Shown piece by piece: positions 1 through 64,000 of a stretch of 64,000 nucleotides of DNA (the first letter of the stretch is position 1; every line of letters begins with the position of its first letter). The notes under the pieces were generated by a model. That model made no database searches. It was not told the origin of the DNA and saw nothing but the letters and a program-made list of their open reading frames with translations. The position numbers and the translations under genes were made by a program. This DNA is from a virus. The stretch lies in the IMG/VR virus record IMGVR_UViG_3300045988_159436. One strand, given 5' to 3'.

Positions 1-29
1 TTGACAATTTAGAAGAAATGTGTTATAAT
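1..29 (+). promoter_or_regulatory. sigma-A/sigma-70 consensus promoter
   Basis: TTGACA at 1-6, 17-nt spacer, TATAAT at 24-29. Confidence 0.6.
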
Positions 30-61
30 ATAGTAGTAAAAATGAATAGTGAGGTAAAATA

Positions 62-421
62 ATGTCTAAACAATTACAAATATTAAAACCTAAAGCATAT
101 GAATTTCTTTTAGGAGATAAACAAGTAGCATTATCTTATGATTTAAATGCTTTTGCTCTTTTAGAAGAAGAATATGGTTCTATTGAAGAAGCTTTTGCAA
201 GAATGCAAGGAGCAGAAGGCAAGGGCGTAAAAATAAAAGATACTCTTAATTTTTTAAGAGCAGGATTAATTTCAAGTTGTCCTGATATTACAAATGAAGA
301 AATTGGGGCTTGTTTAAATGCCTCTAATGTTCCTGTATTAATGGAGTATATTTCTGGCGCAGTACAATCTTCTTTACCTTCACAAGATGAAGTAGAAGCT
401 ACACCAGAAGCAAAAAACTAA
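62..421 (+). CDS. tail assembly chaperone (lambda gpG-like)
   Basis: ATG after gaggt RBS; sits immediately upstream of the tape measure gene; ends inside slippery heptamer A_AAA_AAC. Confidence 0.5.
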   Translation: MSKQLQILKPKAYEFLLGDKQVALSYDLNAFALLEEEYGSIEEAFARMQGAEGKGVKIKDTLNFLRAGLISSCPDITNEEIGACLNASNVPVLMEYISGAVQSSLPSQDEVEATPEAKN

Positions 422-720
422 AAACATCTCTCTCCAAAGATAGCGGGGAAGAAGAGGGATGGGATTGGGTAGCATACTATTATTTTTCCAAAAGAATATT
501 ACATTTTAGTGATTATGAATTTTGGAGTAGCACTCCTCGCAAGATATTCGGATTATTGGAATATCATATAAAATATGAAAAAAGCAGAACAGAAATTCCA
601 GAAAATGTGCAACAGGGTATTGGAAAAGGTTCCAAAATTCCTAAAATAAACAATAACACAGTAAAAAAAATGGGAATAGAAGACTTTGTAAAAATGGGTG
701 GAGGAGTTATTAAAAAATAA
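62..720 (+). CDS. tail assembly chaperone -1 frameshift fusion (gpGT-like)
   Basis: slippery A_AAA_AAC at 412-418; the -1 frame stays open for 100 codons (418-720) with no ATG until 670, unusual for AT-rich DNA. Confidence 0.45.
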
Positions 721-736
721 CTCCTTCTTTTTATTT
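702..736 (+). terminator. hairpin plus T-run (putative leaky terminator before tape measure gene)
   Basis: stem aggagtt/aactcct (702-708/719-725), loop 10 nt, followed by tttttattt. Confidence 0.3.
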
Positions 737-752
737 AGAAAGGAAGATACAA

Positions 753-3700
753 GTGAGTGATTATGATGTAGGTAAACTTGTCGCTTCCATTGAGCTAGAT
801 TCTTCGCAAATGGCGAAAGACATAAAAACAATCACTTCACAATTAAAAACTTTAAATACTTCCTTTAATAGTTCAAGCAAAGATATAGATAATGCGATTG
901 GTAAAGTCACACAAGCAGTGACTAAGAATAGTAACTCAATGCGTAGTGGCTTTACTTCTATTTCTAATTCTTATCGAGATACAAGTAAAACAATAACAAC
1001 TTTATCATCTGGTATTAGAACAGCAATGTCTACAATGTCTAGAACAGTTGATATAAGTTTTAAATCTTTGGCTAATACAATAAAAACTAGCAGTGCTTCA
1101 AATGCAAATGCAATAAAAGCGATGAGTAATGCAAATTCTACTGCAATGGCAAGAATGAGCAGTTCTGTAAGTTCTGCTACTGCTACAATGACTAAAGGGT
1201 TTGCAACAATTCAAGCGCAGAGTAAATTAACAACAGAAGCATTAAGAGCGAATGAGCAAACACTTTTAGCCTTAAAAAATTCATATACCGCTTTAGGAGC
1301 TTCAATGACAGCGGGAATGACAAAAGGATTTGCTTCTGTAGCAAGTGCTATGCAACAACAAACACAGGTTATTGTCAGCGCATTAAAGAGTGTACAATTA
1401 CAAGCTGTTGCTACACAAACAAGTTTGAATAGTATAAAAGCACCTAATCTTGATATGTCAAAAGTTGGATATCAAGGAAACGGTGTAAATAGAGTATATG
1501 GAACATTAGGAACAGCACCCAATCAAGTGTTCGGCAATTTAGGCAGAATGGATTCATCAGCGGCAAATATAACAAGTGGATTGAATACTGCTAAAAACGC
1601 AATGAATGGTTTAGCTAGTTCAGCATCAAAAGCTTTTGATGTTTTTGCTAATATATCTTTTAAAGTCTTTTTGCTTGAACAAGGTGTTAGGCAAATTGCC
1701 TCTATTTTTAATTCTCTTATCTCTCCTGGAATGAATTTTGCCTCCTCTATGGAAACACTGAGATTAGGTTATTCTGGTATTATTTCTTCCACATTACAAC
1801 AAGATGAAAAAGATATACCTTTTAATAGAGCATTAGAAATTTCAGATGCTTTATTAATGAAAATGCAGGATGAAGCTTTAAAAACTTCTTTAACAATGGA
1901 AGAATTAGGTGGAGCTTTGCAATCCACAATGGCATTAGGTATAGATGCTGGAATGAGTTTACAGCAAGTTCTTGATTTAACTGTTGTTGGAGCACAGGCT
2001 GTTAAAACATTTGGATTAAGCAATCAACAGGTAGTACAGGAATTAAGAGGATTGATTTCTGGTGAAGCAATCAGACCTGGCGTTGATATGCTTGCTACTG
2101 TTTTGGGATATACAACAGCAACAGTAAATAAACTTCGTGAAGAAGGAACACTTTATGAAGATGTAATGAAACGTATGGCTGGTTTCCAAGCGGCAAGCAA
2201 TGAGTTTCAAAATACTTGGGCAGGCTTAATTTCCAACTTAGATGATGGTATTTCCAGAGTATTCGGAACTGCAATGAAAAGTAGTGGGTTATTTGAAACA
2301 TTTAAAGAGCAAGCATTAAAATTACAACAAGTATTTTTTACTATTAATAAAACTATGGAACAGCAAGATAATGGAGAAATGAAAGAAGTATTTACTACTA
2401 CTTTAAATGAATCCACTTTAAATATTGTAGAAAAAATATATTCTGCTATGGCAAAATTAATAAAAGCACTTTCTCCAATAATAGACCTTTTAGGAAAAAT
2501 TTCTAATATTATATTAACTGGGGTAGCAGATAGTTTAGATTTACTTGCAACTGGATTAGCAGTTATTAGTGCCGCTTTAACTCCTTTATGGACAGGATTA
2601 GGCATAGTTATGGATTTACTTTCTGAGGTTCAAGGTTATTTTACAGAACTTCTTGATGTATTATTAAGTAATACTGATATGCTTGCTGGAATGACATTAG
2701 GGCTTGGAGCTTTAGCTGTTGCTTTATTATTTTTAATAAATCCAATATTAGGTGTTGTAGGGGCTATAGGAGCAATAGGGTTAGCTTGGGATACTTTAAC
2801 AGATACTACTAATTCTTTTGGTGAATACTTTAGATTAAAAATGTCACAATTTGTAGCACAAGCAAAAGCAGTTGGCATGGCAATGAAGGATTTATTCACT
2901 TTAAATTTTTCTGGAAATAGCGATAAGCAGTATCTTCAAGAAGCCGCTGATTATGGTAATGCCGCTGATAAGGCTTGGAAATCAGCGGGAGATGCAATAG
3001 CTGGTAGAATTACAAAAATCAAAGAAGATGCTGAAAAAATGCGTAAGGATGCAGAAGAATTATTTAAAGGATTAAGCAAAAAAAGTTATGGAGACGAAAA
3101 AGCTGGCAAAAAAGGTAAAGGTGCTGGAAAAGAAGCAAGTAATGCTTACAAGTTATTAGATGCTGATTTGAAGAAAGCAAATGCTTCTTTTAAAGCTCAG
3201 TTAAAAGAAATAGAAGATGCCTTTAAAAATAATCAATTATCTACACAGGATTATATAGAGGCATATTTAAAGAATAAACAAGGGCAGATAGATAAACAAA
3301 TTGAAATATTAAAGGCTAAGATAGATATTGCGAAAAGTCTTGGTCAAGAAAATGATGTTGAGAAATTCTCTACAGAGTTGGAGAAGCTTGAAATAGATAG
3401 AGCGGAAGCATTAGCAGAAGCAAATAGAAAACTTGTAGATTCTTATAAGAAGTTACAAGATACATATGATTCGATTTCTAAATCTTATCATGGCTTATAT
3501 GGAGCAACAGAAGCATCAACTACATTAGATATTATCAATGAATTAGGAGACTCCTATACAAGAACTGTTGTAGAGCTTAAAACAGCACAAGAGAGATTAG
3601 CACAAGCAACACAAGAGAGTGATTCAAAACAGATAGAGTTATGGAATAATTGGGTAGAAAAAGGAAAAGAAGCAGAGAAACAGATATTAGCAATAGCAAG

Positions 3701-5243
3701 AGCTAAAAGACAAGAATATGAAATCACACAAGCACAGGCACAAGTGGAAGCTGTTCAACTGCAATCTATAAGAAGAGAGAACGAAATTAATCATCTTGTA
3801 GAGCAGAGTAGAATGGATAGTTTAACAGCAGAAGGAAGAATTTTTTATGAACGTCAGCAATATGTTGATGATTATGTTAAAACTTATGCTAAATTAGTTG
3901 CTTTATATGAAACGGAAGCAGATTATGCCGCTAAAGCAGGAAGCTTAGAAAAACAAAATGAATGGGTAAAAAAAGCAGAAGATGCAAGAGCGGCAATGAA
4001 ATCTATTGTTGAAGAAGTTCCACCATTTCAAAAGAAATTAAGAGAAGGTTTTTCAGATGGCTTGGCAGGAATGTTTGATGATTTAACAGAAGGAAAAAGC
4101 TGGAAAGAATCTTTTCAGAATTTCGCAAGCAATCTTTTAAAAGAATGGGCTTCTATGTGGCATAAAAGATTAGCACAAGATATAACTAATAAATTGTTTG
4201 ATGCGGTTCTTCCAAAAGGGGAAAAAGCATTAACAATAGATACAGAATTTGATGTACAAGTTAATGAGTATAAAGAAGAAATAAAAGCTCAAATGGAACA
4301 GGGCGTACAGGCAGTAACAGAAGGTTCTTTAAATATTAAAGGGCAATTTGATGCTTTGATTCCCACATTACAGCAATTTGGAGAAACTGTTCAAGTAGCA
4401 ATGGCAAAGATGTCTTCTGGCTCTGGTCAAGAAGCTGGTTTAGGTGGAATCGCAACTGGCGCAGGAGGGTTTTCCATAGGAGAATCAATGACTGGCGCAA
4501 ATTATGGTGGGATGTCTTTAGAGAACGAAAGTTTAGTTGATAGCTTAAAAAACCAGTTTAATGGGTTAACACTTACTGCAAAAGATTTTGGTCAGTCAAT
4601 GGGAACTTTAAATGGTTTATTGGCAAAAAATGCAGGAGCGCAAAAATTAGATAATAAATTAACTATGCAAGCTGGATTGCAGGCACTCCCTAATATGTTA
4701 ATGGGGTTAGCTATGGTTTCTGGTAACGAAGGTTTAATGAAATTTGCTATGGCATTACAGGTAGTAATGGCAGTTATTCAAATGATAAATGCTATGAGTA
4801 GTGTGAGCGGATTTGCTACTGGTGGTTATGTTTCTGGCGCAGGAACAGGAACCAGTGATAGTATTCCTGCAATGTTATCAAATGGAGAATATGTTTTAAC
4901 TGCAAAAACAGTGAAACGTCTTGGAGTAGATTATCTTGATAGATTAAATGAAGGTAAAGCACTCGCTCCTTCAATGGCTAAATTGCCTAAGTTTAAATTT
5001 GCAGAAGGAGGATTAGTAGAAGCATCTAAATCACAGGAAAATTTAAATCAAAATCAAGTAACTAAAACGGAAGAAACAGGCGAGGGAATACAAATTACTT
5101 TTGCACCTGTATTTCAATCGCTAGACCCAGAGGCTAACATGAAAGCTTTTGACCAGCAATATCCTTTATTGGAGAAGCGAATAATAGATGCGATGAGAAC
5201 TAAGCAAGTTATGAGACAGGCAGTGAAAGGAGCGGTAACTTAA
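753..5243 (+). CDS. tail tape measure protein
   Basis: 1496 aa, GTG start 9 nt after aggaag RBS; long alpha-helical/Ala-Gln-rich body; C-terminal GGYVSGAGTGTSDSIPAMLSNGEYV motif typical of TMPs. Confidence 0.9.
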   Translation: MSDYDVGKLVASIELDSSQMAKDIKTITSQLKTLNTSFNSSSKDIDNAIGKVTQAVTKNSNSMRSGFTSISNSYRDTSKTITTLSSGIRTAMSTMSRTVDISFKSLANTIKTSSASNANAIKAMSNANSTAMARMSSSVSSATATMTKGFATIQAQSKLTTEALRANEQTLLALKNSYTALGASMTAGMTKGFASVASAMQQQTQVIVSALKSVQLQAVATQTSLNSIKAPNLDMSKVGYQGNGVNRVYGTLGTAPNQVFGNLGRMDSSAANITSGLNTAKNAMNGLASSASKAFDVFANISFKVFLLEQGVRQIASIFNSLISPGMNFASSMETLRLGYSGIISSTLQQDEKDIPFNRALEISDALLMKMQDEALKTSLTMEELGGALQSTMALGIDAGMSLQQVLDLTVVGAQAVKTFGLSNQQVVQELRGLISGEAIRPGVDMLATVLGYTTATVNKLREEGTLYEDVMKRMAGFQAASNEFQNTWAGLISNLDDGISRVFGTAMKSSGLFETFKEQALKLQQVFFTINKTMEQQDNGEMKEVFTTTLNESTLNIVEKIYSAMAKLIKALSPIIDLLGKISNIILTGVADSLDLLATGLAVISAALTPLWTGLGIVMDLLSEVQGYFTELLDVLLSNTDMLAGMTLGLGALAVALLFLINPILGVVGAIGAIGLAWDTLTDTTNSFGEYFRLKMSQFVAQAKAVGMAMKDLFTLNFSGNSDKQYLQEAADYGNAADKAWKSAGDAIAGRITKIKEDAEKMRKDAEELFKGLSKKSYGDEKAGKKGKGAGKEASNAYKLLDADLKKANASFKAQLKEIEDAFKNNQLSTQDYIEAYLKNKQGQIDKQIEILKAKIDIAKSLGQENDVEKFSTELEKLEIDRAEALAEANRKLVDSYKKLQDTYDSISKSYHGLYGATEASTTLDIINELGDSYTRTVVELKTAQERLAQATQESDSKQIELWNNWVEKGKEAEKQILAIARAKRQEYEITQAQAQVEAVQLQSIRRENEINHLVEQSRMDSLTAEGRIFYERQQYVDDYVKTYAKLVALYETEADYAAKAGSLEKQNEWVKKAEDARAAMKSIVEEVPPFQKKLREGFSDGLAGMFDDLTEGKSWKESFQNFASNLLKEWASMWHKRLAQDITNKLFDAVLPKGEKALTIDTEFDVQVNEYKEEIKAQMEQGVQAVTEGSLNIKGQFDALIPTLQQFGETVQVAMAKMSSGSGQEAGLGGIATGAGGFSIGESMTGANYGGMSLENESLVDSLKNQFNGLTLTAKDFGQSMGTLNGLLAKNAGAQKLDNKLTMQAGLQALPNMLMGLAMVSGNEGLMKFAMALQVVMAVIQMINAMSSVSGFATGGYVSGAGTGTSDSIPAMLSNGEYVLTAKTVKRLGVDYLDRLNEGKALAPSMAKLPKFKFAEGGLVEASKSQENLNQNQVTKTEETGEGIQITFAPVFQSLDPEANMKAFDQQYPLLEKRIIDAMRTKQVMRQAVKGAVT

Positions 5244-5671
5244 TGTATAATTTAGATATAAGTACAAATGAAGATTATTATGATTATCTTATAAATGAGC
5301 AAGTTACTGGAATAGCCGCTTTAAAAGTTTATAGTTATACATTATCTTATAATACTTTAATTGATGAAAAATTTACAGGGAATGAACAGCGTAGAGATGT
5401 ATGGTCACAGCCCAGAAGAACTTGGACATTGGAATTTCAAAAATCACCAGAATTAGGGCGTAAATTAGAGGATTTTTTTAAGGCACATTTGGGAAGAAGA
5501 ACAGCTTTTAGATTTAAATGGGTAAAAGAGAATTCTGATGGTGAAGATATGGGCGGCGATGATGAATGGTATTATGTAAGATTCAATACTGATACTTATA
5601 GCACAGATATAGATTATCTTGGGTATAGACACACTACTTTAGAAATAATTGAGGTGAGAAACAATCAATGA
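5243..5671 (+). CDS. minor tail protein (gpM-like)
   Basis: position after TMP in a lambda-like order; size 142 aa. Confidence 0.4.
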   Translation: MYNLDISTNEDYYDYLINEQVTGIAALKVYSYTLSYNTLIDEKFTGNEQRRDVWSQPRRTWTLEFQKSPELGRKLEDFFKAHLGRRTAFRFKWVKENSDGEDMGGDDEWYYVRFNTDTYSTDIDYLGYRHTTLEIIEVRNNQ

Positions 5672-6282
5672 GTATAGGAATACCAGAACAGATTGAACGT
5701 TATCTTGCAGACCCAGAAATAACAACAAGATTATTAGTTGTTATAGAGTATAGTGATGAAAATATTTATAGATTTATAGTGGATGAAAGTGTAGATGAAG
5801 TAATAATAAATGGAGAAACATATTTAAGTGCCGCTATTACAAGAAGTGATAGAGAAGAAAATTCTGATATGTCAATCGAAACCTTAACACTGACAATGTC
5901 TAATCATTGGCAAGGATGGGCGGCAATTTTAGCTAATCAAGGAAATAATTTTATAAATAAACCTTGTAAAATTTACGAATGGATGCCAGAATTTCCAGAA
6001 GAAAAGCCTATATTAATTTATGATGGTGTTCTAGACAATATTAATATGACAGCCAGCACTTTTGAAGTTAAAGTAGTTAGAAGTATGGGTGATTATCAGC
6101 AAGAAAGTCCTAATATGACTTTTGACCCTAATTGCCAGTTTCAATTTAAAGATGAAAGATGTCGATATGTTGGAGAGTATTTTGAATGCGGCAAAACTTT
6201 AGCGGATTGTATGAATAGGCATAATGAAGAGCGTTTTGGGGGACATCCTTCTGTTCCAAGAGAAACGGTAATTCGGAGCTAG
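5668..6282 (+). CDS. minor tail protein (gpL-like, Cys cluster)
   Basis: C-terminal Cys cluster CQFQFKDERCRYVGEYFECGKTLADC resembles the gpL Fe-S region; synteny. Confidence 0.45.
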   Translation: MSIGIPEQIERYLADPEITTRLLVVIEYSDENIYRFIVDESVDEVIINGETYLSAAITRSDREENSDMSIETLTLTMSNHWQGWAAILANQGNNFINKPCKIYEWMPEFPEEKPILIYDGVLDNINMTASTFEVKVVRSMGDYQQESPNMTFDPNCQFQFKDERCRYVGEYFECGKTLADCMNRHNEERFGGHPSVPRETVIRS

Positions 6283-6290
6283 GAGATATT

Positions 6291-6656
6291 ATGATTCCAA
6301 AAGAAGAAGCATATAAATTTGTAGGAAAATCTTTTGTTCAATTCACAGATGATAATAAGGCGTGGGGGTGTCTTGCGCCTTATTATTTAATACATCCAGA
6401 ATTTAAAGATTTTTTTACATTAGAGGATACTAAAGAGTTTTTAAAATTAGCAAAAGAACGTTTTCAAGAAATAAAATTAGAAGATATTAAATATGGTGAT
6501 TTTATAGCCATTTTAATGCCTTTAGGTCTATGGCATATAATGGTTTATATAGACGATGGAAAATATATTCATTGTACAAAAGATACTGGTGTTGTAGTTG
6601 AGAAACTAACACCAGCATATAAAGCTAGGATAAAGGGGGTATTTAGATGGGCGTAG
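6291..6656 (+). CDS. tail protein (gpK-like, possible NlpC/P60 fold)
   Basis: synteny; motif GDFIAIL...HIMVYIDDGKYIHC resembles the NlpC/P60 His region; Cys at WGCLAP. Confidence 0.3.
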   Translation: MIPKEEAYKFVGKSFVQFTDDNKAWGCLAPYYLIHPEFKDFFTLEDTKEFLKLAKERFQEIKLEDIKYGDFIAILMPLGLWHIMVYIDDGKYIHCTKDTGVVVEKLTPAYKARIKGVFRWA

Positions 6657-9625
6657 TTGGAGCTGTACTTGGATTTGTTTTTTCTGTAGCATCTTATGTA
6701 GTTAGTAGACGTGAAATGAAAAAAATGAAAAAGACTGCTAAAAGAACCTATTCTGATACGATGGCTACTGAAACATCTAATACAATGCCTATTCCTATTA
6801 TATATGGGACAGTAAAAAATGCAGGAAATTTAATTTATTCTAAATTATGGGATAATAACCAAAGAGTAGCAAAACTTATAGTATTTTGTGATGGTAAAAT
6901 AAAAGGAATAAGAGATATAAAATTAGATGATATAAATATAAATAGTTCAGATTTTGAAGGTGTAAGTTATAATACTTATATTGGAGATGGTGAGCAACTA
7001 ATTGATAGCAGGGTAGATGGTGTAAATAATTCCCAAAGAGCACAAAAAGTAGGTGGACTGAAATATGATGCTTATTTAGCCTTAGAAGCTAAAGCAAATG
7101 ATAAATTATCGGGCAATTTTAATGTTACAGCAATGATAGATGGTAAGATAGTAAAGTGCTATACATCAGAAACTGACTATTCAGAAAAATGGACTAATAA
7201 TCCTGCTTGGTGTGTGCTAGATTTTTTAACTTGCTATAATGGTGTAGGTCTTAGTATGGATGAGATTGATTTACCAAGTTTTATAGAGGCGGCAAGTTTT
7301 TATGACGAGAAAGACTATACATTAAATATATGTTTAGATGAAACTCAGTCAAGACTTGATTGGGTATCTACTATGTTAAATTGTTGTCGTTCAAGCTTAG
7401 TCTATAAAAATGGAAAATACTCTTTATTTGTTGAAAAGAAAGATGAAGTAGTACAAAGCTTTGACCCTGATTCTATAAATAATTTGGAGATTTGGTGGTC
7501 TCCTATGGAAGACATTCCAGATAGGATTTATGTTCAATATATAGACCCAGAAAATGAATGGGTGAAGGTTAACGCACAAGCAGAGGCAGTTAGTCCTTTG
7601 AGAAAACAGCCTAGAATAGAAACTTATGAATTATATGGTGTCACTAATTTTGACCAAGCTAGCAGATTGGCATGGTTTTATTTAAATCAAGCAATAACTT
7701 GTAAAATGTACGTAAGATTTAGTACAGATAGACGAGCTTTGAATAGAACAGTTGGAGATGTTATCAGTTTAACTGATTATATAACAGAGTTTCAAAATAA
7801 GCAGTTTAGAATTATAAAAATCACAGATAAACAAGATGGTGGAATAGAGCTTACTTGTAGAGAGTATAATCCAAGTATTTATAGTGAAGAAAAAGGAGCA
7901 ACAGAACCTGTAATAAATGATTCTACTTTAGCAGACCCTACAGAACCTCCACCAGCAGTTGTTTATTTAGATAATGAACAAGAATACTATGTACTTCCTG
8001 ATAAAACTGTTGTTTCAAGAATTTTTATTAAATATACATATCCAAGTTATTTTTATTCAAGAGGTGTGAGAGTTTGGTATAGATTGCAGGGGGATGAAAC
8101 TTGGTCATTTGGTGGAATATTTGATGACGGTTCTAATATTGCTGTAATCGAAAATATGGAAATTTTAAAAACTTATGAATTCAAATTAGTACATGAAAAT
8201 AGATATAATAAATTTTCAAATCCAACATATACGCCTTTAATTTTTATAACAGGAAATAATATAGCACCAGATATGCCACAAGATTTTGTTGGTTATGAAG
8301 CAGTAGGTGGGTTTAATTTAAGTTGGTCAGCAAATAAAGAAAGAGATATAGACCATTATGAATTATATTCTGGGGTTGTTTCAGAAAGCACTAAGATAGC
8401 AGATGTTACTGGAACAAGTTATTTTTACTCAACAGGTATGGGAGAATATAGATTCTTATTAATAGCTGTTGATACTATGGGAAATATGTCTGTTCCTGCA
8501 AAATTGGATTTACAAATTGCTAGACCTGCTAATGTTACAGGTTTTGATTGTGTACAAAATGAGCGTAATATAGAGTTTAGATGGAATAAAGTAAAAGGTG
8601 CTACTTATTATATAATAAGAGAGGGCTCTAGTTGGGAATATGGTAATTTTATAGGAAGTAGTGCTGGTCAAACATTTACATTGCCTTTTGCACAGGCAAC
8701 ACAAGTAGATTTTTGGATGAAAGCTTATACAGAATATGGTGTTCCTTGTGAGTTTGCTTCTTATTGTACTGTAAGAATAGCTTCTATTCCTAATAGAAAT
8801 ATGATTTATACTTATGATGCTGTAGAAGATGAGTGGAAAGGTATAAAATCATTTGGGCATATAAATGCTGGAGGATTTCAATTAGATGATAATAATTTAA
8901 GTGCAGAATATATTTATGAGATAGAGTTAGACCAAGAATACTGTTCAAGAAATTGGATAGAAAAAGTTATAAAACCTTTTAATCCAGAGAAGGAACAAAA
9001 ATGGAAAGATTTAAAATTTACTTGGAATTCTGAAACAGCTAAACAAACAACTTGGATGCCAGTTGGTACAGATTTTACTTTTAATAGTTCTACAGAGATT
9101 GCTGTATATTTAGGAGAAAAAGATTCTACATCAGTAGATTATTGGACATTAGATGAAACGCTTTTAAGCAATAAAGGAATTAAACCTAATCCTGATTATG
9201 GTATTGCTACTTATGGAATGGCGAGATTTCATAAAGGGTTATTAATGGATGGAAATAGTATGGTAAAATGGCAGGATATAAATATACCAAAAATATTTTC
9301 TCTTTCTGTTAATGTAAAAATTCCTATTGATTCTGATTATTCATATGCTATTTTAACTTTAAAAAACTCTAAGACTGGGGATTGGATGCTTTTAAGCTAT
9401 AGTAGTGATGGGGATAATTTTGTGTTAACTACTGATACTGGATTAGAAATATCGGCAGGAGACTTTTCATTTCCAAATGATAATTTAACTTTTATTTTAT
9501 CACAAGGAGATGGGTATTTAAATTTGATAGTGTATAGTTCTGTATTTTCTTTATTTAAAAATAATAAAATAGCGTATACAGATTATAAAACTTATGATAG
9601 TATTGCTTTATACAGCGATATTTAA
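6647..9625 (+). CDS. central tail fibre / host specificity protein (gpJ-like)
   Basis: 992 aa; NPAWCVLDFLT motif of Phage-tail_3/J family; FN3-like repeats; synteny. Confidence 0.65.
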   Translation: MGVVGAVLGFVFSVASYVVSRREMKKMKKTAKRTYSDTMATETSNTMPIPIIYGTVKNAGNLIYSKLWDNNQRVAKLIVFCDGKIKGIRDIKLDDININSSDFEGVSYNTYIGDGEQLIDSRVDGVNNSQRAQKVGGLKYDAYLALEAKANDKLSGNFNVTAMIDGKIVKCYTSETDYSEKWTNNPAWCVLDFLTCYNGVGLSMDEIDLPSFIEAASFYDEKDYTLNICLDETQSRLDWVSTMLNCCRSSLVYKNGKYSLFVEKKDEVVQSFDPDSINNLEIWWSPMEDIPDRIYVQYIDPENEWVKVNAQAEAVSPLRKQPRIETYELYGVTNFDQASRLAWFYLNQAITCKMYVRFSTDRRALNRTVGDVISLTDYITEFQNKQFRIIKITDKQDGGIELTCREYNPSIYSEEKGATEPVINDSTLADPTEPPPAVVYLDNEQEYYVLPDKTVVSRIFIKYTYPSYFYSRGVRVWYRLQGDETWSFGGIFDDGSNIAVIENMEILKTYEFKLVHENRYNKFSNPTYTPLIFITGNNIAPDMPQDFVGYEAVGGFNLSWSANKERDIDHYELYSGVVSESTKIADVTGTSYFYSTGMGEYRFLLIAVDTMGNMSVPAKLDLQIARPANVTGFDCVQNERNIEFRWNKVKGATYYIIREGSSWEYGNFIGSSAGQTFTLPFAQATQVDFWMKAYTEYGVPCEFASYCTVRIASIPNRNMIYTYDAVEDEWKGIKSFGHINAGGFQLDDNNLSAEYIYEIELDQEYCSRNWIEKVIKPFNPEKEQKWKDLKFTWNSETAKQTTWMPVGTDFTFNSSTEIAVYLGEKDSTSVDYWTLDETLLSNKGIKPNPDYGIATYGMARFHKGLLMDGNSMVKWQDINIPKIFSLSVNVKIPIDSDYSYAILTLKNSKTGDWMLLSYSSDGDNFVLTTDTGLEISAGDFSFPNDNLTFILSQGDGYLNLIVYSSVFSLFKNNKIAYTDYKTYDSIALYSDI

Positions 9626-9637
9626 GGAGGAAAATTA

Positions 9638-10096
9638 ATGTTTAATGAAAATATAGCTTTAGATTGTTCAATGGTTGGGGAGTTGTTTGATAAAGATGGA
9701 AATTTAAAGCAGTTAGTGGAAAAGCATAATATGATTTTGAATGCTGGATTTGATTTTATTTGTGATTGTATTGGAAAATCTTCTGGTAGACCTACAAATT
9801 TAACACATATTGCTGTAGGGACAGGTAGCGCTAGCACACTAGCTACAGATTTAGGGTTAAAACAAGAGTGTGTAAGAAGCACAGCAACTTATACGCATAC
9901 TAAAGGCACAAAATTTTTCACTATGGTAGCTACTTTTGCCCCTGGGGTTGGAACAGGTTCTTTGACTGAAACTGGGTTATGTAATGCTTCTTCTGGAGGG
10001 GTTACAATGGATAGAGTTGTTTTTCCAGTAGTAAATAAAGAAGCAACAGATACTTTTAAAGTGACATTCCAATTTAAATTAGCAGAAAAGGCATAA
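9638..10096 (+). CDS. hypothetical tail-associated protein
   Basis: ORF with RBS ggagg; synteny. Confidence 0.4.
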   Translation: MFNENIALDCSMVGELFDKDGNLKQLVEKHNMILNAGFDFICDCIGKSSGRPTNLTHIAVGTGSASTLATDLGLKQECVRSTATYTHTKGTKFFTMVATFAPGVGTGSLTETGLCNASSGGVTMDRVVFPVVNKEATDTFKVTFQFKLAEKA

Positions 10097-10100
10097 ATAA

Positions 10101-11168
10101 ATGCCAACAGTAGAGATTTATACAGATGAGCCTAGACAAGCCAGAATAAATGAGATTCCTTTAAAAATTAATACAATACATAAAAAAATCAAGGATTTTA
10201 GATTACAGGATAAGGGCGTAAGAATTGCTTATGATTTAGAGCTTAATGATACAGTATCTCGACAAGTTTCTTTTGAAAGAAGTTTTAAAGAAGAATTAGA
10301 AATAGAAGATAAGATTACTAAATTTTTTGAGAAAAAAACAGTATATAATTTAGAGACAGAAGAAATAGCAGAAAAGTTTACAGAAAAATTCTTTGAAAGC
10401 AGGATAGAAATTCAGGAATCTTTGAATAAAATATACGAATTAAATTTAGTAGAAGAATTAGAAATAGAAGATAAGATTACTAAATTTTTTGAGAAAAAAA
10501 CAGTATATAATTTAGAGACAGAAGAAATAGCAGAAAAGTTTACAGAAAAATTCTTTGAAAGCAGGATAGAAATTCAGGAATCTTTGAATAAAATATACGA
10601 ATTAAATTTAGTAGAAGAATTAGAAATAGAAGAATTAAAAGCTAAAGAATTGAGTAAGACATTTGAAGTATTTGTAGAATTAATAGAGATTTATTTAAGA
10701 CATGCTGGAACTGTATTAAGTGATTTAACTCTTTATAATGTTGCTTTAAATGAAACAAATTTTGACCAAGCAATAACTCCTGCTGGATATGATAGATTTA
10801 AAACAATGTTAACTGGGGATTATATTTACCAAAAAGCTTTATTTAGGTTTATTTTATCCGCTACAACTACAAGCGGTGAAAGACCAAATACAAGGGAGTA
10901 TATGCATAAAGTAGATGTTCCTGATACCTTTGAGACAGGAACAATAGAATTTGAGACTAATTGGAATCCTGCTACATATGAATTTAGTAGAGAATTTCAC
11001 ATTGTGCCAGAAGTTACCTATACTATTATTAGAGTTGAAAATATGGAAGAATTAAATCAAGCAGTAGTTTTACCAATAGAAGTTACAACTAAACATATAA
11101 TCGCACAATTAAAAGTTGGCAGTAAATATGTTAATGGTGCCGTTTCATTTTCTGCTAGAGGATATTAA
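10101..11168 (+). CDS. hypothetical structural protein with 54-aa tandem duplication
   Basis: ORF; contains two exact 162-bp copies. Confidence 0.45.
   Translation: MPTVEIYTDEPRQARINEIPLKINTIHKKIKDFRLQDKGVRIAYDLELNDTVSRQVSFERSFKEELEIEDKITKFFEKKTVYNLETEEIAEKFTEKFFESRIEIQESLNKIYELNLVEELEIEDKITKFFEKKTVYNLETEEIAEKFTEKFFESRIEIQESLNKIYELNLVEELEIEELKAKELSKTFEVFVELIEIYLRHAGTVLSDLTLYNVALNETNFDQAITPAGYDRFKTMLTGDYIYQKALFRFILSATTTSGERPNTREYMHKVDVPDTFETGTIEFETNWNPATYEFSREFHIVPEVTYTIIRVENMEELNQAVVLPIEVTTKHIIAQLKVGSKYVNGAVSFSARGY
10290..10613 (+). repeat. exact in-frame tandem duplication 2 x 162 bp (plus about 20-bp third partial copy)
   Basis: copy 1 10290-10451 equals copy 2 10452-10613. Confidence 0.85.
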
Positions 11169-11179
11169 GGAGGGATAAT

Positions 11180-11788
11180 ATGCAAAAATTAGTTACGATT
11201 GAAGAGGCTTGGACGTTAGCAAATTCATTAGGTTATATAAATGATAATTTTAGAAGTTTATTAACAAATAATGCTGGAACAGCATTTCCTTCTACAGAGT
11301 TAGAGTTAGGGATGTCTTGTTTTCGAACTGACCAGTTAAAAATGTATAATTTAGTAAATGTAGAAAGAGAGATTTGGGTTTTAACAATGGATTTAACTCA
11401 AACATATGTTACTAAAGAATATGTAGATAATATTAAAATACCATTGAGTAGGGTTACGGATTTAATTGATTCTGTTACAAATAAAATTAAAGATAATTTA
11501 ATTAATTCTGGATTAGATAATGGACAAGTAGTTGTGGTTGGGGATGGAAACAAAATTGCTACTTCTTTAATTGATACTGGAACTGCATCTGGACAAATTC
11601 CAATAATCAATAAAAATAATAAAGTTGAAATGGGATTAATTGATACAGGAACAACAGCAGGAAAAATTCCTATGCTTCAAGCCGAAGGTAAATTGCCTGC
11701 ATCTACATTGCCTAACAATTTAGCAACTTTTAATGATGCAGGAGAATTAGTATTTCCAAATAAAAATAGAATATTTGTAGGTAGTTAA
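11180..11788 (+). CDS. tail fibre-like protein (shared N-terminal module)
   Basis: N-terminus NAGTAFPSTELELGM..LVNV homologous to 13093 ORF; RBS aggagg. Confidence 0.45.
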   Translation: MQKLVTIEEAWTLANSLGYINDNFRSLLTNNAGTAFPSTELELGMSCFRTDQLKMYNLVNVEREIWVLTMDLTQTYVTKEYVDNIKIPLSRVTDLIDSVTNKIKDNLINSGLDNGQVVVVGDGNKIATSLIDTGTASGQIPIINKNNKVEMGLIDTGTTAGKIPMLQAEGKLPASTLPNNLATFNDAGELVFPNKNRIFVGS

Positions 11789-11789
11789 T

Positions 11790-13082
11790 ATGTCTAATGT
11801 AGATAGCAAGAATAAATTAAAAATGGTTATAGGGGGCGTTAAATATGGACTCCCTCTTTACGATAGTTATAATGATTTTTATAATAAAAAGTATGCAACA
11901 ATTTTATTGTCAAATGGAGATATCAGGTATATTGGATTGACACCAGATAGGTCAGATTTGACGGTTAATGCAGGATGTTATTTATCAGATAAAAAGCATT
12001 ATTTTCTTATAAGAGAAATAACTTCTAATTCAATTAATGCAGGAGGAAGTTTTTGGCAATATATTGCAAATAGTCAAACATTTCAATACCAGAAAATTAT
12101 TTCTACAATGGCTTATGCCCCTGAAAGCGGAATTTATAGAGTTGTTTTTAAAATAAAATGGTCTGGAAGTTATAATGATTATCATAATTATAGATACAAT
12201 AGTTTCTATAGATTCACTGTAAAACAAGGCGATAAAGTTCTAGCAGATACTGGTGAACATAGTTTAGCAGAAAGTATTTTTTATCCTTATTCTACTGGGA
12301 ATGCCTCACAATCTTCACAGGCAAGTGTTGCTAAATGGATGACATTAGGGGAACAGAGATTGTATTTAAAAGCTGGAAGTAATGCTTTTGATTTATGGTT
12401 AGGAATGCGTTTTGATAATAATAAACATGCCGCCGCATATGTTTCTCCTTTTCAAGTAGAAGCAACATATTTAAATTCTAATCAATTAGATGCTTTTTAT
12501 GATGATGGTATATTTAAATGCCCAGATAATGTTGATAAAATAAATGTTATAATGGCGGGTGGCGGTGGCGGTGGCGGCGCCTTAGTTCGTGTAAAGTATA
12601 AAAGTTATTCTGAACATTCAACTAATGTTTCATATTCTTATGGTTCTAATGATGGAAGTGATGGTCAATTTATAAATCGAGAAATTGCAGTTACTCCAAA
12701 TGCTTCGTATCCTGTTTTTATCGGAAAAGGTGGAGCCGCTAGTACCGATAATTTAAAAATAGAACTTGGAGAATATACTTTTTCCACTCCTGGGAATTAT
12801 GCCGCAGGAGATGGAAAAGATGGAACAGCTACTACTGCCTTTGGGCTTACTGCTAATGGAGGTAAAGGTGGTTATGGAGGACTTTTAACCATTTATGATT
12901 CTCACCGCACAAGAGAATTTATAAAAAGACCCCCAACAACTACAGAAAGTGCTAATGGAGGTAAAGGTGGTTCTTTAGTTACTCAATCATGGGGTGGAAT
13001 ATTTGACAGATATACAGGAGACATGAAAAATGCTTCAAATGGAGGCAATGGATATGTAAAGATAGAGTATTCAAAAAATTGA
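11790..13082 (+). CDS. glycine-rich tail fibre / receptor-binding-like protein
   Basis: Gly runs (GGGGGGGA, NGGKGGYGG); position in the fibre module. Confidence 0.45.
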   Translation: MSNVDSKNKLKMVIGGVKYGLPLYDSYNDFYNKKYATILLSNGDIRYIGLTPDRSDLTVNAGCYLSDKKHYFLIREITSNSINAGGSFWQYIANSQTFQYQKIISTMAYAPESGIYRVVFKIKWSGSYNDYHNYRYNSFYRFTVKQGDKVLADTGEHSLAESIFYPYSTGNASQSSQASVAKWMTLGEQRLYLKAGSNAFDLWLGMRFDNNKHAAAYVSPFQVEATYLNSNQLDAFYDDGIFKCPDNVDKINVIMAGGGGGGGALVRVKYKSYSEHSTNVSYSYGSNDGSDGQFINREIAVTPNASYPVFIGKGGAASTDNLKIELGEYTFSTPGNYAAGDGKDGTATTAFGLTANGGKGGYGGLLTIYDSHRTREFIKRPPTTTESANGGKGGSLVTQSWGGIFDRYTGDMKNASNGGNGYVKIEYSKN

Positions 13083-13092
13083 GGTGATATAG

Positions 13093-13521
13093 TTGGCATA
13101 CCAAAAATTTACTGGTGAAGAATTTATTGATACAGAATTAACACCAAAATTAAATGATAATTTTGATGCTGTACGTTCTGGGAATGCAGGAACAGTTTTC
13201 CCAACAGAAAATTTAGTAATTGGAATGAAATTTTTTGATACAAGTTCAAATAAAGAATATACTTTAGTTAATTTAAATCCTATAGAATGGAAAAAATTAG
13301 GTGGAACAGTAATAAGAAGAACGTTTACTTTAGCAGATTGGGTAAAGAGCGGGAATAATTATATTTATAATCTTGGAGATGGACAGTATTCGGTAACTGG
13401 GGTAGGAGCGCAAAGTGGGAGCTCTTATAAGAGTGTGTTGATAGATGTTACTAATAATAACTTAGTTTCCATATCTGTTTTTAGTGGATACGTAGATTAT
13501 ACAGAATATAATGAAGAGTAG
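13093..13521 (+). CDS. tail fibre N-terminal module protein
   Basis: MAYQKFTGEEFIDTELTPKLNDNF homologous to the N-terminus of 20692 ORF. Confidence 0.45.
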   Translation: MAYQKFTGEEFIDTELTPKLNDNFDAVRSGNAGTVFPTENLVIGMKFFDTSSNKEYTLVNLNPIEWKKLGGTVIRRTFTLADWVKSGNNYIYNLGDGQYSVTGVGAQSGSSYKSVLIDVTNNNLVSISVFSGYVDYTEYNEE

Positions 13522-13533
13522 GAGTGATAATTT

Positions 13534-15348
13534 TTGGAACATATAACTAAACAAGAAGATGTAACAGTAACTAGAATAGTAAGCTCTTTAAATACTTTAG
13601 ATGATGAAAATATGGTGGTAGTGTCCACTACAGAGCCAGAGAAGAAAAAAGATGGATTAATATGGGTTAATCCAAATCAAGAAGAAGCGGAAAAATTGGT
13701 TTATGTAGGACATACAGTTGGTGACATTTATCCCATTAGTTATACAGAGTTAGATTCAGGTCAGTTAATATTAAATGGTCAGTTAATAAGCAGAGAAATA
13801 TATGGTGTGTTATGGGATTGGTTGCAAAAACACCCTAGTTTAATAAAAACAGAAGTAGAGTGGAATGCATATTTAGCATCAACAAATAATGTATGTTGCC
13901 CATATTTTAGTATGGGAACTACTGAAACTAATTTTAGATTGCCTAAATATAGTGGAGTATTTATTAGAGCTGATTCTGATATAACTAAAATTAATCAATT
14001 TAGTGAAGATACACAAAGAAATATTCTTGGACAATTTACAACTTTTCGTACAAGTTGGGATGATGGTACTGGAGAATTACTTTTTGGAGTGAGTGGAGCT
14101 TTTGCAAAAGTAGAAACTGGTAATAATATGGACAGTATTCATCAAGATGGCTCAGACAGACAACAGCAAACTATAAATTTCGACGCTTCACGTTCAGTAG
14201 GCGCAGAGCATACTGGCGAAGAAGTAAAACCTAAATCAATAAATCAAATATGGGTTATTCAAGCTGTAGGAACTATTACTAATCAAACAAGTATTGATGT
14301 AAGTGCTATTCAAGAAGAAGTGCAACAATTAATGGATTTTGGGAATTATCAAGTAGCTTGCATTAAGGATAAATCCAATTATTTTTCAAGAGATAGTTTA
14401 TTTACTTCAAACAAAACGTCTATTGTTATTCCTAAGAATATGCGGATAAATATAAATGGAGAGGCTTATATAAGCACACGTAATGTCACTCTTAATACTT
14501 CAACATTAGGTGAAAATCTAGCGGGTAAAGATGTTTATATTTATGCCTTAGCAGGTTCTGGAACAGAGCCAGATTTTGTATTATCTTTAAATAGTACAGT
14601 TCCTACAGGATATACAGCAGAAAATAGCCGTAAAATAGGTGGTTTTCATTGTTTATGTAAAGATGTTGGGATTATAGAAGGGCATGCTTTATCTGGATAT
14701 GTTGCAGGGGATATCTTACCAGCAACAAGATGGGATTTAGAACACCGCCCAAAAGGAAATCCAGAAGGATTTGCTTATGAAGAATTAACGGATTGTTGGA
14801 TTGCGATTTATCTGCCAAGTTGGGACGGAACTAAATTAGTCAGTGTTTATAATGGAGTTATTGCTGATGGAAGCTCTGCTAAAAAATGGCATGGAGAAGC
14901 TTTTTATGAGCAATTTGTAAAACAAGGAATGCGTTTAGTTTGGCGGCACGAATTTCAAATGGGAGCAAAAGGTTCTAATGAACAAACAAATATTCAAGGT
15001 TCATCTGACCCTAATACTACAGGTGGGCATGTAGATACGGCTGGAAGAAGAATGATTAGTAATATAGGATTAGAAGATTGTTGTGGTGTATTATGGCAAT
15101 TTTCAATGGATTTAGGCTTTGCTGGCGGGTCTGGTTGGACAAATTCTACTTATAACTCTAATGTAGACGATAGAAGTTATGGACGAACATATGGAACGCT
15201 TTATCGCTTGCTGTTGGGTTCTAGCTGGAATGTTGGCTCGTATTGCGGTTCTCGTTCGGCTAATTGCAATGATTCTTCGGCTTATGTGTCTGTCCACAAC
15301 TCTTCTCGTAGTGCGTCTGAGCCGAGAATTGAAAATTTGAGAAACTAA
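13534..15348 (+). CDS. tail fibre / receptor-binding protein, DGR target (C-terminal variable region)
   Basis: 604 aa; last about 38 codons form the VR matching the downstream TR with A-specific differences. Confidence 0.7.
   Translation: MEHITKQEDVTVTRIVSSLNTLDDENMVVVSTTEPEKKKDGLIWVNPNQEEAEKLVYVGHTVGDIYPISYTELDSGQLILNGQLISREIYGVLWDWLQKHPSLIKTEVEWNAYLASTNNVCCPYFSMGTTETNFRLPKYSGVFIRADSDITKINQFSEDTQRNILGQFTTFRTSWDDGTGELLFGVSGAFAKVETGNNMDSIHQDGSDRQQQTINFDASRSVGAEHTGEEVKPKSINQIWVIQAVGTITNQTSIDVSAIQEEVQQLMDFGNYQVACIKDKSNYFSRDSLFTSNKTSIVIPKNMRININGEAYISTRNVTLNTSTLGENLAGKDVYIYALAGSGTEPDFVLSLNSTVPTGYTAENSRKIGGFHCLCKDVGIIEGHALSGYVAGDILPATRWDLEHRPKGNPEGFAYEELTDCWIAIYLPSWDGTKLVSVYNGVIADGSSAKKWHGEAFYEQFVKQGMRLVWRHEFQMGAKGSNEQTNIQGSSDPNTTGGHVDTAGRRMISNIGLEDCCGVLWQFSMDLGFAGGSGWTNSTYNSNVDDRSYGRTYGTLYRLLLGSSWNVGSYCGSRSANCNDSSAYVSVHNSSRSASEPRIENLRN
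15208..15320 (+). repeat. DGR variable region (VR)
   Basis: 113 bp, 99/113 identical to TR; all 14 mismatches are at TR adenines. Confidence 0.85.
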
Positions 15349-15420
15349 GAAACCGAGAAAAAGTTTGGATAGTTGGACAGAGAGGTCTAGAAACCGAGAG
15401 ACCGAGACTAAAATTTTTAG

Positions 15421-15449
15421 TTGTGAGAAAATAAAGAAGATTATATAAT
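15421..15449 (+). promoter_or_regulatory. promoter for DGR TR-RT transcript
   Basis: TTGTGA-17-TATAAT, 47 bp upstream of TR. Confidence 0.45.
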
Positions 15450-15495
15450 AATATTATATAAGGGCATATATGATACTTAGATTGGCAAGATTTTT

Positions 15496-15608
15496 TTGCT
15501 GTTGAGTTCTAACTGGAATAATGGCACGAATTGCAGTTCTCGTTCAGCTAATTGCAATGATTCATCAGCTAATGTGAATGTCAACAACTCTTCTCGTAGT
15601 ACGTCTGA
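15496..15608 (+). repeat. DGR template region (TR)
   Basis: non-coding copy of VR; adenine-rich AAY codons at variable positions. Confidence 0.85.
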
Positions 15609-15759
15609 TACGTGGGTGATTTTAAAGCAGGTGCGGCTTACCCTCGGCTGATTATATATGCCTCACTGAAAAGTGAAATACAAAACAGGGAGAAATAGGG
15701 GCTAGTAAAGTAATTGAACGTCCTTATTTCTAAATTTTATTAAATTAAAAGGATAATTA

Positions 15760-16776
15760 ATGAAAAGAAAAGGAAATTTATGGACTAAAATAATAGACAA
15801 AAGCAATTTATATTTGGCTTTTGAGAAAGCTAAAAGACATAAAAGTTGGCAAAGAAAGGTTAAAATTATAGAAGCAAATTTAGATTATTATATTGAAAAG
15901 TTACAAAATGATTTGATAACAGGTCAATATAAAACTGCTGAATATAAGTTAAAAACAATTTATGAGCCAAAGAAAAGAGATATTTATATTTTGCCATTTT
16001 ATCCAGATAGGATAGTTCATCACGCTATTATGAATGTTTTAGAGCCTATATGGGATAATAGATTTATTTATAATAGTTATGCTTGTCGAAAAAATAAAGG
16101 TCAACATAAAGGCAGTATAAAATGTATGGAATACACTAGAAAGTTTAAATATTGTTTGAAATGTGATATAAGTAAATTTTATCCTTCTATTAATCACAGG
16201 CTTCTAAAGAAAGTGATACGTAAAAAAATAAAATGTAAAAAGACTTTAAATTTATTAGATGAGATAATTGATAGTGTTGATACGCCTGTAAATGTTCCTA
16301 TAGGAAATTATTTAAGTCAGTGGTTTGGAAACTTATATTTAAATGAGTTAGATGTTTTTCTAAAGCAAGAGAATTGTGTAAAAAATTATTTAAGATATTG
16401 CGATGATTTTTTATTATTTTCTGATGATAAAACATATTTAAATAAAATGGCTAAAATAATAAATGAATATGTAGTTAATATTTTAGAATTAAAACTTAGC
16501 AAATGTGTTTTGTTTCCAACAGCACAAGGAGTTGATTTTTTAGGATATAGACATTTCCATGCTGGTTATGTTTTGGTAAGAAAATCAACAGCTAAAAGAA
16601 TGAAGCGTAGGATTAAAAGATTAAAATATGAATTATTAAAGAATAAAATAAGTCAAGATAAGGCTTTATCTGTTGTAGCAAGTTTATCTGGGGGGTTAAG
16701 ATGGGCTAATAGTTACAATTTAAAAATGTCTTTAGAGCTAGAATTATTAAAAAAGGAATTAGGAGGAAACTCTTAG
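15760..16776 (+). CDS. DGR reverse transcriptase
   Basis: 338 aa; motifs PIGNYLSQWFGNLYLNELD and YCDDFLLF (YxDD) typical of DGR RTs. Confidence 0.85.
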   Translation: MKRKGNLWTKIIDKSNLYLAFEKAKRHKSWQRKVKIIEANLDYYIEKLQNDLITGQYKTAEYKLKTIYEPKKRDIYILPFYPDRIVHHAIMNVLEPIWDNRFIYNSYACRKNKGQHKGSIKCMEYTRKFKYCLKCDISKFYPSINHRLLKKVIRKKIKCKKTLNLLDEIIDSVDTPVNVPIGNYLSQWFGNLYLNELDVFLKQENCVKNYLRYCDDFLLFSDDKTYLNKMAKIINEYVVNILELKLSKCVLFPTAQGVDFLGYRHFHAGYVLVRKSTAKRMKRRIKRLKYELLKNKISQDKALSVVASLSGGLRWANSYNLKMSLELELLKKELGGNS

Positions 16777-17055
16777 GTGGACAAGTTCAGTAGTTTTGCA
16801 GAAGAAAGATTAGTTGGAGATAAGGTTAGTGTTTCTGACATTTTAAATAAAGAAATAACAGTTTTATCTTATAAAATAATGAAAAGTAAAATAGAAGATG
16901 ATAATTATGCTCAAATTCAAATTGAAATAAATGGTGAAAAGAAAGTTGTATTTACAAGTTCTAAAGTTTTAAAAGACCAATTAGAAACTTATAAAGACCA
17001 TATTCCTTTTATTGCAACAATAATTAAAACAAGAAAATATTTTTCTTTTAGTTAA
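16777..17055 (+). CDS. hypothetical protein
   Basis: ORF following the RT gene. Confidence 0.4.
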   Translation: MDKFSSFAEERLVGDKVSVSDILNKEITVLSYKIMKSKIEDDNYAQIQIEINGEKKVVFTSSKVLKDQLETYKDHIPFIATIIKTRKYFSFS

Positions 17056-17067
17056 GGGGGAAATGTA

Positions 17068-17355
17068 ATGATAGGCTATCCAAAACATTTAAATACAAAA
17101 GCAGATTATGAATATGTAAAAAGTAATTTTCCAAAGGAAATGTGGGAAAATGATTTTCGTGTTTTATTGGAGACCGCACATGATTGGTTTTTTATTAGAG
17201 AATTAGAAAAAGGAGAGGTTCCTGTATTATTAGAAAATCAAAAGATAGAAAAAACGGAAGAAAAAGATTGTTTATTTGAATATAAATATGATGAAAATTG
17301 CACATTAAATAGATTAGGATTTACAATAGAAGAAATTGAAGAATATTTAAAATAA
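17068..17355 (+). CDS. hypothetical protein
   Basis: ORF with RBS aagggggaa. Confidence 0.45.
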   Translation: MIGYPKHLNTKADYEYVKSNFPKEMWENDFRVLLETAHDWFFIRELEKGEVPVLLENQKIEKTEEKDCLFEYKYDENCTLNRLGFTIEEIEEYLK

Positions 17356-17358
17356 TAG

Positions 17359-17387
17359 TTGACAATTTTTACATAATATGGTATAAT
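17359..17387 (+). promoter_or_regulatory. consensus promoter with extended -10
   Basis: TTGACA-17-TGgTATAAT. Confidence 0.6.
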
Positions 17388-17451
17388 ATTTATAGTGTTC
17401 AGATAACAGCTATGACTGTTAAGTTATTACTTAAAATTTAATAAGTAATGC

Positions 17452-17480
17452 TTGACAGTCTTTTTATTTTATGTTATAAT
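17452..17480 (+). promoter_or_regulatory. consensus promoter
   Basis: TTGACA-17-TATAAT. Confidence 0.6.
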
Positions 17481-17501
17481 AGTATTGAGGTGGAGGAAAT
17501 A

Positions 17502-17699
17502 TTGAAAGATTTTGAGAAACGTTTAAGTAAACAAAATTTTATGTTAATTAAAGTAAATGAATATTATTTTATTAGAAAAAGCAGAGCGTTTAAAAATAGT
17601 TATATGGTATTAGATTCAAAAGGGTATTTGATAGATTGTTTACAAGAAAAAATAGTTCGGCAAGTTTTTTTAGGCATAGATTTGGGGGAATGGGAATGA
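17502..17699 (+). CDS. small early protein, WE-terminal family
   Basis: TTG start after gaggtggagg RBS (the track start 17448 overlaps the promoter); ends ..GEWE. Confidence 0.4.
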   Translation: MKDFEKRLSKQNFMLIKVNEYYFIRKSRAFKNSYMVLDSKGYLIDCLQEKIVRQVFLGIDLGEWE

Positions 17700-17911
17700 T
17701 TAAAAAACCTAATAATAATTGTAAATTATGCAAGTGTCTTCATAACTATAGCTATTTTAAAAAAGGTGAGTATTATTGGGCTGAATTAGGAGAACGTTTT
17801 TTTGCTGGTGCAGTTGTAGTATATTTTGGGAAGGACAGACATAATATGTGCTCTGTGGTTTTTTCCGACTTTTTCATTAAATTTCGATGGGAGGATTCAC
17901 AATGGGAATGA
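17696..17911 (+). CDS. small early protein, WE-terminal family
   Basis: ATG overlaps the upstream stop (gaATGa); ends ..SQWE. Confidence 0.4.
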   Translation: MIKKPNNNCKLCKCLHNYSYFKKGEYYWAELGERFFAGAVVVYFGKDRHNMCSVVFSDFFIKFRWEDSQWE

Positions 17912-18108
17912 GGATAACAGTAACTCCAAAAAGACAACTTATACATTATAATTTAAATGAGCAATATATAGCAGTGCCTGTATTTAGTGTGTATGGAAGT
18001 ATGGAATATAATATTTATAATAAAAAAGGCAATCTTTTAAATTCTTGGGTATCCCAAGAGTCATTATTTAATTTTTTTAAAAAGGTAGTAGATAAAGAAT
18101 GGGAATAA
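17887..18108 (+). CDS. small early protein, WE-terminal family
   Basis: ends ..KEWE; stop overlaps the next start. Confidence 0.4.
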   Translation: MGGFTMGMRITVTPKRQLIHYNLNEQYIAVPVFSVYGSMEYNIYNKKGNLLNSWVSQESLFNFFKKVVDKEWE

Positions 18109-18308
18109 AGTTAGTAAAGGCAAAAGATAATTCGGCTCATTTTAGTCGTGGAGAGTTGTATAAAGTAACCCCATATAAAACTATGTATGGAGAAACAAAA
18201 TATACTATTTATACTGAGAATGGGTGGTTTATAAAAAGTTTTGTAACAGAAGGGGAATTACTTTATTTTTTTGATGTAGTTAATAATTATAATTTTGGAT
18301 GGGAATAA
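18099..18308 (+). CDS. small early protein, WE-terminal family
   Basis: ATGGGAATAA junction; ends ..FGWE. Confidence 0.4.
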   Translation: MGIKLVKAKDNSAHFSRGELYKVTPYKTMYGETKYTIYTENGWFIKSFVTEGELLYFFDVVNNYNFGWE

Positions 18309-18323
18309 AAGGAGGAAATAAAA

Positions 18324-18701
18324 ATGGAACCAATTATTAGTCCGTGGGTATTTTATTTTATTGATAAGTTAGATGAGGTGTCTGGATTGCCTTTATCAAT
18401 TTTTGCTTTTGGAATGTTAACAAATTTTATATTAGTTATGGTTACTGAAACATCAGAAGAGTTTAAAAGGTGGTTTTTTCCAAAAGCGTGGTTAGCACTT
18501 TTTTTGCTATCAGTTATGTTTGTTTTTTTAGTTCCTACAAAAGAAACGGCATACAAAATGATTATAGCAAATTATGTAACGCCTAACAGTATTTCTATAG
18601 TAAAAGAAGCCACAGAAGATAACATTGCTTCTTTAATAGATAAAATAGCAGTTGCTTCACAGGCATTATCAGGAAGGGAGAAAGAATCAAAATCCAAATG
18701 A
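18324..18701 (+). CDS. membrane protein (2 TM)
   Basis: RBS aaggagg; two hydrophobic segments. Confidence 0.45.
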   Translation: MEPIISPWVFYFIDKLDEVSGLPLSIFAFGMLTNFILVMVTETSEEFKRWFFPKAWLALFLLSVMFVFLVPTKETAYKMIIANYVTPNSISIVKEATEDNIASLIDKIAVASQALSGREKESKSK

Positions 18702-18898
18702 AACAGATAGAAAAAGTAAAGAAATTATATAAACCAAAATTTGAAATAGTAAGAGCAGAGAAAGTAAAAGATAATTATATATTATTCTTAGATGATAAAA
18801 ATATTATATTAGAAGAAGATGCTTTTAAATCATTATTTGAGCTTTATAGTGCTTTAGTTTCTTACTATGATGTAAGAAAGGATGAAACAAATGATTGA
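18698..18898 (+). CDS. hypothetical protein
   Basis: ORF overlapping the upstream stop. Confidence 0.35.
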   Translation: MKQIEKVKKLYKPKFEIVRAEKVKDNYILFLDDKNIILEEDAFKSLFELYSALVSYYDVRKDETND

Positions 18899-18952
18899 AT
18901 TATTCAATAGGGATTGTTTTGAAGTAGCAAAACGTAGAATAGAGGAAATAAA

Positions 18953-19486
18953 ATGATTATACGCAAAGATGATTATTTTAAAGTTCGTACTTTTTTTAAG
19001 TATGATGGTAATTCCTTTTTTAAAGGAGATTTATTACGAATAGTAAATAGTTGGTCAGATGAGGAAGCGGACTTTTGTAGTGAGTATTTTGAGTTATTTT
19101 TAAAGAAAAACAATTTAATGTTTAATCAAAAGTTTCAGGTTTTGGATTATGATGGAAAATATGCTGTTGGTAATGGGGCAAAATTTTGGATAGCAGATAA
19201 TAAACTTCATTGTGATAATCCAGAGATGAATACTCGGCTTATTATGTTAGAACTATTTGCTGGTAATTGTAGTGTAAAACAATTTCCTTATTATCCCACA
19301 AATGGTGATGTATATTTTTATGTCTATATGGACGGAAGCAATAATCAGGGAGTTGTATCTAAGGGAGTATTTTATGGTAATTTAGTAGACCAGCTTTTGC
19401 GAAGTTTAGGAAAATGTTATAGAACTAGAAACGAAGCAGAAGAGCATTTAAAAGAGGATGTTAATTTTTTATTAAAAGGAAGATGA
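18953..19486 (+). CDS. hypothetical protein
   Basis: ORF, RBS gaggaaataaaatg. Confidence 0.45.
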   Translation: MIIRKDDYFKVRTFFKYDGNSFFKGDLLRIVNSWSDEEADFCSEYFELFLKKNNLMFNQKFQVLDYDGKYAVGNGAKFWIADNKLHCDNPEMNTRLIMLELFAGNCSVKQFPYYPTNGDVYFYVYMDGSNNQGVVSKGVFYGNLVDQLLRSLGKCYRTRNEAEEHLKEDVNFLLKGR

Positions 19487-19490
19487 AAAA

Positions 19491-19742
19491 ATGGAAACTA
19501 AATTATTAATTATTTTAGAAAGTTTAGAAAACAAAGGGGATATAAATTCTGAAATAGATTTATCTGAAACAGGTTATACTCCAAAAGTTATTAAAGAAGC
19601 ATTACAGTCTTTAGGTTATAAAATGGTTAGTGGTTCTTGGGATTGTTACGATTTTTCAGAGGAATATGAGAAAGAGGGGGCATCAAATGTGGTGCTATCT
19701 TTTAATGCAGAAACTTTTAAATTCACAATAATGGGGGTATAA
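19491..19742 (+). CDS. hypothetical protein
   Basis: ORF. Confidence 0.4.
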   Translation: METKLLIILESLENKGDINSEIDLSETGYTPKVIKEALQSLGYKMVSGSWDCYDFSEEYEKEGASNVVLSFNAETFKFTIMGV

Positions 19743-19768
19743 AAATAACACTAGAAGATATTGCAGTA

Positions 19769-20065
19769 ATGAGCGCAAAAGTTCCGCAAGAATTGTTAAT
19801 TTCTTATATACAAAATGTGTCTTTAATTTATCTTATAGCGATTTTTGTTGGCATCCTTTTCTTGGTATCTGTTATCCTTTTTCTGGCATATTGGTTAAAG
19901 AATGGGTTAGAAACGTTAGATGAGGGGACATTAACTATTATCGCACTTTTTTTAGTAAGCACTTCTCTTTTTACTATTGGAGCTTCTTTTCAGGCTTTTG
20001 AAAGTTTTATTTTTTATTTTAATTGCTATTTTAATCCATTAGTTATGATATTACAGGCGGTGTAA
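19769..20065 (+). CDS. membrane protein
   Basis: three hydrophobic segments. Confidence 0.4.
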   Translation: MSAKVPQELLISYIQNVSLIYLIAIFVGILFLVSVILFLAYWLKNGLETLDEGTLTIIALFLVSTSLFTIGASFQAFESFIFYFNCYFNPLVMILQAV

Positions 20066-20070
20066 AAATA

Positions 20071-20277
20071 ATGTATAAAGTTTGGGTAGTAATAAGTGGA
20101 AAAAAATACTGGATAAAAAGTGCTGATTTTTTCCAAATTAGTGGAACGCAAATTGAAAACTCTGATGATGTAAAAATTTATCTTACTAAGGAAGATGCAG
20201 AAGAGGCATTAAAGCAGGTTCGTATAGATATGAGAGGGACAGCTACAGATTCAGGAATATTAGAAATTATGAAGTAA
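20071..20277 (+). CDS. hypothetical protein (paralog of 20290)
   Basis: MYKVWVVISGKKYWIK vs MAYKVWITARGKKYWVTK. Confidence 0.4.
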   Translation: MYKVWVVISGKKYWIKSADFFQISGTQIENSDDVKIYLTKEDAEEALKQVRIDMRGTATDSGILEIMK

Positions 20278-20289
20278 GAGGTTATAAAA

Positions 20290-20562
20290 ATGGCATATAA
20301 AGTTTGGATAACAGCACGTGGGAAGAAATATTGGGTAACAAAATTTGTAAACATTGCAGGAGTTCTTGAAATTCATTTTACACAAGATATAACAGATAAT
20401 GTAGCTATATATCCCAGTAAGGATATAGCAAGACGAGCATTAATAGCTACTTTAAATCATATACCAGAAGCTGTAGAAGGAGGAATGTTGGAAATTCCTG
20501 CAAAAATAATTAAAAAAAAAAGGTTGACAAAAATCCGAAAGTATGCTATAATAGACATATAA
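20290..20562 (+). CDS. hypothetical protein (paralog of 20071)
   Basis: ORF with RBS gaggttataaaaatg. Confidence 0.4.
   Translation: MAYKVWITARGKKYWVTKFVNIAGVLEIHFTQDITDNVAIYPSKDIARRALIATLNHIPEAVEGGMLEIPAKIIKKKRLTKIRKYAIIDI
20524..20552 (+). promoter_or_regulatory. consensus promoter inside the 3' end of the upstream gene
   Basis: TTGACA-17-TATAAT. Confidence 0.5.
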
Positions 20563-20582
20563 ATAAAGAGTAAAAACAATGG

Positions 20583-20609
20583 GGAAGCTCTGAAAGGGCT
20601 TCCTTTTTA
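20583..20609 (+). terminator. hairpin plus T-run about 30 nt downstream of the promoter
   Basis: ggaagc-9nt-gcttcc then ttttt. Confidence 0.3.
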
Positions 20610-20691
20610 GCATATTGAATGGAGGGTTGAAATGGTAGAGAATAAAATGCCATTATATTTCAATGCTGGGGAATTGGGCGGGGTGAGATGA

Positions 20692-22569
20692 ATGGCTTAT
20701 GAAGCTTTCACTGGTGAAGAGTATATAGATACAGATTTAGTAGCGAAACTAAATCAAAATTATGATGCTTGCGGAAAACTGGCAAGTAAAAACACATGGT
20801 CAGCAGATAATGACTTTACAGCAGGTTTGACAGTAAACAAAACTCCTACAGTAAATACTGATGTATCGAATAAAAAATATGTAGATGATAGTATAGCTAA
20901 CGGAGATGTAAATTCGGCTAAATATTTAAACATAACGAATTTTATCCCTTCAAATAGCGATTTTAATGATTACAAAACTCCTGGAAAATATCAAGTACAA
21001 AGCTATACAGTAGCAAGCACAATGGCAAATATCCCCACTAGCTATAATGATGCAACGCCAAGGAGCGGTGTATTAAGTGTATTGATTGGATTTAATGCCC
21101 TTAGAACAAGTTTAGTCCAGATTTATCGAACTTATGGGAGTAGTTATGTAGTTTCAAGAACGTATCAACGCTGTTTTTACCATGAAAATAGTCGTTGGAC
21201 TGCATGGCGAGAAATTGCTTGTACTGATGAAGTAGGCTTATTAAATCAAGCAAATACCTATACAGCATTAAATATTTTCAGGGCAAATATTGGCGTATCT
21301 AACGGAACTGCGGCAGGTAGCAGTGGTACTGTAAGTTTTGGTGTTTCTCCGACAGGTGAAACAGTACAAGCAAGAATTGGAACAGATAATTTAGGTGGAT
21401 TATTTTATTACGCAAGCACAAATCAACCTCATGTATTTAGAGTTGGAACGAATAATAATGTGTTTGTCATACGTGACGATAATACAAAAGTAACTTTTTC
21501 TAGCAATAATAAGTCCTTTGCAACGGTCACACATGATGGTGTTGCAAAATGGTTAGGTAATGCTAATACAGCAACAAAGTTACAAACCGCACGCACAATA
21601 AATGGAGTATCTTTTGATGGCACAGCAAACATTACAATAGCTGACTCTACAAAGCTCCCTATTGCTGGTGGAACAATGACAGGTAATTTAACACTTAAAG
21701 GCAATCCAACAGCAGATTTGATGGCGGCTACAAAAAAATATGTAGATGATAGTGTTGCAAGTGCAACAGCTGGTTTACTGAGTTCTAACAATATTTGGAC
21801 TGGCAGTAATACATATAATAGGGATATTCATATAACAAATGGTTCGTCCGCTGGTTCGAGTGGTACGTTATATTTAGGTGTTAAACCTGCGAATGAAACA
21901 GTACAAGCAAGAATTGGAACAGATAATTTAGGTGGATTATTTTATTACGCAAGCACAAATCAACCTCATGTATTTAGAGTTGGAACGAATAATAATGTGT
22001 TTGTCATACGTGACGATAATACAAAAGTAACTTTTTCTAGCAATAATAAGTCCTTTGCAACGGTCACACATGATGGTGTTGCAAAATGGTTAGGTAATTC
22101 TGCCACAGCAACAAAACTAGCAACTGCAAGGACTATCACAGCAAATCTTGCAAGTAGCACTGCTGGTAGCTTTGACGGCTCGGCAAATATAACAGTCGGA
22201 GTTACTGGTACTTTACCAATCGCAAATGGTGGAACAGGTTTAACTTCTGCTCCTTCTATGTTAGTAAACCTTGCTAGTACAACAGCCACATCTCCGTTAC
22301 AGGCATCTCCACGTCCAGGTGTGACAGGGACTTTACCGATAGCAAACGGCGGCACTGGACAGACAACAGCGGCAGGAGTAAGAAATGCTTTAGGGCTGGG
22401 AAACACGACAGGAGCAGTTCCTATAGCAAATGGAGGAACAGGTGCAACAACAGCCGCCGCCGCAAGGACTGCATTAGGATGTGCACCTGCATATACCTAT
22501 AGTACAACTGATTTAACCGCTGGAAGCTCTAAATTAACCACAGGCACACTTTATATTGTGTATGAATAA
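20692..22569 (+). CDS. tail fibre protein with repeated domains
   Basis: 625 aa; N-terminus like 13093; three GTLPIANGGTG motifs; exact 205-bp internal repeat. Confidence 0.6.
   Translation: MAYEAFTGEEYIDTDLVAKLNQNYDACGKLASKNTWSADNDFTAGLTVNKTPTVNTDVSNKKYVDDSIANGDVNSAKYLNITNFIPSNSDFNDYKTPGKYQVQSYTVASTMANIPTSYNDATPRSGVLSVLIGFNALRTSLVQIYRTYGSSYVVSRTYQRCFYHENSRWTAWREIACTDEVGLLNQANTYTALNIFRANIGVSNGTAAGSSGTVSFGVSPTGETVQARIGTDNLGGLFYYASTNQPHVFRVGTNNNVFVIRDDNTKVTFSSNNKSFATVTHDGVAKWLGNANTATKLQTARTINGVSFDGTANITIADSTKLPIAGGTMTGNLTLKGNPTADLMAATKKYVDDSVASATAGLLSSNNIWTGSNTYNRDIHITNGSSAGSSGTLYLGVKPANETVQARIGTDNLGGLFYYASTNQPHVFRVGTNNNVFVIRDDNTKVTFSSNNKSFATVTHDGVAKWLGNSATATKLATARTITANLASSTAGSFDGSANITVGVTGTLPIANGGTGLTSAPSMLVNLASTTATSPLQASPRPGVTGTLPIANGGTGQTTAAGVRNALGLGNTTGAVPIANGGTGATTAAAARTALGCAPAYTYSTTDLTAGSSKLTTGTLYIVYE
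21357..21561 (+). repeat. 205-bp exact repeat copy 1 (copy 2 at 21896-22100)
   Basis: identical sequence, in frame, 539 bp apart. Confidence 0.85.
21896..22100 (+). repeat. 205-bp exact repeat copy 2
   Basis: identical to 21357-21561. Confidence 0.85.
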
Positions 22570-22581
22570 AGAGGTGCGAAA

Positions 22582-23193
22582 ATGGCAAAAAGCATTTATA
22601 TAGGTGTAGATGGTAAAGCAAGAAAAGCAAAGAATATATACATTGGAGTAGACGGCAAGGCAAGAAAAGTCAAAAAAATGTATATAGGAGTAAATGGCGT
22701 AGCAAGATTATGTTACACGTCCGAAGTAACAGTAACGGTCACAATCGTACAATCAGCAAATCAAACAATAACAGTAATTTGCAATGGCAATTCATATACA
22801 TCAACATTCACAGCAGAAGCAGGGTCAACTTATACGGCAAGTATATCAGCAAGTACAGGTTATAATGCAGGCACATTAAGCAGTACAAGTGGAACATTGA
22901 CAGATAATATCACTATTAGTGCAACAGCCGCTACCTTGAAAACCTATACTTATACGATTAATCAGCCTACAGGTGGAACGATTACTGTTACAGTTGATGG
23001 AGTTGCATATACATCAACCTTTACTGTTCAGCATGGCAAAACTGCAAGCAATTTGTGTACGCCGAATAGTGGATACACCTTTAAGACATTTACATTGTCA
23101 GGAAGCTATCAAACTGCAAGCGCAAATACATTAGCAATAAATGGCGATGCTGAAATTGGAGCTGTATTAGAAAAGGAGGACGAAGATGTTTAA
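22582..23193 (+). CDS. hypothetical fibre-associated protein with 3 N-terminal IYIGVDGKARK repeats
   Basis: ORF, RBS agaggtg; Thr/Ser-rich. Confidence 0.4.
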   Translation: MAKSIYIGVDGKARKAKNIYIGVDGKARKVKKMYIGVNGVARLCYTSEVTVTVTIVQSANQTITVICNGNSYTSTFTAEAGSTYTASISASTGYNAGTLSSTSGTLTDNITISATAATLKTYTYTINQPTGGTITVTVDGVAYTSTFTVQHGKTASNLCTPNSGYTFKTFTLSGSYQTASANTLAINGDAEIGAVLEKEDEDV

Positions 23194-23461
23194 TTGGTTG
23201 ATAAAATTATTAGGCGGGAAAACAAAATCGGAATATGAAGATATGCAAAAAGAACTAAATGAAAAATGTGCTAAATTATCAAACACATTAGACAGTTATG
23301 CGAATCTTGATTTTGTTGCAAGTGGTGAATATTCTTTTAGTGTAAAAGCAAATTCACCTTATAGTATTTTAGTTAAAAAAGGTCAAAATCTTATAATCAC
23401 TGGTTATAACAAAGATGGAGAGCTTTTAGAAAAAATTGATGTAAATAAGGAGGACGAATAA
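23186..23461 (+). CDS. hypothetical protein
   Basis: ORF with RBS aaggagg. Confidence 0.4.
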   Translation: MFNWLIKLLGGKTKSEYEDMQKELNEKCAKLSNTLDSYANLDFVASGEYSFSVKANSPYSILVKKGQNLIITGYNKDGELLEKIDVNKEDE

Positions 23462-23481
23462 AATGTTTAATAAATTAATTA

Positions 23482-23490
23482 GGGGGGGGG
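23482..23490 (+). repeat. G9 homopolymeric tract (possible slipped-strand switch)
   Basis: 9 consecutive G between ATG 23463 and the body of the downstream paralog. Confidence 0.6.
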
Positions 23491-23505
23491 CAGGCAGATA
23501 AAGAA

Positions 23506-23997
23506 TTGTCTGTCAGCCGTCTTCCAAAATTACAATTACACGCACTAACTGATAATCCTATGAATATTACAGTCACAGGGAATATTACGGTTAGTGCGAC
23601 ACTAGAAAATAGTGGACAAATAGGTTTAACGGTCGGTCAATATACTTATGGCGGAAATCATTGGCAGTACGGTTATAGTAGCGCAGACTATGCATCAGAT
23701 CAAGTATATGGCAGTCTAAGTCCTGATACGTTCTATGGAATTAAAATAACTTCATTAATCGCAGGATTAATAGTTGATCCTAGTAGTCAGCAGCCTTTGC
23801 TACATATACTATTGATATCTTTTGCTAATAGTTTAAGTCAGAGTTCGATAAAAGTGACAATTAATAATAAGACTTATACGCTTAGTGCCCCTAATGGAAG
23901 CGCCTATTATTATGTAAATTTACCTGATAATGATACATCATTAGTGATGTGGTTACAATCACAGGTAGGTAAGACCATAACTGTAAACCTAGAGTAG
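23506..23997 (+). CDS. fibre-tip-like paralog 1 (ALTDNPM family)
   Basis: conserved ALTDNPMNITVTGN N-region; in the current G9 state it lacks a canonical ATG/RBS. Confidence 0.45.
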   Translation: MSVSRLPKLQLHALTDNPMNITVTGNITVSATLENSGQIGLTVGQYTYGGNHWQYGYSSADYASDQVYGSLSPDTFYGIKITSLIAGLIVDPSSQQPLLHILLISFANSLSQSSIKVTINNKTYTLSAPNGSAYYYVNLPDNDTSLVMWLQSQVGKTITVNLE

Positions 23998-24025
23998 CAT
24001 TATTTTCAATATGTAATATTCCTCT

Positions 24026-24466
24026 GTGAGAAATCGGAGGAAAAAGATGGCTTTGACAGACAATCCTATGAGTTTAGTGGTTACAGGCAATGTAACAGTT
24101 GGGGCAACATTAGAAGCAAGTGTACCGACTACTGAAACAAGATTGTTGAGTACTATGGATGTGAATACAACGGTTACTATTACAGTGCCTGCGGGTGTAA
24201 AAGTATTAAAAGTATCAGGTGCTGTAGACCATGAACACGAAGGTGAAGTAGCTTTAGATGTATATTCAGTAAATAGCAAAAAATATTGGTTATCTGTATA
24301 TAATTACGGATATGCTAGTGATATTTGGTATGTAGGAGTTACACCCAATAAAAGTTATACATTAAAGTTATCAACTGATAGCGAAACTGGCACTGAATCT
24401 GGAAGTGTAACTATTAGTTATTCACAATCAATTAACAATCAAACGCCTAAAGTAACCGATTACTAA
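24026..24466 (+). CDS. fibre-tip-like paralog 2
   Basis: RBS ggagg; MALTDNPMSLVVTGNVTVGATLEAS; ends ..VTDY. Confidence 0.5.
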   Translation: MRNRRKKMALTDNPMSLVVTGNVTVGATLEASVPTTETRLLSTMDVNTTVTITVPAGVKVLKVSGAVDHEHEGEVALDVYSVNSKKYWLSVYNYGYASDIWYVGVTPNKSYTLKLSTDSETGTESGSVTISYSQSINNQTPKVTDY

Positions 24467-24487
24467 ACTCAAAATCTGCCGTATATT

Positions 24488-24901
24488 ATGGCTTTAACTG
24501 ATAATCCAATGTCAATTATCGTGACAGGCAATGTCACCATAGGAGCTAGCTTAGAGGCTAGTATTCCTAGTGGGGAAGTTACTTTAGCACATGGCAGTAC
24601 CTTTACAGTTCCCGCAGGAATAACAGTATTAAGAGCTTCATTTAATCAATCTGGATATTTAAGTTTGATTACGTATGTAGGTGTAACACCCAATAAATCC
24701 TATAAATTGTATTCTAATTGGACTGAATATAATTATGGAGAAGGTGAAGAATACTTGTTGTATAATGCTAACAATAATAAATCTTGGATTGATTATACTA
24801 TAGGCAATTTAGATGTTGATACTGGTTACACTGAGCTGAATTTTAAACTCGAATGGTCGCCTACTATCAATTCACACGCAGTAGAAGTTACAGACTATTA
24901 A
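24488..24901 (+). CDS. fibre-tip-like paralog 3
   Basis: MALTDNPMSIIVTGNVTIGASLEASIP; ends ..VTDY. Confidence 0.5.
   Translation: MALTDNPMSIIVTGNVTIGASLEASIPSGEVTLAHGSTFTVPAGITVLRASFNQSGYLSLITYVGVTPNKSYKLYSNWTEYNYGEGEEYLLYNANNNKSWIDYTIGNLDVDTGYTELNFKLEWSPTINSHAVEVTDY
24534..24569 (+). repeat. 36-bp inverted repeat, left copy
   Basis: exactly reverse-complementary to 25203-25238. Confidence 0.8.
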
Positions 24902-25353
24902 TAATCAGTAATATTAGGAGATTTCGCATTAATAGTTGGAGACCAAGATATCAAAATTCTAGCTCTATCATCCCTAGCACTTATCCAATATTTACTAGAG
25001 CTAGAATAATAGCAATAATAAAAATCATTGCTACCAACCACGACTGTTAACGTATATGTTTTTCCACCAGTTACTCCTACATAATTAGGAGATTTTTCCC
25101 CCACATCCTGAACTTCAACAACTTTTATATTAGTGGGTATAGTCACACTCCATTTATTTGTAGAGCCCGGCGATGAATATGTAGGAGATTGTACACTTCC
25201 TGTAGGAATACTAGCCTCTAAGCTAGCTCCTATGGTGAGGGGATTTAAGAAAGGAATTGTAGATGGTAAAAATACTAATAATGGTACTATTTTTCTTGTT
25301 CCCCACATTAGCGGATGCTCATGTTGTAATGGGTGGTGATAGGGGAGAAACAA
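24898..25353 (-). CDS. fibre-tip-like paralog 4, inverted (N-terminus degenerate; alternative start 25308)
   Basis: reverse-strand ORF sharing TIGASLEASIP and C-terminal ..ITDY; tail-to-tail with paralog 3. Confidence 0.45.
   Translation of the reverse strand: MFLPYHHPLQHEHPLMWGTRKIVPLLVFLPSTIPFLNPLTIGASLEASIPTGSVQSPTYSSPGSTNKWSVTIPTNIKVVEVQDVGEKSPNYVGVTGGKTYTLTVVVGSNDFYYCYYSSSSKYWISARDDRARILISWSPTINAKSPNITDY
25203..25238 (-). repeat. 36-bp inverted repeat, right copy
   Basis: reverse complement of 24534-24569 within otherwise diverged paralogs. Confidence 0.8.
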
Positions 25354-25850
25354 TGAAGAATATAAAAATAGTAGAAAATTATTTTAAAAATAATTTTAAT
25401 TTAACTTTACATAGAGATGTTGCTGTTATTAATGTTGGTTCAGTAAAAGAATATGCGGATTTGTTAAAATACTTTAAAATAAATAATGCAGAAGAAATAG
25501 CTCAAAAAAGTGGAGCGGTAACATCTCGAAATTCTGTAATAGTTATAAATACTGCTGGAACAGATAAGAGTGATAGATTGTTTCTTTTAGCGCATGAAAT
25601 GACACATCAATATCAGTTCCAGCAGAAGGGAAAAGCGGCTACAGAAGATATGGCAATGCTTGAAGGATTTGCTGATTTAATAGCCAATGACATAAGTGGA
25701 GCTTACATATCTATTGAAAATTATGGAATAAAGCGGGAAGATTTAAAGAGTTATTCAGATTTCAACGAAGCACAAAAACAGTATGGAAATAAGGTATATG
25801 AACAGGCAAGATATTATGCAAGAAAAGAGAAGTTTTTAGATTATTACTAA
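25263..25850 (+). CDS. secreted zinc metallopeptidase-like protein (HExxH)
   Basis: N-terminal signal-like hydrophobic segment; LLAHEMTHQ motif. Confidence 0.4.
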   Translation: MVKILIMVLFFLFPTLADAHVVMGGDRGETMKNIKIVENYFKNNFNLTLHRDVAVINVGSVKEYADLLKYFKINNAEEIAQKSGAVTSRNSVIVINTAGTDKSDRLFLLAHEMTHQYQFQQKGKAATEDMAMLEGFADLIANDISGAYISIENYGIKREDLKSYSDFNEAQKQYGNKVYEQARYYARKEKFLDYY

Positions 25851-25913
25851 GGAGCGTATAAAATGACTCATAGTGTGGGGAAAGTTGATAAAAAATAAGG
25901 AGGATGCTTTATC

Positions 25914-26129
25914 TTGAAAATTGTAGATAAGTTTTATATTCGGTGTGTTAGTTATTTTGCACAAGAAGAGTGTGAAGAGTTGTGTTTACAGTTATTTCAA
26001 TTAAGTGATGAAGTTCTTGCCTTATCAAATGAAGTAAACATAATGCTATTTGATTGTTTTGATTTAAAGAAAGTATACTTAAATCAACGAGCATTAAATT
26101 GTTTAAGGAAAGCGGAAATTTGTCCGTAA
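25914..26129 (+). CDS. hypothetical protein
   Basis: RBS aaggagg. Confidence 0.4.
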   Translation: MKIVDKFYIRCVSYFAQEECEELCLQLFQLSDEVLALSNEVNIMLFDCFDLKKVYLNQRALNCLRKAEICP

Positions 26130-26482
26130 GAAATGAGGTTAATATGAAGGAATATCTATATAAGATATTTAAATTAGTTTTTAAAAATCGTTATGATAAA
26201 GATGTATTAAAACTAAAAGATGAAATTTATGAATTACGCAAAGAAAAGGTAGAAAAAGTTAGAGAATGTGAACAAGTTAGACGTGAATTAATGGGAGTTA
26301 AAAAAAGAATGTCAGCTTTAGATAATTCTAGATTAGAAGATGAAGTAAAGGTAAATGAATTAATAGCCCATTTAAAAGAATGTGAAGAACAAATAGAAGA
26401 ATTAAATGAAAAAGTAAAGAATCTTCAAAGTAAAAATAAAGGCTTAACAACACAGATAAAAAACATGAAAGAAGGAAAATAA
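26099..26482 (+). CDS. coiled-coil protein
   Basis: charged heptad-like sequence. Confidence 0.35.
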   Translation: MFKESGNLSVRNEVNMKEYLYKIFKLVFKNRYDKDVLKLKDEIYELRKEKVEKVRECEQVRRELMGVKKRMSALDNSRLEDEVKVNELIAHLKECEEQIEELNEKVKNLQSKNKGLTTQIKNMKEGK

Positions 26483-26585
26483 TATGGGACTCTACACAAA
26501 ACTAAAGAATGCGGCAAATAATTTCATAGAGGTTATGTGTAGAGGTTTGGAACGTCTACACTATCTGTAAGAACGGAGGGGTGTA

Positions 26586-26897
26586 GTGAATAGGGATTTT
26601 GAGACAGAATTAAGAGAAGATTTAGCAGTAATAAAAACAAAGCAACAAAGCAACTCAGAAAGTCTTGGAGTGTTCTTAGAAAAAACACAAACACAAGAAG
26701 TAGAATTAAAGACAGTAGAAAATAATATAAAGACAATTTTCAAAAGATTAGATGAAATGAGAGCAGAAGCAAAGGAAAATAAAGTAGAGCTAAATAAAGT
26801 TATAGATGATAAGTGTTCTGATATTTTTAGATTAGCAACATTTTTATCAGGAATAATAAGTATGTTTATAAGCATACTTGCACTTATTTTAAAGTAA
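26586..26897 (+). CDS. membrane-anchored protein (holin/antiholin candidate)
   Basis: GTG after ggagggg RBS; single C-terminal TM. Confidence 0.35.
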   Translation: MNRDFETELREDLAVIKTKQQSNSESLGVFLEKTQTQEVELKTVENNIKTIFKRLDEMRAEAKENKVELNKVIDDKCSDIFRLATFLSGIISMFISILALILK

Positions 26898-26909
26898 TGG
26901 GGTTTTATA

Positions 26910-27251
26910 ATGTTTGAGAAGCTAAAGAATATTATCAAATCAAAAATTCTTGTAAAGCCTAGAATTGCTGGTGGGAGTTTAAAGCTTCTCTATATAATGA
27001 TTGCATTAATAATAACAACTGTTTTAGCTTATATATTTGCTTGGGCATACCAAGCGATATTTAAAGGCGTAATAGCATTACCTGATTTATTAGCCTTAAC
27101 GAAAGTTTTATTCTCCCCAGAAGCAATCGCCGCTATATTCTTTTATGGGGCATCCATAATAGATAAAGACGGAGATGGAGAGAGCGACAAATTAGAAAAA
27201 GAAGCACAGAAGGAAGATAAAAAAGAAGGTGGATGTAATGTACGAAAGTAA
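26910..27251 (+). CDS. holin (2 TM, charged C-terminus)
   Basis: two TM segments plus DGDGESDKLEKEAQKEDKKE tail; immediately upstream of the endolysin. Confidence 0.55.
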   Translation: MFEKLKNIIKSKILVKPRIAGGSLKLLYIMIALIITTVLAYIFAWAYQAIFKGVIALPDLLALTKVLFSPEAIAAIFFYGASIIDKDGDGESDKLEKEAQKEDKKEGGCNVRK

Positions 27252-27690
27252 ACATTGGAGCGTAACAGAATGGGATTGTTGGCGCAGAAACAGTAATGAA
27301 TATGCGTGGGACAATGAAAATGGGAAGTTATGCACGAATAATGAAAAAACAGCAAATTTATTTAAAATATTAGATATGCTGAGAGATTGGAATTTTAATT
27401 GGGTAGTAAATACTACAGTTTATCACTCTGAGTATGGAACAGATTTCAAATCTGGTTATAGAACTGTAGACGATGGCGTTAATGCGGCGTGTGGTGGAGC
27501 ATTAGGAAGTTATCACACGAAAGGATGTGCCGCAGATATTCATATCGCTGGTCAAGATGATACTGATACTGCTTTAGCAGACACCGTTTTAGCGGCGGCA
27601 AAAGCGTGGGGATTAGAAGACCAGTTAGGAATAGGTTATTATGGTGATTGGATTCATATAGATACCAGAGGAGTAACTTCGAGATGGTAA
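27229..27690 (+). CDS. endolysin, peptidase M15 (L-alanyl-D-glutamate / D-Ala-D-Ala peptidase family)
   Basis: SYHTKGCAADIHI ... DWIHIDTR zinc-binding His/Asp motifs. Confidence 0.65.
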   Translation: MDVMYESKHWSVTEWDCWRRNSNEYAWDNENGKLCTNNEKTANLFKILDMLRDWNFNWVVNTTVYHSEYGTDFKSGYRTVDDGVNAACGGALGSYHTKGCAADIHIAGQDDTDTALADTVLAAAKAWGLEDQLGIGYYGDWIHIDTRGVTSRW

Positions 27691-27728
27691 TAGGAGGAAC
27701 TGCAAGAATAGTCTTGTAGGAAAGAAAT

Positions 27729-28043
27729 ATGGTTAGTACAATTACAGTAGATAATTTTAAGTGTAAATGTTGTGGGGCAACGCCTAAAGTGAGTAAACGG
27801 CTGTTGAAAATATTGAATGATATACAGACAAACGTTGGCTCTGAATTAACAATATTATCACCTACTTGTAAAGACCAAGAATTTAAAAAGTTATTAAAAG
27901 CTTGTGTCATTTTAGTTCCTAAACTTTATACTGTTGATGATTTAGCGGACTTAGCGATACTGTATAACGCAGATGGTATAAGAAGGTTATATAAATATAA
28001 AGCAGTATATGTAGATGTTTTAGGAAATAAAATGGATTATTAA
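27729..28043 (+). CDS. hypothetical protein
   Basis: ORF, RBS aggaaag. Confidence 0.4.
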   Translation: MVSTITVDNFKCKCCGATPKVSKRLLKILNDIQTNVGSELTILSPTCKDQEFKKLLKACVILVPKLYTVDDLADLAILYNADGIRRLYKYKAVYVDVLGNKMDY

Positions 28044-28070
28044 TCCCTTACTAAGTAAGGGATTTTTTTT
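28043..28070 (+). terminator. rho-independent terminator
   Basis: atcccttac-taa-gtaagggat followed by T8. Confidence 0.6.
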
Positions 28071-28072
28071 AT

Positions 28073-28100
28073 TGACAAAATTAAAAAAGTATGGTATAAT
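28073..28100 (+). promoter_or_regulatory. consensus promoter (16-nt spacer, TGn)
   Basis: TTGACA-16-TGgTATAAT. Confidence 0.55.
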
Positions 28101-28112
28101 AGATTTAACGAG

Positions 28113-28376
28113 GTGATAGTAATGGAAATGTTGGCATTGAAAAGTGGCGTAGATTATCGAACGTTTAGGTTTATATTTGGAACTGACAAACTTTCTTATA
28201 AAGCTTCTCATAATCTTTGGAAAAAGCTTTCTACTGGTGTATCAAAAAAGCATTTAAACTTAGAATCAGTTGAAGGTGTACTAATTTATAATTTTGAATA
28301 CTCTAATGGAAAGTATTGTTATTTTCCTGAGTTTTGGTTTGAAGAAGTTAGGTATTCTGATATTGAATGGGAGTAA
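28113..28376 (+). CDS. small early protein, WE-terminal family
   Basis: ends ..DIEWE. Confidence 0.4.
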   Translation: MIVMEMLALKSGVDYRTFRFIFGTDKLSYKASHNLWKKLSTGVSKKHLNLESVEGVLIYNFEYSNGKYCYFPEFWFEEVRYSDIEWE

Positions 28377-28379
28377 AAA

Positions 28380-28622
28380 ATGGTAAAATTAAAGGAAGGA
28401 TTAAGGCATGCTGAGTGGCTTTGGTTTATGCACAATTCAATACAGTTTAGAAATGCTTGTTATGTAGATGCTAATATATTATGGAATATGTTAAAAGATG
28501 GGGTTTCAGAAGATGCCTTAAAAATCAGAGATGATAGTACAGGTTATAAAGAAATCTGTTATAAAGAAGTTAAATATGCCTTACCTATAAAGTGGTGTTT
28601 GCCAATTTTTGAATGGGAATAA
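28380..28622 (+). CDS. small early protein, WE-terminal family
   Basis: ends ..IFEWE. Confidence 0.4.
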   Translation: MVKLKEGLRHAEWLWFMHNSIQFRNACYVDANILWNMLKDGVSEDALKIRDDSTGYKEICYKEVKYALPIKWCLPIFEWE

Positions 28623-28629
28623 AAAACAC

Positions 28630-28658
28630 TTGACAAAAGGAAAAAAGTGTGGTATAAT
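28630..28658 (+). promoter_or_regulatory. consensus promoter
   Basis: TTGACA-17-TATAAT. Confidence 0.6.
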
Positions 28659-28683
28659 AGTATAAAAGATAGGAGATGGTTTA

Positions 28684-29001
28684 ATGAGTTTATTAGTGGA
28701 TATGTACGAATTAAAAACAGAGGAATATATTAAGACGAGAAAACAAACAGCAGAAGTTATTGAGACTTTAAGAGCATTAAGGGATACAAATACAAATCCT
28801 TTATATCGTAAAGCAATGAATGAGGCTATTAGGGAAATTAAGCAAATTGGATTTGCAAGAAAAGGTAAAATTACAAACTGTTTGGGAAAACTTTTTGAAG
28901 AGGAATCCGCAGAATATAGACGTAAACTTAGCGATATTGAAACTGAGGACTCTATACGTACATTAGAGTCTATTTCTTGTAGACATTTTCAGGGTTTTTG
29001 A
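28684..29001 (+). CDS. hypothetical protein
   Basis: RBS aggagatgg. Confidence 0.4.
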   Translation: MSLLVDMYELKTEEYIKTRKQTAEVIETLRALRDTNTNPLYRKAMNEAIREIKQIGFARKGKITNCLGKLFEEESAEYRRKLSDIETEDSIRTLESISCRHFQGF

Positions 29002-29010
29002 TTAATAAAA

Positions 29011-30501
29011 ATGGCTATTAAAGTTTTTATAAGTAACTCTCAATTATTAAAAAACTTAACAGATATAGAAAAAGAACGAATAAAAAAAGATTTAACTTTT
29101 AAAAATCCTGAATATGAAAGTATTCTTAAATTCTCTAGATGGGGTAGCACTAAAGTTCCAGAATTTCTTTATTATTATAAAGAAGTAGGGGATAGCTTAG
29201 AAGTTCCTAGAGGATATAAGATACCTTTTAATTATGAAGTAGTAGAAGATACCTCAATTAGTTTTAATAATATAGAATATCCATCAGTACAAATCCAGCC
29301 TAGAAAAGTACAACAGGTAGCAATAGAGCATTTCACTGATAATACTGGAACACTTGTTATAAATACAGGGTTAGGTAAGTCAATAATTGGTTTGATGCTG
29401 GCAGGAAAGCTAAAAGAAAGGGTATTAATTATAGTTAATAAAGACGATTTAATAGATGGTTGGCAAAAAGATGCTCTGTTGTGCTATGGGGAAATAGAAA
29501 TAGGTTTAGTAAAAGGCAAGGTTTTCAATATAGGAAAACAAATTACTTTAACTACGATACAGACTCTTTCTAGGCTAGGTGACGAAAAGCTTGATAAATT
29601 AAAAGAAAGTATATCAATGTTAATTTGTGATGAATGTCATAGGTGTTCTGCTAAGATATACAGTGTTCTGAATGGCTTTCCTGCCAGATATCGTTTAGGG
29701 TTAACAGCAACTAAAATGAGAAATGATGGATTAGCAGATGTATTAGATTTAATTTGTGGGCATACATTGTATGAATACAAAGGAGAATTTGAAACTTCTG
29801 ATATTATAGATACAAAAGACATTTTTGTAATAAAGAGAGAGAGTCAGTTGAAATGGAATCCAGTGATTGATTATTACTGGACGAAAAGCGGAGCAAAAGT
29901 AAAAGCATTAGTATATAAAGATAAAGTATTTGCGCCACATACGCCAGAATGGAAAGCTTTAATAACACAGTTATTAAGTACAAAAGAAGTTGATAGTTTA
30001 CCTGTTAATTTACAGGAAGCTTATAAAACTGTATCAGAAGATTTAACATTTAACAGATTAGTTGTTGAAGATATTATAAAAGAATATAATTCAGGAAAAT
30101 CTTGTATAGTGTTTTGTAAAGAGAAAGAGCATATAAATTTATTGTATGATATGTTGGTAGATATATGTCCAAGAATACAAAAATACTATGGAGATATGAA
30201 AGAAACAAAAGCAGAAATAAAAGAAAAAGCAGAAACAAAAGAAGCATTAATTACATTAGCTACTATTTCTATTAGTTGTGAAGGAACTAACGTAAAATCA
30301 TGGGAGAGAGGATTTCTTGTATCTACAGTGGCAAACAAGAAAGATTTAATACAGATTTTAGGAAGGTTACGAAGAACTAAAGATGGTAAGACTAATGTAT
30401 TTTTTTATGATTACAGACATCCTTTTATGGCAATTTTTAATAAGCATGGAGTAAAGAGGGATAAGTGGTATAGAGAAATAGGAATTACAAAAATTATTTA
30501 A
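29011..30501 (+). CDS. SF2 DNA helicase (DEAD/DEAH-like)
   Basis: Walker A NTGLGKS, DECH box, LGLTAT, QILGRLRR motifs. Confidence 0.7.
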   Translation: MAIKVFISNSQLLKNLTDIEKERIKKDLTFKNPEYESILKFSRWGSTKVPEFLYYYKEVGDSLEVPRGYKIPFNYEVVEDTSISFNNIEYPSVQIQPRKVQQVAIEHFTDNTGTLVINTGLGKSIIGLMLAGKLKERVLIIVNKDDLIDGWQKDALLCYGEIEIGLVKGKVFNIGKQITLTTIQTLSRLGDEKLDKLKESISMLICDECHRCSAKIYSVLNGFPARYRLGLTATKMRNDGLADVLDLICGHTLYEYKGEFETSDIIDTKDIFVIKRESQLKWNPVIDYYWTKSGAKVKALVYKDKVFAPHTPEWKALITQLLSTKEVDSLPVNLQEAYKTVSEDLTFNRLVVEDIIKEYNSGKSCIVFCKEKEHINLLYDMLVDICPRIQKYYGDMKETKAEIKEKAETKEALITLATISISCEGTNVKSWERGFLVSTVANKKDLIQILGRLRRTKDGKTNVFFYDYRHPFMAIFNKHGVKRDKWYREIGITKII

Positions 30502-30507
30502 AAATGC

Positions 30508-30536
30508 TTGACAAAATTAAAAAAGTATGATATAAT
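30508..30536 (+). promoter_or_regulatory. consensus promoter
   Basis: TTGACA-17-TATAAT. Confidence 0.6.
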
Positions 30537-30551
30537 GTTAAGACTTAAAGA

Positions 30552-31034
30552 ATGGATGATAAAATGGTTGAATGTAAAATTATAGACTTTTCAGAAGCAG
30601 AGATAGATGATTCACGTTTCAAAGAATTAGCTATGCAGTATGATATGTATAGAAAGACAAAGCTTGAAGCGGAAAAAAGAGTGAAAGAATTAAAAGAACA
30701 GCTAGATGCTTATGTAGAGTCTAATGGCAAAAGTGATTTAAATGGTAATAAGTATTTACCTTTTTTAGATAATAAATATCTAAAAAGAGAGGTAAGAAAA
30801 AGCTATGATGTAATACCTTATATGGCTGAAAGTATTTTGAGAGACTATGGTGTTTTAGATAAAGTTTTAAAGTATGAAGCTTATTATGATATGGAAGTAT
30901 TGGAACATCTTATCGCAGATGGAGTAATACCATTAGAGGTAGCAGAGAAAATGTTTAAAGAAAAATTAAGTTATTCAACTAAAATAGTAGATTTAAAGGA
31001 TGTGAGCGAGGATGCCGAGAAAGAGGAAAGCTAA
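30552..31034 (+). CDS. hypothetical protein
   Basis: ORF. Confidence 0.4.
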   Translation: MDDKMVECKIIDFSEAEIDDSRFKELAMQYDMYRKTKLEAEKRVKELKEQLDAYVESNGKSDLNGNKYLPFLDNKYLKREVRKSYDVIPYMAESILRDYGVLDKVLKYEAYYDMEVLEHLIADGVIPLEVAEKMFKEKLSYSTKIVDLKDVSEDAEKEES

Positions 31035-31395
31035 AAGAGGCAGACCCGCAGGGCAAATATTACAGGGAAAATTATTTAAAATAAATGGCAAGATACTACG
31101 ATTATATACAAGAGCAAAATTAATAGAAGCTTTTAAATTGGCTGGTATTCCTAGAGGTTCATTAACTTTACGTAATTGGGAAAATACAGGTATTTTACCT
31201 CCTGCCCTAGTGAGAGTAAATAATATTTGTTATTACACACAGGAACAAATAAATGCTATTGTTAGAGTAGCTTTAGAGTGTGGAGTTAGGAGAGGTTTTC
31301 CTATTGAAAAGACTGGATTTTCTGAACGAGTAAAAATTGCTTTACAAAAAGTAAATGAAAGATTGTTTATGCCAGATAAAGAAATGGAGGAATAA
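31012..31395 (+). CDS. putative DNA-binding protein (basic N-terminus RKRKAKRGRPAG)
   Basis: AT-hook-like N-terminus. Confidence 0.35.
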   Translation: MPRKRKAKRGRPAGQILQGKLFKINGKILRLYTRAKLIEAFKLAGIPRGSLTLRNWENTGILPPALVRVNNICYYTQEQINAIVRVALECGVRRGFPIEKTGFSERVKIALQKVNERLFMPDKEMEE

Positions 31396-31396
31396 A

Positions 31397-31600
31397 ATGG
31401 AAACAATAAAAGTAGGTTTATCAAAAGGTGTAACATTGAATTTAGGTAATTATGAAAGTGCAAAATTTGATTGTTGGATGGAAGCAGAAGTATTAGAAAA
31501 AGAAAGAGATACAACATTAGATTTGTTTTCAGAACTTATTGATAATCGTTTAGAACAAGAAGCAAAGGAACTAGAACGTTCCATAGCAAAACGTAAATGA
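31397..31600 (+). CDS. hypothetical protein
   Basis: ATG after ggagg RBS (the track start 31355 is probably an extension). Confidence 0.4.
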   Translation: METIKVGLSKGVTLNLGNYESAKFDCWMEAEVLEKERDTTLDLFSELIDNRLEQEAKELERSIAKRK

Positions 31601-32040
31601 TAGTAACAAAAGCACAGGCAAAGAAGTTATTTGGTGGAGCAATAGTAACTTCTGATAAAAGTGGAATTGTAAAATCAACAGAAGATTATAGTAAGTTCAA
31701 ATCTAATGATTGGATAAAATATTTTTCAGATAAAGCAAAAGAACATGATGTAAAGTATCAAGTAGTTAAATATAAAGATACCTCTGTAATTAAATCATTA
31801 ATGGCTACATATCCAAGTGATGAAATAAAAAAGATAATTGATTTCCTTTGGGATTCTGATTACCGTTTTAAAGCAGGTGGCAGGGAAAAAACCTTTATGG
31901 AATATGGCATTTATTTAATGTCAAATGCTTGGTTGAGCAGTTATTATAATTTAGCAATAGCTTATACAGGAGAGAGTTTAACTCCTAAGCGGGGTTGGAA
32001 AGAGGAATCTGAGAATGGTGGGATAGAAATTGACATCTGA
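31597..32040 (+). CDS. hypothetical protein
   Basis: ORF. Confidence 0.4.
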   Translation: MIVTKAQAKKLFGGAIVTSDKSGIVKSTEDYSKFKSNDWIKYFSDKAKEHDVKYQVVKYKDTSVIKSLMATYPSDEIKKIIDFLWDSDYRFKAGGREKTFMEYGIYLMSNAWLSSYYNLAIAYTGESLTPKRGWKEESENGGIEIDI

Positions 32041-32656
32041 TTTACCAACAAGAGAAGGGAAAATGCGTGAATATATAAGCAAAGAGTCTTTATATTTAAT
32101 GGGAATACCTAGTGGCTATCAGGGTAAGTTTTTATCTGACTATCATTTTGCAGAGCCTAAATTAAAGAGTATTATACAAGGCTATGTAACTAATCCTAGA
32201 GATATGTTAAATGATTGTGTTAATCTATTATTTAGGGGGCAAAATGGAGCGGGGAAAAGTTTCTTAGCTTCCATTATTTTACAAGAATTGTATATTCGTT
32301 ACTATTCTGGTTATTTAGTTACTTTTAATGAAATTATAAGAAAAACATATAGCCAACAAGATGTAAGTTCTGTTTATGATTCAGAATTTTTAGTAATAGA
32401 TGAATTAGGTGCGGAAGTTGATACAGCAAAAGGAGCAGAAAAAGCTTTATTAGAAAACATATTAAAGATAAGGGATACAAAAGGATTACCAACAATAATT
32501 TGCACTAATTTAAAGCAGGAAGAATTAACTAAAAGATATGGATATACTATTGACAGTATGCTAAATCTTTTCATTCAGGTTACTTTTACTACTAATGATG
32601 GTAGGAGAGAAGCTTTTAGAAATAAAGATGCCATAAAGAAATTACGACAGGGGTGA
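32030..32656 (+). CDS. DnaC/IstB-like AAA+ ATPase (helicase loader)
   Basis: Walker A GQNGAGKS, Walker B LVIDELG. Confidence 0.55.
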   Translation: MTSDLPTREGKMREYISKESLYLMGIPSGYQGKFLSDYHFAEPKLKSIIQGYVTNPRDMLNDCVNLLFRGQNGAGKSFLASIILQELYIRYYSGYLVTFNEIIRKTYSQQDVSSVYDSEFLVIDELGAEVDTAKGAEKALLENILKIRDTKGLPTIICTNLKQEELTKRYGYTIDSMLNLFIQVTFTTNDGRREAFRNKDAIKKLRQG

Positions 32657-32660
32657 TAAA

Positions 32661-32840
32661 GTGGATTTAGATAACGTAAAGAGTGACCACTGCATTAATT
32701 GTAACTCTGTAGAAGTATTTGCATATGTGGAATACGACCATTTGCCATTGTGCAGAAATTGTTATAAGTTATATGATAAGGGTGAAATTAATGCGGGACA
32801 GTTAAGGGAGAAAAGACGTGAAAAGAGGGCAACTAACTAA
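32661..32840 (+). CDS. small zinc-ribbon protein (59 aa)
   Basis: GTG start; CINC..17..CRNC; below the track size cutoff. Confidence 0.3.
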   Translation: MDLDNVKSDHCINCNSVEVFAYVEYDHLPLCRNCYKLYDKGEINAGQLREKRREKRATN

Positions 32841-33228
32841 TCAATCTCTTCCAATTATCGCCTTTAACTTAGAGAGTTGTTTTTTTAACAATAAAACAAC
32901 GTTTGTTAATGAATTATTTAAAGATAAATATGAAATTTTGGGGATGCAGTATAACCCTCAACATTTAGATACTGTTATGAAGATTTGGAAAAGCGGAAAA
33001 TACTCAATTCATTTAGTGACTTATAAAGACCCAGATGAATGGAAAGAGCTTGAAGGATTTTTATTTGAAAAGTATTTATATTTTAACAATCTAGAATTTA
33101 TTGAGGGCTTTAAGGAATTGAAGAGATTTTGTGAATTAAAGTATCTTTATTATGTAGACGATGGAGATAGATTATTTTTACCTAAGAACGCTGTTTCAAT
33201 GCAAGAGTTTTTAGGGGTGATGAAATGA
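32818..33228 (+). CDS. hypothetical protein
   Basis: ORF. Confidence 0.4.
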   Translation: MKRGQLTNQSLPIIAFNLESCFFNNKTTFVNELFKDKYEILGMQYNPQHLDTVMKIWKSGKYSIHLVTYKDPDEWKELEGFLFEKYLYFNNLEFIEGFKELKRFCELKYLYYVDDGDRLFLPKNAVSMQEFLGVMK

Positions 33229-34472
33229 GCGTAGATTCTAATTTTATTTTAAAATTATTAGAAACTAAGGATTGGAAAACAGTAGCGGAGAAAAGAATAT
33301 CTGCCAAGTTTTTCAACCCAGCTTATAAGAGAGTGTTTAATTATATTTCAGACTTTAAAATCAAATATGGTGATATCCCTAGTGCAGAGTCATTAAAAGC
33401 AAGATTTCCAGAGCTTGACTTTACTGGAAGGGTAGCAGAGCCATTTGAATTTTATTGTGATGAATTAAGAAATAAAGTTAAGCATAATTTATTAAGGGAC
33501 ACAATACTTTCTGTGCAAACAGATATAAACTCATTGAATACAGAAGAAGCAGTTAAGAAGTTACAGAAACTAATACAAAATATTGATTCTGAAATTGTTC
33601 TTAACGATACCTGTAAAATAGGTGAAAGAACAGAAGAGCGTTTTGAGCAGTACAAAGAGCGGCAAAAAACAGGTGGCATTTCTGGGATGCCTATAGGTTT
33701 ATTGCCGATAGATAAACAGATAGGTGGGGTTAAAGAATTAGACCTTATAACTTTCTTAGGATACACAGGAACTGGTAAAACGTGGCTCTTGTGCATTATT
33801 GCTGTAGCAATGGCAAAAATGGGATATAAGGTTTTGTTTTTAACTAAAGAAATGTTGCCAGCTCAATTAATAGACAGAATTGATGCAGTATGGTCAGGGA
33901 TAAGCTACTCTCGTATTAAAGATGGTCAGTTATCGCCACAAGAAGAAGAGAAGTATTATAAGTATCTTTTAGAAGAAGCACCAAAATATAAAGATAAGTT
34001 AATTGTTGAATTAGTCGAGGGCGGTGTAATATCTTGTGGAAGTTCCATTGATTTACATAAGCCAGATGTCTGTTTAATTGATGGTGGTTATTTAATGGCT
34101 GATGATTCTGAGGATGATGACTGGCGGGGAATTTTAGAAGTATGGAGAGGATTTAAAGCATTAGCTCGAAACAGAAAAGTCCCAATTCTTTGCACCTCAC
34201 AGTTAAAGGGAGAGACTGCGACATTAAGTAATATTTCTTATGTCAAAGCCTTAGCCCAAGAAGCGGATGCTGTTTATGGTTTAGAGCAAGATAAAACAGA
34301 TAAGGCGGAGAAAGAGATAAAAATAGTAACTTTAAAAGTGCGTGATGGCGAATGGAAACCACCTTTTAAAATGAGTTGGGATTTTACTGAAATGAAACAT
34401 GATTTATTATATGTGGAAGAAGAAAAGAAAAGGACACCAATAGCGGTAAAACAAATACAAAGGATTGAGTAG
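33225..34472 (+). CDS. DnaB-like replicative helicase
   Basis: Walker A GYTGTGKT in the C-terminal RecA-like domain; N-terminal DnaB-like helical region. Confidence 0.6.
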   Translation: MSVDSNFILKLLETKDWKTVAEKRISAKFFNPAYKRVFNYISDFKIKYGDIPSAESLKARFPELDFTGRVAEPFEFYCDELRNKVKHNLLRDTILSVQTDINSLNTEEAVKKLQKLIQNIDSEIVLNDTCKIGERTEERFEQYKERQKTGGISGMPIGLLPIDKQIGGVKELDLITFLGYTGTGKTWLLCIIAVAMAKMGYKVLFLTKEMLPAQLIDRIDAVWSGISYSRIKDGQLSPQEEEKYYKYLLEEAPKYKDKLIVELVEGGVISCGSSIDLHKPDVCLIDGGYLMADDSEDDDWRGILEVWRGFKALARNRKVPILCTSQLKGETATLSNISYVKALAQEADAVYGLEQDKTDKAEKEIKIVTLKVRDGEWKPPFKMSWDFTEMKHDLLYVEEEKKRTPIAVKQIQRIE

Positions 34473-35445
34473 TATGAGAATAGAAGAACTTTTAACTGTA
34501 TGCGAAGCATTAAATATAAAGAATATCAAAGTAGTAGGTAATGATATTATGGCATCTTGTTGTTTTCATCAAGATACAAGACCTTCTTTCGGTTTAAACG
34601 CTGAAAAAGAATGTTATCATTGTTTTGGCTGTGGTGAGAGCGGAACAATAATTGGCTTAATAGCAAAATGTTTAAACATCTCATATGCCGAAGCTAGGTT
34701 AAAGCTTGATGAAATAATTGGAGAACAGGCGCAGAAAGTTGAAGAAGTTCCTTTACGAGAATACGAAGAAGTTCCAGAGCAAGAGGAAAGATTTGTTTTA
34801 TCTAATTCTTCATTGGGGGCGTTTCACAGCGGGCAAGTATTCCATAAATACTTTATTGAAAGAGGATTTAGCCCAGAAGACCAACAAAGGTTTTTATTTG
34901 GCTGGGATTCGCAAAAGAAAAGAATTACTATTCCTGTATTTTGGGAAGATGGGCAATTATGTGGGTTTATAGGTAGAGCAGTGCTTAATGATAAAACACA
35001 AGAATATGCGAATATTTATGGTAAAGCCCCTAAATATTATGTATATGATAATTTCCCACGTTCAGGAATTTTGTTTCCTTTGAATTTGTTTAGACCTATC
35101 AATGATACTGTCATTTTAGTAGAAGGAGTATTAGATGCTCTATGGCTACAAAAACATGGTTACGCAAATGCTTTAGCCATATTAACTTGTAGTATCTCAG
35201 ACGCTCAAATTTCACTTCTGAGGAGTTTTAATATTAAAAAGGTAATATTAGCCTTAGACGGAGATAAAGCTGGTCAGAACGGCTGTAAACGCATATACGA
35301 CCTATGTAAGAATGAGTTTGTGTTTAGTATTGTGAATTACCCAGAAAATTGTAAAGATGTTCAAGACATGAATAAAGAACAGTTAGATTATATGTTTACT
35401 AATTTAGAGATGTATCCAAGATTAAAATTAAGAAAAATAGAATAG
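34465..35445 (+). CDS. DnaG-like DNA primase
   Basis: zinc finger CCFHQDTRPSF..CYHCFGCGESG; Toprim EGVLDA...LDGDKAG. Confidence 0.7.
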   Translation: MSSMRIEELLTVCEALNIKNIKVVGNDIMASCCFHQDTRPSFGLNAEKECYHCFGCGESGTIIGLIAKCLNISYAEARLKLDEIIGEQAQKVEEVPLREYEEVPEQEERFVLSNSSLGAFHSGQVFHKYFIERGFSPEDQQRFLFGWDSQKKRITIPVFWEDGQLCGFIGRAVLNDKTQEYANIYGKAPKYYVYDNFPRSGILFPLNLFRPINDTVILVEGVLDALWLQKHGYANALAILTCSISDAQISLLRSFNIKKVILALDGDKAGQNGCKRIYDLCKNEFVFSIVNYPENCKDVQDMNKEQLDYMFTNLEMYPRLKLRKIE

Positions 35446-35454
35446 GAGAAAAGA

Positions 35455-36186
35455 ATGGTAGCTTCAATTTTTAAAAGAGGATTTCAGGCAAGGGCAGAAG
35501 TAGAAAAGACCACTAAAAAAGGTGGGTATATTAAAGATTATTTTTTAACAGCGAGGGATAATCCTGATGCGCCAGTTAGATTTTTAACTGATGAACCTAT
35601 CAGTTTTTGGAGTCACAATGTTCAAGAAGGTGGCAGATACAATAACTATGCTTGCACTTGTGAACCAGATTGTCCATTGTGTCAGGCGGGAGCACCTAGA
35701 AGCTTCAAATCAGCTTATTTAGTAGTAGATGGCAGACAAGGTAGCTATATCAGCAAAAAAACAGGGGAAAAAGTGGAGTTTGATAAAGCGGTGGCTGTCC
35801 TTTTAAGGGGTAACGATTGCGGCATTATTGAGCGTAATAGACAGCGTTATGGGCTGTTAGATGCGCCTTATTACGCAACACGTATGGGACAGAAACCAAG
35901 TATTTCTTATTTGTTTGACAAAGCAGGAGCAGAGATTTTTGAGAAATATCCATATTTGGATAAAGATATTTTTGCTATTGGAGAGTTAAACGAAGCGGCG
36001 AAAGAAAAGATTCAGGAATTACTGCCTGATAAATATAGAGGGCTTGATTATTATGAAATCATTGAAAAGAAATTCCCATTTTATGGTGTTGAAGACACTT
36101 CTTTCGATACTGCAACAGTTTTGGAAGAGCCAGAGCCTATTCGTCCAGCAGGATTTAGCAGAGTTCTGATAAGGGAAGTGGATTAA
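35455..36186 (+). CDS. hypothetical protein (Cys-rich CTCEPDCPLC)
   Basis: ORF with RBS aggagaa. Confidence 0.4.
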   Translation: MVASIFKRGFQARAEVEKTTKKGGYIKDYFLTARDNPDAPVRFLTDEPISFWSHNVQEGGRYNNYACTCEPDCPLCQAGAPRSFKSAYLVVDGRQGSYISKKTGEKVEFDKAVAVLLRGNDCGIIERNRQRYGLLDAPYYATRMGQKPSISYLFDKAGAEIFEKYPYLDKDIFAIGELNEAAKEKIQELLPDKYRGLDYYEIIEKKFPFYGVEDTSFDTATVLEEPEPIRPAGFSRVLIREVD

Positions 36187-36587
36187 TGGCTAAATGGTCT
36201 CAAAAAGCATTAGATTCTTGTATGAAGTATTGGCAGAAAATTTTAGGACTTAGTCATTGGGATATAGTTATTACATATGCAAATAATAGGGATATTGAAT
36301 ATTTATTGGGCTACCCAGCATTAGCAAGTATTTCTTCTAGCCCTTCTATGGAGAGGGCAATAATTCGGATAAACAGTAATCCTGAGCTTGACGAAGATGC
36401 TATTATAAATGGCAGTGATGATGTTGAGTGGAGTATACTTCACGAATTATTGCATCTTTATTACCTAGATTTATATATAAATAAAGAAGATAAAGCACAA
36501 ACAGAATTGATAGAAAAAATTATCAATAAGACTTGTAAAGCATTATTGACTACAGGAAGGTTTAGAAATGGGCGCAATAGCAGATAG
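36186..36587 (+). CDS. hypothetical protein with HExxH motif (HELLH)
   Basis: ILHELLHLYY. Confidence 0.35.
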   Translation: MAKWSQKALDSCMKYWQKILGLSHWDIVITYANNRDIEYLLGYPALASISSSPSMERAIIRINSNPELDEDAIINGSDDVEWSILHELLHLYYLDLYINKEDKAQTELIEKIINKTCKALLTTGRFRNGRNSR

Positions 36588-36858
36588 ACAAACTTTAATT
36601 AATAAAATAGCAGAGCAAAATAATATTACTTCAACAGAGGCAAATAATATTATTAAGATGTTTTGTAAAGGCGTAGAAGGAGTTTTAGAAGAATATGCTG
36701 GATTAGTTTTGCCTAGATATTTTTCTTTAGTATCTAGACAACAAGATATAAAAACTTCTTATAACATTCATACTAAGACTTTTCAAGATAGAAAACCTTT
36801 TAACAGGTTTGTTTTCAAGCCAAGTAAAAAATGGAAGAAGTTAATTAATAAGGAGTGA
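36568..36858 (+). CDS. HU/IHF-like DNA-binding protein
   Basis: 96 aa; pattern of N-terminal helix and beta-arm similar to HU. Confidence 0.45.
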   Translation: MGAIADRQTLINKIAEQNNITSTEANNIIKMFCKGVEGVLEEYAGLVLPRYFSLVSRQQDIKTSYNIHTKTFQDRKPFNRFVFKPSKKWKKLINKE

Positions 36859-36862
36859 TTAT

Positions 36863-39386
36863 TTGTTTCATCAAAGATTCTTTAAATTAACTATTGTCAA
36901 TAAAGAGAATGTTGATAGATTTTTTGAGGAATATGAACGAGCGAAACAAATTTTCTTTGACTTTGAAACTTCTGGATTAGATGTAAGATATAAGGGGAAA
37001 GATTATGCAGTAGGATTAACAGTAGCCTTTGAAGATAGTGTCAGTAAGGAAGTATACTATATTCCTTTCAGACACTATTTTGAAGGTAGCTATATTGGTT
37101 GTGGGAGACTCGATTACCGTAAAAACACTGCGGTTTTTGATGATGCTAAAAATTTTCCTGATTTTTTACCAGAAAAGTTTTCAGGAGAATATTATAATAT
37201 GGATATTGTTGATTTTATGGAACGATTGAAGCCTTTAATGGAAAATGGCGGGAAAGAGTATATAGCCCATCATATTTCATTTGACTTACATTTATTTGCA
37301 AATGAAGGTGTAGATATAGTAAAAGTGTTTGAAACAAATACTTTTACTGATACACAAATAGCTGTACATACTTTAGATGAAGAACAAGAGAAGAATTTAG
37401 AAGCAGTAACTGAAACAATTTTCTCTGTAAAAAAATCTCATTTTAAAGATACTATTATGACAGTTACTAAAGAGGAAAAGAAACTTTTGGGATTAGCTTC
37501 TAATAGTAATGCTAGTTTTCAACACGTTCAGATTCCAATAGGAGCACAATATTCAGCAGAAGATGTATATTTTATGAAAGAAATGTATGAGCCAATTCTT
37601 AATGCGTTAAGAGAAGATGGTGGTTACGAATATTTTAGAGAAGTACGAATGCCATATATGAAAGTTTTGTGGAAAATGGAACGTAATGGAATCAAAGTTG
37701 ACATAGAAAAACTTGAAGGTATGATAAAATTAGCAGAAGAAAAATTGGAAGAATTAACATACAAAATATATGAAGTAGTAGGAGCTAAATTTAATATTAA
37801 CAGTGGTCAACAGTTATTTGAGATATTATATGGTTTTAAAAAGAAATTAAAGGATAAGAAAACAGGGGAATATAAAGAGTCTTTTAATGAAGATTTAGTA
37901 GCATTAAATTTTGGTTTTAAGCCTATCGCATGGACAGAGGGCGGGAAATCAAGAGATATGGTATTAAGAACACCAAAAACAGATAAAGATGCGCTAAAGA
38001 AATTATTAAGACAAACTCCTAAAAGAGAAGATGGGCATAAATTAATTAAACTTCTACAAGATTATTTTAAATTAACAAAATTGTATACAGCATTTATGCT
38101 GGGTATAAAAGAAAAAATATATTGTGATGGAAAAGTACATCCAAGCTTCAACCAAAATGGTTGTCTTGTAGCAAACACTTTAATTCCTACAGATAGGGGA
38201 TTGTTCCGCATTCAGGATTTAGTAACAGATGCTTTAGTTGATGGTGAATTTGTTTCTAAAACCTATACGCTATTAAATCGAAATTTAGAACCTGAAAAGA
38301 CTTCCCATATAGTTAAATATGAGAATAGGAATACTATAAAAATTCGTACTGCTTTAGGGGTTACTATCGAAGGAACTGAAAATCACCCAATAATATGTAA
38401 TAAATATTCTTCAAAAGATTTATACCTTAATAGGAATAGTTGTCGTTTTAAAAATTTATATAAGAAAAAGGATGCTCAAATTTTCAAGCGTTTAGATGAG
38501 ATAAATACTGAAACTTATGTAGCAGTCCCTTATGGTTATAATTTTTTTGCTAAAGATTATCAGAAACTTGAATATGAATATGTTGCAATGCGTAGTGGAT
38601 TTAAGCAAGTTAAATTACCAGAAATTTTAGATGAAGATGTGGCAGAGTTTATGGGGATGTATTATGCAGATGGGTGTTTATCAGACACAAATGGTACTTT
38701 TACTATTTGCTTTACTAATGGAGATTCCTGTGTAATAAATCGTATACAAGAATTGTCTTTAAGACTTTTTGGAATAAAAGCACATGTTCGTGACTGTCAT
38801 CCTCATAGAAATTCTTTGGATATTAGAATTAGTGCTAAAAGACTTGCTAGTATTGAGAAAGCTTTTCAGCTTAAAAGAGGATGCACAAACAAAGTTATTC
38901 CTGATATTATTTTACAGTCCCCAAGAAGTGTTGTAATAGCTTTCATAAAAGGAATGACATTAGATAGTTATTTTGTAGAAGAATCTAATAAAAAACAGCT
39001 AAGATTTACTGTTTCAAATGAGCAAAGTCTTTTTCAACTTCAAACATTGCTATTGAATTTAGGTATTATTGGTGGGGCAAGACATCTCAATACTTATACT
39101 GGAAATGTTTATATGCTAACATTAACTAATGGAGAATATTTAAAGTTTAGAGATATCGTAGGATTTGTTCAAAAGAAAAAGTATAAAGATTTTGAGTATC
39201 AAAGAATTTCTGGTCAATATTTAGTAGATGAAGGTAATTCATTAATTTGGGTAAAGGTTAAAGAAATAGATAAAGGAAGGGCAGATGTTTATGACTTTAC
39301 TCTACCCGAAACACATAGTTTTATTTCAAATGGGTTTATTAGTCATAATACATCATCATTTAGGCTAAGTTGTTCTGACCCGAACT
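36863..39386 (+). CDS. polA: DNA polymerase I (family A) exon 1: 3'-5' exo plus N-terminal pol region, interrupted by intein
   Basis: Exo I FDFETSGLD; region ..SFNQNG[intein]TSSFRLSCSDPN aligns with Taq RFNQTATATGRLSSSDPN; the ORF stops right after DPN. Confidence 0.75.
38162..39349 (+). mobile_element. intein with LAGLIDADG homing endonuclease domain (in frame in polA)
   Basis: starts CLVANTLIPTDRG (block A), ends FISHN followed by Thr (+1); internal MGMYYADGCLSD and IAFIKGMTLDSYF LAGLIDADG-like motifs; 396 aa. Confidence 0.75.
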
Positions 39387-39652
39387 AAACAGATGGTTCG
39401 CTAGGCAAGAAATTCCTAGAAAAATTAACTGCTCTAACTCGGTGAAACTCCACCAATAAAAGGACAACACCGAACTAAGTTAGTTAGCGATAACTAAAAA
39501 GTGTAACGACTAGAGAAAGTAGGCTATATTAGTCGAAATCTCCACGAATGGGCAGAGCCTAAACCGAAAGGCATGGCTAAGATATAGTCTGAACTCCGTA
39601 CAATGGTAAAGACGGAGAAGCGGGGATAAAGAGCCCCGTGATAACATAATTG
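39387..39652 (+). ncRNA. group I intron 1 in polA (boundaries about +-5 nt)
   Basis: no ORF; S-element AAGAUAUAGUCU at 39579-39590; ends ..gataacataattG; the flanking exons restore ..SDPN|(F)QQLPKP.. Confidence 0.55.
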
Positions 39653-39987
39653 TTCAACAGCTTCCTAAGCCTTTAGAAGAGCCTAAAGATGGTGAAGATA
39701 GAAGTTACTATGATTTTTGGATACAATTTGAAATAAGAAGTTTAATGATAGCTGACAATGAAGACGAAGTAATTGTTGCGGCAGATTATCATGCTCTGGA
39801 AAAGTTTTTAACAGCGCATTTTTCAAAAGACCCATTGTTGATTAAAATGCTAAAAGAGAAACTTGACCCACATGGAACAGTAGCAACAATTATTTTTCCA
39901 GAATTAGCAGATGCAGACCCAAATTCAATTAAGAAGTTAGCACCACATAAAAGAAATGTGGCTAAGACTGTAGGTTTCGCTCAAATC
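39653..39987 (+). CDS. polA: DNA polymerase I exon 2 (motif A to motif B)
   Basis: VIVAADYHALEKFLTAHF (motif A DYSQIELR-like) ... KRNVAKTVGFAQ (motif B). Confidence 0.6.
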
Positions 39988-40185
39988 TAGGGTGAAGTAA
40001 AATCCCTCTCAAAACGGTGAAAGCCTAACAGGTTAATACCGTGCCGAACTCTGTGAAAACAGCGGTGTAGAGACTTATAATGTATCGGCTATGTTAAAAC
40101 ATAAATCAATCGAATACATTTAATGGGGGATAGGAGCAAGCTCCTAAAGGTATAGTCCGACACTCTTGGCAACAGGAGAAAACAG
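39988..40185 (+). ncRNA. group I intron 2 in polA (boundaries uncertain by about +-10 nt)
   Basis: R-like gtgtagagactta 40065-40077; S-element AAGGUAUAGUCCGAC 40147-40161 (compare Tetrahymena AAGAUAUAGUCGGAC); no ORF. Confidence 0.5.
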
Positions 40186-40549
40186 AATGGTAGATTATGG
40201 CGGTTCAAAAATAGCGGTAGCAAGAAATCTAGAGATAGATGAAAAGACCGCACAAGAATATATAGATAGATATTTTGAAGGTTTTGCAGGGTTAAGAAAA
40301 TACGATAGAGATTTAATTCAATTTGCTAGAAAGAATGGTTATATAGAAACATTATTTTCTGGGCATAAACGTCACTTGTGGGGGATAAATTCCCAAGATG
40401 GCAGAACACGTTCATATTATGAGCGGCTAGCAGTTAATTCAAAATCACAAGGGGCGGCGGCAGATTGCACAACATTAGCACAGATAGATGTGGATAATGA
40501 TGTAGTATTAAAATCTATTGGTGCAAGACAAATACTTAATGTACACGAT
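40186..40549 (+). CDS. polA: DNA polymerase I exon 3 (motif B tail to motif C)
   Basis: DYGGSKIAVARNLEIDEKTAQEYIDRYF aligns with YGMSAHRLSQELAIPYEEAQAFIERYF; ends ..ILNVHD. Confidence 0.6.
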
Positions 40550-40866
40550 AAACTTTAGTCAAATAACTTGTCGTGTTTAAACTCTTCGATATGCTGGAAC
40601 GCAAAAATACAGTATTACCAAAGAGTGACAATATACTGTATATCACGAAAGTGTGTAGCCAATCAGCAGGGAGGAAATGAGAGCATTTCACCCTCACAGA
40701 CTAACAAAAGCATAGAATAGTAGGAACTGCACATTACTACTATTTGAGAAGTGAGTAGAGTACGGCTTTGTTGAGATACAAAGTGGGTTGACATCCTTAA
40801 ATGGAAGCGGGGAGGCATAGTGCAGATGTATGATATAGTCGAGTGTGTTTTTAAGCATACGTTATG
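40550..40866 (+). ncRNA. group I intron 3 in polA
   Basis: Q AAUCAGCAGG exact at 40661-40670; R UCACAGACUAAC 40694-40705; S GAUAUAGUCG 40832-40841; 5' splice after U40549, omega-G 40866; the junction gives NVHD|EIVMVCPKK matching QVHDELVLEAPKE. Confidence 0.65.
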
Positions 40867-41022
40867 GAGATAGTCATGGTTTGTCCTAAAAAGTTTGCAG
40901 AATTATGCAAGCAGAGATTAACTTTTCATATGGAAAATTGTTTACCAAGCAGGGGTATAAATTTAACAATTCCATTAGAAGCCGTAGGAGATATAGGTAG
41001 AACTTATAGTGAAGCAAAATAA
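40867..41022 (+). CDS. polA: DNA polymerase I exon 4 (C-terminal 51 aa)
   Basis: EIVMVCPKKFAELCKQ...TIPLEAVGDIGRTYSEAK matches the Pol I C-terminus ..VPLEVEVGIGxxWxxAK. Confidence 0.6.
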   Translation, partial: EIVMVCPKKFAELCKQRLTFHMENCLPSRGINLTIPLEAVGDIGRTYSEAK

Positions 41023-41025
41023 TGC

Positions 41026-41054
41026 TTGACAAAAATAAGATTATGTGGTATAAT
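41026..41054 (+). promoter_or_regulatory. consensus promoter overlapping the polA 3' end
   Basis: TTGACA-17-TGgTATAAT. Confidence 0.55.
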
Positions 41055-41069
41055 AAGGAGGTAAAGAAT

Positions 41070-41444
41070 ATGACAATTAAAGTAGGTGGACAGATGGCAG
41101 ATGATTTAGTTTACCGAGGAGATGCTTCTTCTTCTAAAACATCTTCTGGTGAATATGAAGAAGTTTTAAAACTTTTAGAAGCTCAGGTAGGAATGCTTGA
41201 AGACATAAATAATCGTTTACAAAAGTGTGTTGTTGGGGAGACCATTTCAGTTGAAAGTGTAGCCCCAGAAGGGTTAGTACCAAATGTTCTTGGTATACGT
41301 TTAAGTAGATTAGAGGATAAGTTAGAAGTTATTATTAGAGATTATTCTGATTGTGTTGATGTAATTGAAGAGAAATTAGGCAAGATGACATTACAGGGGG
41401 GATACTTTGCCAGATTTAAAGCAGTTAGTAAAGACTATAAATAA
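41070..41444 (+). CDS. hypothetical protein
   Basis: ATG after aaggagg RBS (the track start 41022 overlaps the promoter). Confidence 0.45.
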   Translation: MTIKVGGQMADDLVYRGDASSSKTSSGEYEEVLKLLEAQVGMLEDINNRLQKCVVGETISVESVAPEGLVPNVLGIRLSRLEDKLEVIIRDYSDCVDVIEEKLGKMTLQGGYFARFKAVSKDYK

Positions 41445-42498
41445 AGCGCATGGTAAGAACGCTATACGTTTAGGGGCAACTATTAAAGAGCAGATGTCCT
41501 ATAAGATTTCAACAGGTAGTGTGGCTTTAGATTATGTAATTGGTGGTGGAATACCTTCTGGAAGATTAATAACTATTGCAGGAGCTTATTCTACTGGTAA
41601 ATCATTATTAGCTTATAAGATGATTGCTAATGTTCAAAAAATGAAAAAGAAACTTGTTACAGTTGATGGCGAAGATATAGAAATTGTAGCAGAAGATGGT
41701 GATATTCCTTTAACTTGTGCTTTGATACAAACGGAACAAGGTAGTCTTACAAAAGAATGGGCAATAGAAAACGGCATAGATTTAGAGTCACTTTTATTTT
41801 GCCAACCTGATGGAATGGAAGAAGCTTTAGATATAGCTATAGCCTTGCAGAGAGCAGGAGTAGAATTGATTGTTATTGATTCTTATGCCGCTTTACTACC
41901 TACTAAAGTATTAACTTCTGACTTTGATGAAAGCTATCAAATGGGAATCAAGCCTAAAATGTTAGGTGAGTATCATGGTAAATTTCAGTTGTTTAATAAT
42001 GCATTAGAGCGAGAAGGAAAACTTCCTTCTACGGTTGTTGCAATTAATCAGTTGAGAGAGAAAATTGGCGTGATGTATGGAAGTCCAGAGTATACAACAG
42101 GTGGTAGAAGCACTGGATTTACAAATACTTTAGAGATTAGATTACGTATGGGTGATACTATTGCAGTAGGTAGTGGAGAAACAAAAAGAATTGTAGGTAA
42201 GACAATCAAATTTAGAATCGAGAAAAATAAAGCTGGCGTTCCTTATGGAACAGGTGAGTATGATATTTATACAGACACTTGTGATTATATTCAAAGAGGG
42301 GATATTGATAACGAAAAAGCATTAATTATGATTGCAGTATTGTTAGGAATAGTTGAGCGCAGAGGTGGCTGGTATTACTATAATGGTGAGCAGTTATCAC
42401 AGGGGCAAGATAATTTAATTAAATTATTGCGTTCTAACAGAGCTTTATTTGAAGAGATAAGGGAAAAGGTGTTAACATCAGATGAGCATATACAATAG
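41407..42498 (+). CDS. RecA-family recombinase (UvsX/Sak4-like)
   Basis: Walker A GAYSTGKS; ELIVIDSYAALLP Walker B region; RecA-like N-terminal AHGKNAIRLG. Confidence 0.6.
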   Translation: MPDLKQLVKTINKAHGKNAIRLGATIKEQMSYKISTGSVALDYVIGGGIPSGRLITIAGAYSTGKSLLAYKMIANVQKMKKKLVTVDGEDIEIVAEDGDIPLTCALIQTEQGSLTKEWAIENGIDLESLLFCQPDGMEEALDIAIALQRAGVELIVIDSYAALLPTKVLTSDFDESYQMGIKPKMLGEYHGKFQLFNNALEREGKLPSTVVAINQLREKIGVMYGSPEYTTGGRSTGFTNTLEIRLRMGDTIAVGSGETKRIVGKTIKFRIEKNKAGVPYGTGEYDIYTDTCDYIQRGDIDNEKALIMIAVLLGIVERRGGWYYYNGEQLSQGQDNLIKLLRSNRALFEEIREKVLTSDEHIQ

Positions 42499-42682
42499 AG
42501 GCTATAACTCTTTTTTATATGATATTCTGGTAAGGCGAGGGTATTATACAGCTTCTTGTCATAATTGTTGGTTTTATGACAGAGGCTGTATTAATACAGA
42601 TGTTACAGAGTATGATTTAATTAAGGGTGAAGAAACATATTGTATCTTTTGGAAGCCACCACCAGTACAAGGGAATAGGTGA
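42482..42682 (+). CDS. hypothetical Cys-containing protein
   Basis: ORF. Confidence 0.3.
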   Translation: MSIYNRGYNSFLYDILVRRGYYTASCHNCWFYDRGCINTDVTEYDLIKGEETYCIFWKPPPVQGNR

Positions 42683-43215
42683 TAAAAAGCATGGTGAGAA
42701 AAGGAACAACAAAGTACAAAAGTAACAAACAAGAAAAAGATGTAGCAAAAATATTAGGTGGAAAAACAGTAATGGCTAGTGGCTCTTTATGGCAAGCTAA
42801 GGGTGATGTAAGAACATCAAGATACTTAGTTGAGTGTAAGACTACTGATAAAGATTTCTATAAGCTGGAACAAAAGATTTTAGCTAAAATTGCAAAGGAA
42901 GCTATAAAGGACGGACTAAGAAGCCCTCTATTAGTTTTTGATTGCAAGAATGAGAGATTTGTAGTCTTTAGAGTAAAGGACTGTTCGTTAAAAGCCTCTT
43001 TAATCTTTAAATTATTTAAAGTAAAGGTTATTGATACTTTAGTAAAAGGTAGAAGTATAGCTTTAGACTATAAAGAAGATTTAAAGAGTTTAAATAAAAA
43101 TGAGAATGCTATAGGATTTAGTGTTCATAACTATAGATTAGTTCCTGAAACTTGGTTTTTAGTTTCAGAAGAAGTATTCTTAAAAAATGAAAGAGTATTA
43201 TACGAGGTTATGTAA
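42679..43215 (+). CDS. PD-(D/E)xK nuclease, Hjc-type Holliday junction resolvase-like
   Basis: E..VAKILGG...SGS...KGDV..(8)..LVECKTT pattern. Confidence 0.4.
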   Translation: MIKSMVRKGTTKYKSNKQEKDVAKILGGKTVMASGSLWQAKGDVRTSRYLVECKTTDKDFYKLEQKILAKIAKEAIKDGLRSPLLVFDCKNERFVVFRVKDCSLKASLIFKLFKVKVIDTLVKGRSIALDYKEDLKSLNKNENAIGFSVHNYRLVPETWFLVSEEVFLKNERVLYEVM

Positions 43216-44081
43216 TGAAGCGGTTAAAAGTAAGAGGTTCAGCTACTAGCCTGTTTTCTATTATGAAGGGGTCAAATTGCCCTTTAACAACAGCAATAGA
43301 CTCTTATTTATTAACTGAAAAAGATGATGAAGGAAGAAAACATGGCTTTAATAGTCCTAGTGGGATAAAAGATTGTGTAAGGTCTCTTTATTATGTTAGA
43401 AAGTCTTATGATTGCACAAATGTAATTAAGCCAAGAACAAAACGAGTGTTTCATAATGGCAAAGATGTTCACACTAGGATACAGAATTGTTTAGTAAGGT
43501 CTGGGTTATTGTTGCAAGAAGAACCACCAGTATTTAATGTAGAGCTACAAATATTAGGAAATGCAGATGGATTGGCTTTGATTAATGGACGTTTAGGTGT
43601 ATTAGAAATAAAGTCAATTAATCATTGTGAATATGTAGGGTTAATAGAGCCAAAACCAGAGCATATAAGACAGGCTTCAATTTATATGTATTGTTTTGAG
43701 ACGATAAGGCAAGCAATGCAGAGCGAGGATTTTTGTGGAGAAGAACTTGCTAATAAATATTACTTATCTTTAGATAAATCTTTAAAAGTAAAAGAGCGGA
43801 AGAGCAGGAAACAGGGATTTTTAAGAATGTTAGGTCTTATAGAAGACTACAAAGACACTCCAATAGATAGTATTGATTTTTTGTACGAGAATAAAAACAC
43901 ACAAGAGATTAAAGAATTTATTGTTTATTGGGATGAAAATATCATGCAAGAGATAAAAAATAAATACACATTTTTGAATGAGTGTGTAGCAAAAAACAAA
44001 ATACCTGATAGACCAGAAGGTAGTACCAAAAGCGGTAGTTGTAAAAACTGTAAATATAAAGGAGTGTGTTATAGTGAATAA
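43215..44081 (+). CDS. RecB-family/Cas4-like exonuclease with Fe-S Cys cluster
   Basis: ADGLAL..GVLEIKS (D..ExK) plus N-terminal Cys and C-terminal CKNCKYKGVC. Confidence 0.5.
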   Translation: MKRLKVRGSATSLFSIMKGSNCPLTTAIDSYLLTEKDDEGRKHGFNSPSGIKDCVRSLYYVRKSYDCTNVIKPRTKRVFHNGKDVHTRIQNCLVRSGLLLQEEPPVFNVELQILGNADGLALINGRLGVLEIKSINHCEYVGLIEPKPEHIRQASIYMYCFETIRQAMQSEDFCGEELANKYYLSLDKSLKVKERKSRKQGFLRMLGLIEDYKDTPIDSIDFLYENKNTQEIKEFIVYWDENIMQEIKNKYTFLNECVAKNKIPDRPEGSTKSGSCKNCKYKGVCYSE

Positions 44082-44313
44082 AATTCTTTCTAAGGTATTT
44101 TATGGATTAGGCATGTTATTAGGGGTAATAGTAATGTCTATTGTTTGTGTGGCTTTCAGTTTTTGTTTCTGTGTAGTGCCTTATTTAATATATACTTTTT
44201 TGCCAGTAACACTTAGTCCAGTTTTAATTTGGCTATTTGGCGCAATTTATTTAGTTACTGCTTTTTTATGCCTTTATAACTTTATGGTTCGGGGCAAAGC
44301 TTTTAACTTATGA
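44074..44313 (+). CDS. membrane protein
   Basis: two hydrophobic segments. Confidence 0.35.
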   Translation: MNKILSKVFYGLGMLLGVIVMSIVCVAFSFCFCVVPYLIYTFLPVTLSPVLIWLFGAIYLVTAFLCLYNFMVRGKAFNL

Positions 44314-44861
44314 AAGTATGGCAAATATTTAAAGAGTATGCTTGGATATTATGCATTTTTTTAAGTGTAGCGTGTTTTTATTTTTATAACAAACCGCCAG
44401 AGATTATTTATAAATCAGCAGTAAATATTGATAATGGCGAATTAACAGTTGAGGATATAAAACGTCCTCAAATTACATTAGATTCAAGTATTAAGGAACA
44501 AGCGAAAGTTCAAGTAATAGAAAAAAAAGATGAAACAGAAGCGGATTTAAATATAAAAGATAATTATAAATTTAAAGCTAATATAAATGGTAAAGAGATT
44601 GAAATTGTTCCTGATACTAAAGAAAATTTTGAGTTTAAAAAAGATGCTGTTAATATAGATAGAGATATAGAGATAGAATATAAAATTAAGACAACAACAT
44701 TACAGCCTAATTTTGGTTTAGGATTGGGAATTGATTTTAATGGGAATCCAGCAATGAGTGCAAACGTGAAGCTTAAAAAAGCACCAGTATACTTTTGGGG
44801 AGCATCAAACTTCAAAGATTCGCATATGATAGGAGTAGGTATTTATGGTGACTTTAATTGA
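44310..44861 (+). CDS. hypothetical protein (N-terminal TM)
   Basis: ORF. Confidence 0.4.
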   Translation: MKVWQIFKEYAWILCIFLSVACFYFYNKPPEIIYKSAVNIDNGELTVEDIKRPQITLDSSIKEQAKVQVIEKKDETEADLNIKDNYKFKANINGKEIEIVPDTKENFEFKKDAVNIDRDIEIEYKIKTTTLQPNFGLGLGIDFNGNPAMSANVKLKKAPVYFWGASNFKDSHMIGVGIYGDFN

Positions 44862-45327
44862 CAAGATTGAAAATCAACTTTCACAAGAAGGTGTACCCCC
44901 TTTCTCCAATGAGAATATTGAAAGAGACTATTTAAAATTGCCAAGATATTTAGATGAGTTACCTGCCGCTGAAATAGGAAGGTATCTTCATGCTACAGTA
45001 CAGCAAAGGGTATATGTAAGAACGCTTATATCTCAAACAAGAGCGTATTTAAGGGAAGCACAGAGTCAGTTAAATATGGAAAAAGCTTTAATTTATAAAA
45101 GTTTTCCAGTAAAAATGAGTCTTACAGAAAAAGAATTAAAACTTGCAGAATATCCTTCCGCTAAAGAGGCAATGGAAAGGGTGATATATTTGCAAGAAAG
45201 ACTTGATTATTTAAAAGATGTATTAGATAGCTTAGAAGATTTAAAATTTAATATTAGTAGAGAGTTGTCTAGACGTGGAGTAGACTTTACAGATGCCAAC
45301 AGAAGTGCTAGGGTTGGTGTAGAGTGA
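44845..45327 (+). CDS. hypothetical protein
   Basis: ORF. Confidence 0.4.
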   Translation: MVTLIDKIENQLSQEGVPPFSNENIERDYLKLPRYLDELPAAEIGRYLHATVQQRVYVRTLISQTRAYLREAQSQLNMEKALIYKSFPVKMSLTEKELKLAEYPSAKEAMERVIYLQERLDYLKDVLDSLEDLKFNISRELSRRGVDFTDANRSARVGVE

Positions 45328-45854
45328 AGCAAGTAGATGTTCTTAAAGAACGGTTAGAACTTTTAAAAAGATATGAACCTGATTCGAAAGAAATAGTAGA
45401 GTTAGAAAATCGGATTAAATTAAGCAAAAAAGCTAAATCCAGTAGGAGAAAAGGGGCATCTTATGAATCAAAGGTAAGGAAGCTTTTGGGCGAAAGATTT
45501 CCTGATTTAGATTTTTCAAGAGTTCCTTCCAGTGGTGGATTTCAAAAATCCTCAGCCAATACTTTGTTAAGAGGGGACTTAGTTAATCTAAATGAAGATT
45601 ATGATTTCAAATTACATTTAGAACTAAAAAATCAAAATAGATGGCAAGTTAATACATGGTTTGAGCAAGCTGAAAGCGATTGTATTGAAGGTAAATTACC
45701 TATAGTTATTATGCATAGAACGCAGAAAAATGAAAATGGCAAGCGAATAGCAGAAGCAGATGATTTTGTATTTTTACGTTTAAAAGATTTTTTAGATATT
45801 TTAGATGATGGAAAAATAATCAAAAAATGTCTTGACAAAAAGACAAAAATGTGA
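45324..45854 (+). CDS. PD-(D/E)xK nuclease, Hjc-type resolvase-like
   Basis: KGASYESKVRKLLGERF (Hjc N-motif KGSxxERxLVxxLxxxGF) ... GDLV ... LELKNQ. Confidence 0.45.
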   Translation: MKQVDVLKERLELLKRYEPDSKEIVELENRIKLSKKAKSSRRKGASYESKVRKLLGERFPDLDFSRVPSSGGFQKSSANTLLRGDLVNLNEDYDFKLHLELKNQNRWQVNTWFEQAESDCIEGKLPIVIMHRTQKNENGKRIAEADDFVFLRLKDFLDILDDGKIIKKCLDKKTKM

Positions 45855-45860
45855 TATAAT
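45832..45860 (+). promoter_or_regulatory. consensus promoter
   Basis: TTGACA-17-TATAAT. Confidence 0.6.
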
Positions 45861-45921
45861 AACATTTGTAATAATTTTAAAAAAGCCTATAAAGGGCTAT
45901 AAAAGGAAAGAGGAAGATAGA

Positions 45922-46053
45922 ATGGAAAAAACAGCTTTATTTAAAGTTTCTTCAACAAGTAATGCAAAAAGTGTAGCAGGCTCAATCAGCCACACATTGA
46001 AAGGTGACGGAGATACAGCACCAAAAGATGTAGTATTGCAAGCAATCGGAGCT
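45922..46053 (+). CDS. SpoVS-like protein exon 1
   Basis: ATG after aaaggaaagaggaag; MEKTALFKVSSTSNAKSVAGSISHTL...VVLQAIGA resembles the SpoVS N-terminal half; the continuous ORF would stop at 46062. Confidence 0.5.
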
Positions 46054-46329
46054 AAAGGCTAATTGGCTCCCATCACAGTGATGTGATGAAAAATAGCGGG
46101 GAAGAAAACTGGAAAGCTGAGAAGCTAATCAGATTGGAAGGTTTAGTTTAAAAGCTAAACCACAAGCAGAGCATAGACAGTGAACCTCTTAGAGAATATA
46201 ATCTGTCCACGAGTCCCCGCCGCTTATAACGAGGTTATTCGAGCGTTATAAGATGAAAAGATATGCCGAACTAACAGGAAACGAACTGTTAGAAGTAGAG
46301 GATAAAAAGCCTTTACGATAACATAATTG
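46054..46329 (+). ncRNA. intron in SpoVS-like gene (probable group I; class unverified)
   Basis: no ORF; 3' end cgataacataattG is identical over 13 nt to the polA intron 1 3' end; Q-like aatcagattgg; the exon junction restores QAIGA|SAINQTCKAIAISRG. Confidence 0.45.
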
Positions 46330-46482
46330 AGTGCCATTAATCAAACATGTAAAGCTATTGCTATTTCAAGAGGGCATTTAGCTGTGGCAGGATACGATGT
46401 AGTTACTAGAATTGGATTTGACGTTGTTGAAATTGATGGTGAAGAACGTACAATTTTGAAATTCTTCGTATCATTGAGATAA
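46330..46482 (+). CDS. SpoVS-like protein exon 2
   Basis: SAINQTCKAIAISRGHLAVAGYDVVTRIGFDVVEIDGEERTILKFFVSLR matches the SpoVS C-terminal half. Confidence 0.5.
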   Translation, partial: SAINQTCKAIAISRGHLAVAGYDVVTRIGFDVVEIDGEERTILKFFVSLR

Positions 46483-46548
46483 CTCTGACTAGAGTATAAC
46501 AGTCATAGCCCACCTAAATGGTGGGCTTTTATTTTAAGGAGGCATACT

Positions 46549-46932
46549 ATGAACCAAGAACTCACATTAGCAGTTAGCAGTAGTTTTGAAGCCGCTCATC
46601 ATTTAGTAAATCCAACAGCATTTAATGAAAAATGCCTTAAACTACATGGACATTCTTATAAGTATACTATCTTTTTAAAAGGAGAAGTACAAGATGGTGG
46701 TATGGTAGAAGATTTTGGAGCTATAAAGAGATATATTATAAATGAAATAACAAAGCTCTATGACCATTCAGATTTAAACAGATTTTTTTATAATCCTACC
46801 GCAGAAATGTTAGTTTTAGATATGGCATGGAGAGTAGAAGCCTTAATAGAGGATAATAGTTTAAAAGTTAAACTGACCAAAATAGAATTAGCCGAAACGG
46901 ATAATAATAGGGTAATATGGGAGTCACAGTAA
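46549..46932 (+). CDS. queD: 6-carboxy-5,6,7,8-tetrahydropterin synthase
   Basis: CLKLHGHSY motif (CxxxHGH), about 125 aa. Confidence 0.7.
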   Translation: MNQELTLAVSSSFEAAHHLVNPTAFNEKCLKLHGHSYKYTIFLKGEVQDGGMVEDFGAIKRYIINEITKLYDHSDLNRFFYNPTAEMLVLDMAWRVEALIEDNSLKVKLTKIELAETDNNRVIWESQ

Positions 46933-47589
46933 ATGTATATTACAGAGATTTTTAGTAGTATTCAAGGTGAGGGGAAGTATACAGGCTATCCTACTACCTT
47001 TGTTAGATTATTTGGTTGCAATTTATTTGAGATGTCTCCTAGCTATGCTTGTAAGTATTGTGATGAGAAACATTCAATGACAGGCAAACGAATAAAGATG
47101 CATTTAGGATTGGTAATGGATAAGATAGGGGCATTAGGAAATAAATATGTTTGTATTACAGGTGGAGAACCTTTAATGCAGGAAGAAACTATGCCTTTAG
47201 TTTATGAATTATTGTATAATGATTATATTGTTACAGTAGAAACAAATGGGACAATTCCTATAGAGCATTGTGAATATGTAAGAAGTTATTCATATTGTAT
47301 GGATGTTAAATTACCTAGTAGCAGAACAGTATTAGCACCAGATTTAAATTGTTATAAGAATTTAGGAGAGCTAAAAGTAAATGATGAAGTTAAGTTTGTT
47401 ATTTCTAATATCCATGATTATGAAGAAGCAAAACGGATTTTAAAGAAATATAAAACTAAAGCAAGCCTTATTTTTTCTCCTGTGAATTGTGATTTAGAAT
47501 TAGCAAGAGAAATAATGGGTTGGTTAATGAAAGATAAACTAAAAGCTAAATTAGGATTACAAATACATAAATTATTAGAAATTAAATAG
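46933..47589 (+). CDS. queE: 7-carboxy-7-deazaguanine synthase (radical SAM)
   Basis: IFSSIQGEGKYTGYPTTFVRLFGCNL N-terminus typical of QueE. Confidence 0.65.
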   Translation: MYITEIFSSIQGEGKYTGYPTTFVRLFGCNLFEMSPSYACKYCDEKHSMTGKRIKMHLGLVMDKIGALGNKYVCITGGEPLMQEETMPLVYELLYNDYIVTVETNGTIPIEHCEYVRSYSYCMDVKLPSSRTVLAPDLNCYKNLGELKVNDEVKFVISNIHDYEEAKRILKKYKTKASLIFSPVNCDLELAREIMGWLMKDKLKAKLGLQIHKLLEIK

Positions 47590-47599
47590 TAAAAATCTG

Positions 47600-47628
47600 T
47601 TGACAAATATGGATTTTTATGGTATAAT
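47600..47628 (+). promoter_or_regulatory. consensus promoter
   Basis: TTGACA-17-TGgTATAAT. Confidence 0.6.
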
Positions 47629-47639
47629 GGGAGTATAGT

Positions 47640-47918
47640 ATGAAGATAGAAAATGTTAGAATATATGGTTTGCCAGAGAGCTTAATAGCCTCTGGCTATC
47701 CTATGTTATCTACAGAATTAAATGAAGAGGAATTTTTAAAGGAAGTAGAAGCGACAGAAAAAATAATTAAAAATAAATCTGGTAGTAATAAACATATAGA
47801 AAGAGGTATTAGATTAGGCAATTCTCCTTTAGGTAGCGGACATAATTGTGCTTTAAAGGGAATTACAGTACAATTTGATTTAACTTTGCCTCAGTATACA
47901 TGGCAACAGTTACAAAGA
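47640..47918 (+). CDS. thyX: Thy1/ThyX-like (flavin-dependent thymidylate synthase family) exon 1 (3' boundary approximate)
   Basis: GNSPLGSGH..ITVQFDLTLPQYTWQQLQR aligns with ThyX HETPFEH..FTFHVKAPIFVARQWFR; the continuous ORF stops at 47972. Confidence 0.4.
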
Positions 47919-49206
47919 TATCACTATATTGATTTTATAAGCTCAATGGGCGTTTTAGGCAGTAATGCCTAAAATTATCAGACGGAGAACCTGTAAATGC
48001 AGGGTGTCAGAAATGGCTAACGGTTCAGAACTAGAGATAGTTTATGAGTAAGGGAAGCTAAACCTTTCGAGGCAAGCTAATACCGTGCTGTATAAATTTG
48101 AAAAGGAAATTATTATGGAAAAAATTGAAGATATGATTATTTTAGAGTATTTACCACTTCAAAAAGTAAGAGTGAGATGCTCTATTTGTGGAAAAGAAAG
48201 AATAGTATCTTTAAGAAATTTAAGGAGAAAAGGCAATAGACATACTATAAATACTTGTAAAGAATCTTTTGTTAATTTACTAATAGGAAAAGAGCTAGGC
48301 GATTATGTTGTTTCTGGTTCTGCTCCTAAAAATAAAATAGAATTAAGCTGTAAGATATGTGGGCATAAAACGTCTTGTTATGAAAGTGGGCTAACCCCAA
48401 GATTCCATAATGGTAGCACTTGTAAAGAAGATTTTGCTAAAAGTTTTCTAGGAAAATCTACAGATGCTTTTAAGATAGTTGATTATTTTAAAAAGGGACA
48501 ACAGTATCAATTAGTGTTAGAATGTTTATCCTGTGCAACACGAAGGAATATACCTATTAATAAAATAGATACATATTCTTTTTCTCATAAAGATTGTTTT
48601 TATTTTCTTCCTAATGATAACATAAAGAAAACTATAAGTTATCGTTGGGAGGGGATAAATCAACGTGTTTTTAATCCTAACAATAATAACTATACGTATT
48701 ATGGAGCAAGAGGTGTGCAGAATAAATTCAAAGATAAAGTTGATTTCTATTATCATTTTTATCCCGAATTATCTAAAAATTCTTCTCTAACTATAGATAG
48801 AATAGATGTTAATGGGGATTATAGCAAAGAAAATACAAGACTAATTACAATAAAAGAACAGCAGTCTAATAAAAGAGAAACTCATTATTTTATAGCACAA
48901 GCTGGTGATAAATGCTATGTTTCTAATAACACTATGGAATTTGGAAAAAGATTTGGCATAAATGGTAGAAGCATAGGAAATTGTTTGAGAGGACAATCTA
49001 AAACTGCTGGTGGCTTTAAATTCAAAGAAATTACAAAAGAGCAATTTGAGAATTTATGTAGTGTAACGACTAAAGGGATAATTGTTATCCAAGAGGTTGT
49101 AGGTGAAATTCCTACGCTGTAGCACCGTCCCCCTGAAAAGGGTGAAGAGATAGTCTATTCCCTTCAAATACGCCGAAAGGCGGGGTATAAAGCAATGTCA
49201 AAAATG
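47919..49206 (+). mobile_element. group I intron with HNH homing endonuclease ORF (boundaries approximate)
   Basis: R-like GUUCAGAACUAGAG 48023-48036, S-like GAGAUAGUCUAUUCC about 49147-49160, omega-G 49206; shares uaauaccgugc with polA intron 2; the junction ..LQR|HRIT.. recreates the ThyX RHR motif. Confidence 0.45.
48115..49122 (+). CDS. HNH homing endonuclease (intron-encoded)
   Basis: YRWEGINQRVFNPNNNNYTYYGARGV...IDRIDVNGDYSKENTRLIT matches the phage HNH_3 pattern (W..M..RC.NP....Y..YGGRGI / DRIDNNGNYEPGNCRW); ATG after aaggaaa. Confidence 0.6.
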   Translation: MEKIEDMIILEYLPLQKVRVRCSICGKERIVSLRNLRRKGNRHTINTCKESFVNLLIGKELGDYVVSGSAPKNKIELSCKICGHKTSCYESGLTPRFHNGSTCKEDFAKSFLGKSTDAFKIVDYFKKGQQYQLVLECLSCATRRNIPINKIDTYSFSHKDCFYFLPNDNIKKTISYRWEGINQRVFNPNNNNYTYYGARGVQNKFKDKVDFYYHFYPELSKNSSLTIDRIDVNGDYSKENTRLITIKEQQSNKRETHYFIAQAGDKCYVSNNTMEFGKRFGINGRSIGNCLRGQSKTAGGFKFKEITKEQFENLCSVTTKGIIVIQEVVGEIPTL

Positions 49207-49500
49207 CATCGTATTACAATGCTTGATTTAGATAAACATTGTCCTTTAGTGGATAATGAATTATTAAAAATTTCACAAAGATATGTAAATGCTTATAAAA
49301 AAGGTGAGATTGGCATAGATGCTTGTTTATCTAATATTCCTATGGGATTACAGATGACAGCACGAATGACTACAAACTATTTACAACTATTATCTATTTA
49401 TCATCAGAGAAATACCCATCGTTCAGATGAATGGAAAGAATTTTGTTCTTGGGTAAAAACACTGCCTATGTTTAAAGAGTTGTGTTTAAAAGGAGAATAA
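49207..49500 (+). CDS. thyX: Thy1/ThyX-like exon 2
   Basis: HRIT..NELLKISQRY (RHR..S..RY motif region) and ACLSNIPMGLQMTARMTTNYLQLL...DEWK resemble the ThyX C-terminal half. Confidence 0.4.
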   Translation, partial: HRITMLDLDKHCPLVDNELLKISQRYVNAYKKGEIGIDACLSNIPMGLQMTARMTTNYLQLLSIYHQRNTHRSDEWKEFCSWVKTLPMFKELCLKGE

Positions 49501-49504
49501 ATGT

Positions 49505-49924
49505 ATGGATTTAAACTCTGTTAATATAACAGCTACACAAGTAGCTAAAAATTATTTTTCAGCTTATGTTGAAAATGGCTTTATTTATTCTTATAGTGTA
49601 TATGGTGAAAGACAACAAGTTGGTGTTACAAATGATGCTTATACTGCTTTACAGAAGACAGCGCAAGAAGCTTTAGATAAAGCTGAAAAGTATTATCAAC
49701 GATTAGTAGAGTTAGGAGATATAGTACCTCCTAAAACATCAGAAGAAACTATTGCAGAATTGATGTCTGTAGTTAGTGAATTACGTAATGAGATAAGAGA
49801 AATGAAGACAGTTCAACATAAGGGGGATTCAAATGAATCTATTAAGTATACTGAAAGCTCTGGGAATAAAAATTTCCCCACAAATAGAGGAAGCTATAGC
49901 AAAGGCACAGCAACTGGCAAATAA
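49505..49924 (+). CDS. hypothetical protein
   Basis: ORF; its 3' end overlaps the next ORF. Confidence 0.35.
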   Translation: MDLNSVNITATQVAKNYFSAYVENGFIYSYSVYGERQQVGVTNDAYTALQKTAQEALDKAEKYYQRLVELGDIVPPKTSEETIAELMSVVSELRNEIREMKTVQHKGDSNESIKYTESSGNKNFPTNRGSYSKGTATGK

Positions 49925-50183
49925 CTATGGCAATTCTAAAGAGGGCTTTATAAAAGCAGTTAATGAAAATGGTGGAACAGAATCTTTAACAAAAGCCTTA
50001 GCAACATTAGATAATCCAAATGTTGCTAGAGTTTTAACAGCGTTAGGGCACCCGCCAGAGTCTATAAAACAAGCAGTTAATAGTCTTGGAGCAATAGCTC
50101 CTACGCCACGACAAACTCCTAATAATCAAAATATTTCTAATGAGATTAGGTCTTTTGAAGAAAGGCTTAAAAGATTAAAGTAG
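49833..50183 (+). CDS. hypothetical protein
   Basis: ATG after aagggggatt. Confidence 0.4.
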   Translation: MNLLSILKALGIKISPQIEEAIAKAQQLANNYGNSKEGFIKAVNENGGTESLTKALATLDNPNVARVLTALGHPPESIKQAVNSLGAIAPTPRQTPNNQNISNEIRSFEERLKRLK

Positions 50184-50220
50184 TAATGCTTTAGTTATAT
50201 ATTTTAAGGAGTGATTTTAA

Positions 50221-50718
50221 GTGGATGAAAAAATGAATTGGGGCTTTATCATTCTTATCTTCTTGTTCTTTATGATTTTTGGAGGATGGGGTAATGGTGG
50301 TCTGTTTGGTGGCAGAGGTGGAGAATGCGCTGGTTGTGGTGTAGTTTCTAATTGTCAAGTAGAAAAACAGCAAATCATTGATACAGCTAGAACTCAATAC
50401 ATGATTGAAAACACTGCAAAACAAACTCAAGAACAGGCAATGGCTTTAGCTAATGCTCTTGGAACTAAAATTGATTTCTATGAATATCAAAATCTGCGTG
50501 ACCAACTGGCACAAGAAAGAACTAAAAATGTGGTTCTGGAAAATCGTGTCTATAGTGATGCTAAATTTAATGCACTGGAAAGACAGAACGAAGCTATGTT
50601 TGGCGTATTAAAATCTGAAATTGCAGACTTGTCTTGCAATGTTCCGAAACGTCCTCCATACTATGCACAAGGTTTTGTAACTTGTGGTTCTCCAATTCCT
50701 AATGGATGTTGCAACTAA
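50221..50718 (+). CDS. membrane-anchored Gly/Cys-rich coiled-coil protein with atypical codon usage
   Basis: GTG 10 nt after aaggag; N-terminal TM; CTG/CGT-rich codons unlike the rest of the window. Confidence 0.4.
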   Translation: MDEKMNWGFIILIFLFFMIFGGWGNGGLFGGRGGECAGCGVVSNCQVEKQQIIDTARTQYMIENTAKQTQEQAMALANALGTKIDFYEYQNLRDQLAQERTKNVVLENRVYSDAKFNALERQNEAMFGVLKSEIADLSCNVPKRPPYYAQGFVTCGSPIPNGCCN

Positions 50719-50748
50719 TCTTTTGAAGTTCCGCTTATTTGCGTGATT

Positions 50749-50781
50749 GAGGGGTAGGCGGTATGCCTACCTCTCTTTTTA
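50749..50781 (+). terminator. rho-independent terminator
   Basis: gaggggtaggc-ggtat-gcctacctctc then T5. Confidence 0.6.
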
Positions 50782-50800
50782 TATTAAGGAGCGATTATTA

Positions 50801-51181
50801 ATGAATTGTAATTGTACAAATATTTTAGCCTCTACTTCTATTACATCAGAAGCTAATGATATTGATATCGTGGTTCCAAGCAGAACTATTTATAATGGTC
50901 AATGTGAGAAGTTATTAATACAACAGGCAATTCCTGTAAGTACAAATGGAAATGCAGTTCCTGTAAAATTAACTATTGGCGATGCTTCTGTTTTATTATT
51001 AGACCGTTGTGGAAACGCTGTTTTTTCTGACCAATTAAAATCAAGAAAAATCTATGATATCAGATTTCACACAACAGCTTTAACAGCTACTATTCTGTGT
51101 TCTATTCCAAACTGTACTAGCGGAGTAAATACTGTATTTAATCCTGCAACACCTCCTTCTGAGCCTGTTCCAAGTAATTAA
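50801..51181 (+). CDS. Cys-rich hypothetical protein
   Basis: ATG after ttaaggagcg (the track start 50747 overlaps the terminator). Confidence 0.4.
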   Translation: MNCNCTNILASTSITSEANDIDIVVPSRTIYNGQCEKLLIQQAIPVSTNGNAVPVKLTIGDASVLLLDRCGNAVFSDQLKSRKIYDIRFHTTALTATILCSIPNCTSGVNTVFNPATPPSEPVPSN

Positions 51182-51199
51182 TAGACAGGAGGATTAGCT

Positions 51200-51430
51200 A
51201 TGAAACTAGATTTAGTGTCCTTAATGTTAGGTTTTGGTGTTGGTTATCTAGCATTGACAGAATCAGGTAGAAAACAGTTAATAAAAGTAAGCAATCAAGG
51301 TGGGGAATTAGTAAATAAGCTTACAGATAAGTATATAGGCGAGCCTATCAGTAAAGCATTAGGGGGAATAGAAAGTGTCACACATGAAGAAGTCGTTAAT
51401 GCATCTGACGAAGAAGCAAAACTGGATTGA
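51200..51430 (+). CDS. hypothetical protein (N-terminal TM)
   Basis: RBS caggagg. Confidence 0.4.
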   Translation: MKLDLVSLMLGFGVGYLALTESGRKQLIKVSNQGGELVNKLTDKYIGEPISKALGGIESVTHEEVVNASDEEAKLD

Positions 51431-51830
51431 TGATTTAGTTGAAATATTAAAATGTAGATTAAAATATCCTACAACAGATTTAAAAGAAGTTTATGAAGAT
51501 ATAGAAGAAGACATTTATTTATGTGTTAATGGCGAGCATTTTGATGAGGACTTAGCGAAACAAGCCGTTAGTGAGATGATAAATGCAGGTGGTACAACTG
51601 GCGAGAAATGGAGCAAGGAGCGTACTGATGAGGCTGCTAGGATTGTCGGCATCACTGAAAACCTCTGGGATTTTTACTATGTTATTAATATGTACTACAG
51701 CGATTACAACACAGTTATCGGTGAAGATATTACAATGGCGGCGAAACTCTCTAAAGCGTTCATTGAGGATGTAGATGTTCCAGAAGGAAAGGCTTATAGA
51801 TACTACAAATATGTAGTTAAAGATGAATAA
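51375..51830 (+). CDS. hypothetical protein (true start possibly ATG 51399)
   Basis: ORF. Confidence 0.35.
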   Translation: MSHMKKSLMHLTKKQNWIDDLVEILKCRLKYPTTDLKEVYEDIEEDIYLCVNGEHFDEDLAKQAVSEMINAGGTTGEKWSKERTDEAARIVGITENLWDFYYVINMYYSDYNTVIGEDITMAAKLSKAFIEDVDVPEGKAYRYYKYVVKDE

Positions 51831-52041
51831 TAACAGAAATAATAATAGTCTTCTGGATACTTTAGGAGCTTTGGGTGATTTATTAGGCATATTAAACTAC
51901 ATAGAAAATTTACAACAAACTAAAAATGATGTTATAATGAAAGAACTAAGAAAGCAGGATAGTGTATATTTTAAGCAAATATTAGAGAATCAAGCAAGAA
52001 TTGAAGAAAAGTTAGATAAGTTACTTGACAAGCAAGAGTAG
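51823..52041 (+). CDS. hypothetical protein
   Basis: ORF. Confidence 0.35.
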   Translation: MNNNRNNNSLLDTLGALGDLLGILNYIENLQQTKNDVIMKELRKQDSVYFKQILENQARIEEKLDKLLDKQE

Positions 52042-52053
52042 TTATGATATAAT
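52025..52053 (+). promoter_or_regulatory. consensus promoter followed by hairpin/T-run (52054-52088)
   Basis: TTGACA-17-TATAAT; then tagaggtgtagtc..ggctacgcctcta tttta. Confidence 0.5.
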
Positions 52054-52103
52054 AGAGGTGTAGTCAAGGCTACGCCTCTATTTTAATTATAAGGAAGATT
52101 AAA

Positions 52104-52367
52104 ATGCAGAAATTTAAATTGAGAAGTAACGACCTAGATACTTTATATAGTATCTTTAAACATAGTTCATTAACTCCCTTAGATATAAAGCAGTTAAGAC
52201 AAAATAAATTTTTCTATACTTATACGCCACGAAGAGCAATGGAAAGAAATGAAAGAGTTTTTGTTAGAGTGGCAGATACTTTTGACTGTCCAATATTGTT
52301 TAATATGGCAGGTAGAAACTTTCTATATTTTTTTAAGGAAGTTAATGATAGGGATGAGTGGGAATGA
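52104..52367 (+). CDS. small protein, WE-terminal family
   Basis: ends ..RDEWE; RBS aaggaag. Confidence 0.4.
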   Translation: MQKFKLRSNDLDTLYSIFKHSSLTPLDIKQLRQNKFFYTYTPRRAMERNERVFVRVADTFDCPILFNMAGRNFLYFFKEVNDRDEWE

Positions 52368-52423
52368 TAAAAAATAAAATTAGCAAAGAATTTAAGGAAT
52401 TTTATGGATGGGAGTAATAAAAC

Positions 52424-52912
52424 ATGAAAATTATAGCAGTAGATTTTGATGGAACATTATGTGAAAATAAGTATCCAGAAATAGGTGAGCCTGTTACTGG
52501 GTATTATCGAGGGTGGAAAGGTGATAAATATTTTTCTTGTCGTTTTAATTTTATTAAGCTTTTAATAGCTTTGCAAGAAATGGGAAATAAAATAATTCTT
52601 TTTACTTGCAGAGGTGGTGAACAATTAGAAGAAGCTGTAAGTTGGTGCAATAACCTATTTGGATTAAAATTTGATGCAGTTAATAATGATGTAGAAGAAA
52701 CTTTACAAAGGTATGCTCCGACTCTTGAATTAAGAAATCAATTATCTGCTACAAGAAAGATTTATGCAGATGTTTATATAGATGACAGAAATTTAAATGC
52801 AGATGAATATTTAGAGAAGAATTTAATTTTATTAGATGCAAAATCTTTATATGATATGGGGATAACAGAAAATGCTACAGAATTTTTAATTGAAAGGGTG
52901 TTGAATAAATGA
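52424..52912 (+). CDS. HAD-superfamily phosphatase/nucleotidase-like
   Basis: IIAVDFDGTL (HAD motif I DxDGT). Confidence 0.45.
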   Translation: MKIIAVDFDGTLCENKYPEIGEPVTGYYRGWKGDKYFSCRFNFIKLLIALQEMGNKIILFTCRGGEQLEEAVSWCNNLFGLKFDAVNNDVEETLQRYAPTLELRNQLSATRKIYADVYIDDRNLNADEYLEKNLILLDAKSLYDMGITENATEFLIERVLNK

Positions 52913-53271
52913 GAAAAATAGTTGTGGCTGGTACAAGAGAATTTAATGATTATAGATTATTATGTGATGTTTTAGATTTTCATATAAATGGTGAACAAGT
53001 AATTATAATTAGTGGTAATGCTAAAGGAGCAGATTCAATGGGAGAGGTTTATGCTTCTTCTCATAATTTGAAATGTGTAAAATTTCCCCCTGATTATGAA
53101 ACTTATCCCTCTAAAGTAGCTCCATTAAAAAGGAACGAGGAAATGGCAAAGGAAGCTACAGAAGGAATTATATTTTGGGATGGTGTTTCAAGAGGTACTT
53201 GGAATATGATTCAGCAATTAAGAAAATATAAGAAAAAAGTAACTATTATTAACTATAGGAAGTTGGCATAA
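52909..53271 (+). CDS. SLOG/DUF2493 (YpsA-like) domain protein
   Basis: IVVAGTREFNDY...IISGNAKGAD pattern. Confidence 0.4.
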   Translation: MRKIVVAGTREFNDYRLLCDVLDFHINGEQVIIISGNAKGADSMGEVYASSHNLKCVKFPPDYETYPSKVAPLKRNEEMAKEATEGIIFWDGVSRGTWNMIQQLRKYKKKVTIINYRKLA

Positions 53272-53272
53272 A

Positions 53273-53881
53273 ATGGATAATTGCGAATTTTATTTATTAT
53301 ATAGCGGTGGGTATGATAGCACTGTGTTGCTTTATGATTTTATTGATAAATTACCTAATAAATTGACGGTAATACATATTGTTACTCAGTATAATCAAGA
53401 AGAAACAAAAGCGGCAAGAAAAATAATTGAATTAGTAAAAGATAAAATTCTTAACTATATTGAATTAGAAATGCCTGTTTACAAAACAGAAATAGAATAC
53501 ATTCCTTATAGAAATGCTCAATTTATATTAAGAGCACTTTCAACCTTGACAATTAAAGCAAGATGTGCTATAATATTATTAGGGTTGATAAAGGTAGAGG
53601 AACCTTTCCCTGATTGCACACAATATTGGTTAAAAACAATGGAGAAATTAGTTCAAGTAGAAAATCCTCATATTGGATTAGAGGCACCTTATATCAATAA
53701 TACTAAAGATGAAATTTATACCGTAGGATGCAAGTTTAAGGTTCCTTTAAGAAATACTTTTAGTTGTAACTTTCCTGTAGATGGTGCAGAATGCGGGGAA
53801 TGTGGAAACTGTAAATGGAAAGCAAAACATAAATATCCTAATTATTTTAGAGTTATAGAAGGAGGTAAAAACAATGTTTAA
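53273..53881 (+). CDS. queC: 7-cyano-7-deazaguanine synthase
   Basis: PP-loop LYSGGYDS; C-terminal Cys cluster CNFPVDGAECGECGNC. Confidence 0.65.
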   Translation: MDNCEFYLLYSGGYDSTVLLYDFIDKLPNKLTVIHIVTQYNQEETKAARKIIELVKDKILNYIELEMPVYKTEIEYIPYRNAQFILRALSTLTIKARCAIILLGLIKVEEPFPDCTQYWLKTMEKLVQVENPHIGLEAPYINNTKDEIYTVGCKFKVPLRNTFSCNFPVDGAECGECGNCKWKAKHKYPNYFRVIEGGKNNV

Positions 53882-54074
53882 AATTATTAATGGTAAGGGA
53901 ACAGGTTCTAACACGCAAAAGAGTGCAGTGAATACCTCCCCACAAGTAAAGATTACTAGCCCAGCAACAAGAAGAAGTTTATCTTGGCTTAGAAGGGTGC
54001 AAACAAGTTTAACTCCAAGAACAAAAAAAGCTTTGGATTGGTTAGAAGCCAATAGTGTTAGATTACCTAAATAA
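53874..54074 (+). CDS. hypothetical basic protein
   Basis: ORF. Confidence 0.3.
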   Translation: MFKIINGKGTGSNTQKSAVNTSPQVKITSPATRRSLSWLRRVQTSLTPRTKKALDWLEANSVRLPK

Positions 54075-54089
54075 TAGGAGAATTAGTTA

Positions 54090-55931
54090 ATGAAAAATGG
54101 ATATACGTTATTTCTTTCTGGCGTTGAACCAGAAGAAAATTTCTATACTGCAATAGACGTTACTTCTAGTCTATTGCAGTCTTATTGGTATATAAAGCGG
54201 CGTGGAAAAGATAAAATTGTAGAACGTTTTGATAAAGTTAAGAAGAACTCTTTGTTAATTGATAGTGGAGCACATACCTTTCTCACTTTAGCAGAATATC
54301 AAGATAAGACAGTAGATTATTGGGAAGAGTATATAAAAGGGTATATAGCTTTTGTAAGAAAACATAGAGAAAAAGTATTTGCTTGTGTTGAAATGGATAT
54401 AGATACTTTAGTAGGAACAGAACAAGTAAATAAATGGAGAGAAGAATACTTTCATTCTTTAGAGGAAGAGGGCATTCCTGTTATTTATGTTTATCATGCA
54501 GAAAAAGGATTGGAAGAGTGGGAAAGAATGTGTAAAGCATATCCCTATGTAGGATTCTCTTATAATGAATTTGAAGATGCTATTTTAATTGATAAATTAT
54601 TTGAAATAGCAATGGAATATAAAACTAAAGTACATGGTTTTGCAGTATCGGGGTATAGGGAATTATTAAAACATGAGTATTATACAAGTGACAGTACAAG
54701 CTGGATTACAGGAGCTCAATATGGAGAATTAAACTATTTTGAAGGTGGAAAATTAAAGCGGTTAACAAAAGAGAAATGGAAAAATGAATATTATGCAAAA
54801 ATACTTGATTTATGCACAAGTAAAAAGTTACTAGAAGCAGAGGCTCCTTATGAATTAATGCGTATTAGTGCTTTAAGCTATAAGAAATTAGAAGAGCATG
54901 TAAATGATATATTTAGAGGTAAAAGATATTGGGTTGGAAGAAAGGAAGTGTCTAAAGTAGCGAGTAAGGAAAATTTACCGCCAGTAGAATGGTTTTCAAC
55001 TGATATGGAAGATTGGCAAGAATGGGCACAGAAATTAAATATAGATACTAACCTTCCTGATGAAGCAGGTAAATCATTAGTTGTTGCCTGTTACAATTTT
55101 GTGACAGATAATCCTATTATAAATGAGTATCCTCTTGAAGAGTTAATTGATTTATGTGGGCTTTTTGGTGATAAGAAGTCAAATACTCTTACCAAGTGCC
55201 GAAAAGCCCTTAAAGAGCACTTTACAGCTCTCTTAAAGGGCAGTATGGATTTATCCACTTTGACAGAAGAAGAAGTAGAAGAGAAAAAAAATGTAGCTCC
55301 AAAAGAGCGGGAAGAGTATGTTCAAGAAAAAGAGTATGTAGAATGTACTGTTAGCAAGGAAGAGTGTCAAGGTTTATTAAAAGGATTATTAACTTCTGGT
55401 GTGACAGATGAAGCAGAGAAAGCTTTAATTGAACAGGGAATAGAGCCTATTTATGATGAGAATGGAAATATTAAAGCAGGTATTAAACGAATAAAGAAAA
55501 GAAAATCTTTAAGTTCAAGTGTGATGCCAGAGTTAAGTTGCAATATTTGTACTAAAGCACGGAGATGTCCTTTATATGAAGAAGGAATGCTTTGTGCTTA
55601 TAATAAAATGTTTAAGCAATTTGATACAAGAAATCCCGAAGATGTAGTAGATGCTATGAGCAGTATTGCAAATTTAAGTTTAGAAAGATTATCAAGGGCT
55701 GTAACATTTGAAAAGTTAGATGGTGGCTTAAATACTAAAGAAGTAACAGAGACAATGGCAGAAGCATGGAAATATCTTGAAAAGATACAAGAAATTCAAA
55801 CAAAGAGTGATAAAGTTATAGCAGAGCGTAGAGTTGTAACTTCTTCTAATGGCGATGTAGAAGTAAGAGAAAGTGTAACAGGAAATCCGCAAGGTTTATT
55901 GTCTGAGATTCTAAAAACAAAAAAAAGTTGA
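54090..55931 (+). CDS. dpdA: DpdA-like (tRNA-guanine transglycosylase family) DNA 7-deazaguanine transglycosylase with C-terminal extension
   Basis: LLIDSGAHTFLTL resembles TGT ILTDSGGFQVFSL; genomic association with queD/E/C. Confidence 0.4.
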   Translation: MKNGYTLFLSGVEPEENFYTAIDVTSSLLQSYWYIKRRGKDKIVERFDKVKKNSLLIDSGAHTFLTLAEYQDKTVDYWEEYIKGYIAFVRKHREKVFACVEMDIDTLVGTEQVNKWREEYFHSLEEEGIPVIYVYHAEKGLEEWERMCKAYPYVGFSYNEFEDAILIDKLFEIAMEYKTKVHGFAVSGYRELLKHEYYTSDSTSWITGAQYGELNYFEGGKLKRLTKEKWKNEYYAKILDLCTSKKLLEAEAPYELMRISALSYKKLEEHVNDIFRGKRYWVGRKEVSKVASKENLPPVEWFSTDMEDWQEWAQKLNIDTNLPDEAGKSLVVACYNFVTDNPIINEYPLEELIDLCGLFGDKKSNTLTKCRKALKEHFTALLKGSMDLSTLTEEEVEEKKNVAPKEREEYVQEKEYVECTVSKEECQGLLKGLLTSGVTDEAEKALIEQGIEPIYDENGNIKAGIKRIKKRKSLSSSVMPELSCNICTKARRCPLYEEGMLCAYNKMFKQFDTRNPEDVVDAMSSIANLSLERLSRAVTFEKLDGGLNTKEVTETMAEAWKYLEKIQEIQTKSDKVIAERRVVTSSNGDVEVRESVTGNPQGLLSEILKTKKS

Positions 55932-55955
55932 CAATAATCCCTTAATATGGTATAA
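55927..55955 (+). promoter_or_regulatory. consensus promoter embedded in a terminator hairpin (55935-55981)
   Basis: TTGACA-17-TATAAT; inverted repeat aatcccttaatat / atattaagggatt flanks the -10, then T8. Confidence 0.5.
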
Positions 55956-55996
55956 TAAAACTATATTAAGGGATTTTTTTTAAGAGGTGGCAATAA

Positions 55997-56314
55997 ATGA
56001 AGATAATTAGTTATGGAAAAAGATTTAGATTATTAGAAAAAGGGTATATTGGAGACAGGTTGTTTTCTAAAGGGTCAATATTTATGGCTACAGGATTAAT
56101 TAGTTTTAAGGGTAATAATCTGTTCCGTGTTTATAATCCTGATGGCAGTTTAAAACAAAATTTGCATACTGGTAATGGACATGTAAATTTTTCTTTAAGT
56201 TTATCTCCTATATCAAAAGATGAGCTTTTAGCATCAGAAGAATGTTATTGGTTTTTAAATGATAGAGAATTAAGAATTTATTTTAAAGAAATTGTCTATG
56301 AGGAATGGGAGTAA
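55997..56314 (+). CDS. small protein, WE-terminal family
   Basis: ends ..YEEWE. Confidence 0.4.
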   Translation: MKIISYGKRFRLLEKGYIGDRLFSKGSIFMATGLISFKGNNLFRVYNPDGSLKQNLHTGNGHVNFSLSLSPISKDELLASEECYWFLNDRELRIYFKEIVYEEWE

Positions 56315-56628
56315 GAGTTATGAAAAAATACAAAGAAACTTTTATAACAAAAAGTCAGTTTTCTGATGGATTAAGGACTTTTCCTAAAGGAACAATATTT
56401 GAAAGCACAGGAGTTTTTTGTGGCAGTGAAACACTTTTTTGTGTTTACTATCCCGATGGCTCTCCTTATACTTGTTTACATGATGGCAATAGTGCTCAAA
56501 TAATGCTTTTTAATAGTACACCTATAACATTAGCTGAAATTCGAGCACAAGGTGATTGTCATTGGTGGGTTAAAGATTCTGATATTAATGAATATTTTAT
56601 ACCAAAATCATCTTTAGAATGGGAGTGA
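56305..56628 (+). CDS. small protein, WE-terminal family
   Basis: ATGGGAGTAA junction; ends ..SLEWE. Confidence 0.4.
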   Translation: MGVRVMKKYKETFITKSQFSDGLRTFPKGTIFESTGVFCGSETLFCVYYPDGSPYTCLHDGNSAQIMLFNSTPITLAEIRAQGDCHWWVKDSDINEYFIPKSSLEWE

Positions 56629-56897
56629 AAAAATTGAGCATAACACTAGGAGAGTATTTTATAGTTACTAGTCCTTTCAAACATGATGGTAATGTATTTC
56701 ACAGAGGTGATTTATTGCGGGTAATTAAAATATATGATAGTTGGTCTAAAGTTTTAGTTTCCAACAAATCTTGGATAACAACTAAAGCAGGGCATACAGA
56801 CACAGAAAATCAATATAGTTTTGGTAGGGGAACAAATTGGAATATTGATATAGAGTATTTATTTGAAAATTGTGTTTGCAGGTCAGAATGGGAGTAG
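56619..56897 (+). CDS. small protein, WE-terminal family
   Basis: ATGGGAGTGA junction; ends ..RSEWE. Confidence 0.4.
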   Translation: MGVKKLSITLGEYFIVTSPFKHDGNVFHRGDLLRVIKIYDSWSKVLVSNKSWITTKAGHTDTENQYSFGRGTNWNIDIEYLFENCVCRSEWE

Positions 56898-57259
56898 TGG
56901 AGATAAGATATAAAGCAGGAGATGTAGTAAAAATTGACAAAACAAGATTTGTTATAGAAAGAGTTACTAAAAAAGGCTATATTTTATTTCCTCATATAGG
57001 ATTTTTCGTAAAGGATTGCCAAATAAATAAAAAAATTAAAGTGAAGAAATCTTATGAATTAGGAGATAAATTTAAATGTCTATGTGACTTTAGTTCAGGG
57101 ACTTCTGTGGCGAAAAAAGACAAACATTATATTTGTACACAGAAATTTTCAGATGGCACATATATGCTTACAAGAATAAAAAATAAAGAAGAGAAATTAA
57201 GAGTGAATACAAATCAGATTCATGCTTATTTTAGACATTATTTTGGAGGTTGGGAATAG
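56870..57259 (+). CDS. small protein, WE-terminal family
   Basis: ATGGGAGTAG junction; ends ..FGGWE. Confidence 0.4.
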   Translation: MCLQVRMGVVEIRYKAGDVVKIDKTRFVIERVTKKGYILFPHIGFFVKDCQINKKIKVKKSYELGDKFKCLCDFSSGTSVAKKDKHYICTQKFSDGTYMLTRIKNKEEKLRVNTNQIHAYFRHYFGGWE

Positions 57260-57462
57260 TGCCAATAGGAACAAGAGTAAGAATAAGAGAAGATTTAAAA
57301 ACTACAGAAACTTATGGTGGTGTAAGAGTTATAGAAGATATGCTAGTTTATGCAGGTAAAGAAACAACAATAATTTGGCATGAAGCTAATGTATATCATA
57401 TACTTTTAGATGATGGTTTTTACTATTGGACAGATGGAATGTTTATTAGTGAATGGGAATAA
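57250..57462 (+). CDS. small protein, WE-terminal family (close paralog of 60441)
   Basis: TTG start overlapping the stop; YYWTDGMFISEWE C-terminus. Confidence 0.4.
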   Translation: MGIVPIGTRVRIREDLKTTETYGGVRVIEDMLVYAGKETTIIWHEANVYHILLDDGFYYWTDGMFISEWE

Positions 57463-57469
57463 AAAAGTC

Positions 57470-57498
57470 TTGACAAAATAAAATAGTTGTGGTATAAT
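57470..57498 (+). promoter_or_regulatory. consensus promoter (36-bp element identical to 58325-58360)
   Basis: TTGACA-17-TGgTATAAT. Confidence 0.6.
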
Positions 57499-57531
57499 AA
57501 GTGCATAAGATATTGAAAGAGAGGTTATAAC

Positions 57532-58323
57532 ATGTGTATTATAATTTATAAACCAGCAAAAGCTACACTAAAAAAAGAAACATTAAAAACAGCATTTGAA
57601 AACAATCCTGATGGTGCAGGATTTATGTACCAATCTGATTTACTTGAAGCTCCTAAAATGCAAAAGGGATTTTTTGATTTTGATAAATTTTATGAGGCAT
57701 ATGAGAAAGTGGCTGAAAGTGATAAAGGTTATAATATTGCTGTTCATTTTAGAATTGCAACGCATGGAGCTGTTAATAGTTTAAACTGTCATCCTTTTAT
57801 TGTTAAAGAAAGTGTTGAAAAAACTATTAGCGAAAAAGGACAGTATAGTTCTTTATTTATGCAAAATGGTGTTATTAAAAGTATTTCTGTAAATAAGAAA
57901 GATAAATATAGTGATACTTGTAATTTCACCTATAAAATTATGTCTAAAATTAAAACATTAACAAGCATGAAGATAAAAGATATTCTGGAAACTATTGAAT
58001 CTCCAAGTAGATTTTGTTTAATGCAAGAAGGGCGAAAACCTTTATTGATTGGTAGTTTCAAAAAAGATGGTGGAGTAAGTTTTAGTAATGAATCCTATAA
58101 AGAAATAAAAACTGCTATTTCTTATCCTACTACTTTTGAAACTTATTTACTTGCATTCGAAGATTGCGATGCAAAAGATATTAGAGATATTGAAACAGAA
58201 CTTAAAGATGACCAATGTGGAATTATTGATGCTTATAATGTAGGAGATGTAACTTTCTTTGAAACGAACTATCTCCCTATTAGAGAAAAGATTGCAGGTA
58301 AAGAATTTCGATGTTATCGTTGA
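57532..58323 (+). CDS. class-II (Ntn) glutamine amidotransferase-like protein, paralog A
   Basis: Met-Cys N-terminus MCIIIYKP; NNPDGAGF; HFRIATHG; NCHPF; paralog of 61935. Confidence 0.5.
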   Translation: MCIIIYKPAKATLKKETLKTAFENNPDGAGFMYQSDLLEAPKMQKGFFDFDKFYEAYEKVAESDKGYNIAVHFRIATHGAVNSLNCHPFIVKESVEKTISEKGQYSSLFMQNGVIKSISVNKKDKYSDTCNFTYKIMSKIKTLTSMKIKDILETIESPSRFCLMQEGRKPLLIGSFKKDGGVSFSNESYKEIKTAISYPTTFETYLLAFEDCDAKDIRDIETELKDDQCGIIDAYNVGDVTFFETNYLPIREKIAGKEFRCYR

Positions 58324-58329
58324 AAAGTC

Positions 58330-58358
58330 TTGACAAAATAAAATAGTTGTGGTATAAT
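58330..58358 (+). promoter_or_regulatory. consensus promoter (duplicate of 57470)
   Basis: identical TTGACAAAATAAAATAGTTGTGGTATAAT. Confidence 0.6.
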
Positions 58359-58390
58359 ATAAATACACTAAAAATAAAGGAGATAATAGT

Positions 58391-58783
58391 ATGAATTTTC
58401 GCATTAACGATGTAGTAACATTAAAACAAGGATTGACAGGTGAAAAAGAAAAGTATAGCGGCAAGACTTTAATGATTCGAGCTATTTCCGAAGGGCATTA
58501 CATTATGAAAGTACCTAATAAAACTGCACCAAAAGATAATCGTGAACTTATGGATGTAAGTTTTAATGATGCTGATATTCAATTAAATCCTTTAGAAGTA
58601 AAGGTAGAAACTGAATCTGATGGAATTATTGATATTATGGCTAAAAATTCAAAAGATGAATGGATTGCAATTTTACGGTTACAGGATGGAGAATTATTGC
58701 GTAAAAAAGATTTAGCAAAACAAGGTTTTTCTGGCTTGAAGTTAGACTTTAAAGGAAGACTTCGGTTAGTAACCAGTTATTAA
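58391..58783 (+). CDS. hypothetical protein
   Basis: RBS aaggag. Confidence 0.4.
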   Translation: MNFRINDVVTLKQGLTGEKEKYSGKTLMIRAISEGHYIMKVPNKTAPKDNRELMDVSFNDADIQLNPLEVKVETESDGIIDIMAKNSKDEWIAILRLQDGELLRKKDLAKQGFSGLKLDFKGRLRLVTSY

Positions 58784-59091
58784 TGTTACCTGAATATATA
58801 AGTGCTGAAAATGGAATAAAGTATGTGCCTTTTACTGGCAATATTTTATTCCTTAAAAGTATATTATATGAACACAATAATTTTCCAATAAGATTACTTT
58901 TAGAAGAAGAACAATTATCCGCTTTTATCATTGTTTATGTAACAGCAAAGAACTTAATTTGTGTGGATACAAGTTCAGAAGGTAAATTGTTTGAAAGTAT
59001 TTTAAAAATACCTGTTAGCACTTTAAAAGAGCGTGTGTTTGAGGGAATAAATTATGAAATTTACATTAAACAAACTGCTTTAGGAGAGTAG
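58783..59091 (+). CDS. hypothetical protein
   Basis: ORF. Confidence 0.35.
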   Translation: MLPEYISAENGIKYVPFTGNILFLKSILYEHNNFPIRLLLEEEQLSAFIIVYVTAKNLICVDTSSEGKLFESILKIPVSTLKERVFEGINYEIYIKQTALGE

Positions 59092-59094
59092 CCA

Positions 59095-59430
59095 ATGAAA
59101 AGATATCACATAGCAGTAAAATTTGATAAAGAAAAGATAGCAAATATAGATTTCTGTAAATTACATTTAATATTTACTAAACATTTTAAACAAAGAGCAT
59201 GTTTAAAAAGGATTCCTAAGCCTTATAAAGCTCTGTTAAAAAGGGGTAAGATTTTTGAGTATCATACAGATGATAATGAAAATTTGCTTAAATTTGTCAT
59301 ACGTTGTAAATACAACGAAAATTGTGATGTTTGTTATGTGTTAACTCCTACTGGCAGGGTTATTACTGGTTGGTGGCAAGATACAAATGATAGTCATTCA
59401 ACATTAAAAATAAATTTATATGAAAGGTGA
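59095..59430 (+). CDS. hypothetical protein
   Basis: ORF. Confidence 0.35.
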   Translation: MKRYHIAVKFDKEKIANIDFCKLHLIFTKHFKQRACLKRIPKPYKALLKRGKIFEYHTDDNENLLKFVIRCKYNENCDVCYVLTPTGRVITGWWQDTNDSHSTLKINLYER

Positions 59431-59971
59431 TAAGAATATGAATAAGAAAACTGATGAAATCAAAAAAAGTGGAGATGAAGATTTTCAAGCATTTGTAGAC
59501 CTTTGTTCTGCTATTATGCTTGGTGAGGATAAGAGAGCAGAATCAGTAATGAGAAAAGCAGTAAAGAAAGCGACTAAAGAACTTGATAATATTGATATCC
59601 CTAAAGGTTATACTATTGATACTGAACGTTGGAAGCAATTTCCTCAATTAGAATCAGGAATGCTGGTTTTTGTTTCAAATGGTTGCTGGGGCAAAATTTC
59701 TGAAGATTACGAAACTGGTCGTCTTTATTTTTATCGTAAAGGAGGAGCAATTTCTTTAGGTGAATTGCAAAAACAAACTGGAAAAGGTTTAGAAGAATTA
59801 TTTATAGAAGTATACGTTCCTAAGAATCAGTTTGCAATTCATTCATACAATCCTGAGAATTTTAATTTGCATTATACTTGTTTGAAAAAGAAACCTGAAA
59901 AAGTGCGTATTTCTTTAGCAGAATTGTTGAAAAGAGCGGGGTTAGAAGGAAAGGAAGTTGAAATTCATTAA
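59420..59971 (+). CDS. hypothetical protein
   Basis: ORF. Confidence 0.4.
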   Translation: MKGDKNMNKKTDEIKKSGDEDFQAFVDLCSAIMLGEDKRAESVMRKAVKKATKELDNIDIPKGYTIDTERWKQFPQLESGMLVFVSNGCWGKISEDYETGRLYFYRKGGAISLGELQKQTGKGLEELFIEVYVPKNQFAIHSYNPENFNLHYTCLKKKPEKVRISLAELLKRAGLEGKEVEIH

Positions 59972-60195
59972 TGTTTGGATGTGCGGCTTGTTTAACGATT
60001 TTTTTATTCACTATTAACTTATTAGGCTATGTCTCTTTAAGTTATTGGATTATTTTCGCACCAGTTATTTTTGCCTTTGGCATTACAGCTCTTTTTGGAC
60101 TATTTGCAGTAGGTATTATAGCGACAATGGATTATATTGTTACATCAGAAAGGTTTAAGGAATGGAAGGACTTACACAAACAAGAAAAGAATTAA
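59971..60195 (+). CDS. membrane protein (2 TM)
   Basis: hydrophobic. Confidence 0.35.
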   Translation: MFGCAACLTIFLFTINLLGYVSLSYWIIFAPVIFAFGITALFGLFAVGIIATMDYIVTSERFKEWKDLHKQEKN

Positions 60196-60374
60196 TAGAA
60201 TCTGCTATTAAGCTTCTTTTAGATTGCGATGATTATGAAGGTTTAAATTTTAAAGAATATGATACGACACAAGAAATAGTAGAAATTCCAAGTAAAGAAT
60301 TTGAGCTTTTACACAAACTTTCCCGAATTGGAAGTTTGTTTGTACTTTCTATTTTAGAGAGTGAGCAAAAATAG
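60162..60374 (+). CDS. hypothetical protein
   Basis: ORF. Confidence 0.3.
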   Translation: MEGLTQTRKELIESAIKLLLDCDDYEGLNFKEYDTTQEIVEIPSKEFELLHKLSRIGSLFVLSILESEQK

Positions 60375-60375
60375 T

Positions 60376-60404
60376 TTGACAAAATCCCTTACATGTGATA
60401 TAAT
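60376..60404 (+). promoter_or_regulatory. consensus promoter embedded in a hairpin/T-run
   Basis: TTGACA-17-TATAAT; aatcccttacat..atgtaagggatt inverted repeat around the -10, then ttttt. Confidence 0.5.
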
Positions 60405-60440
60405 GCATATGTAAGGGATTTTTACTAAGGGGGCTTACAA

Positions 60441-60659
60441 ATGATGCCAATAGGAGCAGAAGTAAAAATAAGAAAAGATTTAAAATTAGGTGTACTTTAT
60501 AAAAACAGAAATAATAAACGTGCTATGCATGCTTGTAGAGGCATGTTATTATTGGCAGGTAAAAAAGCGTTTATAACAAATAATGTTAATAATATTTACT
60601 CTATAGATAATAGTTTTTATTATTGGACAGATGGAATGTTTGAAACTGAATGGGAATAA
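60441..60659 (+). CDS. small protein, WE-terminal family
   Basis: YYWTDGMFETEWE; paralog of 57250. Confidence 0.4.
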   Translation: MMPIGAEVKIRKDLKLGVLYKNRNNKRAMHACRGMLLLAGKKAFITNNVNNIYSIDNSFYYWTDGMFETEWE

Positions 60660-60666
60660 AAAAGTC

Positions 60667-60695
60667 TTGACAAATTTAAAAGAAAATGATATAAT
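60667..60695 (+). promoter_or_regulatory. consensus promoter
   Basis: TTGACA-17-TATAAT. Confidence 0.6.
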
Positions 60696-60725
60696 ACATT
60701 TATCAAATCAAAAGGAGATGTAAAA

Positions 60726-61898
60726 ATGTTAAATTGCAAAATTTGTGGTAATGAAATTAGTGGAACTTATACAATTTATCAAAAAGACGGAGTAGAATAT
60801 CCAGCACATATTGAATGCGTTGAAGAAAATAAGCAACATTGTGATGAGTGCAATAAATTTTTTGATAGAGAAGATTTAAAAACTACAACATTAGGAAACC
60901 ATTATTGCCCAGATTGTTTGTCTGAAAAAACTGTAGTTTGTGGAAAATGTGGTAAACACGTAGAAAATGCACCATTGAAAAGAGTAAATAGTGTATCTTA
61001 TTGTCAAGAATGTTTTGAACAGAAATGGGTATATTGTGCAAAATGTGGTAAAAGGGTTTTAAGAAGTAGAGCAAAAAATTTAAATAATACACATTATTGC
61101 GCTTCATGTGCTAGTTCTGTTGTTAAGGTAGAAAATTATAGTTACAAACCTACCCCTATATTTTGTGGTGTAGATAGTTCTCGTTATTTTGGTATTGAAG
61201 TCGAAACTGAGGGCAGAGAAAATAATCTTTATGCGGAAGAAATTATTGGAGATTCAAAAATTTTCTATGCAAAACATGATGGCAGTTTAAATGACGGAAT
61301 TGAATTTGTAAGTCATCCTTGCACTCTTAACTATTGGAGAGAGGAATCCAAGCTTGATGAATTTTGCAAAAGGGCGATTGGTTTAGGGTTTAATTCTCAT
61401 AAAACTACTTCTTGTGGATTGCATGTTCATATTACTAAATCTACAGTAGAAAGGGAAGCTTTTGAAAAAGTGCTTCTGTTTTTGAGTAATAACTGGGATG
61501 ATGTGGTGAAATTTACCCGCCGCAAAAGTTCCAGCATTAATAGATGGGCGGCTAATAATTTAGGGGATGCGCCAATGATTAAAACTTGTACTCTTGCACA
61601 AAAAATGAAATTAGTAAAAGAGTATTCTTCTGGCAGTCGTTATGTAGCAGTAAATGAAACATCTAAAACATATGAATTTCGTATTTTTAGGGGAACTTTA
61701 AAACCTGAAACTATTTTAGCTTGTATTGAGTTTTGCGATGCTCTTATCAATTTATGTGCTAGTTTGCCTTTTGCAAACATTGAAACAGCTAATTTTAATA
61801 CTTTAATGGAATTTGCAAAACCTAAAGGATGCTATAAAGAGCTTGTAGAATATTGGGAAACTCGAACAATGAAGAAAAAGGATGTTGTTCTTGGATAA
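60726..61898 (+). CDS. zinc-ribbon-fused amidoligase (glutamine synthetase-like COOH-NH2 ligase family)
   Basis: four CxxC..CxxC ribbons at the N-terminus; YFGIEVETEG, HDGSLNDGIEFVSHP, GLHVHIT motifs; adjacent to the GATase paralogs. Confidence 0.45.
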   Translation: MLNCKICGNEISGTYTIYQKDGVEYPAHIECVEENKQHCDECNKFFDREDLKTTTLGNHYCPDCLSEKTVVCGKCGKHVENAPLKRVNSVSYCQECFEQKWVYCAKCGKRVLRSRAKNLNNTHYCASCASSVVKVENYSYKPTPIFCGVDSSRYFGIEVETEGRENNLYAEEIIGDSKIFYAKHDGSLNDGIEFVSHPCTLNYWREESKLDEFCKRAIGLGFNSHKTTSCGLHVHITKSTVEREAFEKVLLFLSNNWDDVVKFTRRKSSSINRWAANNLGDAPMIKTCTLAQKMKLVKEYSSGSRYVAVNETSKTYEFRIFRGTLKPETILACIEFCDALINLCASLPFANIETANFNTLMEFAKPKGCYKELVEYWETRTMKKKDVVLG

Positions 61899-61934
61899 AA
61901 AACTTTTATAATTAAAGAAAGCAGAGTGATATAA

Positions 61935-62543
61935 ATGTGTATTGTAATTTACCAACCTAAAGGAAAGCAAGTGCAAAAAGCAATTTTACAGAAAGCATTT
62001 GAAAACAATCCTGATGGTGCAGGATTTATGGTTCAAAAAGATAAAGAAGCACCATATATGATGAAGGGATTTTTTGATTTTGATAAATTTTATAAATCAT
62101 ATCTTCCATTTTCTAAAGGGGATTATAACGTAGCAATTCATTTTAGAATTGCTACACATGGAACAGTAAACAAAGATAACTGTCATCCATTTAAAATTTC
62201 TTCTGATATTGCTGATACTGTTTTATTTAATGGCAGGGCAGATTCGCTGATAATGCATAATGGCATTATTAGTAGCATTATGACACCAAGAAATCTGCCA
62301 TATAGTGATACAATGAATTTTATTGCAAAGATTTTATGTTGGATGAAAGACCTTAAATCTAAAGATTTGACAGAAGTATTAGAAAACCTCGAAAGTTATT
62401 CAAAGTTTTGTATAATGAGAAAAGGATTTGACCCCATTCTAGCGGGGCTTTTTATTGAAGATAGAGGTATTTTTTATAGCAATTCAACTTATAAATATAG
62501 TTATGTTAATACTTTTCAAAATTGTAAAACTTATTTAAATTAA
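61935..62543 (+). CDS. class-II (Ntn) glutamine amidotransferase-like protein, paralog B
   Basis: MCIVIYQP, NNPDGAGF, HFRIATHG, NCHPF. Confidence 0.5.
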   Translation: MCIVIYQPKGKQVQKAILQKAFENNPDGAGFMVQKDKEAPYMMKGFFDFDKFYKSYLPFSKGDYNVAIHFRIATHGTVNKDNCHPFKISSDIADTVLFNGRADSLIMHNGIISSIMTPRNLPYSDTMNFIAKILCWMKDLKSKDLTEVLENLESYSKFCIMRKGFDPILAGLFIEDRGIFYSNSTYKYSYVNTFQNCKTYLN

Positions 62544-62554
62544 GGAGGGTAAAA

Positions 62555-62857
62555 ATGGAAACGAGAAATTATATAAGCGAAGAGCTTTTTCAAAAAATGA
62601 AAGAAGCTTTAACTAAAAATGATGATACATTTTGTGATTTTTCCAGTGATGTAACTGTTATGTTAACTGTTCCAAAAACTTTAAGTAAATTTACAGTTTC
62701 CAAGAAAGTATTTCGTATTCGTATTAAAGATAATTGGTTTAGTGTAGATGCAAAAAGATTAAAAAGTCTCTCCTATGCGATACTAAATAAAAGATTAAAT
62801 AGAACAATATTAGCGGCAGAAGATGCTCCTGATGAAATCATTGCTTTTTGCGAATGA
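62555..62857 (+). CDS. hypothetical protein
   Basis: RBS aaggaggg. Confidence 0.4.
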   Translation: METRNYISEELFQKMKEALTKNDDTFCDFSSDVTVMLTVPKTLSKFTVSKKVFRIRIKDNWFSVDAKRLKSLSYAILNKRLNRTILAAEDAPDEIIAFCE

Positions 62858-63300
62858 AAACATTTAGAGGAATAATGGAAGTATCGTCACAAGTGTGCAT
62901 AGGGGATATTTTTAATCCAAATCTTGTATTTGATACTTCCAAAGGTATTTATAAATGTTATGTAGAAGAAGAAAATGCTGAAATTATAGCAATATATCTA
63001 ATAAAAGAAGGATATAAAAATCCTGAAATAACAAATAACTATTCTATCATTCTTAGTCCTTCAACTTTTATTGGATTTTTTAACAACGACTACAGTACAA
63101 AAAAAGCACAAAATATTAAAGAAGCAAGTCAATATGAATTACCTAAAGAATATGTAATAGAAAACGCATTAAAAAATTCAATTATAAATTTGCCTATTGT
63201 AACTTTAAAATATTTTGTAGCCTGTTTAAAAACAAAAAATTATGTATTATATAGAGGCAAGCATGGATTTAAAATAGCGAAATTGGAGGAGTGCTTATGA
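62848..63300 (+). CDS. hypothetical protein
   Basis: ORF. Confidence 0.35.
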   Translation: MRMKTFRGIMEVSSQVCIGDIFNPNLVFDTSKGIYKCYVEEENAEIIAIYLIKEGYKNPEITNNYSIILSPSTFIGFFNNDYSTKKAQNIKEASQYELPKEYVIENALKNSIINLPIVTLKYFVACLKTKNYVLYRGKHGFKIAKLEECL

Positions 63301-63704
63301 TAGAAACTTATCAAAGCTCAAATGACATTAGTTTTGGAGATGTATTTAAATTTGTAAAAGATTGCTATTATAAAGGCATGAGAATTCCTAAAGGGACTTT
63401 AGCTACAGTAACTTTTTCTATACCTTATAAGGGTTATTGGACAGTAAAAGTAAATGAAGTAATGGTTCAAGTCAGAGAAGATGATATAGTTTTCCATGCT
63501 TCTTTGAAGGATTGTTTAAAAGTAGGGACAGTAGTATCATTTTACAATATGGGTAAAAAAGTAAAAGGAGTAATTGAGAATTTAGAAAATACTAAAGAGG
63601 CTAAGATTATTACAGGACATAATTGTTATGTCGTTTTACCTCTTACAAGACTTTCTTTACTTCTACCAAGAACTAAAGATTGGTCTTACGTAAAAAAAGA
63701 TTAA
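63291..63704 (+). CDS. hypothetical protein
   Basis: ORF. Confidence 0.35.
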   Translation: MLMIETYQSSNDISFGDVFKFVKDCYYKGMRIPKGTLATVTFSIPYKGYWTVKVNEVMVQVREDDIVFHASLKDCLKVGTVVSFYNMGKKVKGVIENLENTKEAKIITGHNCYVVLPLTRLSLLLPRTKDWSYVKKD

Positions 63705-63738
63705 TTATACAGCAAATAAAGATTATTATTAAAGTATC

Positions 63739-63766
63739 TAATACACATTATAGACGTGTATTTTAA
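63739..63766 (+). terminator. hairpin plus T-run
   Basis: taatacac-9nt-gtgtatt tt. Confidence 0.35.
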
Positions 63767-63964
63767 AACTTAATAAATTTAATCTTTATTTGCTGTTTTT
63801 ATTTTTATTAAAATGGAGCAGAAAATAACAAATGCACATTATTTTAAACATACCTTTCAGACGCATATATTTGACCTCTGAGGAGTTTTATAGAGTTTTA
63901 GGGAGGATTACTCTTGCGAAGAATAAAACTCCTCAGAAGTGAAATTTGAGCATTAAATTAAAAG

Positions 63965-63993
63965 TTGACAATAGAAATTGAGTATGGTATAAT
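63965..63993 (+). promoter_or_regulatory. consensus promoter
   Basis: TTGACA-17-TGgTATAAT. Confidence 0.6.
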
Positions 63994-64000
63994 AAAGGCG

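Follow-up and report, generated by a model that had tools for sequence, protein, structure and literature searches.

The window analysed in this work, a stretch of viral DNA of 64,000 nucleotides from the IMG/VR record IMGVR_UViG_3300045988_159436, contains one gene in two pieces, at positions 47640-47943 and 49193-49500, which are parted by an insert of 1249 nt (47944-49192) that carries an endonuclease-like ORF of 335 amino acids at 48115-49122. The arrangement is very probably that of a mobile group I intron of the IA type which bears a homing endonuclease gene (HEG) resembling that of I-HmuI and which lies inside a phage gene with the ThyX fold; that the intron splices itself and homes is what we infer from its structure and its distribution. 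The case is built on the split itself, on a junction that can be placed exactly, on an RNA structure that is conserved and covaries, on the presence or absence of the insert in phages which are otherwise nearly identical, and on the ThyX fold of the host protein. All features described below lie on the plus strand of the window.

The split gene and its splice junction

The three ORFs of the first-pass annotation (47640-47972, 48115-49122 and 49195-49500) are present as it described them, and its reading of the two outer ORFs as halves of a single gene holds, because phages carry uninterrupted homologues, which align across the break. When the region was compared with GenBank phages by megablast, nothing matched. 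A metagenomic contig, L004, is collinear with the window at 96-98% identity and lacks exactly the insert. Its product P0001 has 203 amino acids and is 99% identical to the predicted spliced product, from which it differs at three residues; it contains DFISSMSKMHRIT and reads across the insertion site just as the predicted splice does (..DFISS|MSKMHRIT..). The exons of the window and of L004 differ at 21 nucleotides with only three changes of amino acid, which indicates purifying selection.

The intron-less allele also fixes the boundaries of the insert. Exon 1 (47640-47943) comprises codons 1-101 and the first base of codon 102, and ends with U47943; exon 2 (49193-49500), which is collinear with L004, runs from the remainder of codon 102 to the stop. 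The collinearity of exon 1 with L004 extends to 47948, with a shared CAATG ambiguity, and the only junction that combines a U at position -1 with a G at the end of the intron is 47943/49192, so that G49192, the only G which fits both the U at -1 and the intron-less allele, is the omega-G. The junction U47943|C49193 gives ..QRYHYIDFISS-MSKMHRIT.., and the joined exons restore the reading frame and, apart from the three residues, equal P0001. The point of insertion is within the most conserved motif of the gene. Upstream, at 47600-47628, lies a sigma-70-type consensus promoter (TTGACA, 17 nt, TG-TATAAT) with 12 of 12 hexamer matches and an extended -10 element, which would be expected to serve the gene.

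A different junction had been proposed in the first-pass annotation, where ..LQR (47918) was joined to HR.. (49207), so that an intron of 1288 nt (47919-49206), with its R element at 48023-48036, would be removed from a ThyX-like gene and splicing would recreate the RHR motif. This junction is refuted by P0001 of L004, even though it lifts the product just over the threshold of the Pfam Thy1 family (25.9 bits against a cut-off of 24.8), which the true spliced product, at only 16.5 bits, does not reach. Across the site every homologue, like the intron-less allele, has the sequence RYH..SS(Q/M)S(K/T)MH, RYH stands in place of RHR in the mature protein, 13 conserved residues would be removed by the proposed junction, and positions 48023-48036 fall between the two strands of P4, the real R element being at 49061-49072. 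A canonical ThyX gene split in this manner has practically no chance of being the correct description of the locus, and the junction given by the intron-less allele is used in what follows.

Evidence that the insert is a group I intron

Six introns are orthologous to one another and interrupt the same codon of host genes that are ~35-55% identical, and a wider intron family is defined by the IMG/VR contigs L008-L027, which contain GAAGAGAUAGUCUAUUCCC and include an intron without an ORF, in L011. The alignment of the six orthologues has 97.2% paired cells, where shuffling gives 82% and sliding gives 33-46%; 27 of its 59 pairs are changed on both sides, that is, in a compensatory manner, and its covariation score (0.53 vs 0.21) was reached by none of 500 shuffles. 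Compensatory changes back P4, P5, P6, P7.1, P7.2, P8 and P9, with P3 and P7 compatible with the alignment and without covariation support, and P7.1, P7.2, P8 and P9 covary among 11 members of the wider family as well. The conserved elements P (GCUAACGGU, 48016), Q (48079), R (49061) and S (49144) follow one another in the order that is expected of a group I intron.

The Rfam check proposed in the first-pass annotation gave no match at this region, either for the whole window at the gathering threshold or for 47800-49400 in E-value mode, because a 950-nt ORF in P6 splits the core; the 3' half of the intron alone scores 9.6 bits (E 3.6) on RF00028 (Intron_gpI). The assignment to group I consequently rests on homology and covariation. 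The ORF-less relative in L011 matches RF00028 over its full length with 49.2 bits (E 1e-11), where the gathering threshold is 50 bits, and the window intron with its ORF deleted shares 74% identity with that of L011 (z ~15). The silence of Rfam was considered as an argument against a group I intron and was set aside, since the ORF splits the core and since clean polA introns and the L011 intron also fall below the threshold. A group II intron, an intein and a transposon were likewise rejected: a reverse transcriptase, domain V and terminal repeats are all lacking, and the insert is out of frame. The insert is assigned to group I and would be expected to splice; the first-pass description of a group I intron bearing an HNH-related homing endonuclease gene is borne out in outline by the covariation, by L011 and by the alignment to I-HmuI given below.

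Elements of the intron RNA

At the 5' end an internal guide sequence, UGGGC (47947-47951), was tentatively read from the sequence. Its GGC pairs with GCU of exon 1 to form P1, through a U47943-G47949 wobble followed by C-G and G-C, and its UG pairs with CA of exon 2 to form P10; the pattern AGCU|..UGGGCG with a 3' exon starting in CA is kept in five of the six orthologues, exon 2 of the remaining one (L037) beginning with CU; AGCU|..UGGGCG taken alone is shared by all six. P1 has only 3-4 bp, and it and the guide pairing are treated as tentative because they show no covariation. The P2 hairpin (UUUUAGGCA GUAA UGCCUAAAA, 47953-47974) has compensatory changes among the orthologues at 8 of 9 pairs, and a P2.1-like hairpin (CCUG UAAAUG CAGG, 47990-48003), with such changes at 3 of 4 pairs, covaries in the wider family too. 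A putative 5' strand of P3, GUGU (48004-48007), would pair with 49122-49125 in the putative 3' strand GCACC (49122-49126), which overlaps the final base of the stop codon of the ORF (UAG, 49120-49122); the position of the 3' strand is kept (GAAGYRCC in the family), and the pairing, which shows one-sided changes only and one mismatch, is tentative. Another P3 pairing, UUAUC with GAUAG, had been built on an R element at 48023-48036 and was abandoned, since the family alignment puts the conserved R after the ORF.

The 5' strand of P4, ACGGU (48020-48024), lies within the conserved GCUAACGGU and pairs with 48082-48086; an A-U pair is replaced by U-A in three of the six orthologues, and MFE folding likewise pairs the two strands. 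Between them the P5 domain (48025-48078) forms two hairpins, UCAGAACUA GAGA UAGUUUAUGA and AGCU..CCU UUCG AGG..AGCU, on the evidence of compensatory changes and of folding. What had been named the R element consists in truth of the 3' portion of ACGGU together with P5. The Q element AAUACCGUGC (48079-48088) comprises J5/4 and the 3' strand of P4, and in relatives it aligns with that strand as modelled by Rfam. Most of the intron family has kept it, with a single base changed in some members, and polA intron 2 has it too; the sequence that had been noted as common to polA intron 2 is the 11-mer UAAUACCGUGC at 48078-48088. The three polA introns of the window itself reach 21.8-40.5 bits on RF00028.

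The loop of P6 holds most of the endonuclease ORF. Its 5' strand (48087-48099) pairs with 49050-49062 in a 13-bp stem, which replaced a first guess (UGCUGUA/UGUAGCA) and is taken as P6 because it matches P6 in all orthologues, all six of which have stems of 12-18 bp and of differing sequence at this place. The R element GUGUAACGACUA (49061-49072), whose last five bases, GACUA (49068-49072), are the 5' strand of P7, is contained in the 3'-terminal part of the ORF; its core ACGACUA is invariant in all members of the intron family and its GUGUA nearly so, and it also encodes the residues V-T-T-K of the endonuclease, which the HEG homologues retain at their C-termini. About the last 20 codons of the ORF overlap P6', R, P7.1 and P7.2.

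Between the 5' strand of P7 and P3' there are two extra hairpins, both of which covary: P7.1 (49076-49090), with compensatory changes at 5 of 6 pairs and support from per-sequence folds, and P7.2 (49099-49115), which has a conserved loop, UGAAAUU, and a stem that covaries over 11 family members. The combination of P7.1 and P7.2 is the mark of subgroup IA of the group I introns, and the intron at 47944-49192 is assigned to that type. A hairpin of differing sequence is found at the place of P8 (CCCU GAAA AGGG, 49131-49142) in every family member. The S-like element of the first-pass annotation is real; it is GAAGAGAUAGUCU at 49144-49156 and consists of J8/7 (GAAGAGA) and the 3' strand of P7 (UAGUC, 49151-49155), and the corresponding 19-mer is present in 20 IMG/VR contigs. 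In L011 the element can be aligned with Rfam's J8/7-P7 consensus. P7 is uninformative for covariation because it is invariant. In P9.0/P9 (CCC..CGCC GAAA GGCG GGG, 49160-49185) compensatory changes are seen at 4 of 4 pairs of P9 and at 1 of 3 of P9.0.

The shortness of P1 and the lack of an Rfam match in the window might also be expected of a dead insertion, that is, of an intron that no longer splices, or of an HEG which has disrupted the gene, so that the ThyX-like gene would be a pseudogene. Such an insertion is very unlikely in view of core elements that are all intact and covary with the orthologues, of the occurrence of the same intron in three other near-identical viral contigs with substitutions only in a hairpin loop (the 3' half was compared), of two open exons whose differences from the intron-less allele are mostly synonymous, and of the same arrangement being kept in five diverged lineages.

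The endonuclease

The ORF in the P6 loop is preceded by a Shine-Dalgarno sequence, AAGGA, at 48103-48107, and its product has Cys-rich beta modules at the N-terminus, a central HNH-like DRID motif, and a NUMOD-like helix-turn-helix at the C-terminus. PHROG families named 'HNH endonuclease' match it with an E-value of 7e-20. The label "HNH_3-type" that it had been given is not sustained, for no match to Pfam HNH, HNH_3 or HNH_5 was found at E-values up to 1; a sequence search of the PDB with the endonuclease gave nothing useful, and a search of NCBIfam gave nothing. The closest comparison is with I-HmuI, the HNH homing (nicking) endonuclease of the DNA polymerase intron of Bacillus phage SPO1 (PDB 1U3E), which is the best PDB match for the fold in Foldseek (E 0.05, probability 0.99) and which hhalign aligns with a probability of 73.5% (E 3e-5) over residues 220-305 of the ORF and 64-170 of I-HmuI. 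Over this region the ORF product probably has the architecture of I-HmuI, a beta-beta-alpha HNH motif followed by a C-terminal helix-turn-helix, and both proteins are encoded by an intron in a phage. The ORF differs from I-HmuI in having an additional Cys-rich N-terminal region of ~165 residues and a conserved YGxRG block, and in that neither Pfam HNH nor NUMOD passes its threshold, the I-HmuI_NUMOD-like family scoring 17.4 bits against a cut-off of 27.

A further difference concerns the active site. The Asp and the Asn/Gln/Asn positions of the I-HmuI-type motif are retained in the alignment to I-HmuI residues 64-100, but the place of the catalytic His75 is taken by R229 of the DRID motif; this Arg is invariant over 28 homologues, no invariant His was found among them, and the HNH pattern with its catalytic His (D-H ... 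N ... N) is absent from the ORF. Together with the lack of Pfam HNH and HNH_3 matches, this could mean that the intron splices while its ORF is no active DNA endonuclease but a relic, a maturase or a DNA-binding protein only, in which case the intron would now be immobile. We regard this as rather unlikely. The 28 diverged homologues all keep DRID, YGxRG and the N/Q/N residues unchanged, and each lineage has an intact ORF, which speaks for an activity that is under selection. The intron is moreover present or absent in phages that are 98% identical, and the same HEG family occurs in six introns and also as a free-standing copy beside the same target gene, that copy being 51% identical and lying directly after an uninterrupted ThyX-like gene in L033/L034; the polymorphism and the two settings of the HEG form the pattern that active homing produces. 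An endonuclease which is active and drives homing is retained as the preferred, predicted role of the ORF.

The host protein has the ThyX fold but is not a canonical ThyX

The joined product matches phrog_6721, a family of unknown function, over its full length (E 1.8e-49), in an alignment that takes in residues 1-199 and positions 8-215 of the 218 in the profile. Its AF2 model has a pLDDT of 94.7, and in Foldseek the best 50 PDB matches of the model, among 146 matches at E <= 0.001, are all ThyX, with E-values of ~1e-6 and TM-scores of 0.55-0.71; the fold matches in BFVD are ThyX proteins too. In the structural alignment with ThyX of T. maritima (TM0449, PDB 1O26), His68 and Arg93 of the window protein correspond to His53 and Arg78. 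The modelled fold thus upholds the first-pass description of the gene as ThyX-like, which fails with respect to the RHR motif and to the Pfam Thy1 threshold. The true product scores 16.5 bits on Thy1 (PF02511), where the cut-off is 24.8, the joined exons reach 25.9 bits only with the artificial 47918/49207 junction, and P0001, at 16.3 bits, is under the cut-off as well; among 38 family members 11 match PF02511 at E <= 0.1, with a best E-value of 6.8e-5. A PDB search with the ThyX-like profile found no ThyX, and the identity of the host protein to ThyX structures is only 13-18%.

The ThyX motif is RHRX7S (PMC2826268). In the window protein the corresponding residues are R93-Y94-H95-X7-M103, with Q at the last position in most homologues, so that the family, with RYH X7 (M/Q), departs from the motif at 3 of 4 positions; the SQRY motif that had also been cited is not conserved in the family, and a distant member, in L033, lacks the equivalent of Arg78 too. 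On the strength of the model the host protein is a ThyX-fold protein which is not a canonical ThyX, and it probably acts in folate-linked pyrimidine deoxynucleotide metabolism, an assignment that stops short of dTMP synthesis as such. It is conceivable, if on the doubtful side, that PHROG 6721 is no thymidylate synthase and is instead an undescribed folate-linked enzyme that modifies nucleotides in phages of Firmicutes and Fusobacterium.

The neighbourhood of the gene bears on an earlier suggestion that the enzyme is tied to the 7-deazaguanine cluster. In the lineage of the window (L004, L029, L032) the gene is indeed embedded in a DpdA/QueC/D/E cluster for DNA modification, but other phages have members of the family beside FolD, thymidine kinase, dUTPase, NT5C, RNR or recombination genes, so that the tie is confined to this lineage and no special link to 7-deazaguanine finds support. 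For FAD binding and a CH2-THF-dependent methylation of dUMP, the FolD, thymidine kinase, dUTPase and NT5C neighbours would be indirect support. The literature search turned up no relevant work that connects ThyX-like genes with introns or with 7-deazaguanine clusters.

Proposed mechanism and relation to known systems

The promoter of the ThyX-fold gene is probably the consensus sequence at 47600. Once transcribed, the intron would fold into P1-P9 and remove itself by two transesterifications initiated by guanosine, the first cut being made after U47943, at its U-G wobble with the guide UGGGC, and ligation following the omega-G at 49192. The ligated RNA would read ..AUAAGCU-CAAUGUCA.., with the junction AGCU|CAAUG, and the spliced mRNA would be translated into a protein of 203 amino acids (..QRYHYIDFISSMSKMHRIT..). 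The P6 loop would supply the 335-aa I-HmuI-like endonuclease from a gene with its own ribosome-binding site, about the last 20 codons of which would double as R, P7.1 and P7.2 of the ribozyme. The endonuclease would most likely cut or nick intron-less alleles near ..AAGCT^CAATGAGC.. and so lead to homing of the intron; a candidate target is TTTTATAAGCT^CAATGAGCAAAATGCATCGG at about position 3370 of L004, and the Ser codon of that allele, AGC, is TCA in the spliced sequence of the window.

The td intron of phage T4 is of group IA2, lies in the ThyA thymidylate synthase gene, and encodes I-TevI, a GIY-YIG endonuclease. The two introns are alike in being phage group I introns with P7.1/P7.2 and an endonuclease ORF looped out of P6, in their insertion at a conserved region of a gene of thymidylate-synthase type, and in their Q region, which is AAUCCCGUGC-like. 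They differ in the host gene, since the folds of ThyX and ThyA are unrelated, and in the endonuclease, which in the window is HNH-related and has its 3' end overlapping R, P7.1 and P7.2. The introns of L008-L027 share the Q, R and S elements and the P7.1/P7.2/P8/P9 layout of the window intron, but they lie in other host genes (that of L026 looks like a terminase large subunit) and carry ORFs of a different type in P5 instead of P6; the ORF of L026 looks like GIY-YIG, judged by its N-terminal sequence. In the cyanophage psbA system a free-standing homing endonuclease lies beside its target gene, as the HEG of L033/L034 adjoins an uninterrupted ThyX-like gene, whereas that of the window sits inside the intron of that gene.

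Significance

The arrangement of an intron within a gene at this locus is an ordinary one, and it was the splice sites that had been misplaced. Annotation would call the locus two hypothetical fragments and an 'HNH endonuclease', where the correct call is a single ThyX-fold protein of 203 amino acids, a group I intron, and the homing endonuclease gene of that intron. The intron family falls below the Rfam gathering score, and such introns are therefore probably under-annotated in phage and metagenome data. With its ThyX fold, the host gene is a further example of the well-known tendency of phage group I introns to lie in genes of nucleotide metabolism, and a single HEG family is seen both within introns and free-standing beside the same target. 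The His-to-Arg variant of the HNH motif and the large uncharacterised ThyX-like family are both worthwhile targets for biochemistry, and if the family is indeed no thymidylate synthase, the repeated invasion by introns would mark the SS(Q/M)SKMH motif as its functional core.

The interrupted gene and its splice junction

The presence of a group I intron with a homing-endonuclease gene within a ThyX-fold gene is well supported. Three open reading frames lie on the same strand: the 5' part of the ThyX-like gene (47640-47972, 110 aa), an endonuclease-like ORF (48115-49122, 335 aa counted from its ATG, with a Shine-Dalgarno sequence AAGGA at 48103-07) and the 3' part of the ThyX-like gene (49195-49500, 101 aa). 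QueD (46549-46932) and QueE (46933-47589) are directly upstream, and a perfect TTGACA-17-TGnTATAAT promoter is predicted by sequence match at 47600-47628. The joined halves, used as a tblastn query, retrieve single unbroken ORFs 186-221 aa long, at 33-36% identity and 96-98% coverage, from Clostridium phage XP41-N3, C. difficile phage phiCD211 and Fusobacterium phage Fnu1. Because these uninterrupted homologues align across the break, the comparison bears out the proposal of the first-pass annotation that the outer ORFs are two halves of one gene.

That annotation joined LQR (47918) to HR (49207), recreating an RHR motif. In the homologue alignment, the family motif RYHxxDxxSSQSxMHRI runs across the break, which moves the 5' splice site downstream by about 25 nt and the 3' splice site upstream by 14 nt. 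CAATG is found at both intron borders, and the requirement for U at position -1 and for G as the final intron base leaves a sole choice, in which the 5' exon ends at U47943, the intron occupies 47944-49192 and the 3' exon begins at C49193. The predicted spliced product is 203 aa long and reads ..QRYHYIDFISSMSKMHRIT.., and a large protein search found a 99% identical 203-aa protein, P0001 (150 member sequences), that contains exactly QRYHYIDFISSMSKMHRIT. Its contig, L004 (ENA ERZ1304470), runs collinear to the window (96-98% identity), with exactly the insert left out. This intron-less allele confirms the predicted junction and, together with the family motif, refutes the earlier one. A Pfam Thy1 score of 25.9 bits was a product of the artificial LQR/HR join, whereas for the true product the score is 16.5 bits, below the cut-off of 24.8; the uninterrupted phage homologues have no Pfam Thy1 match at E < 0.01.

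The exons differ from the L004 allele at 21 of 612 nt and in only three residues. In the intron-containing gene, a serine codon 6-8 nt past the insertion site (49198-49200) reads TCA, and in L004 (3376-3378) AGC; all three positions differ, which might be a trace of co-conversion or a variant of the target site. Two other segments of the window are missing from the 98%-identical contig L004: a 1448-bp segment (49801-51248) with small ORFs at 49833-50183, 50221-50718 and 50747-51181, and a 276-nt ORF-less insertion (46054-46329) splitting a SpoVS-like gene (45923-46482). The latter has a 5' exon ending at U46053, G46329 as its last base and a 3' end gataacataattG similar to the one in polA intron 1, and is probably a further group I intron; Rfam gives no match to it, even at E <= 1.

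Group I identity of the intron

Rfam also finds no match in the region of the ThyX-like gene's intron. This silence is uninformative, because about 950 nt are looped out of the intron core and because the three ORF-less polA introns of the same window, at 39377-39608 (40.5 bits), 39954-40179 (38.4 bits) and 40500-40862 (21.8 bits), also fall below the gathering threshold of 50; comparison with related introns was therefore used instead. The DNA polymerase I gene that contains these three (36863-40990) is heavily interrupted, with an in-frame intein-like insert, judged by translation only, in ORF 36863-39388.

The 19-mer GAAGAGATAGTCTATTCCC (49144-62) is present in 20 IMG/VR contigs: three belong to near-identical phages that share both this intron and its ORF, and the rest carry different introns of one family. 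Common to this family are a P element (GCUAACGGU, 48016 in the window), a Q element (AAUACCGUGC, 48079), an R element (GUGUAACGACUA, 49061), two hairpins (49076-49115) between R and a GAAGYRCC segment (49122), a P8 hairpin (49131), an S element (49144), and a P9 hairpin with CCC/GGG closing followed by the 3'-terminal GGGUAUAAAG (49160-49192). The family alignment relocates R to within the final 20 codons of the ORF; the stretch previously assigned to it (48023-36) falls in P5 and the end of the P4 5' strand. One family member without an ORF in its core, L011, gives a whole-model RF00028 match (49.2 bits, E 1e-11), and the window intron, once its ORF is removed, shares 74% identity with it, about 15 sd above shuffled controls.

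These related introns (L008-L027) occupy various phage genes and have near-identical S and P9 regions, with the endonuclease ORF in P5 in some members and in P6 in others; in L026 the P5 ORF looks GIY-YIG and the host gene looks like terminase. Rfam at E <= 0.01 on seven of the loci found none of these introns.

RNA structure and covariation

Folding places P7.1, P7.2, P8 and P9 hairpins of differing sequence at homologous positions in all 11 distinct family members. The presence of P7.1 and P7.2 between P7 and P3' characterises introns of subgroup IA such as T4 td. Endonuclease relatives with 45-53% identity were found in five further contigs (L032, L035, L036, L037, L038). In each of them a diverged ThyX-like gene is broken at this very codon (..VSS|(Q/M/T)S(K/T)MH..) and the relative lies between its two parts; the 5' site is AGCU| and the guide UGGGCG. 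In all six orthologous introns, the ORF is enclosed by P6, a 12-18-bp stem of differing sequence.

Covariation was evaluated after the six introns, with their ORFs deleted, had been aligned with MAFFT; shuffled alignments and pairings slid by 1-3 columns served as controls. Standard pairs fill 97.2% of cells (shuffled 82.1%, slid 33-46%), 27 of 59 pairs are changed on both sides (shuffled 15.1, slid 1-5), and the covariation score is 0.53, a value reached by none of 500 shuffled controls (shuffled 0.21, slid 0.04-0.10). P4 contains a long-range compensatory pair that switches from A-U to U-A in three of the sequences. Since P7 does not vary, the changes in P3 are one-sided only, with one mismatch, and P1 consists of GCU/GGC only, the assignments of these three helices are tentative.

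The endonuclease-like ORF

Pfam gives no HNH match for the ORF, only a sub-threshold I-HmuI NUMOD-like one; PHROG "HNH endonuclease" families match it at E 7e-20. In a 28-homologue profile, residues 220-305 align with residues 64-170 of I-HmuI, the HNH homing endonuclease of phage SPO1 (hhalign 73.5%, E 3e-5), an alignment that takes in LVVDHKDGNKDNN..NLRWVT..N versus LTIDRIDVNGDYS..NTRLIT..N and a C-terminal helix-turn-helix, and I-HmuI is also the best PDB match of the AF2 model (pLDDT 89). At the position of the catalytic His75 of I-HmuI the family has an invariant Arg (Arg229), and none of the His residues is invariant among the 28 homologues. The product thus appears HNH-related by ancestry and architecture, a putative endonuclease that lacks the defining catalytic residue. 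Its C-terminal V-T-T-K, conserved in the closest homologues, is encoded by the R element GUAACGACUAAA, so that the overlap between protein and ribozyme is conserved.

At L033 2291-3996, and likewise in L034, a relative 51% identical to this endonuclease occurs in free-standing form: it begins 3 nt behind an uninterrupted but distant host-family member (hhalign 99.1%, E 1e-18) and is itself succeeded by FolD and dUTPase. One endonuclease family is therefore both intron-borne, in six genes, and free-standing, beside another.

The host protein

The host protein belongs over its full length to PHROG 6721 (E 1.8e-49), a family of unknown function, with at least 1200 relatives in a large protein collection. 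Its AF2 model, built from 38 sequences (pLDDT 94.7), has only ThyX structures as top PDB hits (E ~1e-6, probability 1.00, TM 0.55-0.71, 13-18% identity), and its BFVD matches are two uncharacterised viral proteins followed by ThyX proteins. At the sequence level the ThyX signal is weak: 11 of the 38 family members match Pfam Thy1 at E <= 0.1 (best E 6.8e-5), and a PDB profile search with the family found no ThyX.

Aligned by hhalign with T. maritima ThyX (TM0449), host His68 corresponds to His53 and Arg93 to Arg78, whereas Tyr94 replaces His79 and His95 replaces Arg80. The ThyX signature RHRX7S (quoted in PMC2826268) accordingly becomes RYH-X7-M/Q in the host protein and its family. Host N163 and R174 would, by position, lie opposite N163 and R174 of TM0449. 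The SQRY motif once invoked is unconserved in the family alignment.

Genomic neighbourhoods

A 7-deazaguanine DNA-modification set (46549-47589; 53273-55931; 60726-61898) comprises QueD, QueE, a QueC-like protein and a DpdA-like transglycosylase, then an amidoligase-like gene; the transglycosylase (613 aa) exceeds the PHROG profile length and may carry an insertion. Elsewhere, in an apparent structural-gene region, ORF 15760-16776 has a reverse-transcriptase domain (Pfam RVT_1, E 2.7e-17) and may be a diversity-generating retroelement.

The suggested tie of the ThyX-like gene to the 7-deazaguanine cluster holds in this lineage (the window, L004, L029 and L032), where the gene comes after QueD-QueE and ahead of QueC and the DpdA-like gene, but not in other settings. 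The family gene is flanked by thymidine kinase and NT5C, with dUTPase near, in L030/31; it adjoins FolD, with or without TK or dUTPase, in L033/34, L036 and L037; it is near RNR in L028 and L035; and in the phage homologues found by tblastn it lies in recombination or replication modules. What recurs in these settings is the metabolism of folate and pyrimidine deoxynucleotides, and not 7-deazaguanine in particular.

What stands of the first-pass annotation is a group I intron with an endonuclease gene in a gene of ThyX fold; the splice sites, R element, motif argument and enzyme assignment that it gave call for correction. This kind of element is already well known, and its moderate interest lies in the uncharacterised ThyX-like family and in the His-to-Arg endonuclease variant.
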